A DNA stretch of 64,000 nt from Dehalococcoidales bacterium (GTDB lineage: Bacteria; Chloroflexota; Dehalococcoidia; Dehalococcoidales; UBA5627). The position numbers and the translations under genes are program-made. The stretch covers positions 8,900 to 72,899 of the forward strand of contig JAQTUQ010000002.1 in the NCBI GenBank assembly GCA_028707255.1, in the 5' to 3' direction. Numbering within the stretch: position 1 is the stretch's first letter; each line of letters opens with the position of its first letter. Shown piece by piece: positions 1-64,000 of the stretch. The notes beneath the pieces were generated by a model. It was given only the letters and a program-made list of their open reading frames with translations, searched no databases and was not told the origin of the DNA.

Positions 1-528
1 AAGGATGTCCTTTTCCGATTTTCGTGGAAGCAGTACGATTTCGGCATCCTCAGGCGGATAAACCTCGGCACCGCCCCAGAGCGGGAATATACTGAAGCGC
101 TTAAGGCGCAATTTCCCGGCCAGTATTTCCGCAAGATTGGGATATTCACCGGCAATGCGGGTAATATTCTTTCTTAATGTTAGCTTTTCAGGATCAGCCA
201 GCTCTCCCGGTAAAGCGGCGACATACAAAGCGCCGTCTCCGTATCCGAGGTCGGCAATTTTTATAACGGAACTGCTGGGATACTTAACCAGCAATTCCTC
301 CGTCCAGTCCAGTCCGCAGATACCGAGGTCATAATTGCCGACCGCTATCTGTATGGGAATATCTTTTTCCTGTAGAACTTTTATGTTAATATCGGGGAAC
401 TTGCCGGATTTTAAGCGGTAATAACGTAATTTATCATTGTATCCGTCTAATTCCCAGCCGGCTCTTTCAAGCAGAGTTGCGGTACTGTTTAATAATCGTC
501 CTTTTGGTAAGGCTATATTAAGCGACAT
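1..528 (-). CDS. hisG: ATP phosphoribosyltransferase catalytic subunit HisG (short form), N-terminal part; runs off the window start
   Basis: Minus-strand ATG at 528 translates as MSLNIALPKGRLLNSTATLLERAGW... and stays open to position 1. It overlaps the hisZ stop by 11 nt. It is absent from the ORF track because there is no stop codon in the window. Confidence 0.8.
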   Translation of the reverse strand, partial: MSLNIALPKGRLLNSTATLLERAGWELDGYNDKLRYYRLKSGKFPDINIKVLQEKDIPIQIAVGNYDLGICGLDWTEELLVKYPSSSVIKIADLGYGDGALYVAALPGELADPEKLTLRKNITRIAGEYPNLAEILAGKLRLKRFSIFPLWGGAEVYPPEDAEIVLLPRKSEKDIL

Positions 529-1762
529 CTTCTGTACATCCCAACAGTTTTAAAATATCACAGGCATCATCCGTCTTCGTTGTCTCTCCTCCGGCAATGT
601 TGGTTAAGGCAAATTTAAGGCCTTTGCTGACAACTTCAAGTTTCCATCCGTAATCTGTTTCCTGTTTATCTTCAAGTTGCATAACGACTATATATCCAAA
701 GTCACGCAGGATTTCTGCCAGATTAAAGCCTTCTTCCATGGCGTCAGTTTCAATCCTAACAAGGATTTTATTAGAATCCAGTTCCGCCAGCGATTCAGGT
801 TCGATCAGTTTCATCAGTTGGTCCATATAGATAGCAAAACCGGCTGCAGGTGTTGCTTGTCCGCCCATCTGAGGGATAAGAGCATCATATCTGCCGCCGC
901 CGCCGATTACATTCTGCCCGATTAATAAATGGAATATTAAACCGGTGTAATATTCAAAGCCCTTGCCTGAGGCAAGGTCTATCCTGTAATCAACCCCCAG
1001 CTTTTCCAGTTTTTCCACAATGCAGATGAAGTTATCGAGTGGTTCGGATATATTAGCTAATCTCTTCGAGGATAATGCCTTGACATTCTTCAGAAACCCG
1101 GAGGTTTTTCCTTTAAGCCCGAGGAGAAGATTCAAAGCCTCGACAGTCTCGGGTTTATCCATTTTAACGATATCCAGTGCTGCGGAATCACCTTCGAGTA
1201 TGCGCGAGAAGATATTGTTCTTTTCTTCCGAACTTAATTCAAGGCTGTCCAATAACGCTTTTATTAAACCGGCATGAGATAGTTTTATCCTGATATCGGA
1301 AAGCCCGAGTTGTCTGAGTACATCGAGAGACAAAGATAAAAGCTCGATATCGGAAAGAGCGCTGTTAACACCGATAAGCTCCACGCCGCATTGCCACTTT
1401 TCTCTGGACTTCTTTCCTGTTTCTTCAAACATAAATAAATTGGTTACGTAGAAAAGGCGGGCGAGTCCGCTTTTATTGTTACTAATATAAAATCTTGCCG
1501 TTGGTATTGTGCCGTCCGGTTTTAATACAACCCTCTCCCCACTCCAGCCGTCCCAATCGAGAAATGAATAGACCTTGCCGAGCATATTCGGGGTTAAAGT
1601 ACCCGCGGAAGTGAAGAGATAGAGATATTCCAGTGTCGGAGTGCGTATTTCATCATAACCCCAGCCGAGGCAACAATCACGGAAAGTATCCTCAACATAA
1701 CGAAAAGCCCGCATATCATCGGGCGTAAGGTCGGTAAAACCCTTGCATTTTTCTGCTTTCAT
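518..1762 (-). CDS. hisZ: ATP phosphoribosyltransferase regulatory subunit HisZ (HisRS paralogue)
   Basis: 414-aa ORF with a class-II HisRS-like core (GWGYDEIRTPTLEYLYLF, GGGRYD). It lies immediately upstream of and overlaps hisG. Confidence 0.85.
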   Translation of the reverse strand: MKAEKCKGFTDLTPDDMRAFRYVEDTFRDCCLGWGYDEIRTPTLEYLYLFTSAGTLTPNMLGKVYSFLDWDGWSGERVVLKPDGTIPTARFYISNNKSGLARLFYVTNLFMFEETGKKSREKWQCGVELIGVNSALSDIELLSLSLDVLRQLGLSDIRIKLSHAGLIKALLDSLELSSEEKNNIFSRILEGDSAALDIVKMDKPETVEALNLLLGLKGKTSGFLKNVKALSSKRLANISEPLDNFICIVEKLEKLGVDYRIDLASGKGFEYYTGLIFHLLIGQNVIGGGGRYDALIPQMGGQATPAAGFAIYMDQLMKLIEPESLAELDSNKILVRIETDAMEEGFNLAEILRDFGYIVVMQLEDKQETDYGWKLEVVSKGLKFALTNIAGGETTKTDDACDILKLLGCTEDVA

Positions 1763-1935
1763 AATATATTTGTCCTTAATTTATAGTGTGTAAATTCTAC
1801 AATAAAAATCGCTGTATATACAAATTTATCAACATTAAACAGGTTGCAGATATTCGGTAATCGGTTTATACTCTAGGCGTATTTGATTTTACCCGCCCTT
1901 TTAAAAAATTTGCAAAAGGAGGGATTGAATTATAA

Positions 1936-2235
1936 GTGGATATATGGCTTATTATAATAGTTGTAATCGTTTCCGTATTTATACTCGCATTTGTTATTGA
2001 CCGTGTTGTTATTGCTCATAAGAGACGGATTTCTACTGGAAGAGAAGATTTAATCGGGAAATCGGTCGTCGTTAAAAAAGTATTAAATCCCGAAGGCACG
2101 GTATTTTTAGAGGGAGAAATTTGGCTTGCCCGAATCGACAGCGGTATCGCCGAACCCGGAGAATACGTTATAATTAGAAGATCGGATGGTCTTAAGCTAT
2201 ACGTTTCAAAAATTAATAAAGAAGGAGGTAACTAA
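1936..2235 (+). CDS. NfeD-family membrane protein (short form)
   Basis: 99 aa with an N-terminal TM helix and a C-terminal OB-like segment ([15 protein letters not shown]). GTG start. The stop overlaps the start of the SPFH gene (TAATG), the classic NfeD-SPFH pair. Confidence 0.7.
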
Positions 2236-2987
2236 TGGATCTTTACGCTATTATCATAATAATCGTTGCGGTATTATTAATCCTCTCACTATCGGTGAGA
2301 GTAGTATCCGAATATGAAAGGGGTGTCATCTTCAGGCTGGGCAGGCTTATCGGAGCGAAAGGCCCCGGTTTATTCTTTATCATTCCCCTCGTTGATCGTA
2401 TGGTAAAAGTGGATTTGCGTGTCGTAACCATGGATGTGCCTTCGCAGGAAGTTATCACCAAGGATAATGTTACGGTAAGAGTCAATGCAGTAATATATTT
2501 CCGTGTAGTTGACCCAGAAGCGTCAGTTGTTAAAGTTCTCGACCATATCAGGGCTACATCGCAGATATCTCAAACAACTCTAAGAAATGTCCTGGGACAG
2601 TCCGAGCTCGATGAATTACTGGCTAACAGGGAAAAGCTTAACCAGACACTTCAAGCAATAATCGATGAACATACCGATCCATGGGGAATAAAAGTCAGCA
2701 CGGTAGAAATAAAAGAAGTGGAACTTCCCGAATCGATGAGAAGGTCTATGGCGGCACAGGCTGAAGCCGAGAGAGAGCGACGTGCCAAGATAATCCATGC
2801 CGAAGGTGAATTTCAGGCTTCCGAAAAGCTGGCGGAAGCAGCGGTTATTATTGCCAGAGAACCGGTAACCCTGCAGTTGCGTTATCTTCAAACATTAACT
2901 GAAATCGCTTCAGAGAAAAACAGCACGCTGATTTTCCCGATACCTATCGACCTGATATCGATGTTTATGAAAAAAGAAGACAAATAA
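2235..2987 (+). CDS. SPFH/band-7 (stomatin/slipin-like) membrane protein
   Basis: 250 aa with an N-terminal TM helix, an SPFH core ([11 protein letters not shown]...) and a coiled [17 protein letters not shown] segment. Confidence 0.9.
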
Positions 2988-3020
2988 AAACAGCGGTGTT
3001 ATTTAAAGGGGGGTGTTATC

Positions 3021-3806
3021 TTATTTAAGCAAGGTAACATCCCCTGCTGTAAAGTTTATTATTTCCCCATTCGATGTTTTGAGTATCAAACTTCCGTCTT
3101 CAGCCACTGTATCCACAATCCCTTCATAGACAATGCTACCCGATTTGGCTGACACTTTTTTACCGATGGTATCCATATTGTCGCGCCATTCCCTGTACAC
3201 TATATCTTTATCCCGCGCCGACAAATACAGTTTTTCGAATTCAACCAACAGAGTGCGAATGATATCGAGCCGTGAAACATATTTCCCTTTTTCGTCTGAT
3301 AGAGTTGTAGCTATTTCTGCTATTTCAGGATAGTCTTTGACATTAAAATCCACATTCAATCCGATGCCGATTACCGCATAGCCGACATTGATATGTTGTA
3401 TCGTTCCCTCGATTAGAATCCCGGCGACTTTTTTACCGTTTATAAGAATATCGTTAGGCCATTTGATAACGGCTTTCAACCCGGTTATCTTTTTTATTGC
3501 ATGCATTATGGCAACGGAAGCTACCATTATAAGTGACGGCAAATGTTTTATATCGGGATACAGAATGATGGAAAGAGTGACGCATCCCTTCGGAGAAATC
3601 CAGATTCTGTCAAGACGACCTTTTCCCGACATCTGCTCTTCTGCAACGATTACCGTACCTTCAGGCACTCCGTTTGATGCAGCAATTTTTGCAATCTCCA
3701 TCGTCGAAGCAAGCTGTGGATATACAACAACTCTTTTACCTATAAAACGCGTCCCGAGCTTATTTGAAATGTTATTGACAGATAATATATCTTTTTCCGT
3801 CGGCAT
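3021..3806 (-). CDS. birA: Biotin--[acetyl-CoA-carboxylase] ligase, group I (no HTH domain)
   Basis: 261 aa with a BPL catalytic core (SGKGRLDRIWISPKG, KWPNDIL) and a C-terminal SH3-like tail. Confidence 0.85.
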   Translation of the reverse strand: MPTEKDILSVNNISNKLGTRFIGKRVVVYPQLASTMEIAKIAASNGVPEGTVIVAEEQMSGKGRLDRIWISPKGCVTLSIILYPDIKHLPSLIMVASVAIMHAIKKITGLKAVIKWPNDILINGKKVAGILIEGTIQHINVGYAVIGIGLNVDFNVKDYPEIAEIATTLSDEKGKYVSRLDIIRTLLVEFEKLYLSARDKDIVYREWRDNMDTIGKKVSAKSGSIVYEGIVDTVAEDGSLILKTSNGEIINFTAGDVTLLK

Positions 3807-3831
3807 TATTCTTACCCCGATAATTATATTC

Positions 3832-4884
3832 TTATATCATCTTCTCTAATCTATCCGGATGGCTGCTTTTTAATAAAGCCTCTTCTCTTGTTGTTAAGCC
3901 GTGTTTTACCAGATTAGTCAAGCTTTGATCAAGTGTTTGCATTCCAATTGAATTATTTAATTGCATAATACTGGTAAGTTCATATGTTTTGCCTTCGCGA
4001 ATCAGGTTTCTGACAGCCGGATTTGCCAGCAGTATTTCAAAAGCGGCTACTCTTCCTTTTGTATGAACTTTTGGAAGCAGTGTTTGGGATAGTATAGCTA
4101 CCAGTACCTGAGAGAATTGCAATCTGATCTGAGGTTGCTGTTCGGATGGGTACATATCTATAATACGGTCCACCGTTTGTGAAGCATCAATAGTATGCAA
4201 GGTTCCCATGACGAGATGTCCCGTTTCCGCTGCCCTTAAAGCAGTTGTTACCGTCGCCAGATCTCTCATTTCGCCAACCACTATTACATCGGGGTCATGC
4301 CTGAGAGCGTGAATCAATGCAATATCGAACGACAGGGTATCGTCACCGAGGTCTCGTTGGGCGATCAGGCATTTTTTATTGGAATATAGATATTCTATCG
4401 GATCTTCAATAGTAATTACATTTCTTCTCAGGGTATTATTCAAATGGTCGACCATAGCTGCCATGGTGGTCGATTTACCGCTTCCGGTTGGACCCGTAAC
4501 CAGAATAAGCCCCCTCGGTTTTTGTATAAGTTCCTTGCATAATTGAGGCAACTTTAACTCATCGACTGTATATACCTTAAATGGCACCAGTCTGAAAGCC
4601 ATACTTATAGTGCCTCTTTGTCTCAGTATACTGACCCTAAACCGCGCCAATCCTTTGATACTATAAGCAAAATCAAGTTCTTTTGTTTTATAAAATACCT
4701 CTCTTTGTTCAGGGGATGTTATCTGTTCGAAGATGTTATTGACATCATCAATAGTCAATGGAGGATATTCATCCTGGGTAATTAAATCCCCATCGATGCG
4801 GAAAACAGGGGATGTAAATACCCGTATATGCGTATCCGAAGCTTCTTTCTTTACCATTGATTCCAGAAGAATTTCTATATCCAT
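3832..4884 (-). CDS. pilT: Type IV pilus retraction ATPase PilT-like
   Basis: 350 aa with Walker A GPTGSGKST, a Walker B/Asp box (IVVGEMRD) and a His box (TGHLVMGTLHT). Confidence 0.9.
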   Translation of the reverse strand: MDIEILLESMVKKEASDTHIRVFTSPVFRIDGDLITQDEYPPLTIDDVNNIFEQITSPEQREVFYKTKELDFAYSIKGLARFRVSILRQRGTISMAFRLVPFKVYTVDELKLPQLCKELIQKPRGLILVTGPTGSGKSTTMAAMVDHLNNTLRRNVITIEDPIEYLYSNKKCLIAQRDLGDDTLSFDIALIHALRHDPDVIVVGEMRDLATVTTALRAAETGHLVMGTLHTIDASQTVDRIIDMYPSEQQPQIRLQFSQVLVAILSQTLLPKVHTKGRVAAFEILLANPAVRNLIREGKTYELTSIMQLNNSIGMQTLDQSLTNLVKHGLTTREEALLKSSHPDRLEKMI

Positions 4885-5275
4885 TGGTCATCTCCAATTA
4901 ACAATAGCGTTTATGTTATATAATTTCCGGTTAATAACCATTCTTAATGATTATGATACCATAACAGTAATATTATTCAATAATAAAATAAATATATTTT
5001 AAATTAATAAAGGTAAGTCTCTATCCTGTTAACTGTTTCCGTGCTTTCTCGCGAGCGGAAAGAATAGCCGATTTTGACTATTTGGTGCATTATCCATTCC
5101 TGTCATAAAATTACTTGATTAACGGAAAGGAAAAAGGTCATTGTTTCCGCTGGATTGCCAAAATATGTTGCGGACTCTTACAATATCTTGACAATTCTCT
5201 TTGTATAATAATAATATTACTGCATAGGTATAACGAATATAAACCCGACTATTTCGAGTTTGAATAAGAGGCAGT

Positions 5276-7678
5276 ATGATTACAAAGGCTAAATCAGTCT
5301 TGCAAATCCCCCTTATTATTTTATTAGCTCTTTTGATGTTTTTCTCTGCGACTTCATCTTCATCCGTGTCGGCTGCTACAGGCATTACTCTCTCTACTTA
5401 TACAGGTTCACCGGGAGATTCCGTCTCAATATCTGGGACTTTTGATACAGTTGCCAGTGGAGCGGCTATAATTACTTTTAACGATATGTACATTGGATTA
5501 GTTACCATCAGTTCCGGTTCTTTTAACTCGACTTTTCAGGTTCCGGTGCTGCCGCGCGGTAAATATGCTGTAAATGTCTCCGTGGAAGGTAGTTCTATTA
5601 GTCTTTCGGAAGAGTTTACCATTAAACCAGCTATTGATATTGATAAGAATACAGTAAAGGTAGGAGAACAAATAACGATAACAGGGAGCGGATTCAGCTC
5701 CGGTAACGTTTCCATCTACATGGATAACGGTTCTACTCCGCTTGTAATAACCACTGCCGATGTATCAGGCGTGCTTAATCCGGTTACGATAACAGTTCCG
5801 GCAGCCAATAAAGCAACTCATATACTTAAAGCCATAGATATTATCGGAACCGCCGGTGCGGTTTTTACTACATTTAATATTATTCCTTCAATTAACTTGT
5901 CCGATGAGATAAGCGGCGCCGGCGCACAAATAACTATAACAGGAAACGGTTTTACCAGTTCATCTATGATTACGATTAGTTTAAATTCAGTAGTCGTGCC
6001 GACATCATCGATTGTTACCGATATTAACGGAACTTTTATAGCGAATATCACATTGTCATTAACTATTGTTAAAGGAAATTACACCGTAATGGCTGCCGAT
6101 ACTACGGGAAATGTAGCGGTAACAAATCTGACAATCTGCCAGAGCATATCCATCAGCCGGGAAGCCGGTATTGTAAATGATGTCATTACCGTTAACGGAG
6201 CGAGCTTTGACTCAAATAAATCGGTGTCGATATATTTTAATAATACTGCATTGGCTTATGCACAAACCGATGCTTACGGAGCATTTTCCTCCAGCCTGTC
6301 CGTTCCGGTGGTCGCTCAGGGGGAATATGCAATTAAAGCCATCGATTCAAATAACAACGAGGCTATTGAATTATTTACTGTTGAGCCTCATATAACGATA
6401 ACACCTGTTGCGGATAAAGTCGGAACCCAAATCAGTATCAGTGGATATGGCTTTGCTGCCTCATCTGATATAACTGTATTTTTTGATAGTGCAAACGCAG
6501 GAGTCATTAAGACGAGTGTCAATGGTACTTTTGATATCGATGTCGTTATACCTCCCACCCCTTGCGGCGAACATCTTATAAAAGCCATAGACGAGCAAAA
6601 TAATCAGAGTTCTACTCCTTTTACTACTGTTTCCGATATTTCGCTGGATTATAATACGGGCATTTATGGTGATACGGTTATTATCTCGGGTACCGGTTTT
6701 GCCGCCGGCAGCTCATTTAGTAATATGATTACTTTTACCATTGGTACTACTGCGCTTAATATGAATGAGGGAAATATTTTTACGGATATCTACGGTAGTT
6801 TTACCGCCAGTTTTAACATCCCTGAGACAGTAAATGGAATCCATATTATCAAGGCAACGGATACTTTCGGTAATACCGACAATACTTCTGTAACAATCGA
6901 ACCCAGTATTATATCCAGCATTTCAACGGGCGTCGCCGGCGACGAAGTGCAAATATCGGGTTACGGTTTTGCACCCAATAAAAAATTAGATATTAAATAT
7001 AACAATGTTATTATCAACACTACATTGGGTACCGTAACGACAAGTGTTACCGGCAGCTTCATAGCCTCATTTATACTTCCTGATATAAGTGCCGGCACTT
7101 ATGTCATAGAAGCCGGTGACGGAAACAATACCGCTTTAATCGATTTTATTCTGGTATATGAAACAATTCCCCCTCCCGAGGTAGCCCTTATTTCTCCCAT
7201 AGACGGTGGTAAGATTACACAGCCCGTTTTATTCAGCTGGAGTGCTTCCAGTGATCCCAGCGGTGTTTTTTATAGACTACAGGTTGGAACCGATGCTACT
7301 TTCAGCACATTATTGGTTGATGTCAGTGACCTTACTGCAACAACATATACCATGAACGCAGAAAATAAACTGGATTCGGTCAATGCGAAGAGCCCATATC
7401 ACTGGAGAGTAATGGCTATTGACGGAGTGGGCAACACAAGCGGCTGGACGGCTGACACCTTTGTCGTCGGTTTCGTCTGGCCTGTCTGGTTGACATATGT
7501 TCTAGCGGGAATTGCCGGGCTGGTATTTCTTATTGTTATAGGTTTTTGGCTGGGGCGCAGAATAGCGATGCTTCGTAACGATAGTTCTTACAATTATAAT
7601 TTGGATACCGACCTCGAATATCGCTACAGGGATCAATATCCCGATGCCAGTTTAGACCATACTGATAAGTCTAAATAA
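5276..7678 (+). CDS. Large secreted, C-terminally membrane-anchored surface protein with about 8 Ig-like (IPT/TIG-type) repeats plus an FN3-like domain; candidate S-layer/cell-surface glycoprotein
   Basis: Signal peptide ending VSAATG. Modules of about 85-90 aa repeat, each containing I(T/S)I(T/S)G(S/N/Y/T)GF. The C-terminus has an FN3-like segment (YHWRVMAIDGVGNTSGW), one TM helix (VWLTYVLAGIAGLVFLIVIGFWLG) and a short charged tail. Confidence 0.65.
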   Translation: MITKAKSVLQIPLIILLALLMFFSATSSSSVSAATGITLSTYTGSPGDSVSISGTFDTVASGAAIITFNDMYIGLVTISSGSFNSTFQVPVLPRGKYAVNVSVEGSSISLSEEFTIKPAIDIDKNTVKVGEQITITGSGFSSGNVSIYMDNGSTPLVITTADVSGVLNPVTITVPAANKATHILKAIDIIGTAGAVFTTFNIIPSINLSDEISGAGAQITITGNGFTSSSMITISLNSVVVPTSSIVTDINGTFIANITLSLTIVKGNYTVMAADTTGNVAVTNLTICQSISISREAGIVNDVITVNGASFDSNKSVSIYFNNTALAYAQTDAYGAFSSSLSVPVVAQGEYAIKAIDSNNNEAIELFTVEPHITITPVADKVGTQISISGYGFAASSDITVFFDSANAGVIKTSVNGTFDIDVVIPPTPCGEHLIKAIDEQNNQSSTPFTTVSDISLDYNTGIYGDTVIISGTGFAAGSSFSNMITFTIGTTALNMNEGNIFTDIYGSFTASFNIPETVNGIHIIKATDTFGNTDNTSVTIEPSIISSISTGVAGDEVQISGYGFAPNKKLDIKYNNVIINTTLGTVTTSVTGSFIASFILPDISAGTYVIEAGDGNNTALIDFILVYETIPPPEVALISPIDGGKITQPVLFSWSASSDPSGVFYRLQVGTDATFSTLLVDVSDLTATTYTMNAENKLDSVNAKSPYHWRVMAIDGVGNTSGWTADTFVVGFVWPVWLTYVLAGIAGLVFLIVIGFWLGRRIAMLRNDSSYNYNLDTDLEYRYRDQYPDASLDHTDKSK

Positions 7679-7697
7679 AAAAGACGATTAATTTTCT

Positions 7698-7738
7698 ATA
7701 ATTCTTTAATTTGTTAAATTAAAGAATTATATATTTTT
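7698..7738 (+). terminator. Rho-independent terminator after the surface-protein gene
   Basis: Perfect 15-bp stem (7698-7712 ATAATTCTTTAATTT pairs with 7716-7730 AAATTAAAGAATTAT) with a 3-nt loop, followed by ATATTTTT. Confidence 0.7.
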
Positions 7739-7847
7739 CGGATTTAAATACAATAAAATTGCATTAATCTTAATTTTTACTTTATAATTGTTGCCGTTAA
7801 TTAACAATTTCGGAATTTAAAAAATAACATTTTTATTAAGGAGGTCT

Positions 7848-9989
7848 ATGCCAGGTATTTTTTGGATCGTACCAATCGTTTGTCTCATAACGGTAATTTT
7901 TACCATATATCTCGCCCGAGATGTTTTAAGTAAAGATACCGGTACCCCGAAAATGAAGGAAATCGGGGACATGATTTTTGAGGGAGCTTGGGCTTTTCTC
8001 AAGCGTCAATACAGAACAATAGGGATTATTTCCATTATTGTCGCTGTTATAATCGGTGTATTAGTCGGTTTACTCGGCGGACAAAATGGAATTGAAGGGA
8101 TGACAATGGTAGGCATCATGTGGCGTACCGGCGTCGCTTTCCTTGTTGGTGCATTATGCAGCGGCATTTCAGGTTTTATGGGGATGTATGTTGCTGTAAA
8201 ATCCAATGTTCGCTGTGCTTCAGCCGCTCAAAGAAGCTGGCGTGAAGCCATAAATGTTGCCCTGCGCGGCGGAGCTGTATCCGGTTTTCTCATTACTGTA
8301 TTAAGCCTTATCGGTGTTACCGCAATTTTCTTTGCTTTCGGTGGAGCAACCAATCCCGGAATCGCGCCTCATCTGATTGTCGGCTTCGGTTTCGGAGCAA
8401 GTTTTGTTGCCCTTTTTGCCCAACTCGGTGGTGGTATTTATACCAAAGCAGCCGATATGGGCGCCGACCTGTGTGGTAAAGTGGAATGCGGTATCCCCGA
8501 AGATGACCCGCGCAACGCAGCTGTAATTGCCGACCTGGTCGGCGACAATGTGGGCGATTGCGCCGGCCGTGGTGCCGACCTTTTCGAATCAACTGCCGCT
8601 GAAAATATCGGCGCTATGATACTTGGTGTTGCAGTATATGCGCTCACTGGTGATATAGCATGGATTCTTTTCCCGCTGGTTGTTCGTGCTTTTGGTCTTA
8701 TTGCAAGCATGGTGGGAATCATGTGGGTTCGTGCCAAAGAAGAAGAAAACCCGATGGCGGCACTCAACCGTGGTTACTGGGTCGCCATTATACTTTCTGC
8801 CGCAGGTATGTTTATTACATGTATTACAATGCTGGGAGACAATAGCCTATGGTTATTCGGCGCCGGTCTTGTAGGCATATTGGCTAGTGTTATCATGGTT
8901 TATGTTACTCAATACTATACCGATACAAAGTATGAACCTGTTAAAAGTATAGCCCGCGCATCGCTTACCGGTCCTGCCACCAATATTGTTGCCGGTACCG
9001 CTGTCGGTTTTGCCACTACCCTGCCGACTGCACTGGTTATCGGTATTTCATTACTTGTTTCATACTGGTTCGGAGAACAGAGCGGTGTAATCGGCGCCGG
9101 CGCTTTCGGTACAGCTGTGGCTACAATGGGTATGTTGATGACATGTCCGTATATCCTTGCCATGGATACCTTCGGCCCGATTACCGATAATGCCAACGGT
9201 GTCAACCAGATGGCCGGAGCCGGTGAAAAGATTCGCCGTGTTACCGATCGTCTCGATGCTGTCGGCAATACCACTAAAGCGCTTACCAAGGGTTATGCCA
9301 TGGTTTCTGCCGGTCTGGCCGCCTTCCTGCTCTTCCAGGCTTATCTGGACAGAGTGTCTTTCCTAAAACACGGGGAAGAAGGCATGTTTAACGTAGTTGA
9401 TATCGCTAGAATTGAAGTTTTCGTTGCCGCATTACTTGCCGTTATGCTGGTTTTCCTCTTTAGTTCCTGGGCTATCAATGCCGTCGGTAAAACAGCAAGC
9501 AAAATTATCGAGGAAGTACGCCGCCAGTTCCGTGAGAATCCCGGAATAATGAAGGGCACAGTACGTCCAGATTATGCTCGCGCTGTCGACATTACAGCAC
9601 GCGCAGGACTTCGCGAGATGATTAAGCCGGGTTTGCTGGTTGTACTGGCTCCGATAGTAGTCGGTGTTATAATGAATATGGTACCCGGATATGATGCCGC
9701 GATGGCAGTTGCCGCATTCTTGATGGTAGGCACTATCGGCGGTATTATGATGGCAGCTTATATGAATAACGCCGGCGGTTCATGGGATAACGCCAAGAAA
9801 TATATCGAAGACGGACAGCTTAAAGATGCTAACGGGGAAGTTGTCGCCAAACATACTATGGGGCATGATGCCGCAGTGGTCGGTGATACCGTAGGCGACC
9901 CGTTAAAAGATACGGCCGGCCCTTCACTGCATGTTCTGGTCAAGCTGCTTGCCACCATAACGCTTGTTATGGCTCCGTTATTCGTTTAG
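7848..9989 (+). CDS. hppA: Membrane-bound proton-translocating pyrophosphatase (K+-independent type predicted)
   Basis: 713 aa and polytopic. Contains the conserved motifs DNVGDCAGRGADLFES, GNTTKALTKGYA and DTVGDPLKDTAGPSL. TAG stop. Confidence 0.95.
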   Translation: MPGIFWIVPIVCLITVIFTIYLARDVLSKDTGTPKMKEIGDMIFEGAWAFLKRQYRTIGIISIIVAVIIGVLVGLLGGQNGIEGMTMVGIMWRTGVAFLVGALCSGISGFMGMYVAVKSNVRCASAAQRSWREAINVALRGGAVSGFLITVLSLIGVTAIFFAFGGATNPGIAPHLIVGFGFGASFVALFAQLGGGIYTKAADMGADLCGKVECGIPEDDPRNAAVIADLVGDNVGDCAGRGADLFESTAAENIGAMILGVAVYALTGDIAWILFPLVVRAFGLIASMVGIMWVRAKEEENPMAALNRGYWVAIILSAAGMFITCITMLGDNSLWLFGAGLVGILASVIMVYVTQYYTDTKYEPVKSIARASLTGPATNIVAGTAVGFATTLPTALVIGISLLVSYWFGEQSGVIGAGAFGTAVATMGMLMTCPYILAMDTFGPITDNANGVNQMAGAGEKIRRVTDRLDAVGNTTKALTKGYAMVSAGLAAFLLFQAYLDRVSFLKHGEEGMFNVVDIARIEVFVAALLAVMLVFLFSSWAINAVGKTASKIIEEVRRQFRENPGIMKGTVRPDYARAVDITARAGLREMIKPGLLVVLAPIVVGVIMNMVPGYDAAMAVAAFLMVGTIGGIMMAAYMNNAGGSWDNAKKYIEDGQLKDANGEVVAKHTMGHDAAVVGDTVGDPLKDTAGPSLHVLVKLLATITLVMAPLFV

Positions 9990-10020
9990 TATTGACCTGG
10001 TAATCCATAAAAGTTAATAT

Positions 10021-10068
10021 ACAGGGAGTGACTTAATAAAAGACAGAGTTACTCCCTGTATTCATTTC
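10021..10068 (+). terminator. Rho-independent terminator after hppA
   Basis: ACAGGGAGTGAC ... GTTACTCCCTGT forms a 12-bp stem with one G-U pair, followed by a T-rich ATTCATTT. The accC RBS GGAGGTGGAG follows. Confidence 0.6.
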
Positions 10069-10080
10069 GGAGGTGGAGAC

Positions 10081-11499
10081 ATGCTTGGTAAAGTATTGGT
10101 AGCCAATCGAGGTGAGATCGCCATACGTATTATGCGTGCTTGCAGGGAACTTGGAATAAAATCGGTTGCCGTTTATTCTGAAGCCGATAAATATGCACTG
10201 TTTTCCAAATATGCAGATGAAGCATACCTGCTCGGTCCTGCCTCCGCATCGCAGAGTTATCTAAATATCGACAAAATAATTGAAATAGCCAGAAATAGCA
10301 ATGCAGATGCTATTCATCCGGGATACGGATTCCTTTCTGAAAACCCCGATTTTGCCGAAGCCTGTGAGAATGCCGGTATTACTTTTATCGGACCTCCGAG
10401 TTCGGTTCTGAAAATTACCGGAAATAAAGTAGCCGCCAGAAAAGAAGCGGTTAAAGCCAAAGTGCCGGTAATAACGGGAACCGACGAATGTTCGTCGGAT
10501 ATTAATCATGTTAAGGAAGTCGTTCGTAAAATCGGCTATCCTGTAATAATAAAACCGGCCAATGGCGGCGGCGGTATCGGTATGAGCATTATCAACTCGG
10601 AAGATGAACTTGAAAAAGCTGTTTCTACTTCTATGTCCATAGCTCAATCCAGTTTTGGGACAAATGACATCTATATAGAAAAATATCTTGAGCATCCGCG
10701 TCATATAGAATTCCAGATTCTTGCCGATAAATTAGGTAATGTCGTTCATCTCGGTGAACGCGAATGCAGTATCCAGCGAAACTATGGAAAAATTATTGAA
10801 GAATCGCCATCTGTAGCACTCAATGATGCAATGCGCAAACGGATGGGTAATCAGGCTGTTAAACTGGCACGCTCACTTAATTACATCGGCGCAGGCACCA
10901 TCGAATTCATTTTTTCCCGGGGCAAATACTACTTCCTTGAAGTTAATGCCCGCATACAGGTTGAGCACGGTGTTACTGAAATGGTCACCGGTATCGATCT
11001 GGTCAAGGAACAGATCAGAATCGCTTCTGATTTACCTCTCTCTGTAAAACAGAGGGATGTTAAACTTACGGGTTGGGCAATAGAGTGTCGCATCAATGCG
11101 GAAGACCCTCTGATGAATTTCATGCCGTCTCCGGGGACATTAAAAGGTTATCGTTCTCCCGGCGGTGTCGGAATTCGAGTAGATTCCGGGGTTCATAACG
11201 GCTATACCATTCCAGATTGCTACCACCCGATGGTTTCCAAGCTTATTGCTCACGGCAGAGACCGTAAAGAAACCATTTTACGCATGCAACGCGCGCTTTA
11301 TGAATATATCATTATAGGGGTAAAAACCAATATTATCCTGCATAAGGCGATTATGGAGAATCCCCGGTTTATATCAGGCAATCTTGAAACCGGATTTATA
11401 AAAAGAGAAACCGGATTACAGGTTAATATGAGACGCATTGCGGAAAGGGATTATCCGTTAATAGAACGCCTTTCGGAGATATTCAATTTTCAAGATTAA
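10081..11499 (+). CDS. accC: Biotin carboxylase (acetyl-CoA carboxylase AccC / pyruvate carboxylase subunit A)
   Basis: 472 aa. N-terminus is KVLVANRGEIAIRIMRACRELGI, followed by an ATP-grasp domain (GGGGIGM) and EVNARIQVEHGVTE. Confidence 0.9.
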   Translation: MLGKVLVANRGEIAIRIMRACRELGIKSVAVYSEADKYALFSKYADEAYLLGPASASQSYLNIDKIIEIARNSNADAIHPGYGFLSENPDFAEACENAGITFIGPPSSVLKITGNKVAARKEAVKAKVPVITGTDECSSDINHVKEVVRKIGYPVIIKPANGGGGIGMSIINSEDELEKAVSTSMSIAQSSFGTNDIYIEKYLEHPRHIEFQILADKLGNVVHLGERECSIQRNYGKIIEESPSVALNDAMRKRMGNQAVKLARSLNYIGAGTIEFIFSRGKYYFLEVNARIQVEHGVTEMVTGIDLVKEQIRIASDLPLSVKQRDVKLTGWAIECRINAEDPLMNFMPSPGTLKGYRSPGGVGIRVDSGVHNGYTIPDCYHPMVSKLIAHGRDRKETILRMQRALYEYIIIGVKTNIILHKAIMENPRFISGNLETGFIKRETGLQVNMRRIAERDYPLIERLSEIFNFQD

Positions 11500-11548
11500 T
11501 TAATGATAATCCGGAATTATAAATCCTAGCATTGCGGGGAGTAAGAAA

Positions 11549-12565
11549 TTGGCGTGGACTGATAAACTTCAGTACGACCCGATTCACCTGCTAATAGATG
11601 CCGATAACGGCGCAATCCGTTACTTAACGACACGCGATTTGCTTGATGACTATGTACCCCAGGTCGATACACTCTGGAATATTAATGATGCAAAGGGTAT
11701 CCTGAAAAGGCAAAAACCCGGCGGCTACTGGGTGTATCCGGGAAAAAGCGAAGATTATCGCCTGCTGGAAACCTTTAAAAACCTGCAATCGCTGGTATAT
11801 AAATACCAGTTTAATCGAAGTAATCATGCTATTGAAGCTGCTTGTGAATACCTGCTCTCTTACCAAACGTACGAAGGCGACATCAGGGGTTTTATAGGCA
11901 ATCAGTATGCGCCATATTACACAGGACTCGTCACTGTTCTATTAATTTCTGCCGGATACGAAGACGATACCAGGATTATAAAAGCCCTTGAATGGCTGCT
12001 GTCGGTAAGGCAAAACGACGGAGGCTGGGTAATCGGAAGCCCGGGGATAACCGGAAATTCGGAATTAAAATTGAAGGATATCATTTATCTGACATCCGAT
12101 AAAACAGCCCCTGTGCTTAAACCGTACGATAAATCGAAACCATTTTCACACTCCGGTACTGGAATGGTGATCAGAGCTTTTGCAGCGCATCCCCAATACC
12201 GCACAAACCCCGATATGTTAAAGGCAGCTTATCTATTAAAATCACAATTCTTCAAGGAAGATAATTACAACTCATACAAAGATGCTGACCACTGGTTAAG
12301 ATTCCAATACCCTTTCTGGTGGAACAATCTGGTGGCAGCACTGGATTCACTTTCACTTATCGGGATATTGCCGGTGGATAATGATATTATTAATGCATTG
12401 GAGTGGCTAATTTCCAAACAGGAAGCGGATGGTTTATGGAAAATATCATATTCGGTTATTCATAAGTCCACTGTTAATAAAAAGAGCAAAGAGCAGCAAT
12501 TATGGATAACGCTGGCTATATGCAGAATATTCAAACGTTTTTATAATCATTCTCATGAAAATTAA
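11549..12565 (+). CDS. Hypothetical protein with prenyltransferase/squalene-oxidase-like (alpha/alpha toroid) repeats
   Basis: 338 aa with repeated LEWL(L/I)S.Q..DG.W-type motifs (ALEWLLSVRQNDGGWV; ALEWLISKQEADGLWK; KPGGYWVYPG). TTG start in the track. The function call rests on motif resemblance only. Confidence 0.45.
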   Translation: MAWTDKLQYDPIHLLIDADNGAIRYLTTRDLLDDYVPQVDTLWNINDAKGILKRQKPGGYWVYPGKSEDYRLLETFKNLQSLVYKYQFNRSNHAIEAACEYLLSYQTYEGDIRGFIGNQYAPYYTGLVTVLLISAGYEDDTRIIKALEWLLSVRQNDGGWVIGSPGITGNSELKLKDIIYLTSDKTAPVLKPYDKSKPFSHSGTGMVIRAFAAHPQYRTNPDMLKAAYLLKSQFFKEDNYNSYKDADHWLRFQYPFWWNNLVAALDSLSLIGILPVDNDIINALEWLISKQEADGLWKISYSVIHKSTVNKKSKEQQLWITLAICRIFKRFYNHSHEN

Positions 12566-12763
12566 TTCAAGCCCGGTTAATTCAACATTGTAAAAACCTG
12601 TCAGGGGTGATAATATTTTTGGTAATTGTTTTATTAACTCACGACGCCATATTTATAGTCATCTCAATAGTTTGTAAAAGTAAACAATAACATATATTAT
12701 GCTATTTATTCTATAACTATATTAAAATAATCAGAAATTAATGAGAGGGAGAGATTAAATTCG

Positions 12764-14269
12764 ATGGTTTCAGACAGTTTTAAAATGAGCGCAAATAAGT
12801 TGTCGAAATTTCTTGATAAACCGTGCGAGGATTTTACAAAGCAGGATATTATCAGGTACGCTGAGCAAAACGATATCAAGGCAATCAATCTGCGACACGT
12901 CGGAGGTGACGGCAAACTTAAAACACTGAACTTTGTCGTCGAAAGTAAAGCTCATCTAGATAAAGTACTTGCGGCAGGCGAAAGAGTAGATGGCTCCAGC
13001 CTTTTTAGCTACATCGACACTTCTTCCAGTGACCTTTATATCATTCCCCGTTATAAAACCGCTTTTATGAATCCGTTCTCAAAAGAGATACCAACACTCG
13101 ATATTCTTTGCACTTTTTATAATAAAAACGGAGAAAGGCTTGATATATCATCTGAGAATATACTATTGAAAGCCCAAAAATCTCTTGAAGAAAGTACAGG
13201 TTCAAGGCTGCATGCCATGGGGGAGCTTGAGTATTATGTGATTGCCCCCAAGCAAAGTCTATATCGTGCCACCGTCCAGATGGGTTACCAGGAATCGTCG
13301 CCGTTTTGTAAATGGGAATCTCTCAGATGCGAGGCGATGCAGGCGATATCGGAATCCGGTGGCAAGATTAAATATGGACACTCAGAAGTAGGCCATATAT
13401 ATGGCGAAGAAAACGAGATGGAGCAAAACGAAATCGAGTTTCTTCCCGTCGACATTGAAGATGCTGCCGATCAGATTGCTATTGCCAAATGGATAATCAG
13501 GATGATGGGTTATAAATATGGCGTAAACGTTACTTTCGCCCCAAAGATACTGGTAGGACACGCCGGAAGCGGTCTTCATGTCCATACCAAACTGGTTAAA
13601 AATGGCAAGAATATGTTCATAGACGATAAGGGTTTAAGCGATTTCGCAAGGAGAACGATTGCCGGTTATCTGTCATGCGCTCCTTCGTTAACTGCCTTCG
13701 GCAATACAATTCCCCTGTCATACCTCAGACTAGTTCCTCATCAGGAAGCCCCTACCAATATATGCTGGGGCGACCGCAACCGTTCTGTTCTGGTAAGGGT
13801 TCCGCTTGGTTGGCAGGATGTTGGTAATATGACCCGAGACGCCAATCCTCAAGATACTGGTGTTTCGGTTAACAACAGGGATAGCCAAACTGTAGAATTC
13901 AGGTGCCCCGATGGTTCTGCCAATATTTATCTTTTGATGGCCGGGTTAGTGGTTGCTGCTCGTCATGGTCTTGAAATGGAAAATGCGCTTGAACTGGCAA
14001 AAAGTTTGTATGTCGATATTAATATCTTCTCTCATGAGCATGAAGAAATCCAAAGACAACTACCACAGTTGCCGACATCCTGCTGGGAATCTGCAGAAAA
14101 ATTACTTATCGACCGCCATATATACGAAAAGGATGGTGTATTCCCGGCTGCTGTTATCAACGGAATCGCAAAGAATCTGATGAGCCATAACGATAAGGAT
14201 TTGAGCCAGAGATATTATGGCAAAGGCGATGAAATACAGAAACTGGTAGATGAATTCATGCATTCGTAA
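12764..14269 (+). CDS. glnA: Glutamine synthetase family protein (atypical length, 501 aa)
   Basis: N-terminal beta-grasp-like region and a catalytic region with GELEYYV, KYGHSEVGH, NEIEF, GSGLHVHTKL and VRVP. RBS GAGGGAGAG lies upstream. Confidence 0.75.
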   Translation: MVSDSFKMSANKLSKFLDKPCEDFTKQDIIRYAEQNDIKAINLRHVGGDGKLKTLNFVVESKAHLDKVLAAGERVDGSSLFSYIDTSSSDLYIIPRYKTAFMNPFSKEIPTLDILCTFYNKNGERLDISSENILLKAQKSLEESTGSRLHAMGELEYYVIAPKQSLYRATVQMGYQESSPFCKWESLRCEAMQAISESGGKIKYGHSEVGHIYGEENEMEQNEIEFLPVDIEDAADQIAIAKWIIRMMGYKYGVNVTFAPKILVGHAGSGLHVHTKLVKNGKNMFIDDKGLSDFARRTIAGYLSCAPSLTAFGNTIPLSYLRLVPHQEAPTNICWGDRNRSVLVRVPLGWQDVGNMTRDANPQDTGVSVNNRDSQTVEFRCPDGSANIYLLMAGLVVAARHGLEMENALELAKSLYVDINIFSHEHEEIQRQLPQLPTSCWESAEKLLIDRHIYEKDGVFPAAVINGIAKNLMSHNDKDLSQRYYGKGDEIQKLVDEFMHS

Positions 14270-14302
14270 AACAAATTATAATTTAAAAGCGAATTGAAAT
14301 TG

Positions 14303-14335
14303 GGGGACGATGTTTTATGCGTCCCCTGCTTTTAT
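14303..14335 (+). terminator. Rho-independent terminator after the glnA-like gene
   Basis: GGGGACG (14303-14309) pairs with CGTCCCC (14320-14326), followed by TGCTTTTATT. Confidence 0.65.
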
Positions 14336-14519
14336 TAGAATAACTTAGAGTGCTAACTATGCTTGAGTGCAATCTAAAAATGAGCTTTTTACTCTGGTTT
14401 GTAACAACTAGACCTTTATTTACAATAAGACCGAAACGATGATTCAGTTGGAATTGACGCAGTCTTAAATGGATGGAAAATTTAAACCCGGTTATATTTT
14501 TATCAGTAGACTATTATCT

Positions 14520-15068
14520 TTATCCGTGGATCCGTAAGAAACAGTTTACAACCTGAACAATATCAGCCCCGCTAAATGGTTTATGCATTACCCCGAACGG
14601 CCCATATTGCAGGGCTTTCATCATGAGTTCGCTTTCCGGATAACCGGTTATGATAATAACCTGCATCTCCGGTTTTGCCTGTTTAATCTGCCTGAATAGT
14701 TCAGCGCCATCGATACCCGGCATTTTTAAGTCTAGAAAAACCAGATCTAAATTCTGGCTTTTGGCAATTGCTAATCCATGGACGGCTGATTCGGCTATTA
14801 AAACATCATGTCCAAGGTTACTTAGAGTCATATCAATCAATTTACCGATGGTTTTTTCATCATCTATGACAAGTATACGTTTTTTTACAGTAATCCCGTT
14901 TTCTTTTAACCAGTCGTTTAATTCTTCTCTGTCGAATCGCCATAACTTACCTACCCTGGTAGCAGGAATGGCATTTTTATCCAGCAATCTATGGATTGTT
15001 TTTTCAGTAACCCTGAGGTATAATGCGACTTCTTTTAACGTCATCAAGTTTTTTTCATTATTCTGCAT
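14520..15068 (-). CDS. Response regulator with an N-terminal excisionase/MerR-type HTH and a C-terminal receiver domain
   Basis: 182 aa. The HTH is LMTLKEVALYLRVTEKTIHRLLDKNAIPATRVGKLWRF. The REC domain has ILVIDDE and the phospho-acceptor context LVFLDLKMPGIDG. Confidence 0.8.
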   Translation of the reverse strand: MQNNEKNLMTLKEVALYLRVTEKTIHRLLDKNAIPATRVGKLWRFDREELNDWLKENGITVKKRILVIDDEKTIGKLIDMTLSNLGHDVLIAESAVHGLAIAKSQNLDLVFLDLKMPGIDGAELFRQIKQAKPEMQVIIITGYPESELMMKALQYGPFGVMHKPFSGADIVQVVNCFLRIHG

Positions 15069-15239
15069 TTATAATATCCGTTAATCAGGGTGGTTTCTAA
15101 TAGTACTCCGTGTAACTTCCGGAAAATATTACTGTCAATAATAGTACAAAGTTGCTATAAAGTCTACTATTATCGACATTTTTCTCTTTCATATATAAAG
15201 TACTTTGTTTAATTTGCCCAAACCTAGTTAAAAGTAATA

Positions 15240-15269
15240 TTGACATTATTAAAGAAGTGTGGTTAAAAT
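15240..15269 (+). promoter_or_regulatory. Putative sigma-70 promoter for the tubulin-like gene
   Basis: TTGACA (15240-15245), then a 17-18-nt spacer, then TTAAAAT (15263-15269). This fits the RBS GGAGGG and the ATG at 15307. Confidence 0.4.
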
Positions 15270-15306
15270 AGCCTACAATTCGAATGAATCATTTGGAGGG
15301 AGAAAA

Positions 15307-16476
15307 ATGAAATTAGTAGTCATCGGTTTCGGGCAGTGTGGCAGTCGTATTGCTGATGAGTTTGCTCGCTTAAATAAAAGAGCAATCAGTAGCAGAGGAA
15401 TAGAAATTACTCCGGGTATTTTTGCCGTTAACACGGATGCTGCTGACCTGAGCGGATTAACCACCATTAAGGCCGATTATCAGCACAGAATACTTATCGG
15501 CGGACGCAAAACAGGCGGACACGGAGTAGGTAAAATCAATGAACTCGGCGCTGAAGTTGCCCGGGAAGATGCTGATAAAATTGTCGATGCGCTCAGGACA
15601 ACCAAACGTTTCTACGATACCGATGGGTTCCTCCTGATTGCCAGCGCTGCGGGCGGCACCGGTTCGGGTGCAATTCCCATTATTGCTCAGCACATTAAAG
15701 AGCGCTATATGGATAAACCTTTATATGCCCTGATTGTGCTGCCTTTCGAACATGAAGAGCAAAACGAGGAAAGAACTGTTTACAATACCGCTGTCTGTCT
15801 TAAGTCGGTTTACTCGGTAGCCGATGCGGTTATTCTGGTAGACAACCAGAGATATGTCAGAAAAGATTTCTCCCTTAAAAATAACCTCGATAAGATTAAT
15901 TCCCTGATTGCTGCCCCGTTCTACAATCTGCTTTGCGCCGGTGAGGAAAAGAAAGCAGCTCATGTAGGAGCCAAGACACTGGATGCCGGTGACATTATAC
16001 AGACACTGCTCGGATGGACGGTTATCGGTTACGGTGAATCAAAAATAGAACGCTTCAATTTATTCGGCTCCGGCGGATTCAGAGATAAGAGCAACCAGAC
16101 TCATAAAGCGGTACAGGCAATGGATGCTGCTATCAGCGAAATTTCTACCCGCTGTAACCCTAAAGATGCCTCAAGAGCTATGTACTTGATAACAGCTCCC
16201 GCCAAGGAAATAAACATGGATATGGTAAAAGAGATGGGTGACTGGATGAGAGATATGGCTCCCAATGCTATTATTCGTAACGGTGATTATCCGAGGGACG
16301 GAACCAATATGAATGTTACCGTCATCCTTTCCGAATTGAGCGACGTTGAAAAGGTCCGGAAGTACTATAATGCATCGACAGACCTCGTGCCCGTTATTAA
16401 ACAGAGGCAGAAAGACGTTGCTTCCAAGTTACAGTCTATCGATGACCTTGGGAAAGACATCCCTACCCTCTTATAA
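15307..16476 (+). CDS. Tubulin/FtsZ-superfamily GTPase, CetZ-like rather than FtsZ-like
   Basis: The preferred start is the ATG at 15307, preceded by GGAGGG; the track start at 15259 is GTG. The N-terminus MKLVVIGFGQCGSRIADEF has a tubulin-type GQxG, not the FtsZ GGGGxN. Tubulin signature AAGGTGSG is present. GHGVGKINELGAEVAREDADKI, VILVDNQRY and RNGDYP segments are collinear with my recollection of haloarchaeal CetZ1. Confidence 0.7.
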   Translation: MKLVVIGFGQCGSRIADEFARLNKRAISSRGIEITPGIFAVNTDAADLSGLTTIKADYQHRILIGGRKTGGHGVGKINELGAEVAREDADKIVDALRTTKRFYDTDGFLLIASAAGGTGSGAIPIIAQHIKERYMDKPLYALIVLPFEHEEQNEERTVYNTAVCLKSVYSVADAVILVDNQRYVRKDFSLKNNLDKINSLIAAPFYNLLCAGEEKKAAHVGAKTLDAGDIIQTLLGWTVIGYGESKIERFNLFGSGGFRDKSNQTHKAVQAMDAAISEISTRCNPKDASRAMYLITAPAKEINMDMVKEMGDWMRDMAPNAIIRNGDYPRDGTNMNVTVILSELSDVEKVRKYYNASTDLVPVIKQRQKDVASKLQSIDDLGKDIPTLL

Positions 16477-16500
16477 AACTGCTTGTATGTTCGTTCTTTA

Positions 16501-16530
16501 CCCCCCTCAAAAGCGAGGGGGGTTTTTATT
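16501..16530 (+). terminator. Rho-independent terminator after the tubulin-like gene
   Basis: Perfect 8-bp GC-rich stem (CCCCCCTC 16501-16508 pairs with GAGGGGGG 16515-16522) with a 6-nt loop, followed by TTTTTATTT. Confidence 0.85.
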
Positions 16531-16609
16531 TATCTCATCTGTCTTTAATCTACAGCGGAAAGTTCTTTGGGAAATACAGCCGTATAGGGTATAATAAGTA
16601 AACAAAATT

Positions 16610-18250
16610 ATGGAATCACAGGTTTTTTATCGAAAATGGCGCCCCCAGACACTGGCTGAAGTTGCCGGGCAGGAGCATGTAACTCAAACACTTTTAAATG
16701 CTCTCAGCAGCGGTCATATCTCCCATGCCTACCTTTTTTGCGGGCCGAGAGGAACCGGAAAAACCAGCACCGGACGCATCCTTTCCAAGGCTGTAAACTG
16801 CACGTCCAATGGCAAAGGGGAGCCGTGTAACACCTGCGAAATGTGTACGGCGATAACCGAAGGCAGAGCGATGGATGTCATTGAAATCGACGCTGCCAGC
16901 AATCGCGGTATAGATGAAATAAGAAATCTGCGCGAGCGCGTTAATTATGCTCCGGGTAAGGCACGCTATAAGATTTATATAATCGATGAGTTTCATATGC
17001 TCACAAAAGAAGCCTCCAATGCCCTGTTAAAGACGCTCGAAGAACCCCCATCGTGTGTCATTTTTATACTGGCAACTACCGAAGCGCACAAGGTACTGCC
17101 TACTATTATGTCAAGATGCCAGCGCTTCGATTTCCGTCGCATCAGCCAGAATGATATTGCAGAAAAATTAAACCAGATATGTGACAGCGAAGGCATTAAG
17201 ATAGAGCGGGAGGCCTTGAATGTGCTGGCTAAAAACTCTACCGGCAGCCTAAGGGACGCTGAAAACCTGCTTGAGAAACTATCTACCCACTATGGTTCCG
17301 ATATTAATCTCAACCAGGTAAGGGACATGTTGGGAATTACCGGCAATGAACGCATAAAGGAACTGGTAGAACATATTGTCAACGCAAATATTACCGGTGG
17401 AATAAAAACTATCAATGCCATAAACAGCGACGGTTTCGATTTAAAACAGTTGAACAGGGAACTCATTGCCTACCTCAGGGGGTTACTGCTTTTAAAGACC
17501 GGATACAGTAATGATCTTGATTTTACTCCCGAAGAGACAGTCGTACTGGCAGAACTGGCTGATAAATCAACCGTTGAGCAAATATTAAAAGCTATCTAGA
17601 TATTCGGCAAACTGGAGCTCAATCTCGATAGCTACTCGACTCTGCCGCTGGAACTGGCTATGGTGGATTGCTCCCTGTTATCTTCAGAGGCAAATTCGAC
17701 ACCTTTCATTAGACCGCAGCCACCGATATCAGATATCAAGCCGGCAAAAGGGACAATACCATCCGCCCTGGCAATCGCAAAGAACGTAAAACCGGAATCT
17801 GCAAGTGTAAACGAACCCGATGTTAATACGAAACCTGAAACAATTAAGGAGTCAGATAAGGCTATAAAGGAAGATCTCCCTGTAAAAGCACGTACCGAAA
17901 TAAGCGAACACAGTAATAAACTGGAATACTTGAGCACCAACTGGAAGAATGTCATCGAACATGCCCCCGATAATGTAAAAAGGTCGCCGGCTCTGGCAAT
18001 TTTAAGAAGCGCCGGCGTTAAACCTGTTGCTTTCGATGATAATATCGTTGTGCTCTCTTTCAGATTCCCCGTTCATAAGGATAAAATAGAAGAATCTGAA
18101 AATAACAAGATTGCCGCTAAAATAATCGGTAATTTCATCGGCCATGCCTGCGAGGTACGTTGTATATACGAACCGGAAGAAAACCACCTGGTACGTGAAA
18201 TTCAGAAAATCGGCGGACAAATAGTCGAAGTGGAGGAAAAATGGACTTAA
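16610..18250 (+). CDS. dnaX: DNA polymerase III subunit gamma/tau, interrupted by one in-frame TAG at 17597-17599
   Basis: ORF 16610-17599 carries the AAA+ clamp-loader motifs (GPRGTGKTS, the zinc module CNTCEMC, IIDEFHML, SRCQRF). The reading continues in the same frame after TAG (…EQILKAI*IFGKLELNLDSYSTLPLELAMVDCSLL…) into track ORF 17660-18250, which supplies the rest of domain III and the C-terminal region. Confidence 0.85.
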
Positions 18251-18549
18251 ACATGATGAAACAGGCAATGCAATTGAAAAGCAGCCTGGAAAAAGCACAA
18301 AAAGAACTGGAAAAAATTACAGTTGAAGCAGAAGCCGGAAACGGAGCGGTTAAAGTTACCGCCAACGGCAAGCAAAAAATATTATCAATTAAAATTGCTC
18401 CTGAGGCAGTGGAAACAGGTAAAGCGGCTAACCTGGAAAAACTGGTATTTAAAGCAGTGACAGATGCCATGGAAAAATCCAGAAAATTAGCCGACGAAAA
18501 ACTTAAGTCATTAACCGGCGGGATGAAAATCCCCGGATTAACCGACTAA
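18241..18549 (+). CDS. ybaB: Nucleoid-associated protein YbaB/EbfC
   Basis: 102 aa, beginning [39 protein letters not shown]. Sits in the conserved dnaX-ybaB-recR order and overlaps the dnaX end by 10 nt. Confidence 0.9.
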
Positions 18550-18563
18550 AGGAAAAAGTTGAT

Positions 18564-19178
18564 TTGGAAGTAAATCCATCTAATACGACTGACTCTGTAA
18601 ACAGGTTGATGCAGGAATTTGCCAAACTCCCCGGCATCGGCCCCAAAAGTGCGCAACGGCTTACTTACTATTTATTGCGGACTCAGAAAGAACAGGTTAT
18701 GGCTCTGGCAGAGGCAATCATGTCATTAAAAAACAGCACGCGTCTCTGCTCTTGCTGTTATAATATTGCGGATTCGGAGCTTTGCCCTATTTGCCGTAAT
18801 GATAAACGGGATAAAACCAGCATCTGCGTTGTCGAGCAACCGCAGGATATTCTGGCGCTTGAGCACTCAGGGATCTATAAAGGGCTGTATCATGTACTTC
18901 ACGGCGCCATATCGCCCACCGACGGGATAGGTATCAACGATATTAAAATAGAAGAACTGATAGGACGGCTTAAAGATAGCGAGATATCTGAAGTAATACT
19001 TGCCACAAACCCAACACTTGAAGGAGAACAGACCGCTATGTACCTCAATAAAATGATAATACCATTGGGAATCAGGGTTACACGACTTGCCAGAGGGCTT
19101 CCTTTCGGTACCGAACTGGAATATGCCGACGACATTACTTTAACCCGCGCACTCGAGGGCAGGCAGGAATTAAAGTAA
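18564..19178 (+). CDS. recR: Recombination protein RecR
   Basis: HhH motif [12 protein letters not shown], a C4 zinc finger (CSCCYN...CPIC) and a Toprim domain. The TTG start at 18564 is uncertain; an in-frame ATG lies at 18609. Confidence 0.9.
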
Positions 19179-19190
19179 AAGCGGTAAAAA

Positions 19191-19526
19191 ATGCAATCTA
19201 TAAATTATGAAGATTTCGAAAAGATAGAAATCAGAGCAGGTAGAATTACAAGAGCCGAGAATTTCCCCCGCGCCCGAAAACCGGCCTATAAACTATGGAT
19301 CGACTTCGGAGAAATCGGGGAAAAGAAATCCAGCGCCCAGATTACCGGCTGCTATAGTAAAGAAGAACTTATCGGCAAGTTAGTTACCGCCGTGGTGAAT
19401 TTCCCTCCTAAACAGGTTGCCGATTTTATCTCTGAAGTACTGGTTCTGGGAGTAGTTTTAAACGATAAAGAAGTTGTCCTGATACAACCCGATAGAGATG
19501 TCCCCATCGGCAAAAGGATATTGTGA
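19191..19526 (+). CDS. tRNA-binding domain protein (CsaA/YgjH family)
   Basis: 111 aa with an OB-fold tRNA-binding signature (FEKIEIRAGRITRAE...KLWIDFGE...SSAQIT). Confidence 0.75.
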   Translation: MQSINYEDFEKIEIRAGRITRAENFPRARKPAYKLWIDFGEIGEKKSSAQITGCYSKEELIGKLVTAVVNFPPKQVADFISEVLVLGVVLNDKEVVLIQPDRDVPIGKRIL

Positions 19527-19613
19527 AAAACTGTTACCGCGAGAGTTCTCCAATCCGATATTGCTAAAAGCACATTGAAATCGCACTGATGATTAGAGTT
19601 TTAGAAGAATGAA

Positions 19614-20375
19614 ATGTCAGAACCGAGAGATTATAAAACCGAAGCCATCGTTATAAAAAAGACCAGACTGGGTGAGGCCGACAGAATCCTGACGCTGTAT
19701 ACTCCGCATCTCGGGAAGATTCAGGCGGTAGCCAAAGGCGTCAGGCAACCGAAAAGCAAGATGTCCGGGCACCTGGAACTCCTTACATACAGCATGGTGT
19801 CGCTGGCAAGGGGAAAGAATCTGGCAACGGTTACCGGCAGTCAGACAATTAACGGGTTTCTGGGTATAAAAGACGACCTCGAACTGACTTCTTATGCTCT
19901 TTACATTATAGAACTGGTAAATCAGTTTACTGAGGACGGCATAGAAGACTATCCCCTGTTTAAAATGCTTGTAGATGTACTAGAAAAACTGTCCACCGAA
20001 AAAAACAGAGAACTGGTCCTACGCTATTTTGAAGTGCAGCTGCTTGATAATCTCGGATACCGCCCGCAATTGAAACAATGCGTATCCTGCCGTATGCGGT
20101 TGAAACCGTTAATCAATCAGTTTTGTCCCGGGGCAGGAGGCATGCTTTGCCCTGCATGCGGTAAAAACGGCAGTTTCAGTTACCAACTCTCAGTTAATGG
20201 ACTAAAGGTTTTCAGGTTATTGCAGGACGGCGATTATAATACTATCAGTCGCCTTAAAATGCCTAAAGAACTGGCCATGGAACTGGAAAGGCTGATACGG
20301 GCGTATATAAAATATTTGCTGGAAAAAGACATTAAATCGCTCGCATGGCTGGAAACACTCAAAAGGTGTTTATGA
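19614..20375 (+). CDS. recO: DNA repair protein RecO
   Basis: 253 aa with an N-terminal OB region (EAIVIKKTRLGEADRILTLYT) and a C-terminal zinc motif CVSC...CPAC. Confidence 0.85.
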   Translation: MSEPRDYKTEAIVIKKTRLGEADRILTLYTPHLGKIQAVAKGVRQPKSKMSGHLELLTYSMVSLARGKNLATVTGSQTINGFLGIKDDLELTSYALYIIELVNQFTEDGIEDYPLFKMLVDVLEKLSTEKNRELVLRYFEVQLLDNLGYRPQLKQCVSCRMRLKPLINQFCPGAGGMLCPACGKNGSFSYQLSVNGLKVFRLLQDGDYNTISRLKMPKELAMELERLIRAYIKYLLEKDIKSLAWLETLKRCL

Positions 20376-20491
20376 CAACGTTTATAGCTTTACTATAATC
20401 TCAGGATAAAATATAATAACTAGAATAATTTAAACATTTGTAAGTTATTTATATTTGATATAAGTAATTATTACGATAAAAAAGGACGATT

Positions 20492-21973
20492 ATGGCATCG
20501 AGGTTGGATGATTTGACGCAACAGCGGCTGGATAAGCTGGAAAGAATAAGAAATCGCGGTATAGACCCTTATCCGCGCAGTTATCAGCGCACGCATACTT
20601 CCGAAGAAGCCAGAGAACTGCTTAGGAAAAATGAGGAAGCCGGGAAAAGCGAACCTGAAGTTATCAGTATTGCCGGTCGTATTATGGCTATTCGCAAAAT
20701 GGGGAAAAGCTCTTTCGCCGATATTCAGGATGGCTCCGGTAAAATACAATTGATCTTTACCGGAAGCGTTTTGGAGAAAGAAGCGGAAGCCGAACTCTTT
20801 AAAGACCTCGATATCGGTGATTTTATCGGGGTGAAAGGCGGATTGATGCGCACCAGGACGGGCGAGCCTACCGTACATGTAGACGAGTTTGCCCTGCTAT
20901 CCAAATCGCTTTTGCCGCTACCTGAAAAATATCACGGTTTGCAGGATGTGGACGCCAGGCATCGCCAGAGATACCTTGACCTTATCAGCAACCAGGAAGT
21001 TAAGGATACTTTCAGGATGCGCAGCCGCATAATTGCAGCAATAAGGAATTATTTAAGCGACAAGGGTTTTCTGGAAGTGGAAACACCGGTATTGCAACCT
21101 TCTGCCGGCGGAGCTCTCGCCAGACCTTTTATAACACATCATCATTCACTGGACTGTGATTTCTATCTGCGTATCGCCCTCGAACTCCATTTGAAAAGAT
21201 TGATTATCGGTGGTTTCGACAAGGTATATGAACTGGGAAGGATTTTTCGCAATGAGGGCATTTCCATTAAGCATAACCCAGAATTCACCATGCTCGAAAG
21301 CTATCAGGCTTATGTCGATTACAGGGATGTAATGGATATGCTGGAAGATATGGTTTCTTCGGTGATTAGGGAAATTTCGGGGGATTTTAAATTTAATTAT
21401 GGTGATAATATTATCGACTTTACTCCTCCATGGCAAAGGTTGGATTTAAGAGAGACGATTTTGAAGTATAGTAGTATTGACTTTATGCAGTTTCCGGATG
21501 CTGTTTCGCTGAGAAACGAAATGCAGAAGCTGGATATGGAAGTAGACTCCAACAAAGACCGCGGCAGGTTGATAGACGAACTGCTGTCCACATTCGTAGA
21601 ACCGCACCTGGTACAACCGACGATTCTATATGATTATCCGCTGGATATGTCTCCCCTTGCCAAAAAGAAGCCCGGTTATGATAATATAGTAGAGAGATTC
21701 GAGGCTTATGTTTGTGGGATGGAGTTGGCAAATGCTTTTTCGGAGTTGAACGACCCGATTGACCAGAGACAGAGATTCGTCAACCAGCAGAGGAACCGTG
21801 GCAAGGATGAAGAACAGGAAGTTATCGACGAAGATTTCCTGGTCGCTATGGCTTACGGAATGCCGCCCACCGGCGGTCTGGGTCTTGGTATAGACAGACT
21901 GGTAATGCTGCTCACAAACCAGCAATCGATTCGTGAAGTTATCCTGTTCCCTCAACTAAGAGAAAAGGAATAA
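20492..21973 (+). CDS. lysS: Lysine--tRNA ligase, class II
   Basis: 493 aa with an OB anticodon-binding domain and class-II motifs (FLEVETPVLQ, YELGRIFRNEG, GLGLGIDRLVMLL). Confidence 0.95.
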   Translation: MASRLDDLTQQRLDKLERIRNRGIDPYPRSYQRTHTSEEARELLRKNEEAGKSEPEVISIAGRIMAIRKMGKSSFADIQDGSGKIQLIFTGSVLEKEAEAELFKDLDIGDFIGVKGGLMRTRTGEPTVHVDEFALLSKSLLPLPEKYHGLQDVDARHRQRYLDLISNQEVKDTFRMRSRIIAAIRNYLSDKGFLEVETPVLQPSAGGALARPFITHHHSLDCDFYLRIALELHLKRLIIGGFDKVYELGRIFRNEGISIKHNPEFTMLESYQAYVDYRDVMDMLEDMVSSVIREISGDFKFNYGDNIIDFTPPWQRLDLRETILKYSSIDFMQFPDAVSLRNEMQKLDMEVDSNKDRGRLIDELLSTFVEPHLVQPTILYDYPLDMSPLAKKKPGYDNIVERFEAYVCGMELANAFSELNDPIDQRQRFVNQQRNRGKDEEQEVIDEDFLVAMAYGMPPTGGLGLGIDRLVMLLTNQQSIREVILFPQLREKE

Positions 21974-21978
21974 TTAAT

Positions 21979-23220
21979 ATGTTAGACCTTAAATTTATAA
22001 GGGATAATACGGAACTTGTACGCCAGGCAATCTCTGTCAGGCATGATAACGCTCCGATAGATGAGATTATCGAAATCGATATAACTAAAAGACAGAAAAT
22101 GGCGCGGGTTGAAGAGCTGAGATGCGAGCGAAAGGAACTGGCAAGAAAACAGGGTGCCGAATCGGCGGATAGAGGACGCGAACTGCGCGACCAGATTAAA
22201 TCTATCGAAGATGAACTACGGGATATCGACAGCCGGCTGGAAGATATGCTGCTGCGCGTGCCCAACATACCGCAGGATTCCGTCCCTATCGGTGAAAGCG
22301 AAGATGATAATATTGTCGTCAGCACCTGCGGCGAGATGCGCAAATTCGATTTTATTCCGGCTCCGCACTGGGAACTCGGCGAAAGGCTGGGAATTATCGA
22401 TTTCGAGAGAGGTGTCAGGTTATCTGGTACGCGTTTTTATGTATTGAAAGGATTGGGCTCGCGTCTTCAAAGGTCGCTTATCAATTTCATGCTCAATCTG
22501 CATACGGAAGAACACGGATATCAGGAAGCCTATCTGCCCTACATGGTAAAGAAGGAGTGCTTGATCGGTTCCAGTAACCTTCCCAAGTTTGCCGATAACC
22601 TTTACCGCGATATCGAAGAAGATTTATGGCTGGTTCCCACAGCCGAGGTTCCGCTAACCAATATGCACCGTGACGAAGTTATTCAGCCCGGTGTTCTTCC
22701 CATTCACTATGTTGCTTATACCGCCTGTTTCAGGCGGGAAAAAATGTCTGCGGGTAAAGATACGCGCGGTATAAAGAGAGGACACCAGTTCGACAAGGTG
22801 GAGATGTATAAATTTACAGAACCGCAAAACTCGAACGAAGAACTCGAAAAGATGGTGGATAATGCGGTGGATATCTGCCGCAAGCTTGACATACCTTATC
22901 GCATCAAGAGACTTTGTACCGCCGACATCAGTTTTGCTTCCATCAAGACTTACGATATCGAAATGTGGGCTCCCGGTTGTGAAGAATGGCTGGAAGTGAG
23001 TTCGTGCTCCAACTGCGGAGATTTCCAGGCGCGACGGGCAAACATACGCTATCGCCCATCAGCAGACAGCAAACCGCAGTATGTTCATACTCTTAACGGT
23101 TCCGGACTGGCTCTGCCCAGAGTGGTTATAGCCGTGATGGAGAATTATCAGCAATCCGATGGCAGTATTGCCGTTCCCGATGTATTACAGCCCTATATGG
23201 GGGTTAAAGTAATAAAATAA
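21979..23220 (+). CDS. serS: Serine--tRNA ligase
   Basis: 413 aa with an N-terminal coiled-coil arm (MLDLKFIRDN) and a class-II core (TAEVPLTNMH, RREKMSAGKDTRGIKRGHQFDKVE, TLNGSGLALPR). Confidence 0.95.
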   Translation: MLDLKFIRDNTELVRQAISVRHDNAPIDEIIEIDITKRQKMARVEELRCERKELARKQGAESADRGRELRDQIKSIEDELRDIDSRLEDMLLRVPNIPQDSVPIGESEDDNIVVSTCGEMRKFDFIPAPHWELGERLGIIDFERGVRLSGTRFYVLKGLGSRLQRSLINFMLNLHTEEHGYQEAYLPYMVKKECLIGSSNLPKFADNLYRDIEEDLWLVPTAEVPLTNMHRDEVIQPGVLPIHYVAYTACFRREKMSAGKDTRGIKRGHQFDKVEMYKFTEPQNSNEELEKMVDNAVDICRKLDIPYRIKRLCTADISFASIKTYDIEMWAPGCEEWLEVSSCSNCGDFQARRANIRYRPSADSKPQYVHTLNGSGLALPRVVIAVMENYQQSDGSIAVPDVLQPYMGVKVIK

Positions 23221-23262
23221 TCTTAGTTTATCTTGAGGATATTCTATTAAAAGAGAGGCGTA

Positions 23263-24258
23263 ATGGAACATAAAAAAAGTATTGGCAGAAATGAATTATG
23301 TAGTTGTGGCAGTGGTAAAAAATACAAGAACTGCTGTTATGGAAAGACGGAAACGACGGAAGAAATAAAATTCGATAAAAAATCATTTAATCCCTTCAAA
23401 TTGAATAAAGAAATTGCCTATCTCGGGGAATTCGGTAAAAACCGGGAGAAATTTTGCATCGACCAACAGGAACAGTTAAAAAATATCAACGATATAATTT
23501 ATAAGCAACAGTTCGAAGAAGCCAATAACAGCGGAAAAACGATATCCTGCCACAGGGGTTGTTCGATGTGCTGTTCACAATACATACCGGCTTCCCTTCA
23601 GGAATGCGAAGCTATAGTTCACTATCTATATAATCATGAACGTAAACTGTCTTCATTCATACGCAATTACAAAAAATGGAAAAGCAGCCTTGATGAACAT
23701 AAGGGCATCCTGGATGACTTTCAAAGCGCGTATTCCGAGATGTGGGAATCGGGATTCGATGCGGAAAAACGCCGCAAAGTGGAAGAACTGGGTGCAGCGT
23801 ATGCAAAATACAAAATACCCTGCCCGTTTTTAAAAGAAGACGCCTGTATGATTTATGATATTCGTCCCCTGGTTTGTTCATGCCAGGTTGCGGTTACACC
23901 GCCCGAATATTGTGATCCCGATAATCCGGACAGTATCAAGCAGGAATTGATATTGATGCTTCCTGAAAACTTCCAATTCGTTCCTTTTTACCACGAAAGC
24001 TTTAATGAGATGAATCTTAGCGGAATTTGCATGCCCTATGTAGTCTATAATTTACTTGAAGGCGGGTACCTTTATCTCATGGCCTTAAACAGTAAAAAAG
24101 AGTTCACGAGCGAAGTTGTAAAAGACGAACAGGTAAAGAAATTATTGGATGCGCAACTGGATTACTACGAGGAAAACGACCCTGACTTCGAATATGAAGT
24201 TATGGAATCCGATTTGGAAGTTTTAGAACCGGAAGCCGGCGGCAAAACAGAAGAATAA
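23263..24258 (+). CDS. SEC-C motif protein fused to a YkgJ-type Cys-rich (putative Zn/Fe-chelating) domain
   Basis: The N-terminus has RNELCSCGSGKKYKNCC (SEC-C metal-binding motif). Cysteine clusters follow: CHRGCSMCC, CPFL..DACMIY and CSC. Confidence 0.6.
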   Translation: MEHKKSIGRNELCSCGSGKKYKNCCYGKTETTEEIKFDKKSFNPFKLNKEIAYLGEFGKNREKFCIDQQEQLKNINDIIYKQQFEEANNSGKTISCHRGCSMCCSQYIPASLQECEAIVHYLYNHERKLSSFIRNYKKWKSSLDEHKGILDDFQSAYSEMWESGFDAEKRRKVEELGAAYAKYKIPCPFLKEDACMIYDIRPLVCSCQVAVTPPEYCDPDNPDSIKQELILMLPENFQFVPFYHESFNEMNLSGICMPYVVYNLLEGGYLYLMALNSKKEFTSEVVKDEQVKKLLDAQLDYYEENDPDFEYEVMESDLEVLEPEAGGKTEE

Positions 24259-24277
24259 TTTAATATTAATTTAACTC

Positions 24278-24925
24278 TTAATCAGGGAAAGGCACTCCTT
24301 CAATTCTGCCTTCCCCTGATGTTTTTATGGCTACATAGTCTCCGGCATCCTTTGTCTGATACATAGTGGGAGCGGCAATCAGCTTTAAAAGCTCCACAAA
24401 GTTCTGCATTTGTGAAGTTATGTCTTCTTTTTCAAATTTGTTGGTGCTGGCTAGAGCAAAAATACCGTTAACGCAAGAGGATTCGGCACATACCTTTACA
24501 AGGTCGTTATATAGAAGCCCGGTGTTGTAGCCGACAATCAATTTCCAGATACCGGGTCTCAATTTATTTACAGATCCCAGATTTTTTATCGCTTCGTTCA
24601 GATTCTCACGGTTCAGCGTACCCTTTACCTGTATCACACACCTGACTGCTTCAGGATTGATTACCACAATATCGCCCGACAAAAACAGGGGGCCGTATTC
24701 GGCTGCGCTGTAAACGATAATATCGCACTCTCGGCTGCTCTGCCCATCCGCAGAGATAATAACGCCCCGCCTGGCTGAAAAATACTGCGAGATGCTTTCC
24801 CTGACGGCTTCCATGATAATTGCTTCATAATAATCACCGATGACTTTAGGGTCTTTCAGTAGAGAGCGGATAATATCTCTTTGTACTAAAATCTTTTTTT
24901 GTACGTTCCAGTAATATTGCTGCAT
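24278..24925 (-). CDS. Hypothetical protein, possible PD-(D/E)xK-like nuclease fold
   Basis: The preferred start is the ATG at 24925, preceded by AAGGGGG; the track ORF extends to 24970. The pattern E..(R)ECDIIVY ... VIQVKG resembles D/E...(E/Q)xK restriction-endonuclease-like cores. I recognised no other family. Confidence 0.35.
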   Translation of the reverse strand: MQQYYWNVQKKILVQRDIIRSLLKDPKVIGDYYEAIIMEAVRESISQYFSARRGVIISADGQSSRECDIIVYSAAEYGPLFLSGDIVVINPEAVRCVIQVKGTLNRENLNEAIKNLGSVNKLRPGIWKLIVGYNTGLLYNDLVKVCAESSCVNGIFALASTNKFEKEDITSQMQNFVELLKLIAAPTMYQTKDAGDYVAIKTSGEGRIEGVPFPD

Positions 24926-25015
24926 CTTTTTCCCCCTTACTATATTACCCTTTGTCGCTGAGGTTAGCAATTTATCGGCTATCCCGCTATAATTATCTAT
25001 GTTGTTTTCGCATCC

Positions 25016-25105
25016 GGAGGGGTGTCCGAGTGGCCTATGGTGACGGTCTTGAAAACCGTTGTCCTCGCAAGAGGACCGTGGGTTCGAATCCCACCCCCTC
25101 CGCCA
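25016..25105 (+). tRNA. tRNA-Ser, anticodon UGA, with encoded CCA
   Basis: Acceptor stem GGAGGGG/CCCCTCC. Anticodon stem-loop ACGGT-CTTGAAA-ACCGT. Long variable arm TGTCCTCGCAAGAGGACCG. T-arm GGGTTCGAATCCC. Ends GCCA. Confidence 0.95.
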
Positions 25106-25107
25106 TA

Positions 25108-26706
25108 TTAATTCACAAGATATACTTCATTCAGATTGACCATTCCCAATGCGTTTAATTCGTATCCTTTGACGTAAGGTTTAACAAGTATATAGTTTCT
25201 GCCGAAATATAACGGAATACAGGCAGCGTCATCAATAAATATTTGTTCTGCCTGCCGGTAAAGCTCAAGGCTGACCTCTTCATCTTGCTCTATGGCAGCT
25301 AACTTTAACAGCATATCAGCTTCCACATTACTGTATCCCCCATAGTTCCCTTCAGAATCTGTAGAAAACAGGATTTCCAGAAAATTCTGCGGATGAGGAT
25401 AATCCGCGCTCCAGCCCCAGAAAAACAAATTATCTTTTTCCGCGAGAATATTGTATAAAAACTCATTCGGTTCCAGCTGCCTGACGGTTACCTCTATGCC
25501 GAGATTTACTCTCCATTCGTTAATTACGGCATCCACTATAGTGGAAATTTGCCCGCCATAACCTCCGCTGGTAATAACAATCTCCGGCAGGTTCGATATA
25601 TCTCCGTATGAAGACTCTGCAATCAATGCGAGGGCTGCCTGAGTATCGAATGATAACACCGACAGGTTCTCATTATAACCGTACATTCCGAAAGGAATAA
25701 TACCGTCCGCCCGCATAACAGTATTATTGTAAATCAGCGACACCAGTTTCGTTTTGTCGATAGACATGGCAAATGCGCGGCGGATATTTACATCGTCAAA
25801 AGGAGGCTGGTTGCAATTAAAGCACATATACATCAGGCTCAGTTCGGGATTGCTGTACAACTGGTTGTAGAATTCCCCGTCTATATCGGTCGCCCGGTAG
25901 ATGTTGGCAAGACCGACACTGCAAACATCGATTTCTCCAGTTTCATACATATCGAACTCTATACCGGATAAAATCTTATAAACGACGTAATCCAGTTTGG
26001 CTATATACCGATAGTATTTATCGCTACTCTGGAGCACCAGTTCACTGCCCTCTTCCCATCTCCACAATTTGAACGGACCAGTTCCGTTGGGATTTATCCA
26101 CCAGTATTGACTGCCGGAGATATCTTTCTCATCGACCACAAAAGAAACCGGATAACTTAATTTTTCCAGAAAATAGGTTACCGGGCTTTTAAGCGTTACC
26201 TTCAGGGTATAGTTGTCAATTACTCGCACTCCGCTGATGTTGACGGTTTCTCCGGCCAGTACTTCATCTGTGCCGAGAATATCGCCGAGGTATAAAGATG
26301 CAGTCTGCGAGCCGGTTAACGGATTACAGGCGCGCTCCCATGAATATTTAAAATCGACAGCCTTAACCTTCTTCCCGTCATGGAAACAGGCATCGTTTCT
26401 TAAATAGAAAGTATATACCAGGTTATCATCGCTGACTTCCCAGCTTTCGGCAATATCGGCAACCGGTTCCAGGTCGTCATTAAAAGTAACCAGCCCGCTG
26501 AAAATCTGGAGGATGTAATTTATCGAGGTGGAGTCGCCGGCCAGCGCCGGGTCGAGGGTATACGGGTCTTCCCCGTAGAGATTCAATACATCACCACTTA
26601 TTTTCGATGATTGTCCCCAATCCAAACCACATGCGCTCGGCAGGATTGCCAATATTACGGCACAAACAAGAAATAGCGAATTGATTAAAAACTTATTCTT
26701 TTTCAT
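25108..26706 (-). CDS. ABC transporter substrate-binding protein, family 5 (peptide/nickel, OppA/DppA-like); likely lipoprotein
   Basis: 532 aa with a signal peptide and Cys (LPSACG), and SBP_bac_5-like sequence throughout. No permease or ATPase genes are adjacent. Confidence 0.8.
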   Translation of the reverse strand: MKKNKFLINSLFLVCAVILAILPSACGLDWGQSSKISGDVLNLYGEDPYTLDPALAGDSTSINYILQIFSGLVTFNDDLEPVADIAESWEVSDDNLVYTFYLRNDACFHDGKKVKAVDFKYSWERACNPLTGSQTASLYLGDILGTDEVLAGETVNISGVRVIDNYTLKVTLKSPVTYFLEKLSYPVSFVVDEKDISGSQYWWINPNGTGPFKLWRWEEGSELVLQSSDKYYRYIAKLDYVVYKILSGIEFDMYETGEIDVCSVGLANIYRATDIDGEFYNQLYSNPELSLMYMCFNCNQPPFDDVNIRRAFAMSIDKTKLVSLIYNNTVMRADGIIPFGMYGYNENLSVLSFDTQAALALIAESSYGDISNLPEIVITSGGYGGQISTIVDAVINEWRVNLGIEVTVRQLEPNEFLYNILAEKDNLFFWGWSADYPHPQNFLEILFSTDSEGNYGGYSNVEADMLLKLAAIEQDEEVSLELYRQAEQIFIDDAACIPLYFGRNYILVKPYVKGYELNALGMVNLNEVYLVN

Positions 26707-26721
26707 AGTTATTATTCGTCG

Positions 26722-27843
26722 TCAAGGCATGTAGATGCCGATAATGTAATCCTGCCATAGGCTATTTAAACCGGCTAAATCGAAACCATATACCTCAAGC
26801 AAAGCATTATCATATGTGCTGCCGTCTTTAAATACCATCAATAATCGATGCATTTTTTGCTGTCCGTACCGTTCAATCAGAAAAGCAACGATACTGTAAC
26901 TTTGGGCATAAGACAGATAGCTTATGTCGGAATAAGCCGAGAAAGGACTGCACAGGCTTTGTACCGATATCAGCGAGCCGCGAACAACCGCCTCCTTCAG
27001 GTAATTTTCATAGGCTTTTTCCAGTTCTCCTTCGGCATACATGGATATACCCTCATTCAGCCATACCGGGATGCTATTATAAGGATTCGATGTCATCTGG
27101 TGGGTTACCAGGTGAGCTATTTCGTGCGCCAGCGCTCTTTTGCCCCATTCAAGATTAGACCTGGAAATACCGATGGCAATAACCCCATAAGCAGGATAAG
27201 CCACCCCGCCGGTCCATTGCTTGGCAAAGACCATGGCATTCCTCAAGGCAGAAGAACTGGAATAAATATAAATCCTGATCGGAGATTCAGGGTAAGCGCC
27301 GGTATCTTCTCCCAGCCGTACCAGGGTATCCTGACACGTTTGCATCAGGTCTGCGGCGAAACCTTCATCGCCGTAATACCGGTAAAGAGTAACATTATTA
27401 TGATTCAAATTGTGCCAGTCATAGTTATCATCATCGAAACTGAAGGATGCCGGTTCCGTTCGATATAAATTATTATCTATATCGGCAGCTGTCCACCAGT
27501 AGCGCACGACAGTACCTGATGGCAGCGAACCGGTGGTGCGCATATCCCATGTCCAGTAGACACTCATCTCATACTGAAAAGGCATTGGGACGCCGACTGT
27601 TATTTCCTGGGTGACATCGCTAAAACTTTCGCGTTCGACGACATAGTGAAGCCTGATATCCAGGATAAGAATATCCGTTTCGATATCCAGACTGAAATCA
27701 ATTGAATCTGGGAATGATGTTGTTATCGAAGGGATTAATTTGACAGCGGTATCGGAACTACTATCTACCTGAAGCGAACTGTAAGATATCGTCATCAGCA
27801 TTAGCGCCAGTAAAACAAGCGCTGTTTTCCTAATCATCTTCAT
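26722..27843 (-). CDS. Secreted zinc metallopeptidase, peptidase MA-like
   Basis: 373 aa with a signal peptide, HEIAHL (HExxH) and a downstream WLNEGISMYAE. The start overlaps the prfB 3' end by 14 nt. Confidence 0.65.
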   Translation of the reverse strand: MKMIRKTALVLLALMLMTISYSSLQVDSSSDTAVKLIPSITTSFPDSIDFSLDIETDILILDIRLHYVVERESFSDVTQEITVGVPMPFQYEMSVYWTWDMRTTGSLPSGTVVRYWWTAADIDNNLYRTEPASFSFDDDNYDWHNLNHNNVTLYRYYGDEGFAADLMQTCQDTLVRLGEDTGAYPESPIRIYIYSSSSALRNAMVFAKQWTGGVAYPAYGVIAIGISRSNLEWGKRALAHEIAHLVTHQMTSNPYNSIPVWLNEGISMYAEGELEKAYENYLKEAVVRGSLISVQSLCSPFSAYSDISYLSYAQSYSIVAFLIERYGQQKMHRLLMVFKDGSTYDNALLEVYGFDLAGLNSLWQDYIIGIYMP

Positions 27844-28937
27844 CCCCGAGCCCGGCTCTTAAGTAGGCATTTATAAATCCATCCAGATCACCGGACAGAA
27901 CCGACTCTGCATCTCCCACCTGATAATCCGTTCGATGGTCTTTTACCATTTTGTAAGGATGCAGAACGTAACTCCTGATCTGGTTACTCCAACCGGCAAC
28001 GATTCGTTTACCCTTGAGCTTTGCCCGCTCCTCTTCCTTCTTAGCCAGTTCCTGGTTCAGTAACCTTGAGAGCAGGATTTTCATAGCGCTATCTTTATTC
28101 TGAAATTGAGAACGCTCGCTCTGACAGCTTACCACCGTACCGCTCGGTATATGCGTTATGCGAACTGCGCTGCTGGTCTTTTGCATATTTTGTCCGCCCG
28201 GGCCCGATGACCTGAAGGTTTCCACTTTTAAGTCATCGGAGGAAATGTTTATATCGACCTCCTCTCCCGCCTCCGGCATTACTTCTACCAGGGCAAACGA
28301 TGTATGACGCGCATGATCTGAATCGAAGGGGGATAGACGCACCAGCCTGTGTACTCCGTGTTCCGATTTCAGATATCCGAAGGCATATTCACTTGATATT
28401 TCCAGGATAACATTTTTTATGCCGGCTTCTTCTCCCGGCGAAATATCCAGGACTTCGGCTTTATACTTTTTCCTTTCCGCCCAGCGCAGATACATACGCA
28501 CCAGCATCTCCGCCCAATCCTGCGACTCAACACCTCCGGCGCCGGCATGAATGGATAGTATTGCATTACGATTATCGTATTCTCCGCCGAAAGCCAGCTC
28601 GAACTCCATTTGGTCGAGACGTGATTCGATAGCATCCATTTCCTGCCTGATTTCCGTATCCAGCGAGGATTCTTCACCATCGGGTACAAGAGATATGAGC
28701 TCTGTTATGTCAATTACTTTCTGCTCCATTTCCCGCCACCGTTCCACTGTTTTCCTGGTTTCGGCCAAGAGGCGCATCACATCCTGTGCCCTACCGGAGT
28801 CCTGCCAAAAATCCGGGCTCATGGATTGTTTTTCAAGCTCAGCCAGCTGTTTTTGTTTGGCAGGGATGTCAAAGACGCACCATTGCTGATGAAATTCTCT
28901 GCTTGTAATCTTCGAGTTTATCCGCTAATTCGCTCAT
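27830..28937 (-). CDS. prfB: Peptide chain release factor 2, expressed through a programmed +1 frameshift
   Basis: The ATG at 28937 gives MSELADKLEDYKQRISSAMVRL, then an in-frame TGA at 28871-28869. The +1 frame continues DIPAKQKQLAELEKQSMSPDFWQD... into track ORF 27830-28822, which carries SPF and GGQ (SSGPGGQNMQKTSSAVR) motifs. RBS AAGGGAGAAG. Confidence 0.92.
28868..28874 (-). promoter_or_regulatory. prfB: RF2 autoregulatory +1 frameshift site CUU UGA C
   Basis: The plus strand reads GTCAAAG, which is CTTTGAC on the minus strand. The frame arithmetic checks: 28937-28874 is a multiple of 3, and 28870-28822 is a multiple of 3. Confidence 0.9.
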
Positions 28938-28994
28938 ACTTCTCCCTTAATCGCTTAACATTAACAGTTTAGTTTAATTTATTATGCCGCTTGA

Positions 28995-29660
28995 TTACAA
29001 ATTACCGCCGGCTGCCAGGTGCGCCAGGCGCGTCGGTTGCGGCGAGCGATATCCCCTGCAACACCGCATAACCCAGTAAATCGAATTTTCAAGGCTTATT
29101 TTGTGCCCGACCGAGATAAACAACGGCTTGACACTGGTTTTGGTTCTCAGGGCGGCGCCGATAATTTCTCCATCGTCCAATAGATTAGTATAACTACCTG
29201 ACTTGTCTGAAGGCGTTTGAAAATCACCGCATAATTTTGACTTGGCACAACCGATTGTCGGGATGTCTACCAGCAGTCCAAGATGCGAGGCTATTCCTAT
29301 TCTTCTCGGATGAGCTAATCCATGCCCGTCTACCATTATGATATCAGGCAATATTGCGAGTTTTTGCCATGCTTCCAGTATCAAGGGAATCTCGCGGAAA
29401 GAGAGTAATCCGGGAATATAAGGAAAAGTTATCTCACCGCAGGCTTTCTTTATCTCGGCTATTTCAAGACGGGGATATTTCAACACAACAATGGCAGCTT
29501 GTGCATGATTACTATTTTTCCATACGGCGATATCGATTCCGGCTATATATGACGGAGATGAAATCTCCCCATATTTAATGACATCTGCTGCCATTTGTTT
29601 TTGCAAAGAGATAGCTTCCTGCGGATTAATTGCTCCCTTCCATAGATATTTGTCATTCAT
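28995..29660 (-). CDS. nfi: Endonuclease V (deoxyinosine 3' endonuclease)
   Basis: Matches the Nfi family (AGIDIA..., SFREIPLILEA, VDGHGLAHPRRIGIASHLG). The start is taken at the MNDKYLW ATG; the track ORF extends to 29696. Confidence 0.85.
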   Translation of the reverse strand: MNDKYLWKGAINPQEAISLQKQMAADVIKYGEISSPSYIAGIDIAVWKNSNHAQAAIVVLKYPRLEIAEIKKACGEITFPYIPGLLSFREIPLILEAWQKLAILPDIIMVDGHGLAHPRRIGIASHLGLLVDIPTIGCAKSKLCGDFQTPSDKSGSYTNLLDDGEIIGAALRTKTSVKPLFISVGHKISLENSIYWVMRCCRGYRSPQPTRLAHLAAGGNL

Positions 29661-29728
29661 AATCCTCATTATATATACTGTAACAGGTACTGACAAACGT
29701 TTTATTCACGTTTTATATATAAATACTG

Positions 29729-29758
29729 TTGACAGGCACATAGCTTTTGTTGCATAAT
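29729..29758 (+). promoter_or_regulatory. Putative sigma-70 promoter upstream of rpsP
   Basis: TTGACA (29729-29734), an 18-nt spacer, then CATAAT (29753-29758). Confidence 0.5.
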
Positions 29759-29792
29759 ATCACGAAAGTAAGGTAGGAAAGAATTTTAAAAT

Positions 29793-30062
29793 ATGGTAAA
29801 AATCAGATTAAGACGTATTGGTTCCCCTAAAAAACCGGCATATCGTGTCGTTATTGCCGACTCGCATTCGCCCAGAAACGGTGCGTTTATTTCCATTATC
29901 GGTCAATATGACCCGATGACTGATCCGGAAACAGTTAATATTAATGAGCAGGAAGCTCTTAAATGGTTAGGTCAGGGTGCCCAACCCACAGTTACCGTCA
30001 GTCGTCTGCTTAAAAAAGCAGGTATTTTAGATAAGTTTAAGGCGACAAAGGAGAAATCATGA
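29793..30062 (+). CDS. rpsP: 30S ribosomal protein S16
   Basis: Begins [30 protein letters not shown]. Confidence 0.95.
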
Positions 30063-30286
30063 AGGAACTGGTAGAATACATCGCAAAATCGCTTGTTAAC
30101 TCTCCGGATGCTGTGGTTGTTACTGAGGAAGAAGGAGAGGAAGGGATTACTCTCAAATTGCAGGTTGCCGATGAGGATAAAGGGAGAATAATCGGAAAAC
30201 AAGGCAGAATAGCTCAGGCTATAAGAACCTTAATCAGAGTAAAAGCTGCTAAAGCCGGAACTCGAGCTACCCTTGATATAATTTAA
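30059..30286 (+). CDS. KH-domain RNA-binding protein (YlqC/UPF0109 family)
   Basis: 75 aa with a GxxG KH motif ([16 protein letters not shown]). Overlaps rpsP by 4 nt, the usual rpsP-ylqC arrangement. Confidence 0.8.
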
Positions 30287-30394
30287 AATTTTTATATCCT
30301 TAATTAGTATTAACCCTTTTTATTTTAGACTTAAACTAAGCCGAGAGGGTATTTTGTAACAAATCGTATCATTTTAGTTAAACGATACAGACGT

Positions 30395-30426
30395 AAAAAA
30401 GGATGGGATAAAACCCATCCTTTTCA
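30395..30426. terminator. Bidirectional rho-independent terminator between the convergent KH gene and atpC
   Basis: AAAAAA-GGATGGG-ATAAAA-CCCATCC-TTTT. An A-run and a T-run flank a 7-bp stem. Confidence 0.8.
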
Positions 30427-30450
30427 TTTCTTCTCTAATCTCTACGATTT

Positions 30451-30876
30451 CTAGATACGCGGAGCCTTTTTCTTGCGCCTCTCGGCCACTTTAATTCTCA
30501 CCAGTGAGCGTCGTAAAGCAGCTTCCGCACCCCCTACATCGACTCCCGGAGCGTATTTTTCCGTCATCAGTTTCTCGGCGCGTTTCTTAGCCTCTTCTGC
30601 TCTGGCAATGTCGATTTCTTCAGCTCTTTCGGCAGAATCGGCCAGTACGATTACCCTATCGGGACGTACTTCCAGAAAACCGCCTGAGATAGCCAGGGAA
30701 TACTCCTCGTTGCCCTTGCGGGCAATAAGTTCACCGGGCTGCAGCATGGTCATTAACGGGGTATGCCTGGGTAAAATACCGAGTTCTCCGTCGATTCCCG
30801 GTGCAATCACAATATCAACGTCGTCGGAATAAACCGAGCGTTCCGCTGTTACGATATCCAGTTTAATTGTCGCCAT
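30451..30876 (-). CDS. atpC: F1 ATP synthase subunit epsilon
   Basis: 141 aa, beginning [36 protein letters not shown]. Last gene of the atp operon. Confidence 0.9.
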
Positions 30877-30898
30877 TTTAAGCCCCCGCTTCTATCTA

Positions 30899-32299
<1,401 letters not shown>

Positions 32300-33157
32300 C
32301 TACTCAAGAGCTGCAGTTCCACCGGTGATATCAAGCAACTCATTGGTTATCATTTCTTGTCTTACTTTATTGTAAACCAGTGTTAAATCTTCAATCAGTT
32401 CCTTGGCGTTTTGCGTCGCATTGCGCATAGCGACCATTCTGGCAGATTGTTCACTGGCAATAGATTCCAAAATTGCATGGTAGACCTGCATTTCAACGAA
32501 ACGCGGAATAAGCCCGTCTAAAACAGCGCTGGCATTGGGCTCATAAATATATTCCACATTCTCGGTCGGCGGAATTTCCGCAGGCTCTACCGGTAATAAC
32601 TTTTCTATAACCGCTTCCTGTGACATGGTATTAATAAATTTGGTATATGCTATATAGACTTCATCCGTTTCGCCCCTGGGGTATTCATCCAGGACAATAT
32701 GAGAAATGGGCAGAGTGGCTAATAAATCCGGATAGTCGCCAAGACCTGTAAACTCCGCTTCTATTTGCCGCCCGGTTCTTCTTAAGAAGTCGAGACCCTT
32801 TCTGCCTACAGCGATGACGCCCGCCTTTGCATTTTTCTCCAGTATAAATCTGGCAGTCATACGATTGATATTGCCCACAAGACCGCCGGCAAGCCCCCTG
32901 TCAGGGGTTATATGAATTATGGTGATCTTTTTAACCTCTTCCCTGGCGGTAAGACACGGATGCAGTGCTTGTCCGCTTGAAACAGCCATTAAATCGGAAA
33001 TAACCTGAGTTATCTTTTCCGAGTAAGGACGCCCTGCCAAGCCATGTTCCTGCGCCTTCCTCATCTTCGAGGCAGCGATCATTTCCATCGCTTTGGTAAT
33101 CTTTGCAATGTTCTTTACGCCTTTTATACGGCGTCTTATCAAACGTATATTAGCCAT
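32300..33157 (-). CDS. atpG: F1 ATP synthase subunit gamma
   Basis: 285 aa, with IKGVKNIAKITKAMEMIAASKMRKAQ near the N-terminus and ITNELLDITGG near the C-terminus. Confidence 0.93.
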   Translation of the reverse strand: MANIRLIRRRIKGVKNIAKITKAMEMIAASKMRKAQEHGLAGRPYSEKITQVISDLMAVSSGQALHPCLTAREEVKKITIIHITPDRGLAGGLVGNINRMTARFILEKNAKAGVIAVGRKGLDFLRRTGRQIEAEFTGLGDYPDLLATLPISHIVLDEYPRGETDEVYIAYTKFINTMSQEAVIEKLLPVEPAEIPPTENVEYIYEPNASAVLDGLIPRFVEMQVYHAILESIASEQSARMVAMRNATQNAKELIEDLTLVYNKVRQEMITNELLDITGGTAALE

Positions 33158-33165
33158 TTATACTC

Positions 33166-34686
33166 CTAGACATACTTGAAGCTTTTCTTGAAATCCGCAA
33201 TTGCGTCTTTCATCTCGGATTCCATCTTGTCGTCGAAGTTCTTTTCTTTTGCTAATTTATTAACCAATTCGGAATTAGTTGTTCTAATAGAATTAAGCAG
33301 TTTGCTCTCAAATTCTTTTACTTTTTCTACAGGCAGGTCATCGATATAGCCGTTTATGGCTGCAAAGAGAATAATAACCTGACTCTCTACCGGCATCGGC
33401 TCAAATTGGAGCTGTTTAAGCACTTCCTCTATTCTTTTGCCTCTGTCGATCTGTAATTTGGTAGCCTTATCAAGTTCCGAGGTGCCGAACTGCGCAAAAG
33501 CAGCTAACTCTCTATACTGTGCCATTGCCAGTTTCAATTTAGCGGCAACCTTCTTCATGGCTTTTGTTTGCGCCGAGCTGCCTACGCGGGATACCGAAAT
33601 ACCGATATTCAAGGCAGGCCTGATACCGGCATTGAAGAGGTCCGGCTCCAGATAAATCTGCCCGTCGGTAATGGAAATAACATTGGTCGGAATATAAGCC
33701 GATACATCTCCGGCCTGAGTTTCGATAATCGGTAATGCCGTAAGCGAACCGCCACCAAGCTCATCAGAAAGCCTCGCTGCCCTCTCCAATAATCTGCTGT
33801 GAAGATAGAAGACATCGCCGGGATAAGCTTCTCTGCCCGGAGGCCTTCTGAGTAGTAACGAAAGCTGGCGGTATGCCCAACCGTGTTTGGAAAGGTCGTC
33901 GTATATTATTAATGCGTCTTTTCCGCTCTCCATGAACTCTTCGCCGATAGCGCAACCGGCATAGGGAGCAAGATACTGCAAGGCAACGGATTCTGAAGCA
34001 TTCGCAGCGATAACAATAGTATGCTCCATCGCACCATGCGCTTCCAGGTTGGCAACAACCTGTGCAACCTTGGCAGCCTTTTGACCGATAGCCACGTAGA
34101 TACATAGTAAATCGCCGTTCTTCTGGTTGACGATGGTATCCAGTGCAATCGCCGTCTTACCGGTAGAGCGGTCGCCGATGATAAGTTCTCTCTGTCCGCG
34201 TCCGATAGGAATCATACTGTCGATTGCTTTAATGCCTGTTTGCACCGGCGTATTTACCGATTTACGTGAAACGACGTTAGGAGCGACTCTTTCAAGGGGG
34301 CGGGTATTTTCGGTTTTAATGGGACCCTTGCCGTCCAATGGTCTCCCCAGCGGGTCGACAACCCTGCCGATTAAGGCTTTACCGACCGGAACTTCAGCGA
34401 TTTTACCGGTAGAACGAACTTCATCGCCTTCCTTAATGTTACCGGCATCACCCAGAAGAATGGCGGCTACGCTGTCTTCTTCAAGGTTAAGGGCAATTCC
34501 CATTACATCACCGGGGAACTGAAGCATTTCATTATATTTTACGCCGGCTAATCCGTAAATTCTGGCAATACCGTCACCGACTGCGATAACCGTTCCCACA
34601 TCTACCAGATTTATCTGGGTTCCGAATTGCTCTATCTGTTGCTTGATAATAGAGACTATTTCCTGACCTTTAGCCAAAATACCCAC
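33166..34686 (-). CDS. atpA: F1 ATP synthase subunit alpha
   Basis: 506 aa with Walker A GDRSTGKT. Confidence 0.97.
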
Positions 34687-34718
34687 CTCCTGTGTACAAC
34701 TTGGTAGTTATAAAAAAA

Positions 34719-35249
34719 CTAACTGATTTCTTTTTTCAAAATATTCAACGCACTACGAGTGCTGCCATCGAGCAACTTACCGCCTACCTTAACGATAACA
34801 CCGCCGATTAATGCAGGGTCGGTGCTCTCCGGCTCGATTAATATTTTCTTTCCCAGCATATCACCCAGACGGCTGCTGATCTTTTCGCGTGATTTATCAT
34901 CTAATGCCACTGCCGAAATTACTTCTGCCCTTTCAATGCCCTTGTGCCTGTCAATCATCTGCCTGAATTCATTAGTAACTTTACTAAGCATGTTAATCCG
35001 GCCATTGGATAACAACAGATAAACAAGGTTCACCACCGACGAATCGATTCCCGGCAATTTACCGGTAAGTACGGATTCCTTTTCCTTGAAACTGATTGCC
35101 GGGTTGCTTAGGTAAGCTGCAACCGACTTATCCTCATTAAGTTGTTCTACACTTTCCAGATCAACCAGCAAGTCATCCGTTTTATTCTTTTCCTGCGCAA
35201 CAGCAAATAATGCCTGCGCATATCTTCTGGCAGAAAATTTCTTTGCCAC
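34719..35249 (-). CDS. atpH: F1 ATP synthase subunit delta (OSCP)
   Basis: 176 aa with ARRYAQALF near the N-terminus and a C-terminal GG.ivk.G....DgS pattern. Confidence 0.88.
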   Translation of the reverse strand: MAKKFSARRYAQALFAVAQEKNKTDDLLVDLESVEQLNEDKSVAAYLSNPAISFKEKESVLTGKLPGIDSSVVNLVYLLLSNGRINMLSKVTNEFRQMIDRHKGIERAEVISAVALDDKSREKISSRLGDMLGKKILIEPESTDPALIGGVIVKVGGKLLDGSTRSALNILKKEIS

Positions 35250-35272
35250 AATAACTCCACAATTAAACTAAA

Positions 35273-35773
35273 CTAATTTTTATTAAGAACCTTGCTTTCT
35301 TCAAGCACTTTATCGATCAACTGGCGATGCTGTTCTTTATCCAGCGAGCGGTCGATAACCTTACCGGCAGCAATTACCGTTAAATCGGCAAAAGCGTTTC
35401 TGAGCTCACCGATAGCATCATCGCGTTCTCTCTCGATTTCGAGTTTCGCTTTGGCTATCAGCCTCTCCGCTTCGATTTTCGCATCCTGTTTTGCCTTCTG
35501 TTTAGTTTCTTCGCCGATTTGTGTAGCCTGGTCTATAATCTTTTGTCCTTCTTTGCTGGCTTCAGCGATTAACCTGGCTGTTTCTTTTTCTGCCAATTCA
35601 GCCTGTTCCTTAATTTGCTCCGTCTGGTCAATGCTTTCCTTGATTTTGGCAGAGCGCTGGTCGAGCATCTTGATGACAGGTTTGTATGCGAAAATATAAA
35701 GCAACGCCAACAGTAACCCGAAATTGACAAGTTGCGCCAATAAAGAAGATAAATTAATTCCTAATCCTTCCAC
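35273..35773 (-). CDS. atpF: Fo ATP synthase subunit b
   Basis: 166 aa with an N-terminal TM helix followed by a long charged helix. Confidence 0.88.
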   Translation of the reverse strand: MEGLGINLSSLLAQLVNFGLLLALLYIFAYKPVIKMLDQRSAKIKESIDQTEQIKEQAELAEKETARLIAEASKEGQKIIDQATQIGEETKQKAKQDAKIEAERLIAKAKLEIERERDDAIGELRNAFADLTVIAAGKVIDRSLDKEQHRQLIDKVLEESKVLNKN

Positions 35774-35798
35774 AAGGACCTCCTCCCGTTCTCTGGAG

Positions 35799-36029
35799 CT
35801 ACGCTACAAATACCAAAACGATAGCGACAACTAAAGCATAAATAGCGACTGCTTCGGCAAGTGCTACAGAAAATAACATATTGGTAAAAATGGGGCCTCT
35901 GGCTTCCGGATTGCGGGCTACTGCCTGTACGGCGCCATAACCCAAAATACCAATACCGATTCCGGGGCCGATGGCACCCAGACCCATTGCTAACCCAGCT
36001 GCTAACAGTTTAATTGCCTCTGCTTCCAT
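35799..36029 (-). CDS. atpE: Fo ATP synthase subunit c (H+-type)
   Basis: 76-aa hairpin with a GxGxGxG helix 1, an ARNPEA loop, and the carboxylate in ALAEAVAIYAL. Confidence 0.93.
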   Translation of the reverse strand: MEAEAIKLLAAGLAMGLGAIGPGIGIGILGYGAVQAVARNPEARGPIFTNMLFSVALAEAVAIYALVVAIVLVFVA

Positions 36030-36091
36030 TATAAAACCTCCTTAATTCCGACTGTATCTTACAATTATTTCTTGGGTTTAATCCCTTTATA

Positions 36092-37051
36092 TTACTCATC
36101 CGAATGCGACGGGGTAATAGCTATGGTAGCGAAAACCAGCGTCAATCCGGCGAATATAAGCGCCTGTATAAAGCCTACCAGCAATTCAAGACCATAGAAC
36201 GGGATAGCCAGCATGAACGGAGCCAGGAATACCATCATCAGAAGAAGAATCTCTCCGCCCGTCATATTACCGAACAAACGGAAGGTAAAACTAACAATAC
36301 GAACCAGTTCGCTGAGTGCTTCCAGCAAACCAATAAATATGTCGATGGCACCATTGAAAAAAGAGCCCATAGCCTGCTTAATCTTCCCGCTGAACAGTTC
36401 TTTGAAACCATGGAAAAAACGATGTGTGTTAAAAAACTTTTTGAAATAGCCCGCACCCAAAGTCTTTATGCCCCAATACTCGACAAAGACGAAGGATATT
36501 AAAGCAAGTGCAAGAGGCAGATTGATATCGGTATTTACGGGGCGGAACAGATGCACCATATGCCCATCAGCTCCCTGCACCAATATGGTGCCGACGCCGG
36601 GTATCAAACCTATCCATGCATTGGTTATAACAAAAAGGAAAATAGTGGCGACTATTGCAAAAAACCTGCGACCGTATTTTTCTCCGGCAATATCTTCGCA
36701 AAAAGTTAACAAATAACTAATCACGGATTCTATTGCAGTCTGAAAACGGGAGGGAATAAGTTTCATGTTCCGGGTCCCGAAATAAAAAACTGCAACCAAG
36801 ACTATTATGGTAATCCATGCCGTAATAATGGTATTGGTAACAGGGAAACCCAAAAAATGGAAAATGACAGATGTGGGAAGATGAACCTCAGGGGATTCGG
36901 CTAAAAGCCATTCAGGGAGACCAATGTTACCTAATAGAGCGTTTCCTAAAGCGCCTGATAGAAAACTTAAAATACCAACGGCCAATATAATCAGTCCGAC
37001 AACAATAGCCACGGGAAAAGAACAACCCAAACAGCCTTTCTTTTTTGCCAC
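36092..37051 (-). CDS. atpB: Fo ATP synthase subunit a (with an N-terminal extension)
   Basis: 319 aa and polytopic. Conserved Arg context FTFRLFGNMTGGE. Confidence 0.9.
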   Translation of the reverse strand: MAKKKGCLGCSFPVAIVVGLIILAVGILSFLSGALGNALLGNIGLPEWLLAESPEVHLPTSVIFHFLGFPVTNTIITAWITIIVLVAVFYFGTRNMKLIPSRFQTAIESVISYLLTFCEDIAGEKYGRRFFAIVATIFLFVITNAWIGLIPGVGTILVQGADGHMVHLFRPVNTDINLPLALALISFVFVEYWGIKTLGAGYFKKFFNTHRFFHGFKELFSGKIKQAMGSFFNGAIDIFIGLLEALSELVRIVSFTFRLFGNMTGGEILLLMMVFLAPFMLAIPFYGLELLVGFIQALIFAGLTLVFATIAITPSHSDE

Positions 37052-37275
37052 TAGCTGTTCTCCTTGTCTGTATTGTTTTTCATCAGGGGTATAATCATTC
37101 TGTAAACACCATAAAAAGCAACGATCATTCCTATGAACAAACCGGATATTATAAAAACAGGCTTGGTATCTAATTTGTTATCAAGCCATAAACCGCCGAG
37201 CGTTCCACCTGCTATGGAAAGCGCTATGTACCACCCCACCCCAATCAACTTCATGGCTGTATGCCATCTATGCAT
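37051..37275 (-). CDS. AtpZ/AtpI-family small membrane protein
   Basis: 74 aa with two TM helices. It is the first gene of the atp operon, and its stop abuts the atpB start. Confidence 0.7.
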   Translation of the reverse strand: MHRWHTAMKLIGVGWYIALSIAGGTLGGLWLDNKLDTKPVFIISGLFIGMIVAFYGVYRMIIPLMKNNTDKENS

Positions 37276-37302
37276 CCCGCCACCTTAAATAACCCGACAA
37301 AA

Positions 37303-37332
37303 AGCATACCAAAAAATAACTATTTAAGTCAA
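37303..37332 (-). promoter_or_regulatory. Putative sigma-70 promoter of the atp operon
   Basis: On the minus strand: TTGACT (37332-37327), an 18-nt spacer, then an extended -10 TGgTATGCT (hexamer 37308-37303). RBS AAGGTGG precedes the ATG at 37275. Confidence 0.5.
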
Positions 37333-37370
37333 GCCAATAAATCCAACGAATTTCCGTTTTTTTTACATGC

Positions 37371-37394
37371 AGTATACATATATATATGTATACT
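37371..37394. promoter_or_regulatory. Perfect 24-bp palindrome upstream of the atp promoter (possible operator)
   Basis: AGTATACATATA|TATATGTATACT. I verified it as its own reverse complement. Confidence 0.4.
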
Positions 37395-37417
37395 TTCAGG
37401 CGTAAAAAGGTAATTAA

Positions 37418-37445
37418 TAAGCCCCGAAAAATAATCCGGGGCTTA
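37418..37445 (-). terminator. Hairpin terminator downstream of the bifunctional-nuclease gene
   Basis: 9-bp stem (TAAGCCCCG pairs with CGGGGCTTA) with a 10-nt loop. The minus-strand tail TTAATTACCTTTTT is only moderately T-rich. Confidence 0.5.
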
Positions 37446-37467
37446 AATATTTTTACAGATTTTTAAT

Positions 37468-38040
37468 TTACGATTTATGTTTTCCGAAGTCATCCATATC
37501 CAGATTATCGATAAATTCGCGGAACGCGGAAAGCCTCTTCATTTCCTCTTCGCTTACCTTTCCTCCCCTACTTTCTATATCGCTTAATTCTTCCTTCTGC
37601 AGAATGGGTTCTCCGGTTTCCTTATCCTGGTCCAGGGGTATCCCTGCTTTCTCTAAAACCGATTCATCGGCATATATGGGTGTTTCCATTCTTATTGCCA
37701 GCGCCAGAGCATCGCTCGGGCGCGAATCGATTTCTTCCTGCCTGCCGTCTATGTTAAGTATAATTTTCGCATAAAAAATATCGCTCTTCAGGTCATTTAT
37801 AATAATCGAATCCACAGACACACCTAAAGTTACCATTAACTTTTGCAACAAATCATGCGTCAATGGCCTGGGAACGCTCTCACCCTTTAGTTTGATTAGT
37901 ATGGCTTTGGCTTCGGCAGGACCTATAAAAATAGGTAAAAACCTTTCAGCCTCTTTTTCCTTTAACAGAACAACATACTGATATTCCATTTGCCGATTCA
38001 TAAGACCGATACGCACACTGTCAATCGTCATCTCTACCAT
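37468..38040 (-). CDS. Bifunctional nuclease family protein (DUF151/BFN) with a C-terminal UVR-like segment
   Basis: The ATG at 38040 is preceded by AGGAGGGG; the track TTG at 38061 contains that SD. The sequence has FLPIFIGPAEAKAI, PRPLTHDLL and SRPSDALALAIR. Confidence 0.8.
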   Translation of the reverse strand: MVEMTIDSVRIGLMNRQMEYQYVVLLKEKEAERFLPIFIGPAEAKAILIKLKGESVPRPLTHDLLQKLMVTLGVSVDSIIINDLKSDIFYAKIILNIDGRQEEIDSRPSDALALAIRMETPIYADESVLEKAGIPLDQDKETGEPILQKEELSDIESRGGKVSEEEMKRLSAFREFIDNLDMDDFGKHKS

Positions 38041-38129
38041 TAAAACGCCCCTCCTGTACAATCGTCAGTCCAGCTTATTCTACCCCTTGTTTTCTGAAAC
38101 TGTCAAGAAATTCGGGTATTATGTCTGGC

Positions 38130-38160
38130 TTGCAGGACGATAGTGTCATTATGGTATAAT
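38130..38160 (+). promoter_or_regulatory. Putative extended -10 promoter of ppsA
   Basis: TTGCAG (38130-38135), a 19-nt spacer, then TGgTATAAT (TATAAT at 38155-38160). Confidence 0.45.
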
Positions 38161-38204
38161 AGTGACGCTTCATCTAAACTTACGTTAATAAGGAGAGCTA
38201 TATT

Positions 38205-40454
38205 ATGCCTGAGGCAATTATCTGGTTTAAAGACATTTCCAAAGAGGATGTCCCGATTGCAGGCGGTAAAGGGGCTAATCTGGGGGAAATGATAAAAGCC
38301 GACATTTCGGTTCCTCCGGGTTTTGTTGTATCGGTGGATGCCTACTTCGATTTCCTGAAAAAATCCGATATAATCGACGAAATTCAAACACTCCTTGAAT
38401 CTTTAGATATAGAAGACACCAAGCAACTGCAACGCGTATCCGCCGTAATCAAACAAATGTTTTTAGACTCTGCCGTAATGCCCGACCTGGCTGATAAAAT
38501 CAAGGAAGCTTACAAGCAACTGGGTGGAGGATTGGTGGCGGTACGTTCATCTGCCACTGCCGAAGACCTCCCCGAAGCATCGTTTGCCGGGCAGCAAAGC
38601 ACTTATCTTAATATCGAAGGACCCGATGAAGTAGTCGATGCCGTACTCCGGTGCTGGGCATCACTGTTCGAGCCGCGCGCCATTTACTACCGGGTTCAGC
38701 AGGGATTCGACCATTTTAAAGTAGGCATAGCAGTTCCCGTACAGAGAATGATAGCCTCCGTTACTTCAGGAGTTATGTTCACCGTTGAACCGGTAACCAG
38801 CAATACCAAAGAAATTGTTATTGAAGCCATATACGGCTTAGGCGAGGGGTTAGTCTCGGGAGAGGTAACCCCTGATTTATATATAGTAGATAAAGAAAAA
38901 CTCGCTATTATTTCAAAAAGGATCAGTCGCCAGAAGACTCAACTCTCCAGAAACCCCGGAAACAACGGTAAGGAAATCAATACCTGGCAGTTGATTGATA
39001 AAGCCTTGCAGGAAAAACCAAAGCTTTCGGATGAAGAGATTATCGAACTGGCAAAAATAGGAAAACAAATCGAAGATCATTACCAGTTCCCGCAGGATAT
39101 CGAATGGGCAAAAGAAAACGGTAAATATTTTATCTTACAAACCCGGCCGGTAACCACTATTAAAGACGCCGTTGAAGAAGAGCCTGAAATCAATGCTCCG
39201 GTACTGTTAAGCGGCGTAGCCGCCAGCCCCGGACTGGCCTCCGGCCCGGTAAAAATAATCCATGAAGCATCCCAACTTGACAGAGTACACCAGGGGGATA
39301 TCCTGGTTACTGAAATGACCACCCCCGATTTTGTTCCGGCGATGAAGAAAGCGGCCGCCATTGTTACCGACAGGGGCGGAAGAACTGCTCATGCCGCCAT
39401 CGTCAGCCGCGAACTCGGTATACCCTGTGTTGTAGGTACCGACCAGGCTACGACAACGCTTATAGATAAAAAGATAATTACAGTCGACGGAGCCAAGGGT
39501 AAGGTTTACAGCGGCAAAATCGCCCGCAGTATGACCACTACCAAGATGACCAATATTCTCAGAGAAGCGTTGACTACCAAAACCAAGGTTTATGTCAACC
39601 TGGCTCAACCGGAACTGGCGGACATGATTGCCGCCCGGAATGTAGATGGTGTCGGGTTGTTAAGAGCGGAATTCATAGTAGCGCAAATCGGAGAGCATCC
39701 CAGCTATATGTTGAAGCAGAATAAAGGAAACGAGTTCGTTGATAAACTCTATAACGGTTTGGTTTCTTTTGCCAAACCCTTCTATCCCCGTCCGGTTGTC
39801 TACAGGACCACGGATTTCAAAACCAATGAATATAAAGACCTTATCGGTGGTCGCGATTTCGAAGAATCTGAAGAGAACCCGATGATAGGTTACCGCGGCG
39901 CTTCAAGATATGTTACCGATATTGAATCCTTCAAACTTGAAATCGAAGCTATTAAACGTGTCAGAAGAGATTACAAAAACCTGCATGTCATGATTCCCTT
40001 TGTCAGGACGATTGACGAGCTAAAACGCACCAAAGCCATTCTGGAAAAGGAAGGGCTGGTACGTAGTGAGGATTTCAAACTCTGGATGATGGTGGAAGTG
40101 CCTTCCAATATTTTCCTGATTGAAAAATTCTTAAGCGTCGGCATCGACGGCATCTCTATCGGCAGCAATGACCTGACACAGTTGATACTGGGAATCGACA
40201 GGGACAGTGCCAAACTGGCCTCCACCTTCGATGAGCGCAATGAAGCTGTTATGATAGCACTGGAAAGAGCAATTACCGTTGCTAAAAGCATGGGCGTTAC
40301 CGCATCTATCTGCGGACAGGCCCCATCGGTATATCCTGAACTGACTGAAAAACTGGTGTCATGGGGAATCACTTCTGTTTCGGTCAGCCCCGATATGATA
40401 GGCACCACCCGTGAGATAATCGCCAAAGCGGAAGCCAAACTTAATATTAGATGA
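38205..40454 (+). CDS. ppsA: Phosphoenolpyruvate synthase (pyruvate, water dikinase)
   Basis: 749 aa with an N-terminal ATP-grasp domain, a swivelling phospho-His domain (TDRGGRTAHAAIVSRELGIPCVVG) and a C-terminal PEP-utilising barrel (GIDGISIGSNDLTQ). Confidence 0.88.
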   Translation: MPEAIIWFKDISKEDVPIAGGKGANLGEMIKADISVPPGFVVSVDAYFDFLKKSDIIDEIQTLLESLDIEDTKQLQRVSAVIKQMFLDSAVMPDLADKIKEAYKQLGGGLVAVRSSATAEDLPEASFAGQQSTYLNIEGPDEVVDAVLRCWASLFEPRAIYYRVQQGFDHFKVGIAVPVQRMIASVTSGVMFTVEPVTSNTKEIVIEAIYGLGEGLVSGEVTPDLYIVDKEKLAIISKRISRQKTQLSRNPGNNGKEINTWQLIDKALQEKPKLSDEEIIELAKIGKQIEDHYQFPQDIEWAKENGKYFILQTRPVTTIKDAVEEEPEINAPVLLSGVAASPGLASGPVKIIHEASQLDRVHQGDILVTEMTTPDFVPAMKKAAAIVTDRGGRTAHAAIVSRELGIPCVVGTDQATTTLIDKKIITVDGAKGKVYSGKIARSMTTTKMTNILREALTTKTKVYVNLAQPELADMIAARNVDGVGLLRAEFIVAQIGEHPSYMLKQNKGNEFVDKLYNGLVSFAKPFYPRPVVYRTTDFKTNEYKDLIGGRDFEESEENPMIGYRGASRYVTDIESFKLEIEAIKRVRRDYKNLHVMIPFVRTIDELKRTKAILEKEGLVRSEDFKLWMMVEVPSNIFLIEKFLSVGIDGISIGSNDLTQLILGIDRDSAKLASTFDERNEAVMIALERAITVAKSMGVTASICGQAPSVYPELTEKLVSWGITSVSVSPDMIGTTREIIAKAEAKLNIR

Positions 40455-41491
40455 TTCAGCGGCTTAACATCCGTCAGAGAATTGAAGAGCGAGAGCTGCA
40501 ACTTTCACCGTTTGCAGCTCAAAGCGTTTTATCCAGGGGCAGGCTCAAAAACGAAGAGCCCTGTCCGCTGCGCACGGCCTTTCAACGCGACCGTGACCGC
40601 ATAATTCACTGTAAAGCTTTCCGTCGTTTAAAACACAAGACACAGGTCTTTATCGCTCCCCTTGGCGACCATTATGTAACACGTTTAACACACACACTTG
40701 AGGTTTCCCAACTGGCGAGGACCATTGCCCGCTCATTGAATTTGAATGAAGACCTGACGGAAGCTATCGGGTTGGGACACGACCTCGGTCACACTCCCTT
40801 CGGACATGTAGGAGAAGATGTATTGAATGAGCTCTATCATAAAGGTTTCAGGCATAACCAGCAGAGCCTGAGAGTGGTGGATATTATTGAAAATGATGGT
40901 AAAGGATTAAACCTGACATGGGAAGTAAGAGACGGCATACTCAACCACTCCAAGCCGGAAGATAATATGTATGGAGAGAACTGGGGAGAGGTAGGAACGC
41001 TAGAGGGCGAAATATGCAAGATATCCGACCTGATTGCCTATGTAAATCACGATATCGGCGATGCCATCAGGGCCGGTATCATAACGGAAAAGGGACTGCC
41101 TTCTTCCACTATCAGTTTGCTGGGGAAATCTCACGGAGAGCGTGTGAACACAATGGTATGCGATATCGTTGAAAATTCATGGGCAGCTTCAGGTGCGGGA
41201 GATAAAAAAGCCAAACCCACAATAAAAATGAGCAAGGGAGTTCTCGAAGCCACCAGTGAATTAAGGAGTTTTCTTTTCGAAAAGGTTTACCGCGTACAAT
41301 CCAAAGAAAGCGAAACCATAGAAGCCAGAGAAATCGTTAAGAATCTTTATGAATACTTTTTGGAGCATCTGGATGAACTGCCGCCGGAATATATGCGCTT
41401 CAGCGATGAAACCGAAAGATGCGTCGTGGATTATATAGCCGGCATGACAGACCATTATGCAACCAACCTGTCAAAGAAAATAACACTCTAA
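40451..41491 (+). CDS. dgt: dGTP triphosphohydrolase-like HD-domain protein
   Basis: 346 aa with FQRDRDRIIH, RLTHTLEVSQLAR, GHDLGHTPFGH and DHYA. ATGA overlap with ppsA. Lies upstream of dnaG-rpoD. Confidence 0.85.
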   Translation: MIQRLNIRQRIEERELQLSPFAAQSVLSRGRLKNEEPCPLRTAFQRDRDRIIHCKAFRRLKHKTQVFIAPLGDHYVTRLTHTLEVSQLARTIARSLNLNEDLTEAIGLGHDLGHTPFGHVGEDVLNELYHKGFRHNQQSLRVVDIIENDGKGLNLTWEVRDGILNHSKPEDNMYGENWGEVGTLEGEICKISDLIAYVNHDIGDAIRAGIITEKGLPSSTISLLGKSHGERVNTMVCDIVENSWAASGAGDKKAKPTIKMSKGVLEATSELRSFLFEKVYRVQSKESETIEAREIVKNLYEYFLEHLDELPPEYMRFSDETERCVVDYIAGMTDHYATNLSKKITL

Positions 41492-41670
41492 TCCTTCAAT
41501 TAATTTAATCCCTCTCCCGTCTTACCTTATCTTGAAAATGGCGTTTTAATATATAGGTAAATCTGTTTCTTTTTAATCACAGTTGCTAAGACGTTTAAAT
41601 ATCAAGATTGATTAAAATGGAAATTTTTTCGGGCATATCAGGCAAATATATTGTATAATTGTTTAGAAGT

Positions 41671-43494
41671 ATGAGCATTATTGAAGACATAAAACTAAAA
41701 ACCGATATTGTAGAAGTAGTCGGTCAGTATACAAAATTGACCAGAGCCGGTAAAAACCTCAAGGGTTTATGCCCTTTCCACAGCGAAAAGCACGGCTCCT
41801 TTTTTATCTATCCCGATGAGCAGAGATGGCATTGTTTCGGCGCCTGCAACGAGGGCGGCGATGTCTTTTCATTTATAATGAAACAGCAGAATATCGATTT
41901 CGGCGATGCCCTGCGCCTGCTTGCCGAAAAAGCCGGCATTGAAGTACCGGCTATGAGCGGACAAAAAGAGGACAGGGAAAAATACGATAAGCTCTACCAG
42001 GTCAACCAGGCAACTGCTCAATATTTTCACAACATATTGATTAACACCGGTTACGGTGAAAAGGCTAAAAGTTATGTTTTAAAAAGAGGCTTGAACGAGA
42101 AATCGATTGGTGATTTCCAGCTTGGTTTCAGTTTAAACAGCCGTGACGCGCTGAAAGTATACCTGCTCGATAAAGAATTTACGGAAAACGAGCTTTTAGA
42201 AGCAGGTGTAATCACCAGAGTCGAAGGCAAAGACTCGCATGATGTCTTCCGCAACCGCCTGATGTTCCCGATTCTGGATATTAAAGGCAGGTGCTGCGGT
42301 TTCGGGGGAAGAACATTCGAAGAAAACCAGGCCAAGTATATCAACTCTCCCCAGTCCCCTATTTTCGATAAGAGCGGCAACCTCTACGGAATAAATCTGG
42401 CAAGCCAATCGATACGCAAAGAGGACAGGGCAGTTTTGGTCGAAGGCTATATGGATGTTATTGTGGCGCACCAGTACGGTTTTTCCAATGTGGTGGCTTC
42501 CATGGGAACAGCCGTTACCGATAAGCAGATGAACATAGTGAAGAAGCTGACCAAAAACCTGGTGCTGGCACTGGATTCGGATGCCGCCGGCGAGGAGGCC
42601 ATGCTGCGCTGTGTCGGATATGAAAATTTAATAGGGAACGAAATCAAAGTAGCCGTCATGCCGCCCGGCAGCGACCCGGACGATGTAATACGTAACGATC
42701 CCCCGCAGTGGCAAAAAATGTTAGATAATTCGATTCCTGTAATCGATTACACCTTCGATATGGTTACCTCAAAACTTGATTTGTCTACAGCTAAAGACAA
42801 GACCGTTGCCGCCGGAAGGTTGATGCCGGTAATTACGGAAATTGAAGACAGGATTCGCCGGGCGCATTACCTGCAAAAATTATCACGTCTTGTAAGCGTC
42901 AGTTTGCGCGAACTTGAAGCAACAATTAAAAAACCCGTAGAATATAATAAGTACGGCAATAAAAAGGATAAAACCCTCTCGACTAAAACGATGCGTCCGG
43001 CGTTTTCCCAGCCTATAGAAGAATACTGCTTGACGTTATTGTTACAATTCCCTAAACTTAAATCCTTTAAGCATAAACTTAAACCGGAATACTTCGAGAA
43101 CAGCGAAAACCGCGAAATTTTTGTTGCGCTTTCTCAAACAGAAGATTTGAACGTTATTAAAAATAACCTGGATTATACAATTCGGGATTATCTGGATAAT
43201 CTGGTAAAAAAGGAAGTGCCACCCGATAAGATTGAGCAGAAGATGTCGGTCTGCACTCTCAGGTTGCATGAGAAGTTCCTGCGCGGGCTTGAAATGAAGC
43301 GTGAAGCGATTTTTGCCGCCGAAGCGGCAACCAAAGGCAGTATAGCCGGGCTTACCAAGCTGGAGGAACAGGGCATCGAGGGCAGCAACGAATTAAGAGA
43401 AGTCTTTTCAAAAAAATCGGCTGGCGGTCTATATAGAGGAGATATTAATGAAACAGGAAAACAGCAAGAAAAGCCAAAAAACAGAAAAGCCTAA
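41671..43494 (+). CDS. dnaG: DNA primase
   Basis: Zinc-binding domain [25 protein letters not shown], and Toprim motifs (EGYMDV, DSDAAG). The ATG at 41671 is preferred over the track TTG at 41659. Confidence 0.93.
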
Positions 43495-44983
43495 GAAGCA
43501 AGCTGATATAGTGGTAGAAGAAGAACCGCAGGAAGCCGAAAAAGAAGAGGAATCCGCCGAAGACGAGATTGCCGAAGAGGAGTTCGAACCCGGAGAAATA
43601 ACCGAGGACGAGTTCAATCCCTCAAAAGAGGACCTTGAAGGAGAGGATTTATCAGCCGAGCAGGATGTTAAGCTGGCATTACTGGATGCCGGTGACGAAC
43701 CGGGTATAGTCGATGACCCTGTCCGCATGTATCTGCATGAAATCGGACGGGTGTTGCTGCTTACGGCAGACGACGAAAAAATACTTGCCCAGAAAATGGA
43801 AGCCGGCAAGCGTATCAAGGAAATCAAGGAAAGCTGTTTTTCCAAAAGCGGCAGAACACCCTCGGCAACCGAAATCATTTTGTGCATGCTTAGAGACCTT
43901 TCAAAACTGATGAATATTTTGCATCTGCTGCAGGAAGAATTGAATATAAAACCGGGCAGGAACTTCAAGGAAGACATTTCCGATGTGACTCTCATTAACA
44001 GTATTTCAAATGAAATCGACCAGAGATTAACACAGAATATAGTCTTAAAAACAGACCTGCCTGTACAGGATGTCGAACAGGCTATAATAAACCTGTATCT
44101 CAATATGAGTCTGCTGCCCAAGGACTTTCTCAACGCTATAGATGATAATACAGATTCGGCCGATATCGAAATGCTTTCGACCGACCAGGCATTCATCGAT
44201 TCGGTCAGTATCTATGAAGAGAAATTCCAGGCTTATATCAATAAACTGATAAAAGAATCCGAAAAAGCCGAAAAACATTTAATAGAAGCTAACCTGAGGC
44301 TGGTTGTCAGCGTAGCTAAAAAACACATCGGACGCGGCATGCCGCTGCTCGACCTGTTGCAGGAAGGCAATATGGGGCTGATTCGCGCTGTCGAAAAATT
44401 CGATTACCACCGCGGCTTCAAGTTCAGCACCTATGCTACATGGTGGATAAGACAGGCGATTACCCGTGCTATCGCCGACCAGGCGCGCACTATCCGCATA
44501 CCGGTGCATATGGTAGAAACCATTAACAAATTACTGAGCGTCAGCCGCCATCTTTCGCAGGAATTGGGACGCGAACCGACACCGAAGGAAATCGGAGACG
44601 AGCTGGAGATTTCACCGGAAAAAGTAAGGGAAATCATCAAGGTTTCGCAACTGCCGATTTCGCTGGAAGCCCCCATCGGTGAAGAAGAAGATAGCCACCT
44701 GGGTGACTTTATCGAGGACCAGAATGCCCTGCCTCCCCCCGATGCCGCCTCCCGCCAGCTTTTAAAAGAGCAAATCGAGGATGTGCTGGACAGCCTGACG
44801 CCGAGAGAAAGGCGGGTATTGCAGTTAAGATTCGGACTGGAAGACGGACGCAGCCGTACACTGGAAGAAGTCGGACGCGAGTTCAATGTAACGCGTGAAC
44901 GCATCCGCCAGATTGAAGCCAAGGCGCTGCGCAAATTACGCCACCCCACTCGCAGCCGCAAGCTGAAGGATTATTTGGAATAA
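43448..44983 (+). CDS. rpoD: RNA polymerase sigma factor RpoD (sigma-70)
   Basis: Acidic N-terminal region. Region 2 is [13 protein letters not shown]...[31 protein letters not shown]. Region 4 is [28 protein letters not shown]. The start overlaps the dnaG end. Confidence 0.96.
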
Positions 44984-45007
44984 TTATCATATCGTGAAAC
45001 GTTAAAA

Positions 45008-45058
45008 AATCCGCTCGACGACCCTTCGACAAGCTCAGGGCGAGCGGATTATTTATTT
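45008..45058 (+). terminator. Hairpin after rpoD (REP-like unit that probably doubles as a terminator)
   Basis: 10-bp stem (AATCCGCTCG 45008-45017 pairs with CGAGCGGATT 45041-45050). The 23-nt loop contains TTCGACAAGCTCAGGG. Followed by ATTTATTT. Confidence 0.5.
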
Positions 45059-45095
45059 GCATTATAAAGACTATCGCCCTCAGCCCATCCCCAAA

Positions 45096-45129
45096 GCCGT
45101 TCGTGGTGAGCCTGTCGAACCAAAACGGC
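45096..45129 (+). repeat. REP-like hairpin unit, GTGGTGAGCYTGTCGAAYC family
   Basis: GCCGTTCGTGGTGAGCCTGTCGAACCAAAACGGC, with stem GCCGTT/AACGGC. The same core occurs at 57535 (same orientation) and at 58277 and 49276 (opposite orientation). Confidence 0.8.
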
Positions 45130-45268
45130 GGCGAATTAATCAGCCATAATATCTGTGTTTATTAAAATATTTAAAGTGTTAAAGAAAATAATTCTGTGCG
45201 TAATATATAAAGAATTATTATTCATAATTATATTGATTTACGATATTCGTTTAAAATATACTAATAAA

Positions 45269-45883
45269 ATGTTCTTAAAGAAATTTATAAAACAACCATT
45301 AAACAAATCAGTGGAATGTAAAATGCCTGAACTGACTGGAATCGATTTTCCGTTAGTAAATCGTCTTATAGTCAGGTTAATGGTACCAGAATCCGATATT
45401 AGTAGAAAAGCAACATTATATCGTACGGTTCTTGTAAGATTACAAGACAAAGCTATACGAGAATATAATGAAGCAAGAAAATACCTGCTCGCTGATATTA
45501 TCAATCAAGGTCAACATTTAGACTTTGTTCCATTTACAGATCATATGGAGAATTGCATTAACGCTACAGCACGTTTATATAAACTTTTATGTGTAGTAAA
45601 GTCCGAAAAGGAATCACCTCATTTCCCCAAAGAAATAAGAAAATATATAGAGAATAATAATTCATCTATAGATGACATTCGGAATGCAATAGAACATATG
45701 GACGAACAAATTCAATTGGATAAAATAGTATCAGGTAATCCTATAGCAATAGTTATTAACGAAAATCATAATGGCATAAAAGTGTCTAATTACGACCTTG
45801 GTTTTCAGGATTTAGCTAAGGTTCTTGAAAAATTTAATGAAATAGCATGTTATCTGCTTAGGCTAAAAGAAATAGACAAATAA
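45269..45883 (+). CDS. Hypothetical AT-rich protein with an RNxxxH (HEPN-like) motif; start uncertain
   Basis: The track ORF starts at a GTG at 45155. In-frame ATGs lie at 45269 and 45323 (MPELTGIDF...). The product is predicted helical. The motif DDIRNAIEHMDE (R-x4-H) is encoded at 45680-45697. Hand-counted G+C of four 60-nt lines was 18-35%. No metallophosphatase (SbcD) motifs are present. Confidence 0.45.
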   Translation: MFLKKFIKQPLNKSVECKMPELTGIDFPLVNRLIVRLMVPESDISRKATLYRTVLVRLQDKAIREYNEARKYLLADIINQGQHLDFVPFTDHMENCINATARLYKLLCVVKSEKESPHFPKEIRKYIENNNSSIDDIRNAIEHMDEQIQLDKIVSGNPIAIVINENHNGIKVSNYDLGFQDLAKVLEKFNEIACYLLRLKEIDK

Positions 45884-45937
45884 ATTTTGCAACTCTAACA
45901 GGTATTTTCTTCCCCAACTATGCTAAAATAACCTCAA

Positions 45938-48508
45938 ATGATTCCAGTCAGGTTAAAGATACGCAATTTCATGCCCTATCGCGGGGATATGCCTTCTTTC
46001 TCTTTCGAGGGCATCCAGACCGCCTGCATCTGCGGCGATAACGGCAACGGCAAATCCGCCATCATCGATGCCATGACATGGGCATTGTGGGGAAAGACAC
46101 GCGCCAAAAGCGATGATGACCTTATCCACCTCTGGGAAACGGAAGCTACCGTAGAATTCGATTTCAGGTCGGGAGAACAGCTCTATCGCGTTATCCGCAA
46201 ACGCGCCCGCCCCAAGAAAGCCACCGGCGCCGGTCAGAGCAGCCTCGACCTCATGATATGGAATGAAGAGGAGTTCAAAACAATATCCGGCAACGTCATC
46301 CGCGAGACCGAGAACAAAATTATCGATATCCTGCACATGGATTACGATACATTCATAAACAGCGCATTTTTACGCCAGGGTCACGCCGATGAATTCACGC
46401 GCCAGCAGCCGTCAAAGCGCAAGGAAGTTCTCTCCAGTATACTTGGGTTGGATATATACGACAGGCTGGAAGAAAAGGCGCGCGAAAAGACTCGCGGTCA
46501 GCAGGCCGAAAGGACACTTCTGGAAAGATCCATCCGCGACATTGAGGCTGAGCTTGAAGGCAAAGCGAAATTGGAAAATGAATTCGAGCAGGCTAAAATC
46601 AACCTTGCACAGATTGATAAAGAGGTAAAAGAAAAGCAGGCTGAATTCGATGCCGTCAGGCAGAAAAAACAGGCGCTGGGAAATAAAAAACAGCAACTGC
46701 AACAACTCGAAGAATACATCGTTACCAACAATAATCATTTGAATGTTCGCCAAAACGAAATCCAACAGCATGAAAAGCAGATTAAAGAATATGGGGATTT
46801 ACTTGCGCAGCGCGAAGAAATCGAAAAGGGATATGCGGATTATATCAGCATAAAGTCACAATGCGATGATTTCAATAGCAAGCTGCAACAGCTTAACAGC
46901 TTAAAAGACAATCACAGGATTCTGGAACAAGTCATCGAAAAGGCGCGTTCAAGACTTGTAAACAACCAGTCCGTTCTCAAAAAGACGGTCGAAGACCTCG
47001 AAAACAAGGCGCAGAAACTGCCGCAGTATAGAGATAAAATGGCGAAAATCGAAGAAGCCAAACCGAGGCTGGAAGCCAAGGAAAAAGCCTTCGAAGGGAA
47101 AAAAGAAAAGAAACAGTCTTTACTGGCAACCGTTCAGCAGCTAAAAGGCGAACAGGAAAAGCTGAATCTGGAAATCGGGGAACTCGACGAGAAGCTCAAC
47201 CTGCTCTGCAAAGAGGGAGAGAATAAGTGCCCGCTCTGCGAAACGGCACTCGGCTCAGAAGGCTTGAAAATCATCAGGGAGAAATACGGCAACGACCGGA
47301 AGACCAGGAGCGAACTGATTACGAATAAGGATTCCGAAATAAATACTCATCTGAACGAGTATAAAACCATCGAGAAAGAGCTGGCAGACGAAGAAAACGA
47401 GTTGAAAAGCAACCGCGAATGGCTGCAAAAGAGTCTCGGTAGCCTGGCACAGTCGATTGAAGACGCAAGAGAGGCTTCAGGCAAACTTGAGGAGCAAAGA
47501 GAATTGCTTGCCGAAACCGAAAAAAGGCTGTCGGCGGGTGAGTTTGCGGAAGACGAACAAAAAGAGTTAAAGTCCTTGGACGGAAAAATAGCATCGCTAA
47601 ATTACGATAGCGAAAAGCACCGCGAAGCTTCGAAAAGGCTGACGGAACTACAGGAATTCGAGGCTAAAAAACGCCGGCTGGAAGAAGCGGAAAGGCTTTT
47701 ATCGGCTGAAAAAGAGGATTTATCCAAAGCCGTAGCAGCCTCGAAAGAACTGCAAAAACAGGTCGATAACGATAGCGACAAGAAAAAGGCAGTAGAAAAA
47801 GAGCTGGAAGCGCTGCCGCAGCTGGAAATCGAAACGGAGCAGGCAGAAAACATACTAAAGACAGTTTCGGCACGACAGAAAGAGGCGCAAGAAGCAAGCG
47901 GCAGTTTGAAAGCTCGACTGGAACATCTGAAAAATCAGGAAAAGAAGAAGAAAGAAAAAGAAGCTCAGTTAGCTACCATTTCGAAAGAAGTGAGCATTTA
48001 CAGCGAACTGGCGCAGGCATTCGGCAAAAAAGGCATCCAGATGATGCTGATTGAAACCGCCCTGCCCGATATCGAAAACGAAGCCAACGAGTTATTGGGA
48101 AGAATGACAGATAACCGCATGCACGTTAAATTCGATACGCAAAAACCGACCAAGAAAGGCGAGGTACAGGAGACACTGGAGATTATTATTTCAGACGAAC
48201 TGGGAGCCAGGCCATATGAAACCTACAGCGGCGGTGAGGCTTTCCGCATTGATTTCGCTATCCGCATCGCCCTTTCAAAACTGCTGGCTAAGAGAGCCGG
48301 CGCGCCGCTGCCCACTCTGATTATTGATGAGGGATTCGGTACGCTGGATAATACCGGCATCGAAAAGATCAAAGAAGCCATTAACTCAATCAGAAATGAC
48401 TTCGAAAAGATTATTGTGATTACCCACATCGACGAACTGAAGGATGCCTTCCCCAGCCGCATCAACGTCACCAAGACGCCTAACGGCTCGGTTATTGAAT
48501 TGAATTAG
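45938..48508 (+). CDS. sbcC: Rad50/SbcC-type SMC-like ATPase with a central CxxC zinc hook
   Basis: 856 aa. Walker A is CGDNGNGKS (residues 32-40). The SbcC-type Q-loop region is FINSAFLRQGHADEF. A long heptad coiled coil follows. CPLC at residues 431-434 (nt 47228-47239) sits exactly mid-protein. The signature motif is YSGGEAFRIDFAIRIAL, Walker B is TLIIDEGFGTLD, and the H-loop is VITH. Confidence 0.85.
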   Translation: MIPVRLKIRNFMPYRGDMPSFSFEGIQTACICGDNGNGKSAIIDAMTWALWGKTRAKSDDDLIHLWETEATVEFDFRSGEQLYRVIRKRARPKKATGAGQSSLDLMIWNEEEFKTISGNVIRETENKIIDILHMDYDTFINSAFLRQGHADEFTRQQPSKRKEVLSSILGLDIYDRLEEKAREKTRGQQAERTLLERSIRDIEAELEGKAKLENEFEQAKINLAQIDKEVKEKQAEFDAVRQKKQALGNKKQQLQQLEEYIVTNNNHLNVRQNEIQQHEKQIKEYGDLLAQREEIEKGYADYISIKSQCDDFNSKLQQLNSLKDNHRILEQVIEKARSRLVNNQSVLKKTVEDLENKAQKLPQYRDKMAKIEEAKPRLEAKEKAFEGKKEKKQSLLATVQQLKGEQEKLNLEIGELDEKLNLLCKEGENKCPLCETALGSEGLKIIREKYGNDRKTRSELITNKDSEINTHLNEYKTIEKELADEENELKSNREWLQKSLGSLAQSIEDAREASGKLEEQRELLAETEKRLSAGEFAEDEQKELKSLDGKIASLNYDSEKHREASKRLTELQEFEAKKRRLEEAERLLSAEKEDLSKAVAASKELQKQVDNDSDKKKAVEKELEALPQLEIETEQAENILKTVSARQKEAQEASGSLKARLEHLKNQEKKKKEKEAQLATISKEVSIYSELAQAFGKKGIQMMLIETALPDIENEANELLGRMTDNRMHVKFDTQKPTKKGEVQETLEIIISDELGARPYETYSGGEAFRIDFAIRIALSKLLAKRAGAPLPTLIIDEGFGTLDNTGIEKIKEAINSIRNDFEKIIVITHIDELKDAFPSRINVTKTPNGSVIELN

Positions 48509-49062
48509 AGCCCCAAATCGTCCGCAACACGCTGCATCGCCTTCAACCCCAGTTCGATAAACTCGTTCAGTTCAAGTCCCAGTTCGCTGCACAATGCAAT
48601 CTGTTCACGGTTGGCGCCGGCGGCAAAGGCCTTCTCTTTAAACCTCTTGGCTACCGATTTGGCTTCCACAAAAGCCAGCTTTTTTTCGGGGCGTACAAGA
48701 GCAGCCGCGGTTATCAGCCCAGTCAGTGGGTCGGCACAGTAGAGCGCTTTATCGAAATTGTTTTCGCGTTTTACACCCAGCATTTCATTATGGCAGAGGA
48801 TAGCATGAACCATGGCCTCATTGGCTCCGGCTTCCCTTGCCATTTCGGCGCTCACTTTACCGTGCACTGTCATATCGTCGCCGACCCGGTCGAGGTCGAT
48901 ATCATGCAACAGCCCGGCTAATCCCCACTCCTCCTCATCCTCTCCCAAGCGCTTTGCCAGAGCCCGCATAATGGCCTCGGTGGCTATCATGTGCTTGACC
49001 AGGTTTTGATTTTTGATGTTGGCTTTCACTGTTTCCAGCGCTGTTTGTCTATCCATTGTCAT
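48505..49062 (-). CDS. HD/HDIG-domain metal-dependent phosphohydrolase
   Basis: 185 aa with VKHMIATEAIMRALA...AGLLHDIDL. Its stop overlaps the stop codon of the sbcC-like gene (convergent genes, 4-nt overlap). Confidence 0.75.
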   Translation of the reverse strand: MTMDRQTALETVKANIKNQNLVKHMIATEAIMRALAKRLGEDEEEWGLAGLLHDIDLDRVGDDMTVHGKVSAEMAREAGANEAMVHAILCHNEMLGVKRENNFDKALYCADPLTGLITAAALVRPEKKLAFVEAKSVAKRFKEKAFAAGANREQIALCSELGLELNEFIELGLKAMQRVADDLGL

Positions 49063-49120
49063 TACTCCAATACTATTTTCTTACAGTAATTATATCTTCA
49101 TTAGCATTTTATTTCGTTAG

Positions 49121-49487
49121 TTCCCCTCTCCGCATGCGGAGAGGGGTTAGGGGTGAGGTTAAAAATATAATCGTATCAAATCCCCTCTGACTCCCCTTTT
49201 CCAAAGTGGAGGAATCGCCCTTGCTCTATGCGCATACCGATAAATCGGGATTCGCAATTACAGTGGTATTTCGACGCCGTTATGGTTCGACAAGCTTCCT
49301 TCGAGAGCCTCAGGACAGGCACCACGAACGGCTTTAATTATTCTCTCAGACCGATTCCTATTTTTATAATCCGTTCATCCTGAGCCTGTCGAAGGATATG
49401 CCTTTAAAGAAACTTCTCTTTGCTACTCTCAGGATGACAACCTCACTCCAGACGCCGAATCCCGACATGTGAGCTTCGGGATGACAT
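49121..49487. repeat. Cluster of short dispersed intergenic repeat units (REP/MITE-like 'boilerplate' motifs)
   Basis: Perfect 24-nt palindrome CCCCTCTCCGCATGCGGAGAGGGG (49123-49146). AAATCCCCTCTGACTCCCCTTTTCCAAAGTGGAGGAATCGC is related to 58454-58495. CCGATAAATCGGG (49237-49249) is identical to 58944-58956. GCCGTTATGGTTCGACAAGCT...CACCACGAACGGC spans 49276-49332. CCGTTCATCCTGAGCCTGTCGAAGGA and CTCAGGATGACA / CGGGATGACA motifs are also present. Confidence 0.8.
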
Positions 49488-49492
49488 TATTT

Positions 49493-52321
49493 TTATGTAA
49501 ACAATACTTTCTTGAGGTATTCTCCCGTAATCGATTTTTTGCCAGCGACTATATCTTCGGGCGTACCAACAGCTACAATCCACCCGCCCTTATCACCCGC
49601 TCCCGGCCCCAGGTCGATAATCCAATCGGCGTTCTTGATAATATCGAGGTTATGTTCGATAATCACCACCGTATTTCCGGCATCCGCCAGCCTCTGCAAT
49701 ACTTTTAACAAAGCCGCCACATCCTCGAAAGATAAGCCGGTGGTCGGTTCATCAAGGATATACAGTGTTTTCCCTGTGGCTCTTTTAGAAAGTTCCGTCG
49801 CCAGTTTAATTCTTTGCGCTTCACCTCCGGAGAGAGTTGTCGCCGGTTGCCCGAGATGAATATATCCCAAGCCTACATCGTTCAATGTCTTCAATTTATT
49901 TTTTACAGCTGGGAAATGCTCAAAGTAGCTCAGCGACTGCTCAACCGTCATATCCAGCACTTCGGCAATATTCTTGCCTTTAAAGTGTATCTCGAGGACT
50001 TCGCGGTCGTAGCGCTTGCCTTTGCACACCTCGCAGGGAACGGTTACATCGGGTAAAAATTGCATCTCTATCTGTATAAAGCCGTCTCCGCGGCAGGCTT
50101 CGCATCTGCCTCCCTTTACGTTGAAAGAAAATCTGCCGGCTTTATATCCCCGTAGACGCGCTTCCGGCGACGTGGCAAAAAGTTCGCGTACATGAGTAAA
50201 CAATCCTGTATAAGTGGCAGGATTGCTGCGCGGCGTGCGTCCGATGGGAGATTGGTCGATATTGATTACCTTATCGATATTATCTATGCCATCGATACTG
50301 TCCACATCGCCCGGATTCTCCCTGGCTCTATAGAGAATTTGAGCCAGTTTTTTATGTAAAATGTCTGTGATTAACGTGCTCTTCCCGCTGCCGGAAACGC
50401 CGGTAATACAAACCATTTTTCCGAGGGGAATGGTAACATCGATGTTTTTCAGATTGTTCTGTCTTGCCCCTTTAATGATGATATCGATACCGTTGCCAGT
50501 ACGCCTCTTTTCGGGAAGAGGGATAGACTTACGTCCGGAAAGATACTGCCCTGTCGATGAATTTTCCGAGGCAAGAATATCGTCCAGAGTGCCATTGGCA
50601 ACAACATGTCCTCCGTGTTCACCGGCTCCCGGCCCCATATCGATGATATAATCGGCTGCACGCATCATGGCTTCGTCGTGTTCGACGACGATAAGCGTAT
50701 TCCCTAAATCCTTCAACTCTTTAAGAGTGCGAATCAGGCGAAAGTCATCGGCCGGATGCAGACCGATGGTCGGTTCGTCGCAGATATAGAGCACTCCCAT
50801 CAATCCGCTGCCGATTTGAGTAGCCAACCGGATTCTCTGTCCCTCCCCGCCCGAAAGAGTGCCTGCTGTGCGGTTTAGAGAAAGGTAATCCAACCCGACA
50901 TTCTCCAGAAATCCCAACCGCGCGCTGATTTCTTTCAGGATTTCACGGGCTATTTTCTTTTCACGCTGAGTAAAAAAAGTATCCTTTCCTGACAGCATTT
51001 TCACCCAGTCCAAAACCTGAATAACGGACTTCGAGGTGATATCGTCGATATTATAATTGCCGATGGTAACCGCTAAAGCTTCCGGTTTCAGTCTTTTTCC
51101 TTCGCAAACAGGACAGGGTCTGGATACCATATAACGCTCTATATACGAACGTGAAGTTTCGGATTCGGTATCGTGGTACAATCTCTCCATGCGCGGTATA
51201 ACACCCTCGAATCCATCGCTGTATTCACGCTCATTTCCGCGCTGGTCCCTGTATTGATAGCTGAAATCGTTTTCTCCGTATAATATGAGCTTTATCTGCT
51301 CCTGGGTTAAGTCTTTTATAGGCGTCTTCATATCGAAACCGTGCCGCCGCGCCATTTCGCGTACAGAGTATAGATACCAGTTTTGCCATTGGTACGGATG
51401 AATTGCCCCTTCATCAAGTGACAGATCTTTAGCCGGCAATACTAAATCAGGGTCGATTTCCAGCTTAATTCCAAGCCCGGTACAATTCGGGCAGGCGCCG
51501 TGCGGGCTATTAAAGCTGAAGGTTCTGGGAGCGATTTCTCCCAGGCTGATGCCGCAGTTCACGCAGGCAAAGTGCTCGGAAAAGAGCAGTTCCTCGCCAT
51601 CGATGATTGAAATGAGAACGACCCCTCCCCCCAGCTTCAACGCCGTTTCAACCGAATCGGCAATGCGGCTCTGGCTGTCGCTTTGCCCGATTACAAGCCG
51701 ATCGATTACCGCTTCGATGGTATGTTTTTTCTGTTTATCCAGTTGAAAATCTTCCGATAGGTCGTGTATTTCCTTATCGACACGTACACGGGCGTAACCC
51801 GATTTGCGTAAATCGTTAAAAACCTGCTGGTATTCGCCCTTGCGGCTTTTAACCAGCGGCGCCAGTATCATAATACGCGTATCCTGCGGCAACGATTTAA
51901 CCGAATCTACGATTTGTTCGACTGTCTGCACGGTGATTTCACGCCCGCATTCGGGGCAATGGGGATGGCCTGTTCTCGCAAACAACAGCCTCAGATAATC
52001 GTAAATCTCGGTTACCGTACCTACGGTAGAACGCGGATTACGGCTGGTGCCCTTCTGGTCGATGGATATAGCCGGACTCAAACCTTCGATATAATCGACA
52101 TCGGGTTTTTCCATTCTGCCAAGAAACTGGCGGGCATAAGCCGAAAGTGATTCCATGTAGCGCCGCTGCCCTTCGGCATAAATGGTATCGAATGCCAGAG
52201 AACTCTTGCCGGAACCGGAAACGCCGGTAATCACCACCAGCTTGTCACGCGGAATTGTAACGTCTATATTTTTAAGATTGTGTTCGCGGGCACCCTTGAT
52301 GAATATCGAATCTAAAGGCAT
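49493..52321 (-). CDS. uvrA: Excinuclease ABC subunit A
   Basis: 942 aa with two ABC ATPase modules ([12 protein letters not shown]; [11 protein letters not shown]), zinc-finger Cys clusters and LSGGE signatures. Confidence 0.97.
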
Positions 52322-52406
52322 TTTTTCTCCTGTTCATAACATTGTAACACCAGCTTAAAATGCTAACAAGCCGACAATCTGTATACATATATGATAATAT
52401 CCCAAC

Positions 52407-52505
52407 TGTCTTTGCGAGGACGACGCAGGAGGACGAAGCAATCTTTCTCGAATAGTCTGAAGGTCAACGGGAGAGATTGCCGCGTCGCTTCGCTCCTCGC
52501 AATGG
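52407..52505. repeat. Imperfect inverted repeat of the TCTTTGCGAGG...GAAGCAATCT family
   Basis: TGTCTTTGCGAGGACGACGCAGGAGGACGAAGCAATCT (52407-52444) faces GAGATTGCCGCGTCGCTTCGCTCCTCGCAATGG (52472-52504). A related TCTTTGCGAG...GCGAAACAATCT lies at 58228-58258. Confidence 0.7.
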
Positions 52506-52662
52506 TAGTTATAATCCACCACTTGCCACAACTCTCAGGGATTGGTAATATCTATACAGGATAAATCATTAAAACATCTCAAACAATGCCACGATAACTT
52601 CCATCGCCGGAAAGTTGAAAATATCAGAGATAACGCTAAAACGGACAAAGGAGTGTCTTAAC

Positions 52663-53586
52663 ATGAACAAGTTATACGACGTTATCATCATCGGCGGGGG
52701 TCCTGCCGGACTGACCGCAGGTCTCTATACTTCGAGAAACAAGCTATCGACTTTACTAATTGAAAAAGGGATTATCGGTGGAAATATAAACGAAGCTGAA
52801 AAAGTCGATAACTACCCCGGTTTTCCGAAGGGTATCTCAGGTCTGGAATTAACATCGCTGATGCATGAGCAGGCATTATTATACGGCACAGAGGTTATCA
52901 ACGATGACGTTACCAATATTAAAATAGCAGATAAGGTAAAAACCGTAACGACATCTCAAGGCGAATTTTCGACAAAAGCACTGATTATTGCCGGCGGCTC
53001 TGAAAGGCAGAAACTGAACGTACCCGGAGAAAAGGGATTTACGGGCAGAGGCGTTTCCTACTGTGCCACCTGCGACGCCCCTTTCTGCAGGGATAAAACA
53101 GTAGCCATTGTGGGCGGAGGCAATGCTGCCTTATATGAAGCGCTACACATAGCAAAATTCGCTTCGAAAGTGTATATAATCCACAGGAGAGACCAGTTGA
53201 GAGCTACCCCAGTGGTTCAGGACAAGGTTTTCGCCGAGCCGAAAATTGAATTTATCTGGAATACGGTAGTCACTGAAGTACAGGGCGAAACATTCGTTCA
53301 TAAATTGAAACTTGCCGATGTAAGTACCGGAAAAGAATCCTTCCTCGAAATCGATGGCGTTTTTGTAGCTATTGGATTGGTGCCGAATACATCCTATCTG
53401 AAAGACATCGTCGATATGGATGAAAAGGGTTCCGTTATTGTTAACGGCAAAATGGAAACCACTGTTCCTGGTATTTACGCCGCCGGAGATATCCGTGCCA
53501 ACTCCATCCGTCAGGTGATTGCGGCTGCCGGAGACGGCGCTGTAGCTGCCGTAACGGCCGCTAATTATATTGAAAATCAGGTTTAA
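52663..53586 (+). CDS. trxB: Thioredoxin-disulfide reductase
   Basis: The ATG at 52663 is preceded by AAAGGAG. FAD motif IIIGGGPAG, redox-active CATCD, NADPH motif VGGGNAA. Confidence 0.9.
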   Translation: MNKLYDVIIIGGGPAGLTAGLYTSRNKLSTLLIEKGIIGGNINEAEKVDNYPGFPKGISGLELTSLMHEQALLYGTEVINDDVTNIKIADKVKTVTTSQGEFSTKALIIAGGSERQKLNVPGEKGFTGRGVSYCATCDAPFCRDKTVAIVGGGNAALYEALHIAKFASKVYIIHRRDQLRATPVVQDKVFAEPKIEFIWNTVVTEVQGETFVHKLKLADVSTGKESFLEIDGVFVAIGLVPNTSYLKDIVDMDEKGSVIVNGKMETTVPGIYAAGDIRANSIRQVIAAAGDGAVAAVTAANYIENQV

Positions 53587-53644
53587 ACCGACCACGTAAT
53601 GCAGTATAATGTCTATGAGTATTATTGTTAAAGGATGAAGCAGT

Positions 53645-54100
53645 ATGAATGTGGTTTTTTTACAGAACGTCTCCAATGTCGCTAAAGCAGGAGAAATAAA
53701 AAACGTCCCGGACGGATATGCCAGGAATTATCTTATCCCCAATAAACTGGCCACCCCGGCAACGGCAAACGTAAAATCCCAGCTCGAAGCACAGTCTAAA
53801 GCACATGAGAAGAAACAGGCGCAAATGGAAGCCCAGCACCGCCACACGGCGGAACAGCTTGGGAAGATGAACCTTGTTATCAAGGCTAAAACCGGCGCCA
53901 AAAACCGCCTCTTCGGTTCCATTACCGGCGCCGATATCGCTAAAGAACTGGAAGCGACCGCCGGTCTGGCTATAGACAAGCGCAAAATCGAATTGTCTGA
54001 GCCTATCCGTGAACTGGGTCTTTTCGAGGTTACTGTCAAGCTATATAAAGATATCAATGCCAAACTGAAGGTCACTGTTAAAAACGTGGAGGAAAACTGA
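53645..54100 (+). CDS. rplI: 50S ribosomal protein L9
   Basis: Begins MNVVFLQNVSNVAKAGEIKNVPDGYARNYLIP. Lies immediately upstream of dnaB, as in many bacteria. Confidence 0.93.
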   Translation: MNVVFLQNVSNVAKAGEIKNVPDGYARNYLIPNKLATPATANVKSQLEAQSKAHEKKQAQMEAQHRHTAEQLGKMNLVIKAKTGAKNRLFGSITGADIAKELEATAGLAIDKRKIELSEPIRELGLFEVTVKLYKDINAKLKVTVKNVEEN

Positions 54101-54101
54101 A

Positions 54102-55472
54102 TTGCCGGGTGAACGATTACCGCCACACGATATAGATGCCGAAGAAGCCGTTAACGGTTCGCTTTTAATAGACGGACGTGCTATTCACGAAACGACAGTT
54201 TTTTTACAGGCTAAGGATTTTTATTCCGAACAGAACAGGTGGATTTATCAGGCATGCCAGGCGTTGTATCAGCGCGATGAGGCCATTAACCAGATAACCG
54301 TTGCGCAGGAACTGGAACGCGAAGGCAAGCTGGAAAAATGCGGCGGGGCGGCTTATCTGAGCCATCTTATATCGATAGTGCCCACTTCGCTTGATATCGA
54401 ATACTATGCCCGTATAGTGTACCGGCTTTCGATAATGCGCCAGCTGATATATGCTGCCGATAAGATATCCGAAATAGGGTACGAAGCCGACCCCGATGTC
54501 AGCGGCGCTTTAAACAAAGCGGAAGATATGCTTTTCCACCTGCGCCACGAGCGATCGCTCGACTTTGTGCATATCAAGAACGTTCTCGACGGATACTTCG
54601 AAGCGCCTCCTCCACCCGGAACTGCCGGTTTTCAGGCTATTCCACAGGTGTTTACCGGATTGCACGGAATTGATGATTTGCTGGGCGGATTCAAGCGTTC
54701 CGAATTAATTGTAGTTGCCGCCCGCCCCAGCATCGGTAAAACCAGTCTGGCGCTTAACATCGCGCGCAACGCTGCAGTCGACCAGGGGGCATGCGTGGCA
54801 ATTTTCAGCCTTGAGATGTTCCGCGAGTCACTGGTACAGAGATTACTGTCGAGTGAAACAGGCATCAATTCCAAGCGCCTGCGGCTTGGTTTAAATACCG
54901 AAGACGAAGAAAGAAAAGTAATGGAGGCTATCGGTGTATTGTCCGAGGCTTCCATATTTATTGACGATTCTCCGCAATTGCGCGTCATGGAAATGAGAAG
55001 CAAGGCGCGCCGTTTGAACTTCGAGCGCAGTATCGATTTAATTATCGTGGATTATCTGCAGCTTTTACAGGGAGATACCCGCAACGATAACCGAGTACAG
55101 GAAATCGGTTATATATCACGCTCGCTGAAAGCGCTGGCGCGCGAACTGAACGTGCCCGTCATCGCAGTTTCACAGTTAAGCCGAGCCATAGAAAAACGCG
55201 AGAAGCACGAACCGTTGTTATCCGACTTGAGAGACAGCGGCAGCATCGAGCAGGATGCAGACATGGTAATATTCATTAACCGCGAAGAGATTTATTACCG
55301 TACCGAGGAAGACTGGCGAGCCGACCACCCCGATGAAGAGTATCCGCGCGGATTGGCGGATATCATTGTTGCCAAGAACAGGAACGGTTCCATCGGCAGC
55401 GTAAAGGTGCGTTTTATTGACAGGCTGACCAAATTCGATAATTTAACTATGGCCGGTCAGGAGTTGTTATGA
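54102..55472 (+). CDS. dnaB: Replicative DNA helicase DnaB
   Basis: 456 aa. TTG start preceded by GTGGAGGA. Begins PPHDIDAEEAVNGSLL. Walker A is ARPSIGKTSLAL, Walker B is LIIVDYLQL, followed by SQLSR. No intein. Confidence 0.95.
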   Translation: MPGERLPPHDIDAEEAVNGSLLIDGRAIHETTVFLQAKDFYSEQNRWIYQACQALYQRDEAINQITVAQELEREGKLEKCGGAAYLSHLISIVPTSLDIEYYARIVYRLSIMRQLIYAADKISEIGYEADPDVSGALNKAEDMLFHLRHERSLDFVHIKNVLDGYFEAPPPPGTAGFQAIPQVFTGLHGIDDLLGGFKRSELIVVAARPSIGKTSLALNIARNAAVDQGACVAIFSLEMFRESLVQRLLSSETGINSKRLRLGLNTEDEERKVMEAIGVLSEASIFIDDSPQLRVMEMRSKARRLNFERSIDLIIVDYLQLLQGDTRNDNRVQEIGYISRSLKALARELNVPVIAVSQLSRAIEKREKHEPLLSDLRDSGSIEQDADMVIFINREEIYYRTEEDWRADHPDEEYPRGLADIIVAKNRNGSIGSVKVRFIDRLTKFDNLTMAGQELL

Positions 55473-56167
55473 AAACCTTTGAGGGCTTCCCCGCCAGGAT
55501 GAGCTTTACCCCAATTCCAAATACATTTATTAATAATCTTCTGCCGCAAATAGAAGATATCGGAGAACTGAAGGTCACTTTATATATAATAGAAGCTCTC
55601 TATAACAAGAAGGGGTATCCCAGATTCGTCAGTTTTGGTGAACTGGCCGGAAATGCCAGCCTTATCAGCAACTTTAAGAAGACAGAGTCTCCTCTGGATG
55701 AACTGAAAAACACTCTTAAGCTGGCGATGGAACACAAAACCATTCTCGGTTTATCAACTGAAAACGGAGATATCTATTTCCTGAATTCCGAAAGCGACCG
55801 ACAGGCAATAGAAAAAATAAGGAGCGGCGAGTTAAAACCGTCAGGAGTAAAGGCAGAAACAGCAGGGCCGGTAAATATGGAAGAATCATTTAACATCTTT
55901 GCTCTTTACGAAGAAAATATCGGTATGCTCACTCCGATGATTGCCGAAGAACTGAAAGATGCCATAAACCTGTACCCGGACATATGGATTGCAGATGCCA
56001 TAAAAGAAGCGGTTAAACAGAACGCCCGCAAGTTGAGCTATATTACAGCGATTTTGGAGAGCTGGGCTAAAGAAGGTAGGAGCGATGGAGCATATAGGCG
56101 ACATTTTGAAGAAGACGACCCTAAAAGGTACACGAGCGGGAAATACGGAAGATTCGTCCAACATTAA
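55469..56167 (+). CDS. DnaD-domain replication initiation/helicase-loading accessory protein
   Basis: 232 aa. The C-terminal DnaD-like domain has the YxxxIxxxW motif (YITAILESW). ATGA overlap with dnaB. Confidence 0.7.
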   Translation: MKTFEGFPARMSFTPIPNTFINNLLPQIEDIGELKVTLYIIEALYNKKGYPRFVSFGELAGNASLISNFKKTESPLDELKNTLKLAMEHKTILGLSTENGDIYFLNSESDRQAIEKIRSGELKPSGVKAETAGPVNMEESFNIFALYEENIGMLTPMIAEELKDAINLYPDIWIADAIKEAVKQNARKLSYITAILESWAKEGRSDGAYRRHFEEDDPKRYTSGKYGRFVQH

Positions 56168-57497
56168 CAAAGAGCCTTTCCTATTATCCGATTGTCCCGC
56201 CTGCCGTGGCGCCGGGTTCGTTTATCCGCTTTTGCCTTCAGGTAAGCCGGATTACAGCAGGGTTGTGCCTTGTAAATGCTTGTGTAAAAGCACCAATAAA
56301 AGCAGACAAATCGTACTGGAAAAATACAGCAATATAGGCTCGTTAAAAAGGCTGTCCTTCGACAACCTGATTCCGCAGGGCAGAAGCGGGTCTGCTGCCA
56401 GCCAGCAGAAATTCGAAGCGATATATAACGCTGCAAAAGAGTTTGCTGCTAACCCTCATGGATGGCTGGTGTTTATCGGTCCAAGCGGGTGCGGAAAAAC
56501 CCATATAGCGGCCGCCATTGCCAACGAACGGATTAATAAGGGGTTTCCGGTCTTTTTTATAACCGCTGCCGACCTTCTTGACCACCTGCGTTCGGCATTC
56601 AACCCTGAAAGCGAAGTTACCTATGATAGGCTCTTCGAACAGGTTCGCAATGCCCCATTGCTGATTCTGGATGATTTGGGGGCGCATTCAGATAAACCCT
56701 GGGCCAGGGAAAAGCTCGACCAGTTACTGAATCACCGCTTCAATAATGAACTGCCTACGGTGATTACCACCACTCCGCCGATAGAACAACTCGGAGACAG
56801 GTTAATAAATCGCATAACTGATCCGCGCCTCTGTCAGGTATTCAAGATGGAGGAAGAACAAAACACCGTAACCGATATCAGTTGGGCTACAGGATTGGAA
56901 CTCCAGAAGAATATGACGTTTAGTAATTTCGACTGGAAAAGAGTAAACCTGGCTAGAGAGCAGAGAGAGAATTTAGAAAAAGGCTACAGGGTAGCTTTTG
57001 ACTTCGCTAAGTCCCTTGATGGCTGGCTGATTCTTCATGGAGTTACCGGCTGCGGCAAAACCCATCTTGCATCGGCTATAGTCAACTACCAATATCAGGC
57101 TAATAAACCAGCACTCTTTATATTCGTGCCCGAATTTTTAGACCACCTGCGTTCCGCTTTTAACCCGGATAGCAAGATATCCTACGACCAGCTATTCGAA
57201 AAGGTAAAGAATACCCCGTTACTGGTTTTGGATGATTTCGGAGAGCAGGCGACTACACCTTGGGCGCGAGAAAAATTGTATCAGGTCATTAACTCCCGTT
57301 ATAATGCCAGGCTGGCAACAATAGTTACCACTCGCTGTTCCGTGGACGATTTAGACAGCCCCATCCGTTCACGCTTTATTGATTCACGTTTAAGTGTATC
57401 TTTTGCCATCGAGGCGCCCGATTACAGGGGAGACAGCTCTCCGTCTCAAGCAAATAGACAGACGAGGACATATACCAGATCTAAAAAGAATATTTAA
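56085..57497 (+). CDS. DnaC/DnaI/IstB-like helicase loader with two tandem AAA+ modules and an N-terminal CxxCxGxG zinc finger
   Basis: 470 aa. The zinc finger is CPACRGAGF...PCKC. Module 1 has Walker A GPSGCGKT (residues 132-139) and Walker B LLILDDLG. Module 2 has Walker A GVTGCGKT (319-326) and Walker B LLVLDDFG. The modules share LDHLRSAFNP(E/D)S and PWAREKL. The gene overlaps the DnaD-like gene by 83 nt, and the ATG is preceded by AAGGTAGGAG. Confidence 0.8.
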   Translation: MEHIGDILKKTTLKGTRAGNTEDSSNINKEPFLLSDCPACRGAGFVYPLLPSGKPDYSRVVPCKCLCKSTNKSRQIVLEKYSNIGSLKRLSFDNLIPQGRSGSAASQQKFEAIYNAAKEFAANPHGWLVFIGPSGCGKTHIAAAIANERINKGFPVFFITAADLLDHLRSAFNPESEVTYDRLFEQVRNAPLLILDDLGAHSDKPWAREKLDQLLNHRFNNELPTVITTTPPIEQLGDRLINRITDPRLCQVFKMEEEQNTVTDISWATGLELQKNMTFSNFDWKRVNLAREQRENLEKGYRVAFDFAKSLDGWLILHGVTGCGKTHLASAIVNYQYQANKPALFIFVPEFLDHLRSAFNPDSKISYDQLFEKVKNTPLLVLDDFGEQATTPWAREKLYQVINSRYNARLATIVTTRCSVDDLDSPIRSRFIDSRLSVSFAIEAPDYRGDSSPSQANRQTRTYTRSKKNI

Positions 57498-57534
57498 CAC
57501 AGATGCAGGGGTTGGTAAATACATAATAAATAAA

Positions 57535-57569
57535 GCCGCTCGTGGTGAACTTGTCGAATCCATAGCGGC
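57535..57569 (+). repeat. REP-like hairpin unit (left copy flanking the HNH gene)
   Basis: GCCGCTCGTGGTGAACTTGTCGAATCCATAGCGGC, with stem GCCGCT/AGCGGC. Confidence 0.85.
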
Positions 57570-57680
57570 GTCGATTTCTTAACCACAACAACCATTATTA
57601 CATAAAACAATCCCCGATTTGCTCTTATACGGTTCTTTCCGTTACAATAAGGTAGCTTTAAGTATTGAGAGCCTCAAGCT

Positions 57681-58202
57681 ATGCAAAATAGTCCGGTATT
57701 GGTACTCAATCAGAGTTATGAGCCTTTAAGCGTCTGCCATGCCCGAAGAGCCATCGTCTTGATGATTCAGGGTAAGGCGGAGATGCTGGAAAACGGCATG
57801 GGGTTTATCCACTCTGCAAACGATACCTTCCCCATCCCCTCGGTTATCAAACTGGATTTCTTCGTAAAGAGGTCGCGCTGCGCAGAGCGGAAACTTACAC
57901 GTTTCGGCGTTTTTCACCGCGACAACTATACCTGTCAGTATTGCGGCAAGGCGGAAAAGCAGATGACCATCGACCATATCATTCCGCGTTCTCTCGGAGG
58001 GGAGCATACATGGGAGAATACCACTACCGCCTGTATTCCCTGCAATCTGCATAAGGCGGGAAGGACTCCCGAGCAGGCTCATATGAAGCTTATGACCATG
58101 CCGCTGATACCGCGAAACAACCTACCTTTCTATTTACCGCATCGTTATGAAAACAGGATTAAAGAGTGGAACAAGTACCTGGCGCCGTATGAGAACAGGT
58201 AA
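57681..58202 (+). CDS. HNH endonuclease
   Basis: 173 aa with CQYCG...TIDHIIPRSLGGEHTWENTTTACIPCNLHK (HNH with two CxxC pairs). Confidence 0.88.
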   Translation: MQNSPVLVLNQSYEPLSVCHARRAIVLMIQGKAEMLENGMGFIHSANDTFPIPSVIKLDFFVKRSRCAERKLTRFGVFHRDNYTCQYCGKAEKQMTIDHIIPRSLGGEHTWENTTTACIPCNLHKAGRTPEQAHMKLMTMPLIPRNNLPFYLPHRYENRIKEWNKYLAPYENR

Positions 58203-58225
58203 ATAGCTCCGCCTTTCGGTCTTTG

Positions 58226-58497
58226 CGAGTTTTCCATAAGGAAAAGCGAAACAATCTTAGCAATTTATTATTCGATGTCGCTATGGATTCGACAAGCTCA
58301 CCACGAGCGGCTTTTTATTGTCATGCTGAGTTCCGACACACAGTAATCAAGTATCGGTAAGAGTCATTTCCCTCTTTGGAAAAGAGGGAGTGAGGGAGAT
58401 TTGCTCCGAATATGTACAGGATTGATTTTTTTATAATCAAGTATTAATATTCAAAATCCCTCTTAATCTCCCTTTGCTAAAGGAAGCGAATCGCTGA
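58226..58497. repeat. Cluster of dispersed intergenic repeat units, including the right inverted copy of the REP-like hairpin
   Basis: At 58277-58311, GTCGCTATGGATTCGACAAGCTCACCACGAGCGGC is the reverse complement of 57535-57567, with 1 mismatch over 33 nt. The cluster also has TCTTTGCGAG, GTCATGCTGAG, the hairpin CCCTCTTT-GGA-AAAGAGGG (58370-58388), and AAATCCCTCTTAATCTCCCTTTGCTAAAGGAAGCGAATCGC. Confidence 0.85.
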
Positions 58498-58562
58498 TTG
58501 CCTTGTGGATACTACTTGTCTGCTTCAGCGGAGAATATACAATCAATCAGCTCTAACATTGT

Positions 58563-58736
58563 CTACCACTCGGCGCTTTTATCGCGTCTGGCTTTGCGGT
58601 CTTTCAGCTTGCTTTCGTATAAACCACCCCAGCTTAATACACCCAGAGCGGTCATAACCGCCTCTTTTTCTTTTTCATCCAAAGGATGCTTTTTAAGCAG
58701 GTTTTTTAATACTTCTATTGCTTCCTTGTATTCCAT
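58563..58736 (-). CDS. Possible small protein (57 aa), below the ORF-track size cut-off
   Basis: Minus-strand ATG at 58736 to TAG at 58563 gives MEYKEAIEVLKNLLKKHPLDEKEKEAVMTALGVLSWGGLYESKLKDRKARRDKSAEW. The composition is helical and protein-like, but there is no clear SD and I recognised no homology. Confidence 0.3.
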   Translation of the reverse strand: MEYKEAIEVLKNLLKKHPLDEKEKEAVMTALGVLSWGGLYESKLKDRKARRDKSAEW

Positions 58737-58888
58737 AGCATTAAGTTTAACACAAGAACTGCATTGCGATAAAGATATGATTTCACACCAAACGTTAATA
58801 AACAGCCGTCATCAAAGAGTTAAACTCCCCTTGTTAAAGCGAAAAAAGAAAACTCAAATAGTGAACGAAGAATACAAGTTAGAATTGT

Positions 58889-58970
58889 CGCCCTGAGAGT
58901 AGCGAAGGGTTTAAGACCATCCAATAAGCCTTAGATTCTTCCCCCGATAAATCGGGCTCAGAATGACATT
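58889..58970. repeat. Dispersed intergenic repeat units
   Basis: Contains CGCCCTGAGAGTAGCGAAGGG, CCGATAAATCGGG (58944-58956, identical to 49237-49249), and GCTCAGAATGACA (compare CTCAGGATGACA at 49428). Confidence 0.7.
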
Positions 58971-58979
58971 TTCAGTTGT

Positions 58980-60017
58980 TTATGACTTGCCCTTGGCGTG
59001 TTTTCTGCGGCGGCGGCGCGGTTCCTGTTCCTTCTCTTTCTCTTTTTCCTGCGCCTTCTCCTCTTTTTTCGGCGCAAGCTCTTTCATCGCCATTTCCACC
59101 CGTGCGCCGCTCTCCACTTCCAAAAACACCGTCCCCTTGAGTGGATTCCCCCCTACCACTACTGCCGCCCCAAGCGATGTCTGGATATTCTCGCCGTTCT
59201 TTAATAATTCCTTTTTCATATCACGGTACTGCTCGAATTCATAACCGAGACAGCATAACAGTCGCCCGCAGGTACCTGATATTTTCATCGGATTCAGCGG
59301 CAGGTTTTGCTCTTTGGCCATCTTGATGGATACAGGATTGAATTCGTTTAAAAAGGTTGCGCAGCAGAGCGGTCGTCCACATCTGCCGTAACCGCCGATA
59401 AGTTTTGCTTCGTCGCGCGGACCTACCTGTCTCATCTCGATTCTGGCTTTCAGTTTATGACTGAGTTCACGCACCAGTTCACGGAAATCGATTCTGCCTT
59501 CGGCGCCGAAGAAAATGGTCAGGTGATTGCCCTCCAGGTTATATTCCGCCGAAATCAGCTTCATCGGCAGAGCCATCTTTCTAACAATCGCTGCGCACTC
59601 CACCAGGGCTTCGTCTTCCCTTGCTTCCAGCCTGTCGGCATTTTCCAGGTCTTCTTTCGTAGCTACACGCACTACTGGTTTAAGGGGTTTATTTACCATA
59701 TTATCGGGAACTTTAACAACAGTACGGGCTACCTGTCCCACTTCTATACCGCGTGCCGTCTCAACCACAACATCGTCACCACTTTTTAGCTCAAGACCGG
59801 AAGGATCGAATGAATAGACTTTGCCCGCCTTTTTAAAACGGATACCAACAACATCGACCATCAGGGTTTCTGCAGGTTCTGCCATAGCACCCGCCAAAGG
59901 AACTTCTACGGTTTCCTGAGAGACTTCCTCAATTTTCTCTTCCGGTTTCTGTTCGGAAGAGTCCTCCGGTAGCGCGTTATTATTTATATCTATATTTAAT
60001 CCTTCATTTACATCCAT
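58980..60017 (-). CDS. ricT: PSP1-domain protein (RicT/YaaT-like)
   Basis: 345 aa. The PSP1 C-terminal domain has Cys motifs (GRCGRPLCC, GTCGRLLCCL). The C-terminal tail is rich in Lys, Glu and Arg. Lies downstream of holB, as in many bacteria. Confidence 0.85.
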   Translation of the reverse strand: MDVNEGLNIDINNNALPEDSSEQKPEEKIEEVSQETVEVPLAGAMAEPAETLMVDVVGIRFKKAGKVYSFDPSGLELKSGDDVVVETARGIEVGQVARTVVKVPDNMVNKPLKPVVRVATKEDLENADRLEAREDEALVECAAIVRKMALPMKLISAEYNLEGNHLTIFFGAEGRIDFRELVRELSHKLKARIEMRQVGPRDEAKLIGGYGRCGRPLCCATFLNEFNPVSIKMAKEQNLPLNPMKISGTCGRLLCCLGYEFEQYRDMKKELLKNGENIQTSLGAAVVVGGNPLKGTVFLEVESGARVEMAMKELAPKKEEKAQEKEKEKEQEPRRRRRKHAKGKS

Positions 60018-60022
60018 TTGTC

Positions 60023-61054
60023 TTACCTCTTAACGATATTGCCTGTCATCACGGGAATATCCAGCATCATTACTTCCAGAACCAATCTCGAATTGGCATT
60101 CAGATTTAGCTGTTCCTTTGCTTCCAGTATGGCTTGAATCGAATTCCTGATACCGGCAATGTCGATACCGGCAGACCACTGTCTTAACCATTCTTCGATA
60201 TCTATATTATTTACAGACTCCGTCAGTCCCGTCTTTAATAAAAGTATGTCCCGCCAGATATTGAGCCAGATATCCATTATGTCATAAACGGCTGCCCTAT
60301 CTTTTGAAAATTGCGTCGATAACGTGGCGGCATAATTAAAACGCTCCTGTAAACCCGCCGCAATTATTTCCAGCGCCCTGTTTCTTTTTTCGATAAAATT
60401 CTCCAGAATCTTATCGTCCTGTGCCGCCGATAAAGCCCAACCGAAACATCCGTGACTGAGTCTGCTTAAAACAGAAGCCTTTTGCATCTCTATATCATAG
60501 ACCGTAATTAAAGTTTTTTCTATTTCTGCTACTGCTATCGGGTTTAAAGAGATTTTCTGGCAACGGGAAATGACCGTTTCCGGTATGAGGCTGGCATTGG
60601 TCGTTAACAGTATAAAAACCGCTTGCGTTACCGGTTCCTCCAGTGTCTTTAAGAGGCAATTGGCGGCTTCGATGGACATCGATTCCGCGCCTTCGATGAT
60701 AAAGGCTTTGTGTTTACCCTCGAAAGGAGGCAGACTGACCGTATGTTGTATCTGCCTGATGTCATCGATGCTGATTTCCGTGCGCGTCTTGCCCTCTTCC
60801 TCTTCATTTTCGGAAATTAAGGAAATTACCTGAACATCGGCATGCTTTCCCTGCTGTATTTTTAAACAGGATTCGCATTCGTTGCAGGGAGGGGCGTCTC
60901 TTTCACAGTTGATCGCCTGAGCTATGTCTACAGCAAGCGTCATTTTACCTATGTGATTGGGACCTGAAATCAGAAAAGCATGAGACAGGGTTTTCTTTTC
61001 AAGGCTGCGGTTAAGCAGTGAAACGACGCTCTCCTGCCCGATTACTCTCCACAT
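60023..61054 (-). CDS. holB: DNA polymerase III subunit delta'
   Basis: 343 aa with HAFLISGPNHIGKMTLA, the zinc module CNECESC, and SRCQ. Confidence 0.88.
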   Translation of the reverse strand: MWRVIGQESVVSLLNRSLEKKTLSHAFLISGPNHIGKMTLAVDIAQAINCERDAPPCNECESCLKIQQGKHADVQVISLISENEEEEGKTRTEISIDDIRQIQHTVSLPPFEGKHKAFIIEGAESMSIEAANCLLKTLEEPVTQAVFILLTTNASLIPETVISRCQKISLNPIAVAEIEKTLITVYDIEMQKASVLSRLSHGCFGWALSAAQDDKILENFIEKRNRALEIIAAGLQERFNYAATLSTQFSKDRAAVYDIMDIWLNIWRDILLLKTGLTESVNNIDIEEWLRQWSAGIDIAGIRNSIQAILEAKEQLNLNANSRLVLEVMMLDIPVMTGNIVKR

Positions 61055-61080
61055 AATTTTACGCCCCCTGTTTGCTGTAT

Positions 61081-62391
61081 CTATAACAGGTCATTCCTGA
61101 TAAGGTCTTGAAGAGTATCACGCTTGCGAATTATACGGGCAGCCCCTTCTTTTACCATGATAATGGCCGGTTTTAAGGAAGCATTGTAATTACTAGACAT
61201 CGGTATACAATAAGCGCCGCAAACGGGCATTGCAACAATATCTCCGTAAGCAACAGGCGGCAACTTGATTTCCTGTATCAAAATGTCTCCCGATTCACAG
61301 AACTTGCCGGCAATCGTTACGGTATCCGTATCTTCAGCATTCGCCTTGTTGGCAAGTACCGCTTCATACTCCGCTTCGTATAGGGCGGGACGGATATTGT
61401 CCGCCATGCCCCCATCCACCGACACATAATGCTTCAATCCCGATATATCCTTGGTCATACCGACCTTGTAAAGAGCAACCCCTGCCCGGGCAACCATCGC
61501 CCTGCCCGGTTCTATAGTCAGTGAAGGCAAAGGCATATCCAGCGCATTGCATCTGTTGAATAGCCTGGATACGATCGCTTCGGCAAAAGCGGCAATTTTA
61601 ACATTGGGGGAGTTAACGGTATATCTGACCGGGAATCCGCCGCCGATATCCAGTTCTTCCAGCTCGAAACCGTATTTTCTTTCCATTTGAGAAGCAAATT
61701 CCAGCATCACGTCGATTGCCTCGACATACGGCTGGGTTTCATTAATCAGCGAACCGATATGGCAGTGCAATCCGACCAGATTTAAGCTTTCCAGTGACAT
61801 TGCCATCGATACTGCTCTGTCGGCATCGAAAAGCGGAAAGCCGAACTTGCTTCCGGAAACACCTGTCGTTATATGCTGGTGAGTATGCGCATCCACTCCC
61901 GGAGTAATCCGTAAAAGTATATCTGGTATGCATCCCGTTTCTTCAGCCAGCTTTGCCAGCAGTTTAAGCTCATCGAAGCCGTCTACCACAATACGGGCAA
62001 TACGGTTTCTTAACGCCATTTTCAACTCTTCAACCGATTTATTATTGCCGTGCAGGTATATCATATCATTGGGGAAGTTGACGGATTCAGCAATCGAGTA
62101 CTCGCCGGCTGAAACCACGTCGAGCCCGATGCCCTCTTCCTTTAATATAGAAGCGACCGAGCGGTTCAGGAATGCCTTGCTGGCAAATACAACGGTGGTA
62201 TCTTCATATCTCCGGCTAAACTCGCTCTTGAATTCGCGGCACATACTGCGCAGGGTATTTTCATCGAAAACGTATAGAGGTGTGCCGTACTCCTTAGCCA
62301 GTTCAACCGCATCGCATCCGCCGATGACAAGATGACCGTCTTTACTGACTTCCGTACCTGTTGGAAAAAGCGCAATTCTCTGTGTATTCAT
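61081..62391 (-). CDS. lysA: Diaminopimelate decarboxylase
   Basis: An alanine-racemase-like barrel (YGTPLYVFD, FASKAF, EPGRAMVA) with a C-terminal beta domain (CESGD). The ATG at 62391 is preferred over the track TTG at 62412. Confidence 0.92.
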   Translation of the reverse strand: MNTQRIALFPTGTEVSKDGHLVIGGCDAVELAKEYGTPLYVFDENTLRSMCREFKSEFSRRYEDTTVVFASKAFLNRSVASILKEEGIGLDVVSAGEYSIAESVNFPNDMIYLHGNNKSVEELKMALRNRIARIVVDGFDELKLLAKLAEETGCIPDILLRITPGVDAHTHQHITTGVSGSKFGFPLFDADRAVSMAMSLESLNLVGLHCHIGSLINETQPYVEAIDVMLEFASQMERKYGFELEELDIGGGFPVRYTVNSPNVKIAAFAEAIVSRLFNRCNALDMPLPSLTIEPGRAMVARAGVALYKVGMTKDISGLKHYVSVDGGMADNIRPALYEAEYEAVLANKANAEDTDTVTIAGKFCESGDILIQEIKLPPVAYGDIVAMPVCGAYCIPMSSNYNASLKPAIIMVKEGAARIIRKRDTLQDLIRNDLL

Positions 62392-62588
62392 GTTTAAATG
62401 ATAGCAATACAAGATAGTTCAAGTCAATTAATTCAAGATATAACCGCTAAACGATTTCTCTTGACAGGGCAGAATATCAATATTATCGTCTTATAGAGAT
62501 TTTCTATTCTCATCCTATTCCCTCTTTGCGGAAAGCTTTACAGAACGAATGTTAATAAGCTAAAATACCCCTACGAATAAGGAGTGTC

Positions 62589-63287
62589 ATGATAAAAGCA
62601 GTATTTTTCGATATGTACAATACCCTCGTTTGCTACGATCCCCCCAGAGAAGAAAGTCAGGCGAATGCATTAAAACAATTCGGATTCGATTTTAAGCCGC
62701 AGCAGCTTTCAGCTCCCATAATTGCCGCAGACGAGTATTTTTATGATGAAAATGCAAAGCTCGCTCTCGCCAAACGCAGTGACGATGAAAAAAAGAATCT
62801 CTGGGCACAATATGAAGCGGTATTTTTAAAAGAAGCCGGAATCATGCCTACAAAAGAACTGATAACAGGCCTGCTTCTTGAAATGAAAAACTTTAAATAT
62901 GAAATGGTTATTTACGAAGACGTAATTCCTACTCTTACCGAAATAAAAAACAGGGAATTGATAACCGGGCTTGTTTCCAACGCGGATAGAGACATGACGG
63001 CAATGCTGGAAAGATTACAGCTCAATACGCTGCTGGATGTGATTGTTACATCCCAGGAAGTCGGTTTTACCAAACCGCACCGCCAAATATTCGAAGCGGT
63101 CGTAGACAGAGCCGGAATCAAAGCCGAAGAGGCAATATATATCGGAGACCAGTATAAGATAGATGTACTGGGAGCCATAAATGCCGGGATGTCGGGAATT
63201 TTGCTCGACCGCTCGGATTATTATAAAAACGATGGTATCAAAGAACCGAGGATAACCAATTTGGGACAGCTTATCGAACTGATATAA
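62589..63287 (+). CDS. HAD-superfamily hydrolase (subfamily IA-like)
   Basis: 232 aa. Motif I is FFDMYNTL, motif II is VSNA, and motif IV is IGDQYKIDVLGA. Confidence 0.75.
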   Translation: MIKAVFFDMYNTLVCYDPPREESQANALKQFGFDFKPQQLSAPIIAADEYFYDENAKLALAKRSDDEKKNLWAQYEAVFLKEAGIMPTKELITGLLLEMKNFKYEMVIYEDVIPTLTEIKNRELITGLVSNADRDMTAMLERLQLNTLLDVIVTSQEVGFTKPHRQIFEAVVDRAGIKAEEAIYIGDQYKIDVLGAINAGMSGILLDRSDYYKNDGIKEPRITNLGQLIELI

Positions 63288-63315
63288 AATTGATATTCGA
63301 GGGAGGAAGGTTATT

Positions 63316-63783
63316 ATGTTAACTATATCCAGCCCCGACTTTAAAAACAATGAAGTTTTACCGGCAAAGTTTACCGGTGAAGGACAAAACATCTCTCCTG
63401 CCCTCAATTGGTCGGATATTCCTGCAAATGCCGCGTCGCTAGCAGTAATCATGGATGACCCCGACGCCCCATCCGGATTATTTACCCACTGGATAATATT
63501 TAACATTTCGCCTGACAGCAAAAGTCTTCCGCAAGCCATTCCCAATAAGCTCAAAATGGAAAACGGCTCGATGCAGGGTAAGAATACCGCCGGAACTATC
63601 GGGTATTACGGACCCTACCCTCCTCCCGGACTGCCGCATCGTTATCAGTTCCATTTATATGCATTGGATAAGATGATTGACGCTAAACCGGGAGCAACCA
63701 GAAAAGAGGTGCTCGAGGCAATGCATGGACACATTATCTTATCCACAATGATAACAGGCATTTACCAGAGGACGCACAGGTAA
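63316..63783 (+). CDS. YbhB/YbcL-family PEBP (Raf kinase inhibitor-like) protein
   Basis: 155 aa with DPDAPSGLFTHW and GYYGPYPPPGLPHRYQFHLYALD. Confidence 0.9.
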   Translation: MLTISSPDFKNNEVLPAKFTGEGQNISPALNWSDIPANAASLAVIMDDPDAPSGLFTHWIIFNISPDSKSLPQAIPNKLKMENGSMQGKNTAGTIGYYGPYPPPGLPHRYQFHLYALDKMIDAKPGATRKEVLEAMHGHIILSTMITGIYQRTHR

Positions 63784-63831
63784 TCACATTTTCCTATAAC
63801 AGAGTTGACTGACTTATCGGAGATAGTGAAA

Positions 63832-64000
63832 ATGAAAATCAATGCATTAAAGCTATGGTTTCTGAGCACGGTAACACTGCTGGTGGTTGCGTTGACTATG
63901 CGCATGGTTTGGGAAGCACTGACTGCATATGCGATAGGAACCATTATAATTTCAACTCTGCTGGTACTTATAATACTCGGAGTATATTCCGCAACTATCT
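63832..64000 (+). CDS. Hypothetical membrane protein, N-terminal fragment running off the window end
   Basis: The ATG at 63832 gives MKINALKLWFLSTVTLLVVALTMRMVWEALTAYAIGTIIISTLLVLIILGVYSATI, which contains two hydrophobic helices and stays open to the window end. Confidence 0.4.
   Translation, partial: MKINALKLWFLSTVTLLVVALTMRMVWEALTAYAIGTIIISTLLVLIILGVYSATI

Follow-up and report, generated by a model that had tools for sequence, protein, structure and literature searches.

A CetZ-like gene of Dehalococcoidales: probable vertical inheritance and probable role as a cytoskeletal GTPase

Gene organization and expression signals

Within the 64,000-nucleotide stretch of Dehalococcoidales DNA analysed here (hereafter the window), we located a CetZ-like gene of the tubulin superfamily (15307..16476, + strand; 389 aa plus stop), delimited by the list of open reading frames and assigned as a putative GTPase by means of Pfam, PDB comparisons and an AF2 model. 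The sequence-only reading of this DNA had described the remainder of the window as unmistakably bacterial, which is borne out by its housekeeping gene set (dnaX, recR, recO, dnaG, rpoD, uvrA and dnaB) and its Dehalococcoidales source. The ATG start codon (15307) is preceded by a Shine-Dalgarno motif (GGAGGGAG, 15295-15302, + strand) and by a promoter-like element (TTGACA-18-TAAAAT, 15240-15269, + strand; 11 of 12 matches in a consensus scan), while an alternative, longer reading from a GTG codon at 15259 is not credible because it would begin inside this conserved promoter. Promoter and Shine-Dalgarno motif form a block that is kept in seven related species irrespective of the gene found upstream, with the last ~80 bp before the gene being conserved. 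Between the CetZ-like gene and dnaX we found an intrinsic-terminator-like hairpin with a T-run (16500..16533, + strand; 9-bp stem with 7 GC pairs, followed by TTTTTATTTAT) and a separate dnaX promoter (TTGGGA-17-TATAAT, 16567-16595). The promoter, strong Shine-Dalgarno motif and terminator that had been ascribed to the gene from its letters were hence all recovered. The gene is monocistronic in the window, where its neighbours serve replication and translation rather than division or the envelope; its GC content (base composition) is unremarkable, and an exact database look-up of its protein product returned no record.

On the opposite strand, in divergent orientation, lies a response regulator gene (14520..15068, - strand), whose product joins an excisionase-type HTH to a receiver domain, as had been read from the sequence and as Pfam and NCBIfam (HTH_17) agree. 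The CetZ-like gene is placed between this regulator and dnaX, outside the dcw cluster with ftsA, and tblastn searches of the 64 kb window for E. coli FtsZ, Dehalococcoidales FtsZ, FtsA and coiled-coil proteins recovered none of them.

Domain architecture and family assignment

The protein combines an N-terminal GTP-binding domain (aa 3-182; 15313..15852, + strand; Pfam PF00091 Tubulin over residues 3-182, 121.9 bits, cut-off 33, 5.1e-35, above gathering) with a CetZ-type C-terminal domain (aa 189-355; 15871..16371, + strand; Pfam PF21011 CetZ_C, 69.7 bits, cut-off 21.6, 2.8e-19, 174 of 180 profile positions covered). The tubulin-type T1 loop (IGFGQCG in place of GGGGxN) and the GGTGSG signature pointed out by the sequence-only reading are present as GFGQCG at aa 7-12 (15325-15342, + strand) and as the T4 signature at aa 116-121 (15652-15669, + strand); GGTGSG recurs in all 240 Dehalococcoidia homologues (240/240) and GxGQCG in 224 of them. 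An RNGDYP motif extends from R324 to P329. Neither the FtsZ_C nor the Tubulin_C domain was found in the protein by Pfam, Tubulin_2 (PF13809) stayed below threshold (17.2 bits, cut-off 27), and the NCBIfam FtsZ equivalog TIGR00065 reached 66.8 of the 295.2 bits required.

Among PDB entries (phmmer), the Haloferax volcanii CetZ1 was the best match (1.9e-46, full length), followed by CetZ2 (2.6e-29) and the Methanosaeta CetZ (1.1e-15); the best FtsZ attained 7e-13, tubulin-type matches ranged from about 4e-8 to 4e-6, and TubZ was absent from the best 60 matches. The BLASTP alignment with CetZ1 (PDB 4b46) spans 396 columns at 30% identity (E 1e-48), and the CetZ1 strings that the sequence-only reading had cited for collinearity proved right in it, residue for residue. 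An archaeal-CetZ HMM, made solely from 39 archaeal CetZ representatives, gave the protein 312 bits (CetZ2: 375 bits), as compared to 49 bits on an FtsZ HMM and 23 bits on a tubulin HMM. CetZ-specific residues that differ from FtsZ are reported to lie mostly round the nucleotide pocket (Brown & Duggin 2023, PMC9856176); in 18 discriminating columns, an equivalent set that we derived ourselves from an alignment of archaeal CetZ against FtsZ, the protein shows the CetZ state in 13 and the FtsZ state in none (0/18). Membership in TubZ or FtsZL1 was rejected on the grounds of the sub-threshold Tubulin_2 score and of a chromosomal housekeeping synteny with no plasmid or phage context, and membership in tubulins, BtubAB or Asgard tubulins on those of the missing Tubulin_C, the weak tubulin-type matches in the PDB and the low tubulin HMM score. 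Taken together, the Pfam domains, the PDB ranking, the HMM scores and the structural matches (below) agree with the initial designation as a CetZ-like homologue, and judged from its sequence the protein is almost certainly a CetZ-family member, CetZ-like, and not an FtsZ, TubZ, FtsZL1 or tubulin.

The AF2 model (pLDDT 87, pTM 0.87) was computed from an alignment of 91 sequences including haloarchaeal CetZs, whereas 28 close homologues alone, all with identities of 74% or more, had yielded a pLDDT of 45. The four top Foldseek matches in the PDB were CetZ structures (CetZ1, CetZ2 and the Methanosaeta CetZ), with a target-normalised TM-score of 0.91 to CetZ1, a ranking that is biased towards CetZ because haloarchaeal CetZs contributed to the alignment and CetZ structures were public before AF2 was trained. 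The predicted fold is CetZ-like, and the acidic pair of the T7 (synergy) loop, D226-A-G-D229 (15982..15993, + strand; placed by alignment to CetZ1), is intact: within a gap-free BLASTP block of constant offset (11), D226 and D229 align with D215 and E218 of CetZ1. D226 is invariant in the 91 sequences, the haloarchaeal CetZs among them, and D229 in the 28 close homologues; we take the pair to be equivalent to D209/D212 of FtsZ (E. coli numbering). The M-loop (aa 247-257; 16045-16077, + strand), located within the CetZ_C domain, is short, contains hydrophobic residues and is modelled with low confidence (the pLDDT drops at aa 249-259).

A long C-terminal helix (aa 348-382) leads to the extreme C-terminal peptide KDIPTLL (16453..16473, + strand). 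The sequence-only reading had noted that the typical FtsZ C-terminal peptide is lacking, which is literally true, but a conserved peptide of that kind does close the protein: an ending of [DNE][IVL]P[STA] plus two hydrophobic residues is shared by 232 of 240 Dehalococcoidia homologues, the peptide being summarised as KDIP[ST]LL. The corresponding ending in haloarchaeal CetZs is EL[ED][PS]LF (119/120).

Distribution, synteny and phylogeny

CetZ-like relatives are encoded in at least 143 species-level genomes, the best 80 of which (64-97% protein identity) were used for locus comparison. The labels of these 80 loci are Dehalococcoidales, Dehalococcoidia or Chloroflexota, save for one (L060) that is labelled 'delta proteobacterium' and yet has the same synteny. 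In ~57 of the 80, spanning the whole 64-97% identity range, the gene order is cetZ-like, dnaX, ybaB, recR, recO, lysS, serS, and the usual upstream neighbours are glycolytic or housekeeping genes (GAPDH, enolase, pth, ligA). Comparisons with the eight closest relatives (L001-L005 and L007-L009) revealed 118-188 synonymous versus 11-25 non-synonymous codon differences; purifying selection on the gene is strong. We interpret the CetZ-like gene as passed on vertically in Dehalococcoidales, with a housekeeping-like character.

Beyond the dnaX-linked orthologue, in 23 of the 80 loci a pair of coiled-coil genes is enclosed by two CetZ-like genes, and in three a recent paralogue is linked to ftsA-ftsZ, the ftsZ there being a separate canonical gene: in L030 and L068 the paralogue lies directly downstream of ftsZ (mraZ-rsmH-ftsA-ftsZ-cetZ-like-nrdR), and in L080 ftsA-ftsZ lies within 2 kb of the CetZ-like gene. 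Two MAGs, NZBQ01 (L046 plus L030) and CAZCLE01 (L037 plus L068), carry the dnaX-linked orthologue together with a canonical ftsA-ftsZ. Furthermore, marine metagenomes contain another bacterial clade, whose proteins are 418 aa long; an Rfam scan found a bacterial RNase P in one of its loci (L101), whereas in another (L093) Pfam annotation of the neighbouring genes gave no indication as to the domain of life. When 15 intermediate representatives were used for a profile search, all matches were consensus-like Dehalococcoidales proteins, and the representatives with a taxon belong to Dehalococcoidia (P0121, P0132) or Nitrososphaerales (P0161, P0162).

An NJ tree, which included unlabelled metagenomic representatives and no labelled Thermococcales sequence, separated FtsZ from CetZ plus tubulin with 100% bootstrap and set the window family on the CetZ/tubulin side of this split. 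Dehalococcoidales and intermediate representatives formed a clade (96%) that excludes CetZ1, CetZ2 and all archaeal CetZs sampled; in the same tree archaeal CetZ monophyly obtained 4% and the tubulin position 17%. The boundary of the canonical CetZ clade has been described as set by the Thermococcales CetZ (PMC9856176). Given the synteny, the purifying selection, the unremarkable composition, the 96% clade and an identity of 30-35% to the nearest archaeal proteins, we regard an old bacterial CetZ-like clade, and not a recent transfer, as highly probable. Of the two origins offered by the sequence-only reading, an inter-domain transfer or a bacterial CetZ-like clade, the latter fits far better. 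Its epithet 'unrecognised' has to be dropped, since Dehalococcoidia CetZ-like proteins are listed in PMC9871819 and the homologues are named in databases ('tubulin/FtsZ family protein', 'tubulin-like protein CetZ' and often 'cell division protein FtsZ').

Alternative explanations

That the gene came recently from an archaeon, or that a piece of archaeal DNA was wrongly assembled into a bacterial contig, would accord with the description of CetZ as archaea-specific (PMC11621097) and with the archaeal origin of the best characterised relatives in the PDB ranking; we nevertheless deem it extremely improbable, as dozens of Dehalococcoidales genomes, assembled independently of one another, have the gene at one and the same chromosomal site, and as it is equipped with bacterial signals (a sigma-70-type promoter kept across species, a Shine-Dalgarno motif and an intrinsic terminator), has a normal composition, and is set apart from archaeal proteins by both its low identity to them and its well-supported clade. 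Hardly more credible is the reading in which the gene is no additional paralogue and encodes the organism's real, divergent division FtsZ, forming the Z-ring. The absence of a canonical ftsZ from the 64 kb window, the frequent database label 'cell division protein FtsZ' and the resemblance of the tail to the FtsZ C-terminal peptide speak for it; it was rejected on account of the sequence scores (TIGR00065 far below its cut-off, no FtsZ_C, and an FtsZ HMM score well under that of the CetZ HMM) and of the canonical ftsA-ftsZ that coexists with the dnaX-linked orthologue in NZBQ01 and CAZCLE01, to which the presence of both an FtsZ (btf_0595) and btf_0551 in Dehalococcoides mccartyi BTF08, as reported in PMC8163811, may be added.

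A further alternative concerns function: as dnaX is the strongest conserved neighbour, a DNA-related role could be envisaged, in which a TubZ/PhuZ-like filament would serve chromosome replication, nucleoid organization or segregation and not shape or division. Such a role would explain the persistent linkage to dnaX-ybaB-recR (no feature of the locus is more conserved than the order cetZ-like, dnaX, ybaB, recR, seen in ~57 of 80 loci), and YbaB represents a family of nucleoid-associated proteins. We consider it unlikely, however, because dnaX has a promoter of its own and is parted from the CetZ-like gene by a terminator, no TubR-like or centromere partner was found, Tubulin_2 is below threshold and TubZ is missing from the best 60 PDB matches, and paralogues accompany ftsA-ftsZ and coiled-coil genes; moreover, with the glycolytic and housekeeping neighbours named above lying upstream in most genomes, the block looks like a frozen housekeeping gene order. 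The claim that the divergent regulator could control the CetZ-like gene, extended to a signal-dependent toggle and thereby to conditional morphogenesis in the window species, likewise seems improbable to us. The two divergent genes share a 238-bp intergenic region containing a 14-nt inverted repeat (TGTCAATAATAGTA / TACTATTATCGACA), a related copy of which overlaps the -35 element of the cetZ-like gene, and the first two repeat copies are kept in the two regulator-bearing relatives. Those two (L001 and L002) are, however, the only ones of the 80 related loci in which the regulator adjoins the CetZ-like gene; it is absent from the locus in the other 78, including L003 and L005 (both at 96% protein identity), the core cetZ-like promoter and 5' UTR do not differ between loci that have it and loci that lack it, and the repeats, which contain TTGACA, may simply be promoters, the regulator's own included. 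With the regulator confined to the two closest relatives, the regulatory link is not supported, and the HTH-receiver protein is not demonstrably part of the CetZ-like system.

Proposed function and significance

The interpretation that we prefer, and hold to be reasonably probable, is that of a CetZ-family cytoskeletal GTPase, vertically inherited in Dehalococcoidales, with a role in shape or division at the cell envelope. Polymerisation, localisation and phenotype are predictions for every bacterial member. Its sequence makes the protein a likely polymerising GTPase; for a cell-shape or division role, suggested by analogy, we see about even chances. The protein would bind GTP and polymerise head to tail in the manner of CetZ1, FtsZ and tubulin, the T7 loop of one subunit activating hydrolysis in the next, and the filament would act at the envelope of peptidoglycan-free, S-layer-bounded cells, where it may hold their shape, aid FtsZ-based division, or both. 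The FtsZ C-terminal peptide binds FtsA, ZipA or SepF. By parallel with this peptide and with the LESLF tail of CetZ1, which rod formation requires (bioRxiv 10.1101/2024.04.08.588506), KDIP[ST]LL at the end of the long helix might dock the filament to a partner or to the membrane, a suggestion that we put forward tentatively.

Most archaea are bounded by an S-layer, as are these peptidoglycan-free bacteria, and Dehalococcoides and Dehalogenimonas are organohalide-respiring genera used in bioremediation. The absence of peptidoglycan from both genera, and their occurrence as discs or flattened cocci, are reported in PMC10284905; in D. mccartyi, btf_0551 and FtsZ are reported as detected in proteomes, both being lower in a co-culture with aberrant barrel-shaped cells (PMC8163811). 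As a speculation that we think rather unlikely to hold in full, CetZ would not be specific to archaea, and an ancient bacterial CetZ branch in those Dehalococcoidia lineages without peptidoglycan (Dehalococcoidales and the marine clade) may have become a core cytoskeleton associated with FtsA and FtsZ, the FtsZ-like peptide KDIPSLL letting it share the membrane anchors of FtsZ; it would then maintain cell shape in place of the lost wall, a solution either inherited in common with archaea or reached convergently.

The window gene itself adds an orthologue to a family that databases already contain and that one survey has noted (PMC9871819). The literature nevertheless continues to present CetZ as archaea-specific (PMC11621097), and here it is a core, slowly evolving gene of many Dehalococcoidales species. 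A deep bacterial CetZ branch bears on the proposal that CetZ arose from archaeal FtsZ. Should the protein indeed shape or divide cells, it would speak to the question of how a defined disc shape is maintained in a bacterium that has no wall, and would offer a natural bacterial system in which to study the cooperation of CetZ-type filaments with FtsA and FtsZ.

Comparison with known systems

The closest characterised counterpart, H. volcanii CetZ1 (PDB 4b46), is collinear with the window protein over its full length and shares the Tubulin and CetZ_C domains, the GxGQxG and GGTGSG motifs, the T7 acidic pair, RxGDYP, the long C-terminal helix and a short hydrophobic tail. The two differ in host (CetZ has been described as archaea-specific, whereas the window and all related loci are those of bacterial Dehalococcoidales), in M-loop length (~11 residues, as compared to the 14-26 given as typical of the CetZ1 subfamily in PMC9856176), in the tail (KDIPTLL versus ELESLF) and in acidity (the window protein, unlike haloarchaeal ones, is not acidic), and they fall into separate clades (96%); the comparison gives no grounds for a link of the window protein to archaella or rod formation. 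The CetZ-like proteins reported from Chloroflexota-Dehalococcoidia by Santana-Molina et al. 2023 (PMC9871819), with a CetZ_C HMM match of ~1e-10, belong to the same family, the Pfam CetZ_C match being likewise obtained here; what appear there as 'sparse paraphyletic groups' are here at least 143 species-level genomes with a fixed synteny, paralogues in many of them and a marine clade of 418 aa proteins.

The likeness to btf_0551 of D. mccartyi BTF08, named 'FtsZ/tubulin GTPase', is one of description only: a second tubulin-family protein besides the canonical FtsZ, expressed at the protein level, whose abundance shifts with cell morphology, and which its authors treated as a division protein and did not call CetZ (PMC8163811). 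With FtsZ itself the window protein shares the superfamily fold, the predicted GTPase mechanism, a C-terminal D-I-P-x plus two hydrophobic residues and, in some genomes, a paralogue beside ftsA-ftsZ; it differs in the T1 loop (GQCG versus GGGGxN), in T4 (GGTGSG versus GGGTGTG) and in having no FtsZ_C. TubZ, FtsZL1, BtubA/B and Asgard tubulins are, like it, prokaryotic members of the tubulin superfamily, from which it is distinguished by the lack of Tubulin_C, by PDB E-values of 1e-6 to 1e-8 and by its chromosomal housekeeping context.

Identity of the CetZ-like protein

The CetZ-like identity that a sequence-only reading had proposed for the 389-aa product is borne out by the agreement of Pfam, PDB ranking, HMM scores, an 18-column residue test and fold matches. 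Against Pfam the protein scored 121.9 bits for Tubulin and 69.7 bits for CetZ_C (cut-off 21.6), while Tubulin_2 was sub-threshold and FtsZ_C and Tubulin_C were absent; the NCBIfam FtsZ equivalog gave 66.8 bits (cut-off 295.2). In a search of all PDB sequences the best match was H. volcanii CetZ1 (4b46, E 1.9e-46, residues 1-378 of 389), followed by CetZ2 (2.6e-29) and Methanosaeta CetZ (1.1e-15), with FtsZs (7e-13 and weaker) and tubulins (~4e-8) ranking below the CetZs. BLASTP against CetZ1 gave 30% identity (E 1e-48), and the actual alignment reproduced each CetZ1 string given in the sequence-only reading. An HMM built from 39 archaeal CetZ representatives only assigned 312 bits to the window protein and 375 bits to CetZ2; the FtsZ and tubulin HMMs assigned the former 49 and 23 bits, respectively. 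Furthermore, of 18 columns in which archaeal CetZs and FtsZs are each conserved but for different residues, the window protein matches CetZ at 13 and FtsZ at none.

The structure model reached a pLDDT of 45 from a shallow alignment, and a pLDDT of 87 (pTM 0.87) from 91 sequences. Foldseek against the PDB returned CetZ chains as the four best matches of the predicted model, a ranking to be read with the caveat that the 91-sequence alignment included haloarchaeal CetZs (versus CetZ1: target-normalised TM-score 0.91, rmsd 2.6 Å). Within this CetZ-like fold, the T7 pair D226/D229 is aligned to CetZ1 D215/E218 and conserved, so that the protein is predicted to have the catalytic apparatus with which GTP hydrolysis is coupled to polymerisation.

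Placement in the tubulin superfamily

A scan of 1.84 billion cluster representatives yielded 80 at E ≤ 1e-30 and 290 at E ≤ 1e-10. The neighbour-joining tree (full-length representatives, locus paralogues, CetZ1, CetZ2, five FtsZs, and alpha and beta tubulin) split FtsZ from all other sequences, the window protein among them, with 100% bootstrap. The window protein, all Dehalococcoidales copies and intermediate representatives (34-55% identity) form a clade (96% bootstrap), outside which fall CetZ1, CetZ2 and every archaeal representative sampled; this bacterial clade would be either sister to CetZ or nested in it, as bootstrap support was low both for a single archaeal CetZ group and for the placement of tubulin. 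Among archaeal sequences with a name, those closest to the window protein are ‘tubulin/FtsZ family’ proteins of Nitrososphaerales (33-34%) and CetZs of haloarchaea (30-33%). One of the intermediates is a 418-aa CetZ-like clade (cluster representative P0150; loci L081-L153) from marine metagenomes, where it is common, with ~35% identity to the window protein and with Tubulin and CetZ_C domains (e.g. L093, 10001-11254). As a class A RNase P RNA of bacterial type lies on one of its contigs (L101; 3326-4597 and 12254-12738), this clade is bacterial too, which brings the bacterial CetZ-like lineages, each with Tubulin and CetZ_C, to at least two.

Genomic context and inheritance

The window DNA is bacterial: it encodes HisRS, H+-pyrophosphatase, biotin carboxylase, GlnA, DnaX, YbaB, RecR and RecO, as well as LysRS, SerRS, a release factor, DnaG, RpoD, UvrA and DnaB. 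Scanning one genome per species, we recovered 143 loci encoding a relative of the window protein, the best 80 of which are labelled Dehalococcoidales, Dehalococcoidia or Chloroflexota, with the exception of L060 (CAVTZP010000003.1, titled ‘uncultured delta proteobacterium’); since that locus shows the complete gene order typical of Dehalococcoidales (ligA, pth, enolase, GAPDH, cetZ-like, dnaX, recR), its label is probably wrong. The closest loci share 93-97% protein identity with the window and only 81-89% at the DNA level, and on these comparisons we regard the window as a different species; strong purifying selection on the CetZ-like gene is indicated by the codon differences (118-188 synonymous versus 11-25 non-synonymous). 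The downstream order cetZ-like, dnaX, ybaB, recR, recO, lysS, serS recurs in ~57 of the 80 loci examined (identities 64-97%). Upstream, most genomes carry ligA, pth, a SLOG-family gene, enolase, an HgdB-like gene and GAPDH, a block that has been replaced in the window's lineage. The GC content is unremarkable. The inter-domain transfer raised by the sequence-only reading is, if recent, contradicted by this synteny, selection and normal GC, and a chimeric contig was rejected on the same grounds.

An in-frame TAG (17597-17599) divides the window's dnaX (16610-18250) into two ORFs (329 and 196 aa); five relatives (L001-L005) have a Lys codon there and an intact DnaX of ~545 aa. Possible explanations are nonsense mutation, sequencing error and read-through. 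Upstream of the CetZ-like locus lie an 800-aa protein with an IPT/TIG domain (5276-7678, + strand), which may be a surface protein, and a 338-aa protein with a squalene-hopene-cyclase-like repeat (11549-12565, + strand).

Expression signals and the divergent regulator

The ORF (15307-16476, + strand; 389 codons) begins MKLVVIGFGQCG; a listed 405-aa version starting at GTG 15259 was rejected because that start lies within the promoter-like element. All the signals previously proposed were located on the + strand: a promoter-like TTGACA-18-TAAAAT (15240-15269), a Shine-Dalgarno GGAGGGAG (15295-15302) 5' of ATG 15307, and a 9-bp GC-rich hairpin with T-run (16500-16533) 3' of the gene, beyond which dnaX has its own promoter-like site (16567-16595). 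The ~80 bp 5' of the start codon are almost invariant among seven related species with differing upstream genes, a conservation that lends phylogenetic support to a putative private promoter.

The divergent response regulator (14520-15068, - strand) was confirmed as real; its domain order is unusual, with an excisionase-type HTH_17 N-terminal and the receiver C-terminal. Its proposed role as controller fared poorly: among the 80 loci examined it adjoins the CetZ-like gene only in L001 and L002, and glnA lies directly upstream in L003 and L005 (96% protein identity). Three related TA(A/T)TAT-TGACA copies, each containing TTGACA, occupy 15125-15251, two as a 14-nt inverted repeat (15133-15146 / 15165-15178) and the third over the cetZ-like -35. 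Only the two relatives with the regulator have conserved versions of the inverted-repeat copies, whereas the promoter copy is conserved with or without it. The copies are candidate operators or merely promoters, and control by the regulator in the window species is possible but unsupported.

Paralogues, C-terminal tail and function

Canonical FtsZ and the CetZ-like family coexist in relatives, as seen in two loci with the order mraZ-rsmH-ftsA-ftsZ-cetZ-like-nrdR (L030, 3811-9986; L068, 3848-9930) and in L080, where ftsA-ftsZ lies within 2 kb. The ftsZ-adjacent paralogues arose by recent duplication of the dnaX-linked copy that the same MAG carries (NZBQ01, L030/L046; CAZCLE01, L068/L037). The reduced division cluster of L030 and L068 has no mur genes, which are expected in a dcw cluster, an absence consistent with wall-less Dehalococcoidales. 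A second, older paralogue occurs upstream of the dnaX-linked copy in 23 of the 80 loci examined (L028, L032, L034, L040, L065, L076, L079 and 16 more; e.g. L040, 3734-9179). Between the paired paralogues lie two minus-strand coiled-coil genes (~174 aa and ~700-740 aa), neither of which is present in the window; the longer product, with Ala/Glu/Lys-rich repeats, had no Pfam match above the gathering cut-off. These proteins are possible filament partners.

KDIPTLL forms the C-terminus of the window protein and follows a long predicted helix (aa 348-382); among 240 bacterial homologues, 232 have [DNE][IVL]P[STA] plus two hydrophobic residues at their C-terminus. This motif is similar to the C-terminal peptide of FtsZ (DIPAFLR in E. 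coli, DVPSFLRK in Dehalococcoidales FtsZ), which recruits FtsA, ZipA or SepF. Nearly all haloarchaeal CetZs (119/120) end in EL[ED][PS]LF, and rods no longer form when the LESLF tail of CetZ1 is mutated (bioRxiv 10.1101/2024.04.08.588506).

Cultured Dehalococcoidales lack peptidoglycan, form irregular discs or flattened cocci and in some cases bear S-layers; a single loss of peptidoglycan synthesis took place in the ancestor that Dehalococcoidales share with the marine radiation (PMC10284905). In D. mccartyi BTF08 an ‘FtsZ/tubulin GTPase’ (btf_0551) and FtsZ (btf_0595) were both detected, and both were less abundant in a co-culture whose cells became barrel-shaped (PMC8163811); btf_0551 may be the orthologue of the window gene. 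Judging by sequence and fold, the window protein is probably a polymerising GTPase of the CetZ type. We propose that it would form a GTP-dependent filament, polymerising head to tail, whose C-terminal peptide would tether it to a membrane partner, and that the filament would have a part in shaping cells that lack a wall and are bounded by an S-layer, and/or in their FtsZ-based division. For the tethering and the shape/division role, which draw on the paralogue neighbourhoods, the analogy with CetZ1 and FtsZ and one proteomic correlation, we consider the chances about even; the main functional rival is a DNA-related role of the filament, to which the dnaX-ybaB-recR linkage points.

Relation to described CetZ proteins

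The bacterial CetZ-like clade postulated from the sequence stands, but its description as unrecognised does not: Santana-Molina et al. (PMC9871819) already report CetZ-like proteins in Chloroflexota-Dehalococcoidia, which their CetZ_C HMM matches. NCBI and JGI label the homologues ‘tubulin/FtsZ family protein’, ‘cell division protein FtsZ’ or, occasionally, ‘tubulin-like protein CetZ’. The abstracts of CetZ-focused papers still term the family archaea-specific, and the survey of Brown & Duggin covers archaea only (PMC9856176). As the branch is already reported and annotated, and the literature searched contained no characterisation of any bacterial member, the window gene adds an orthologue to a bacterial branch that is known but unstudied. 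Compared with the literature consulted, modest additions are the synteny common to the related loci, the CetZ-like copy next to ftsA-ftsZ, the paralogue pairs flanking coiled-coil genes, the conservation of the C-terminal tail and a second bacterial clade.
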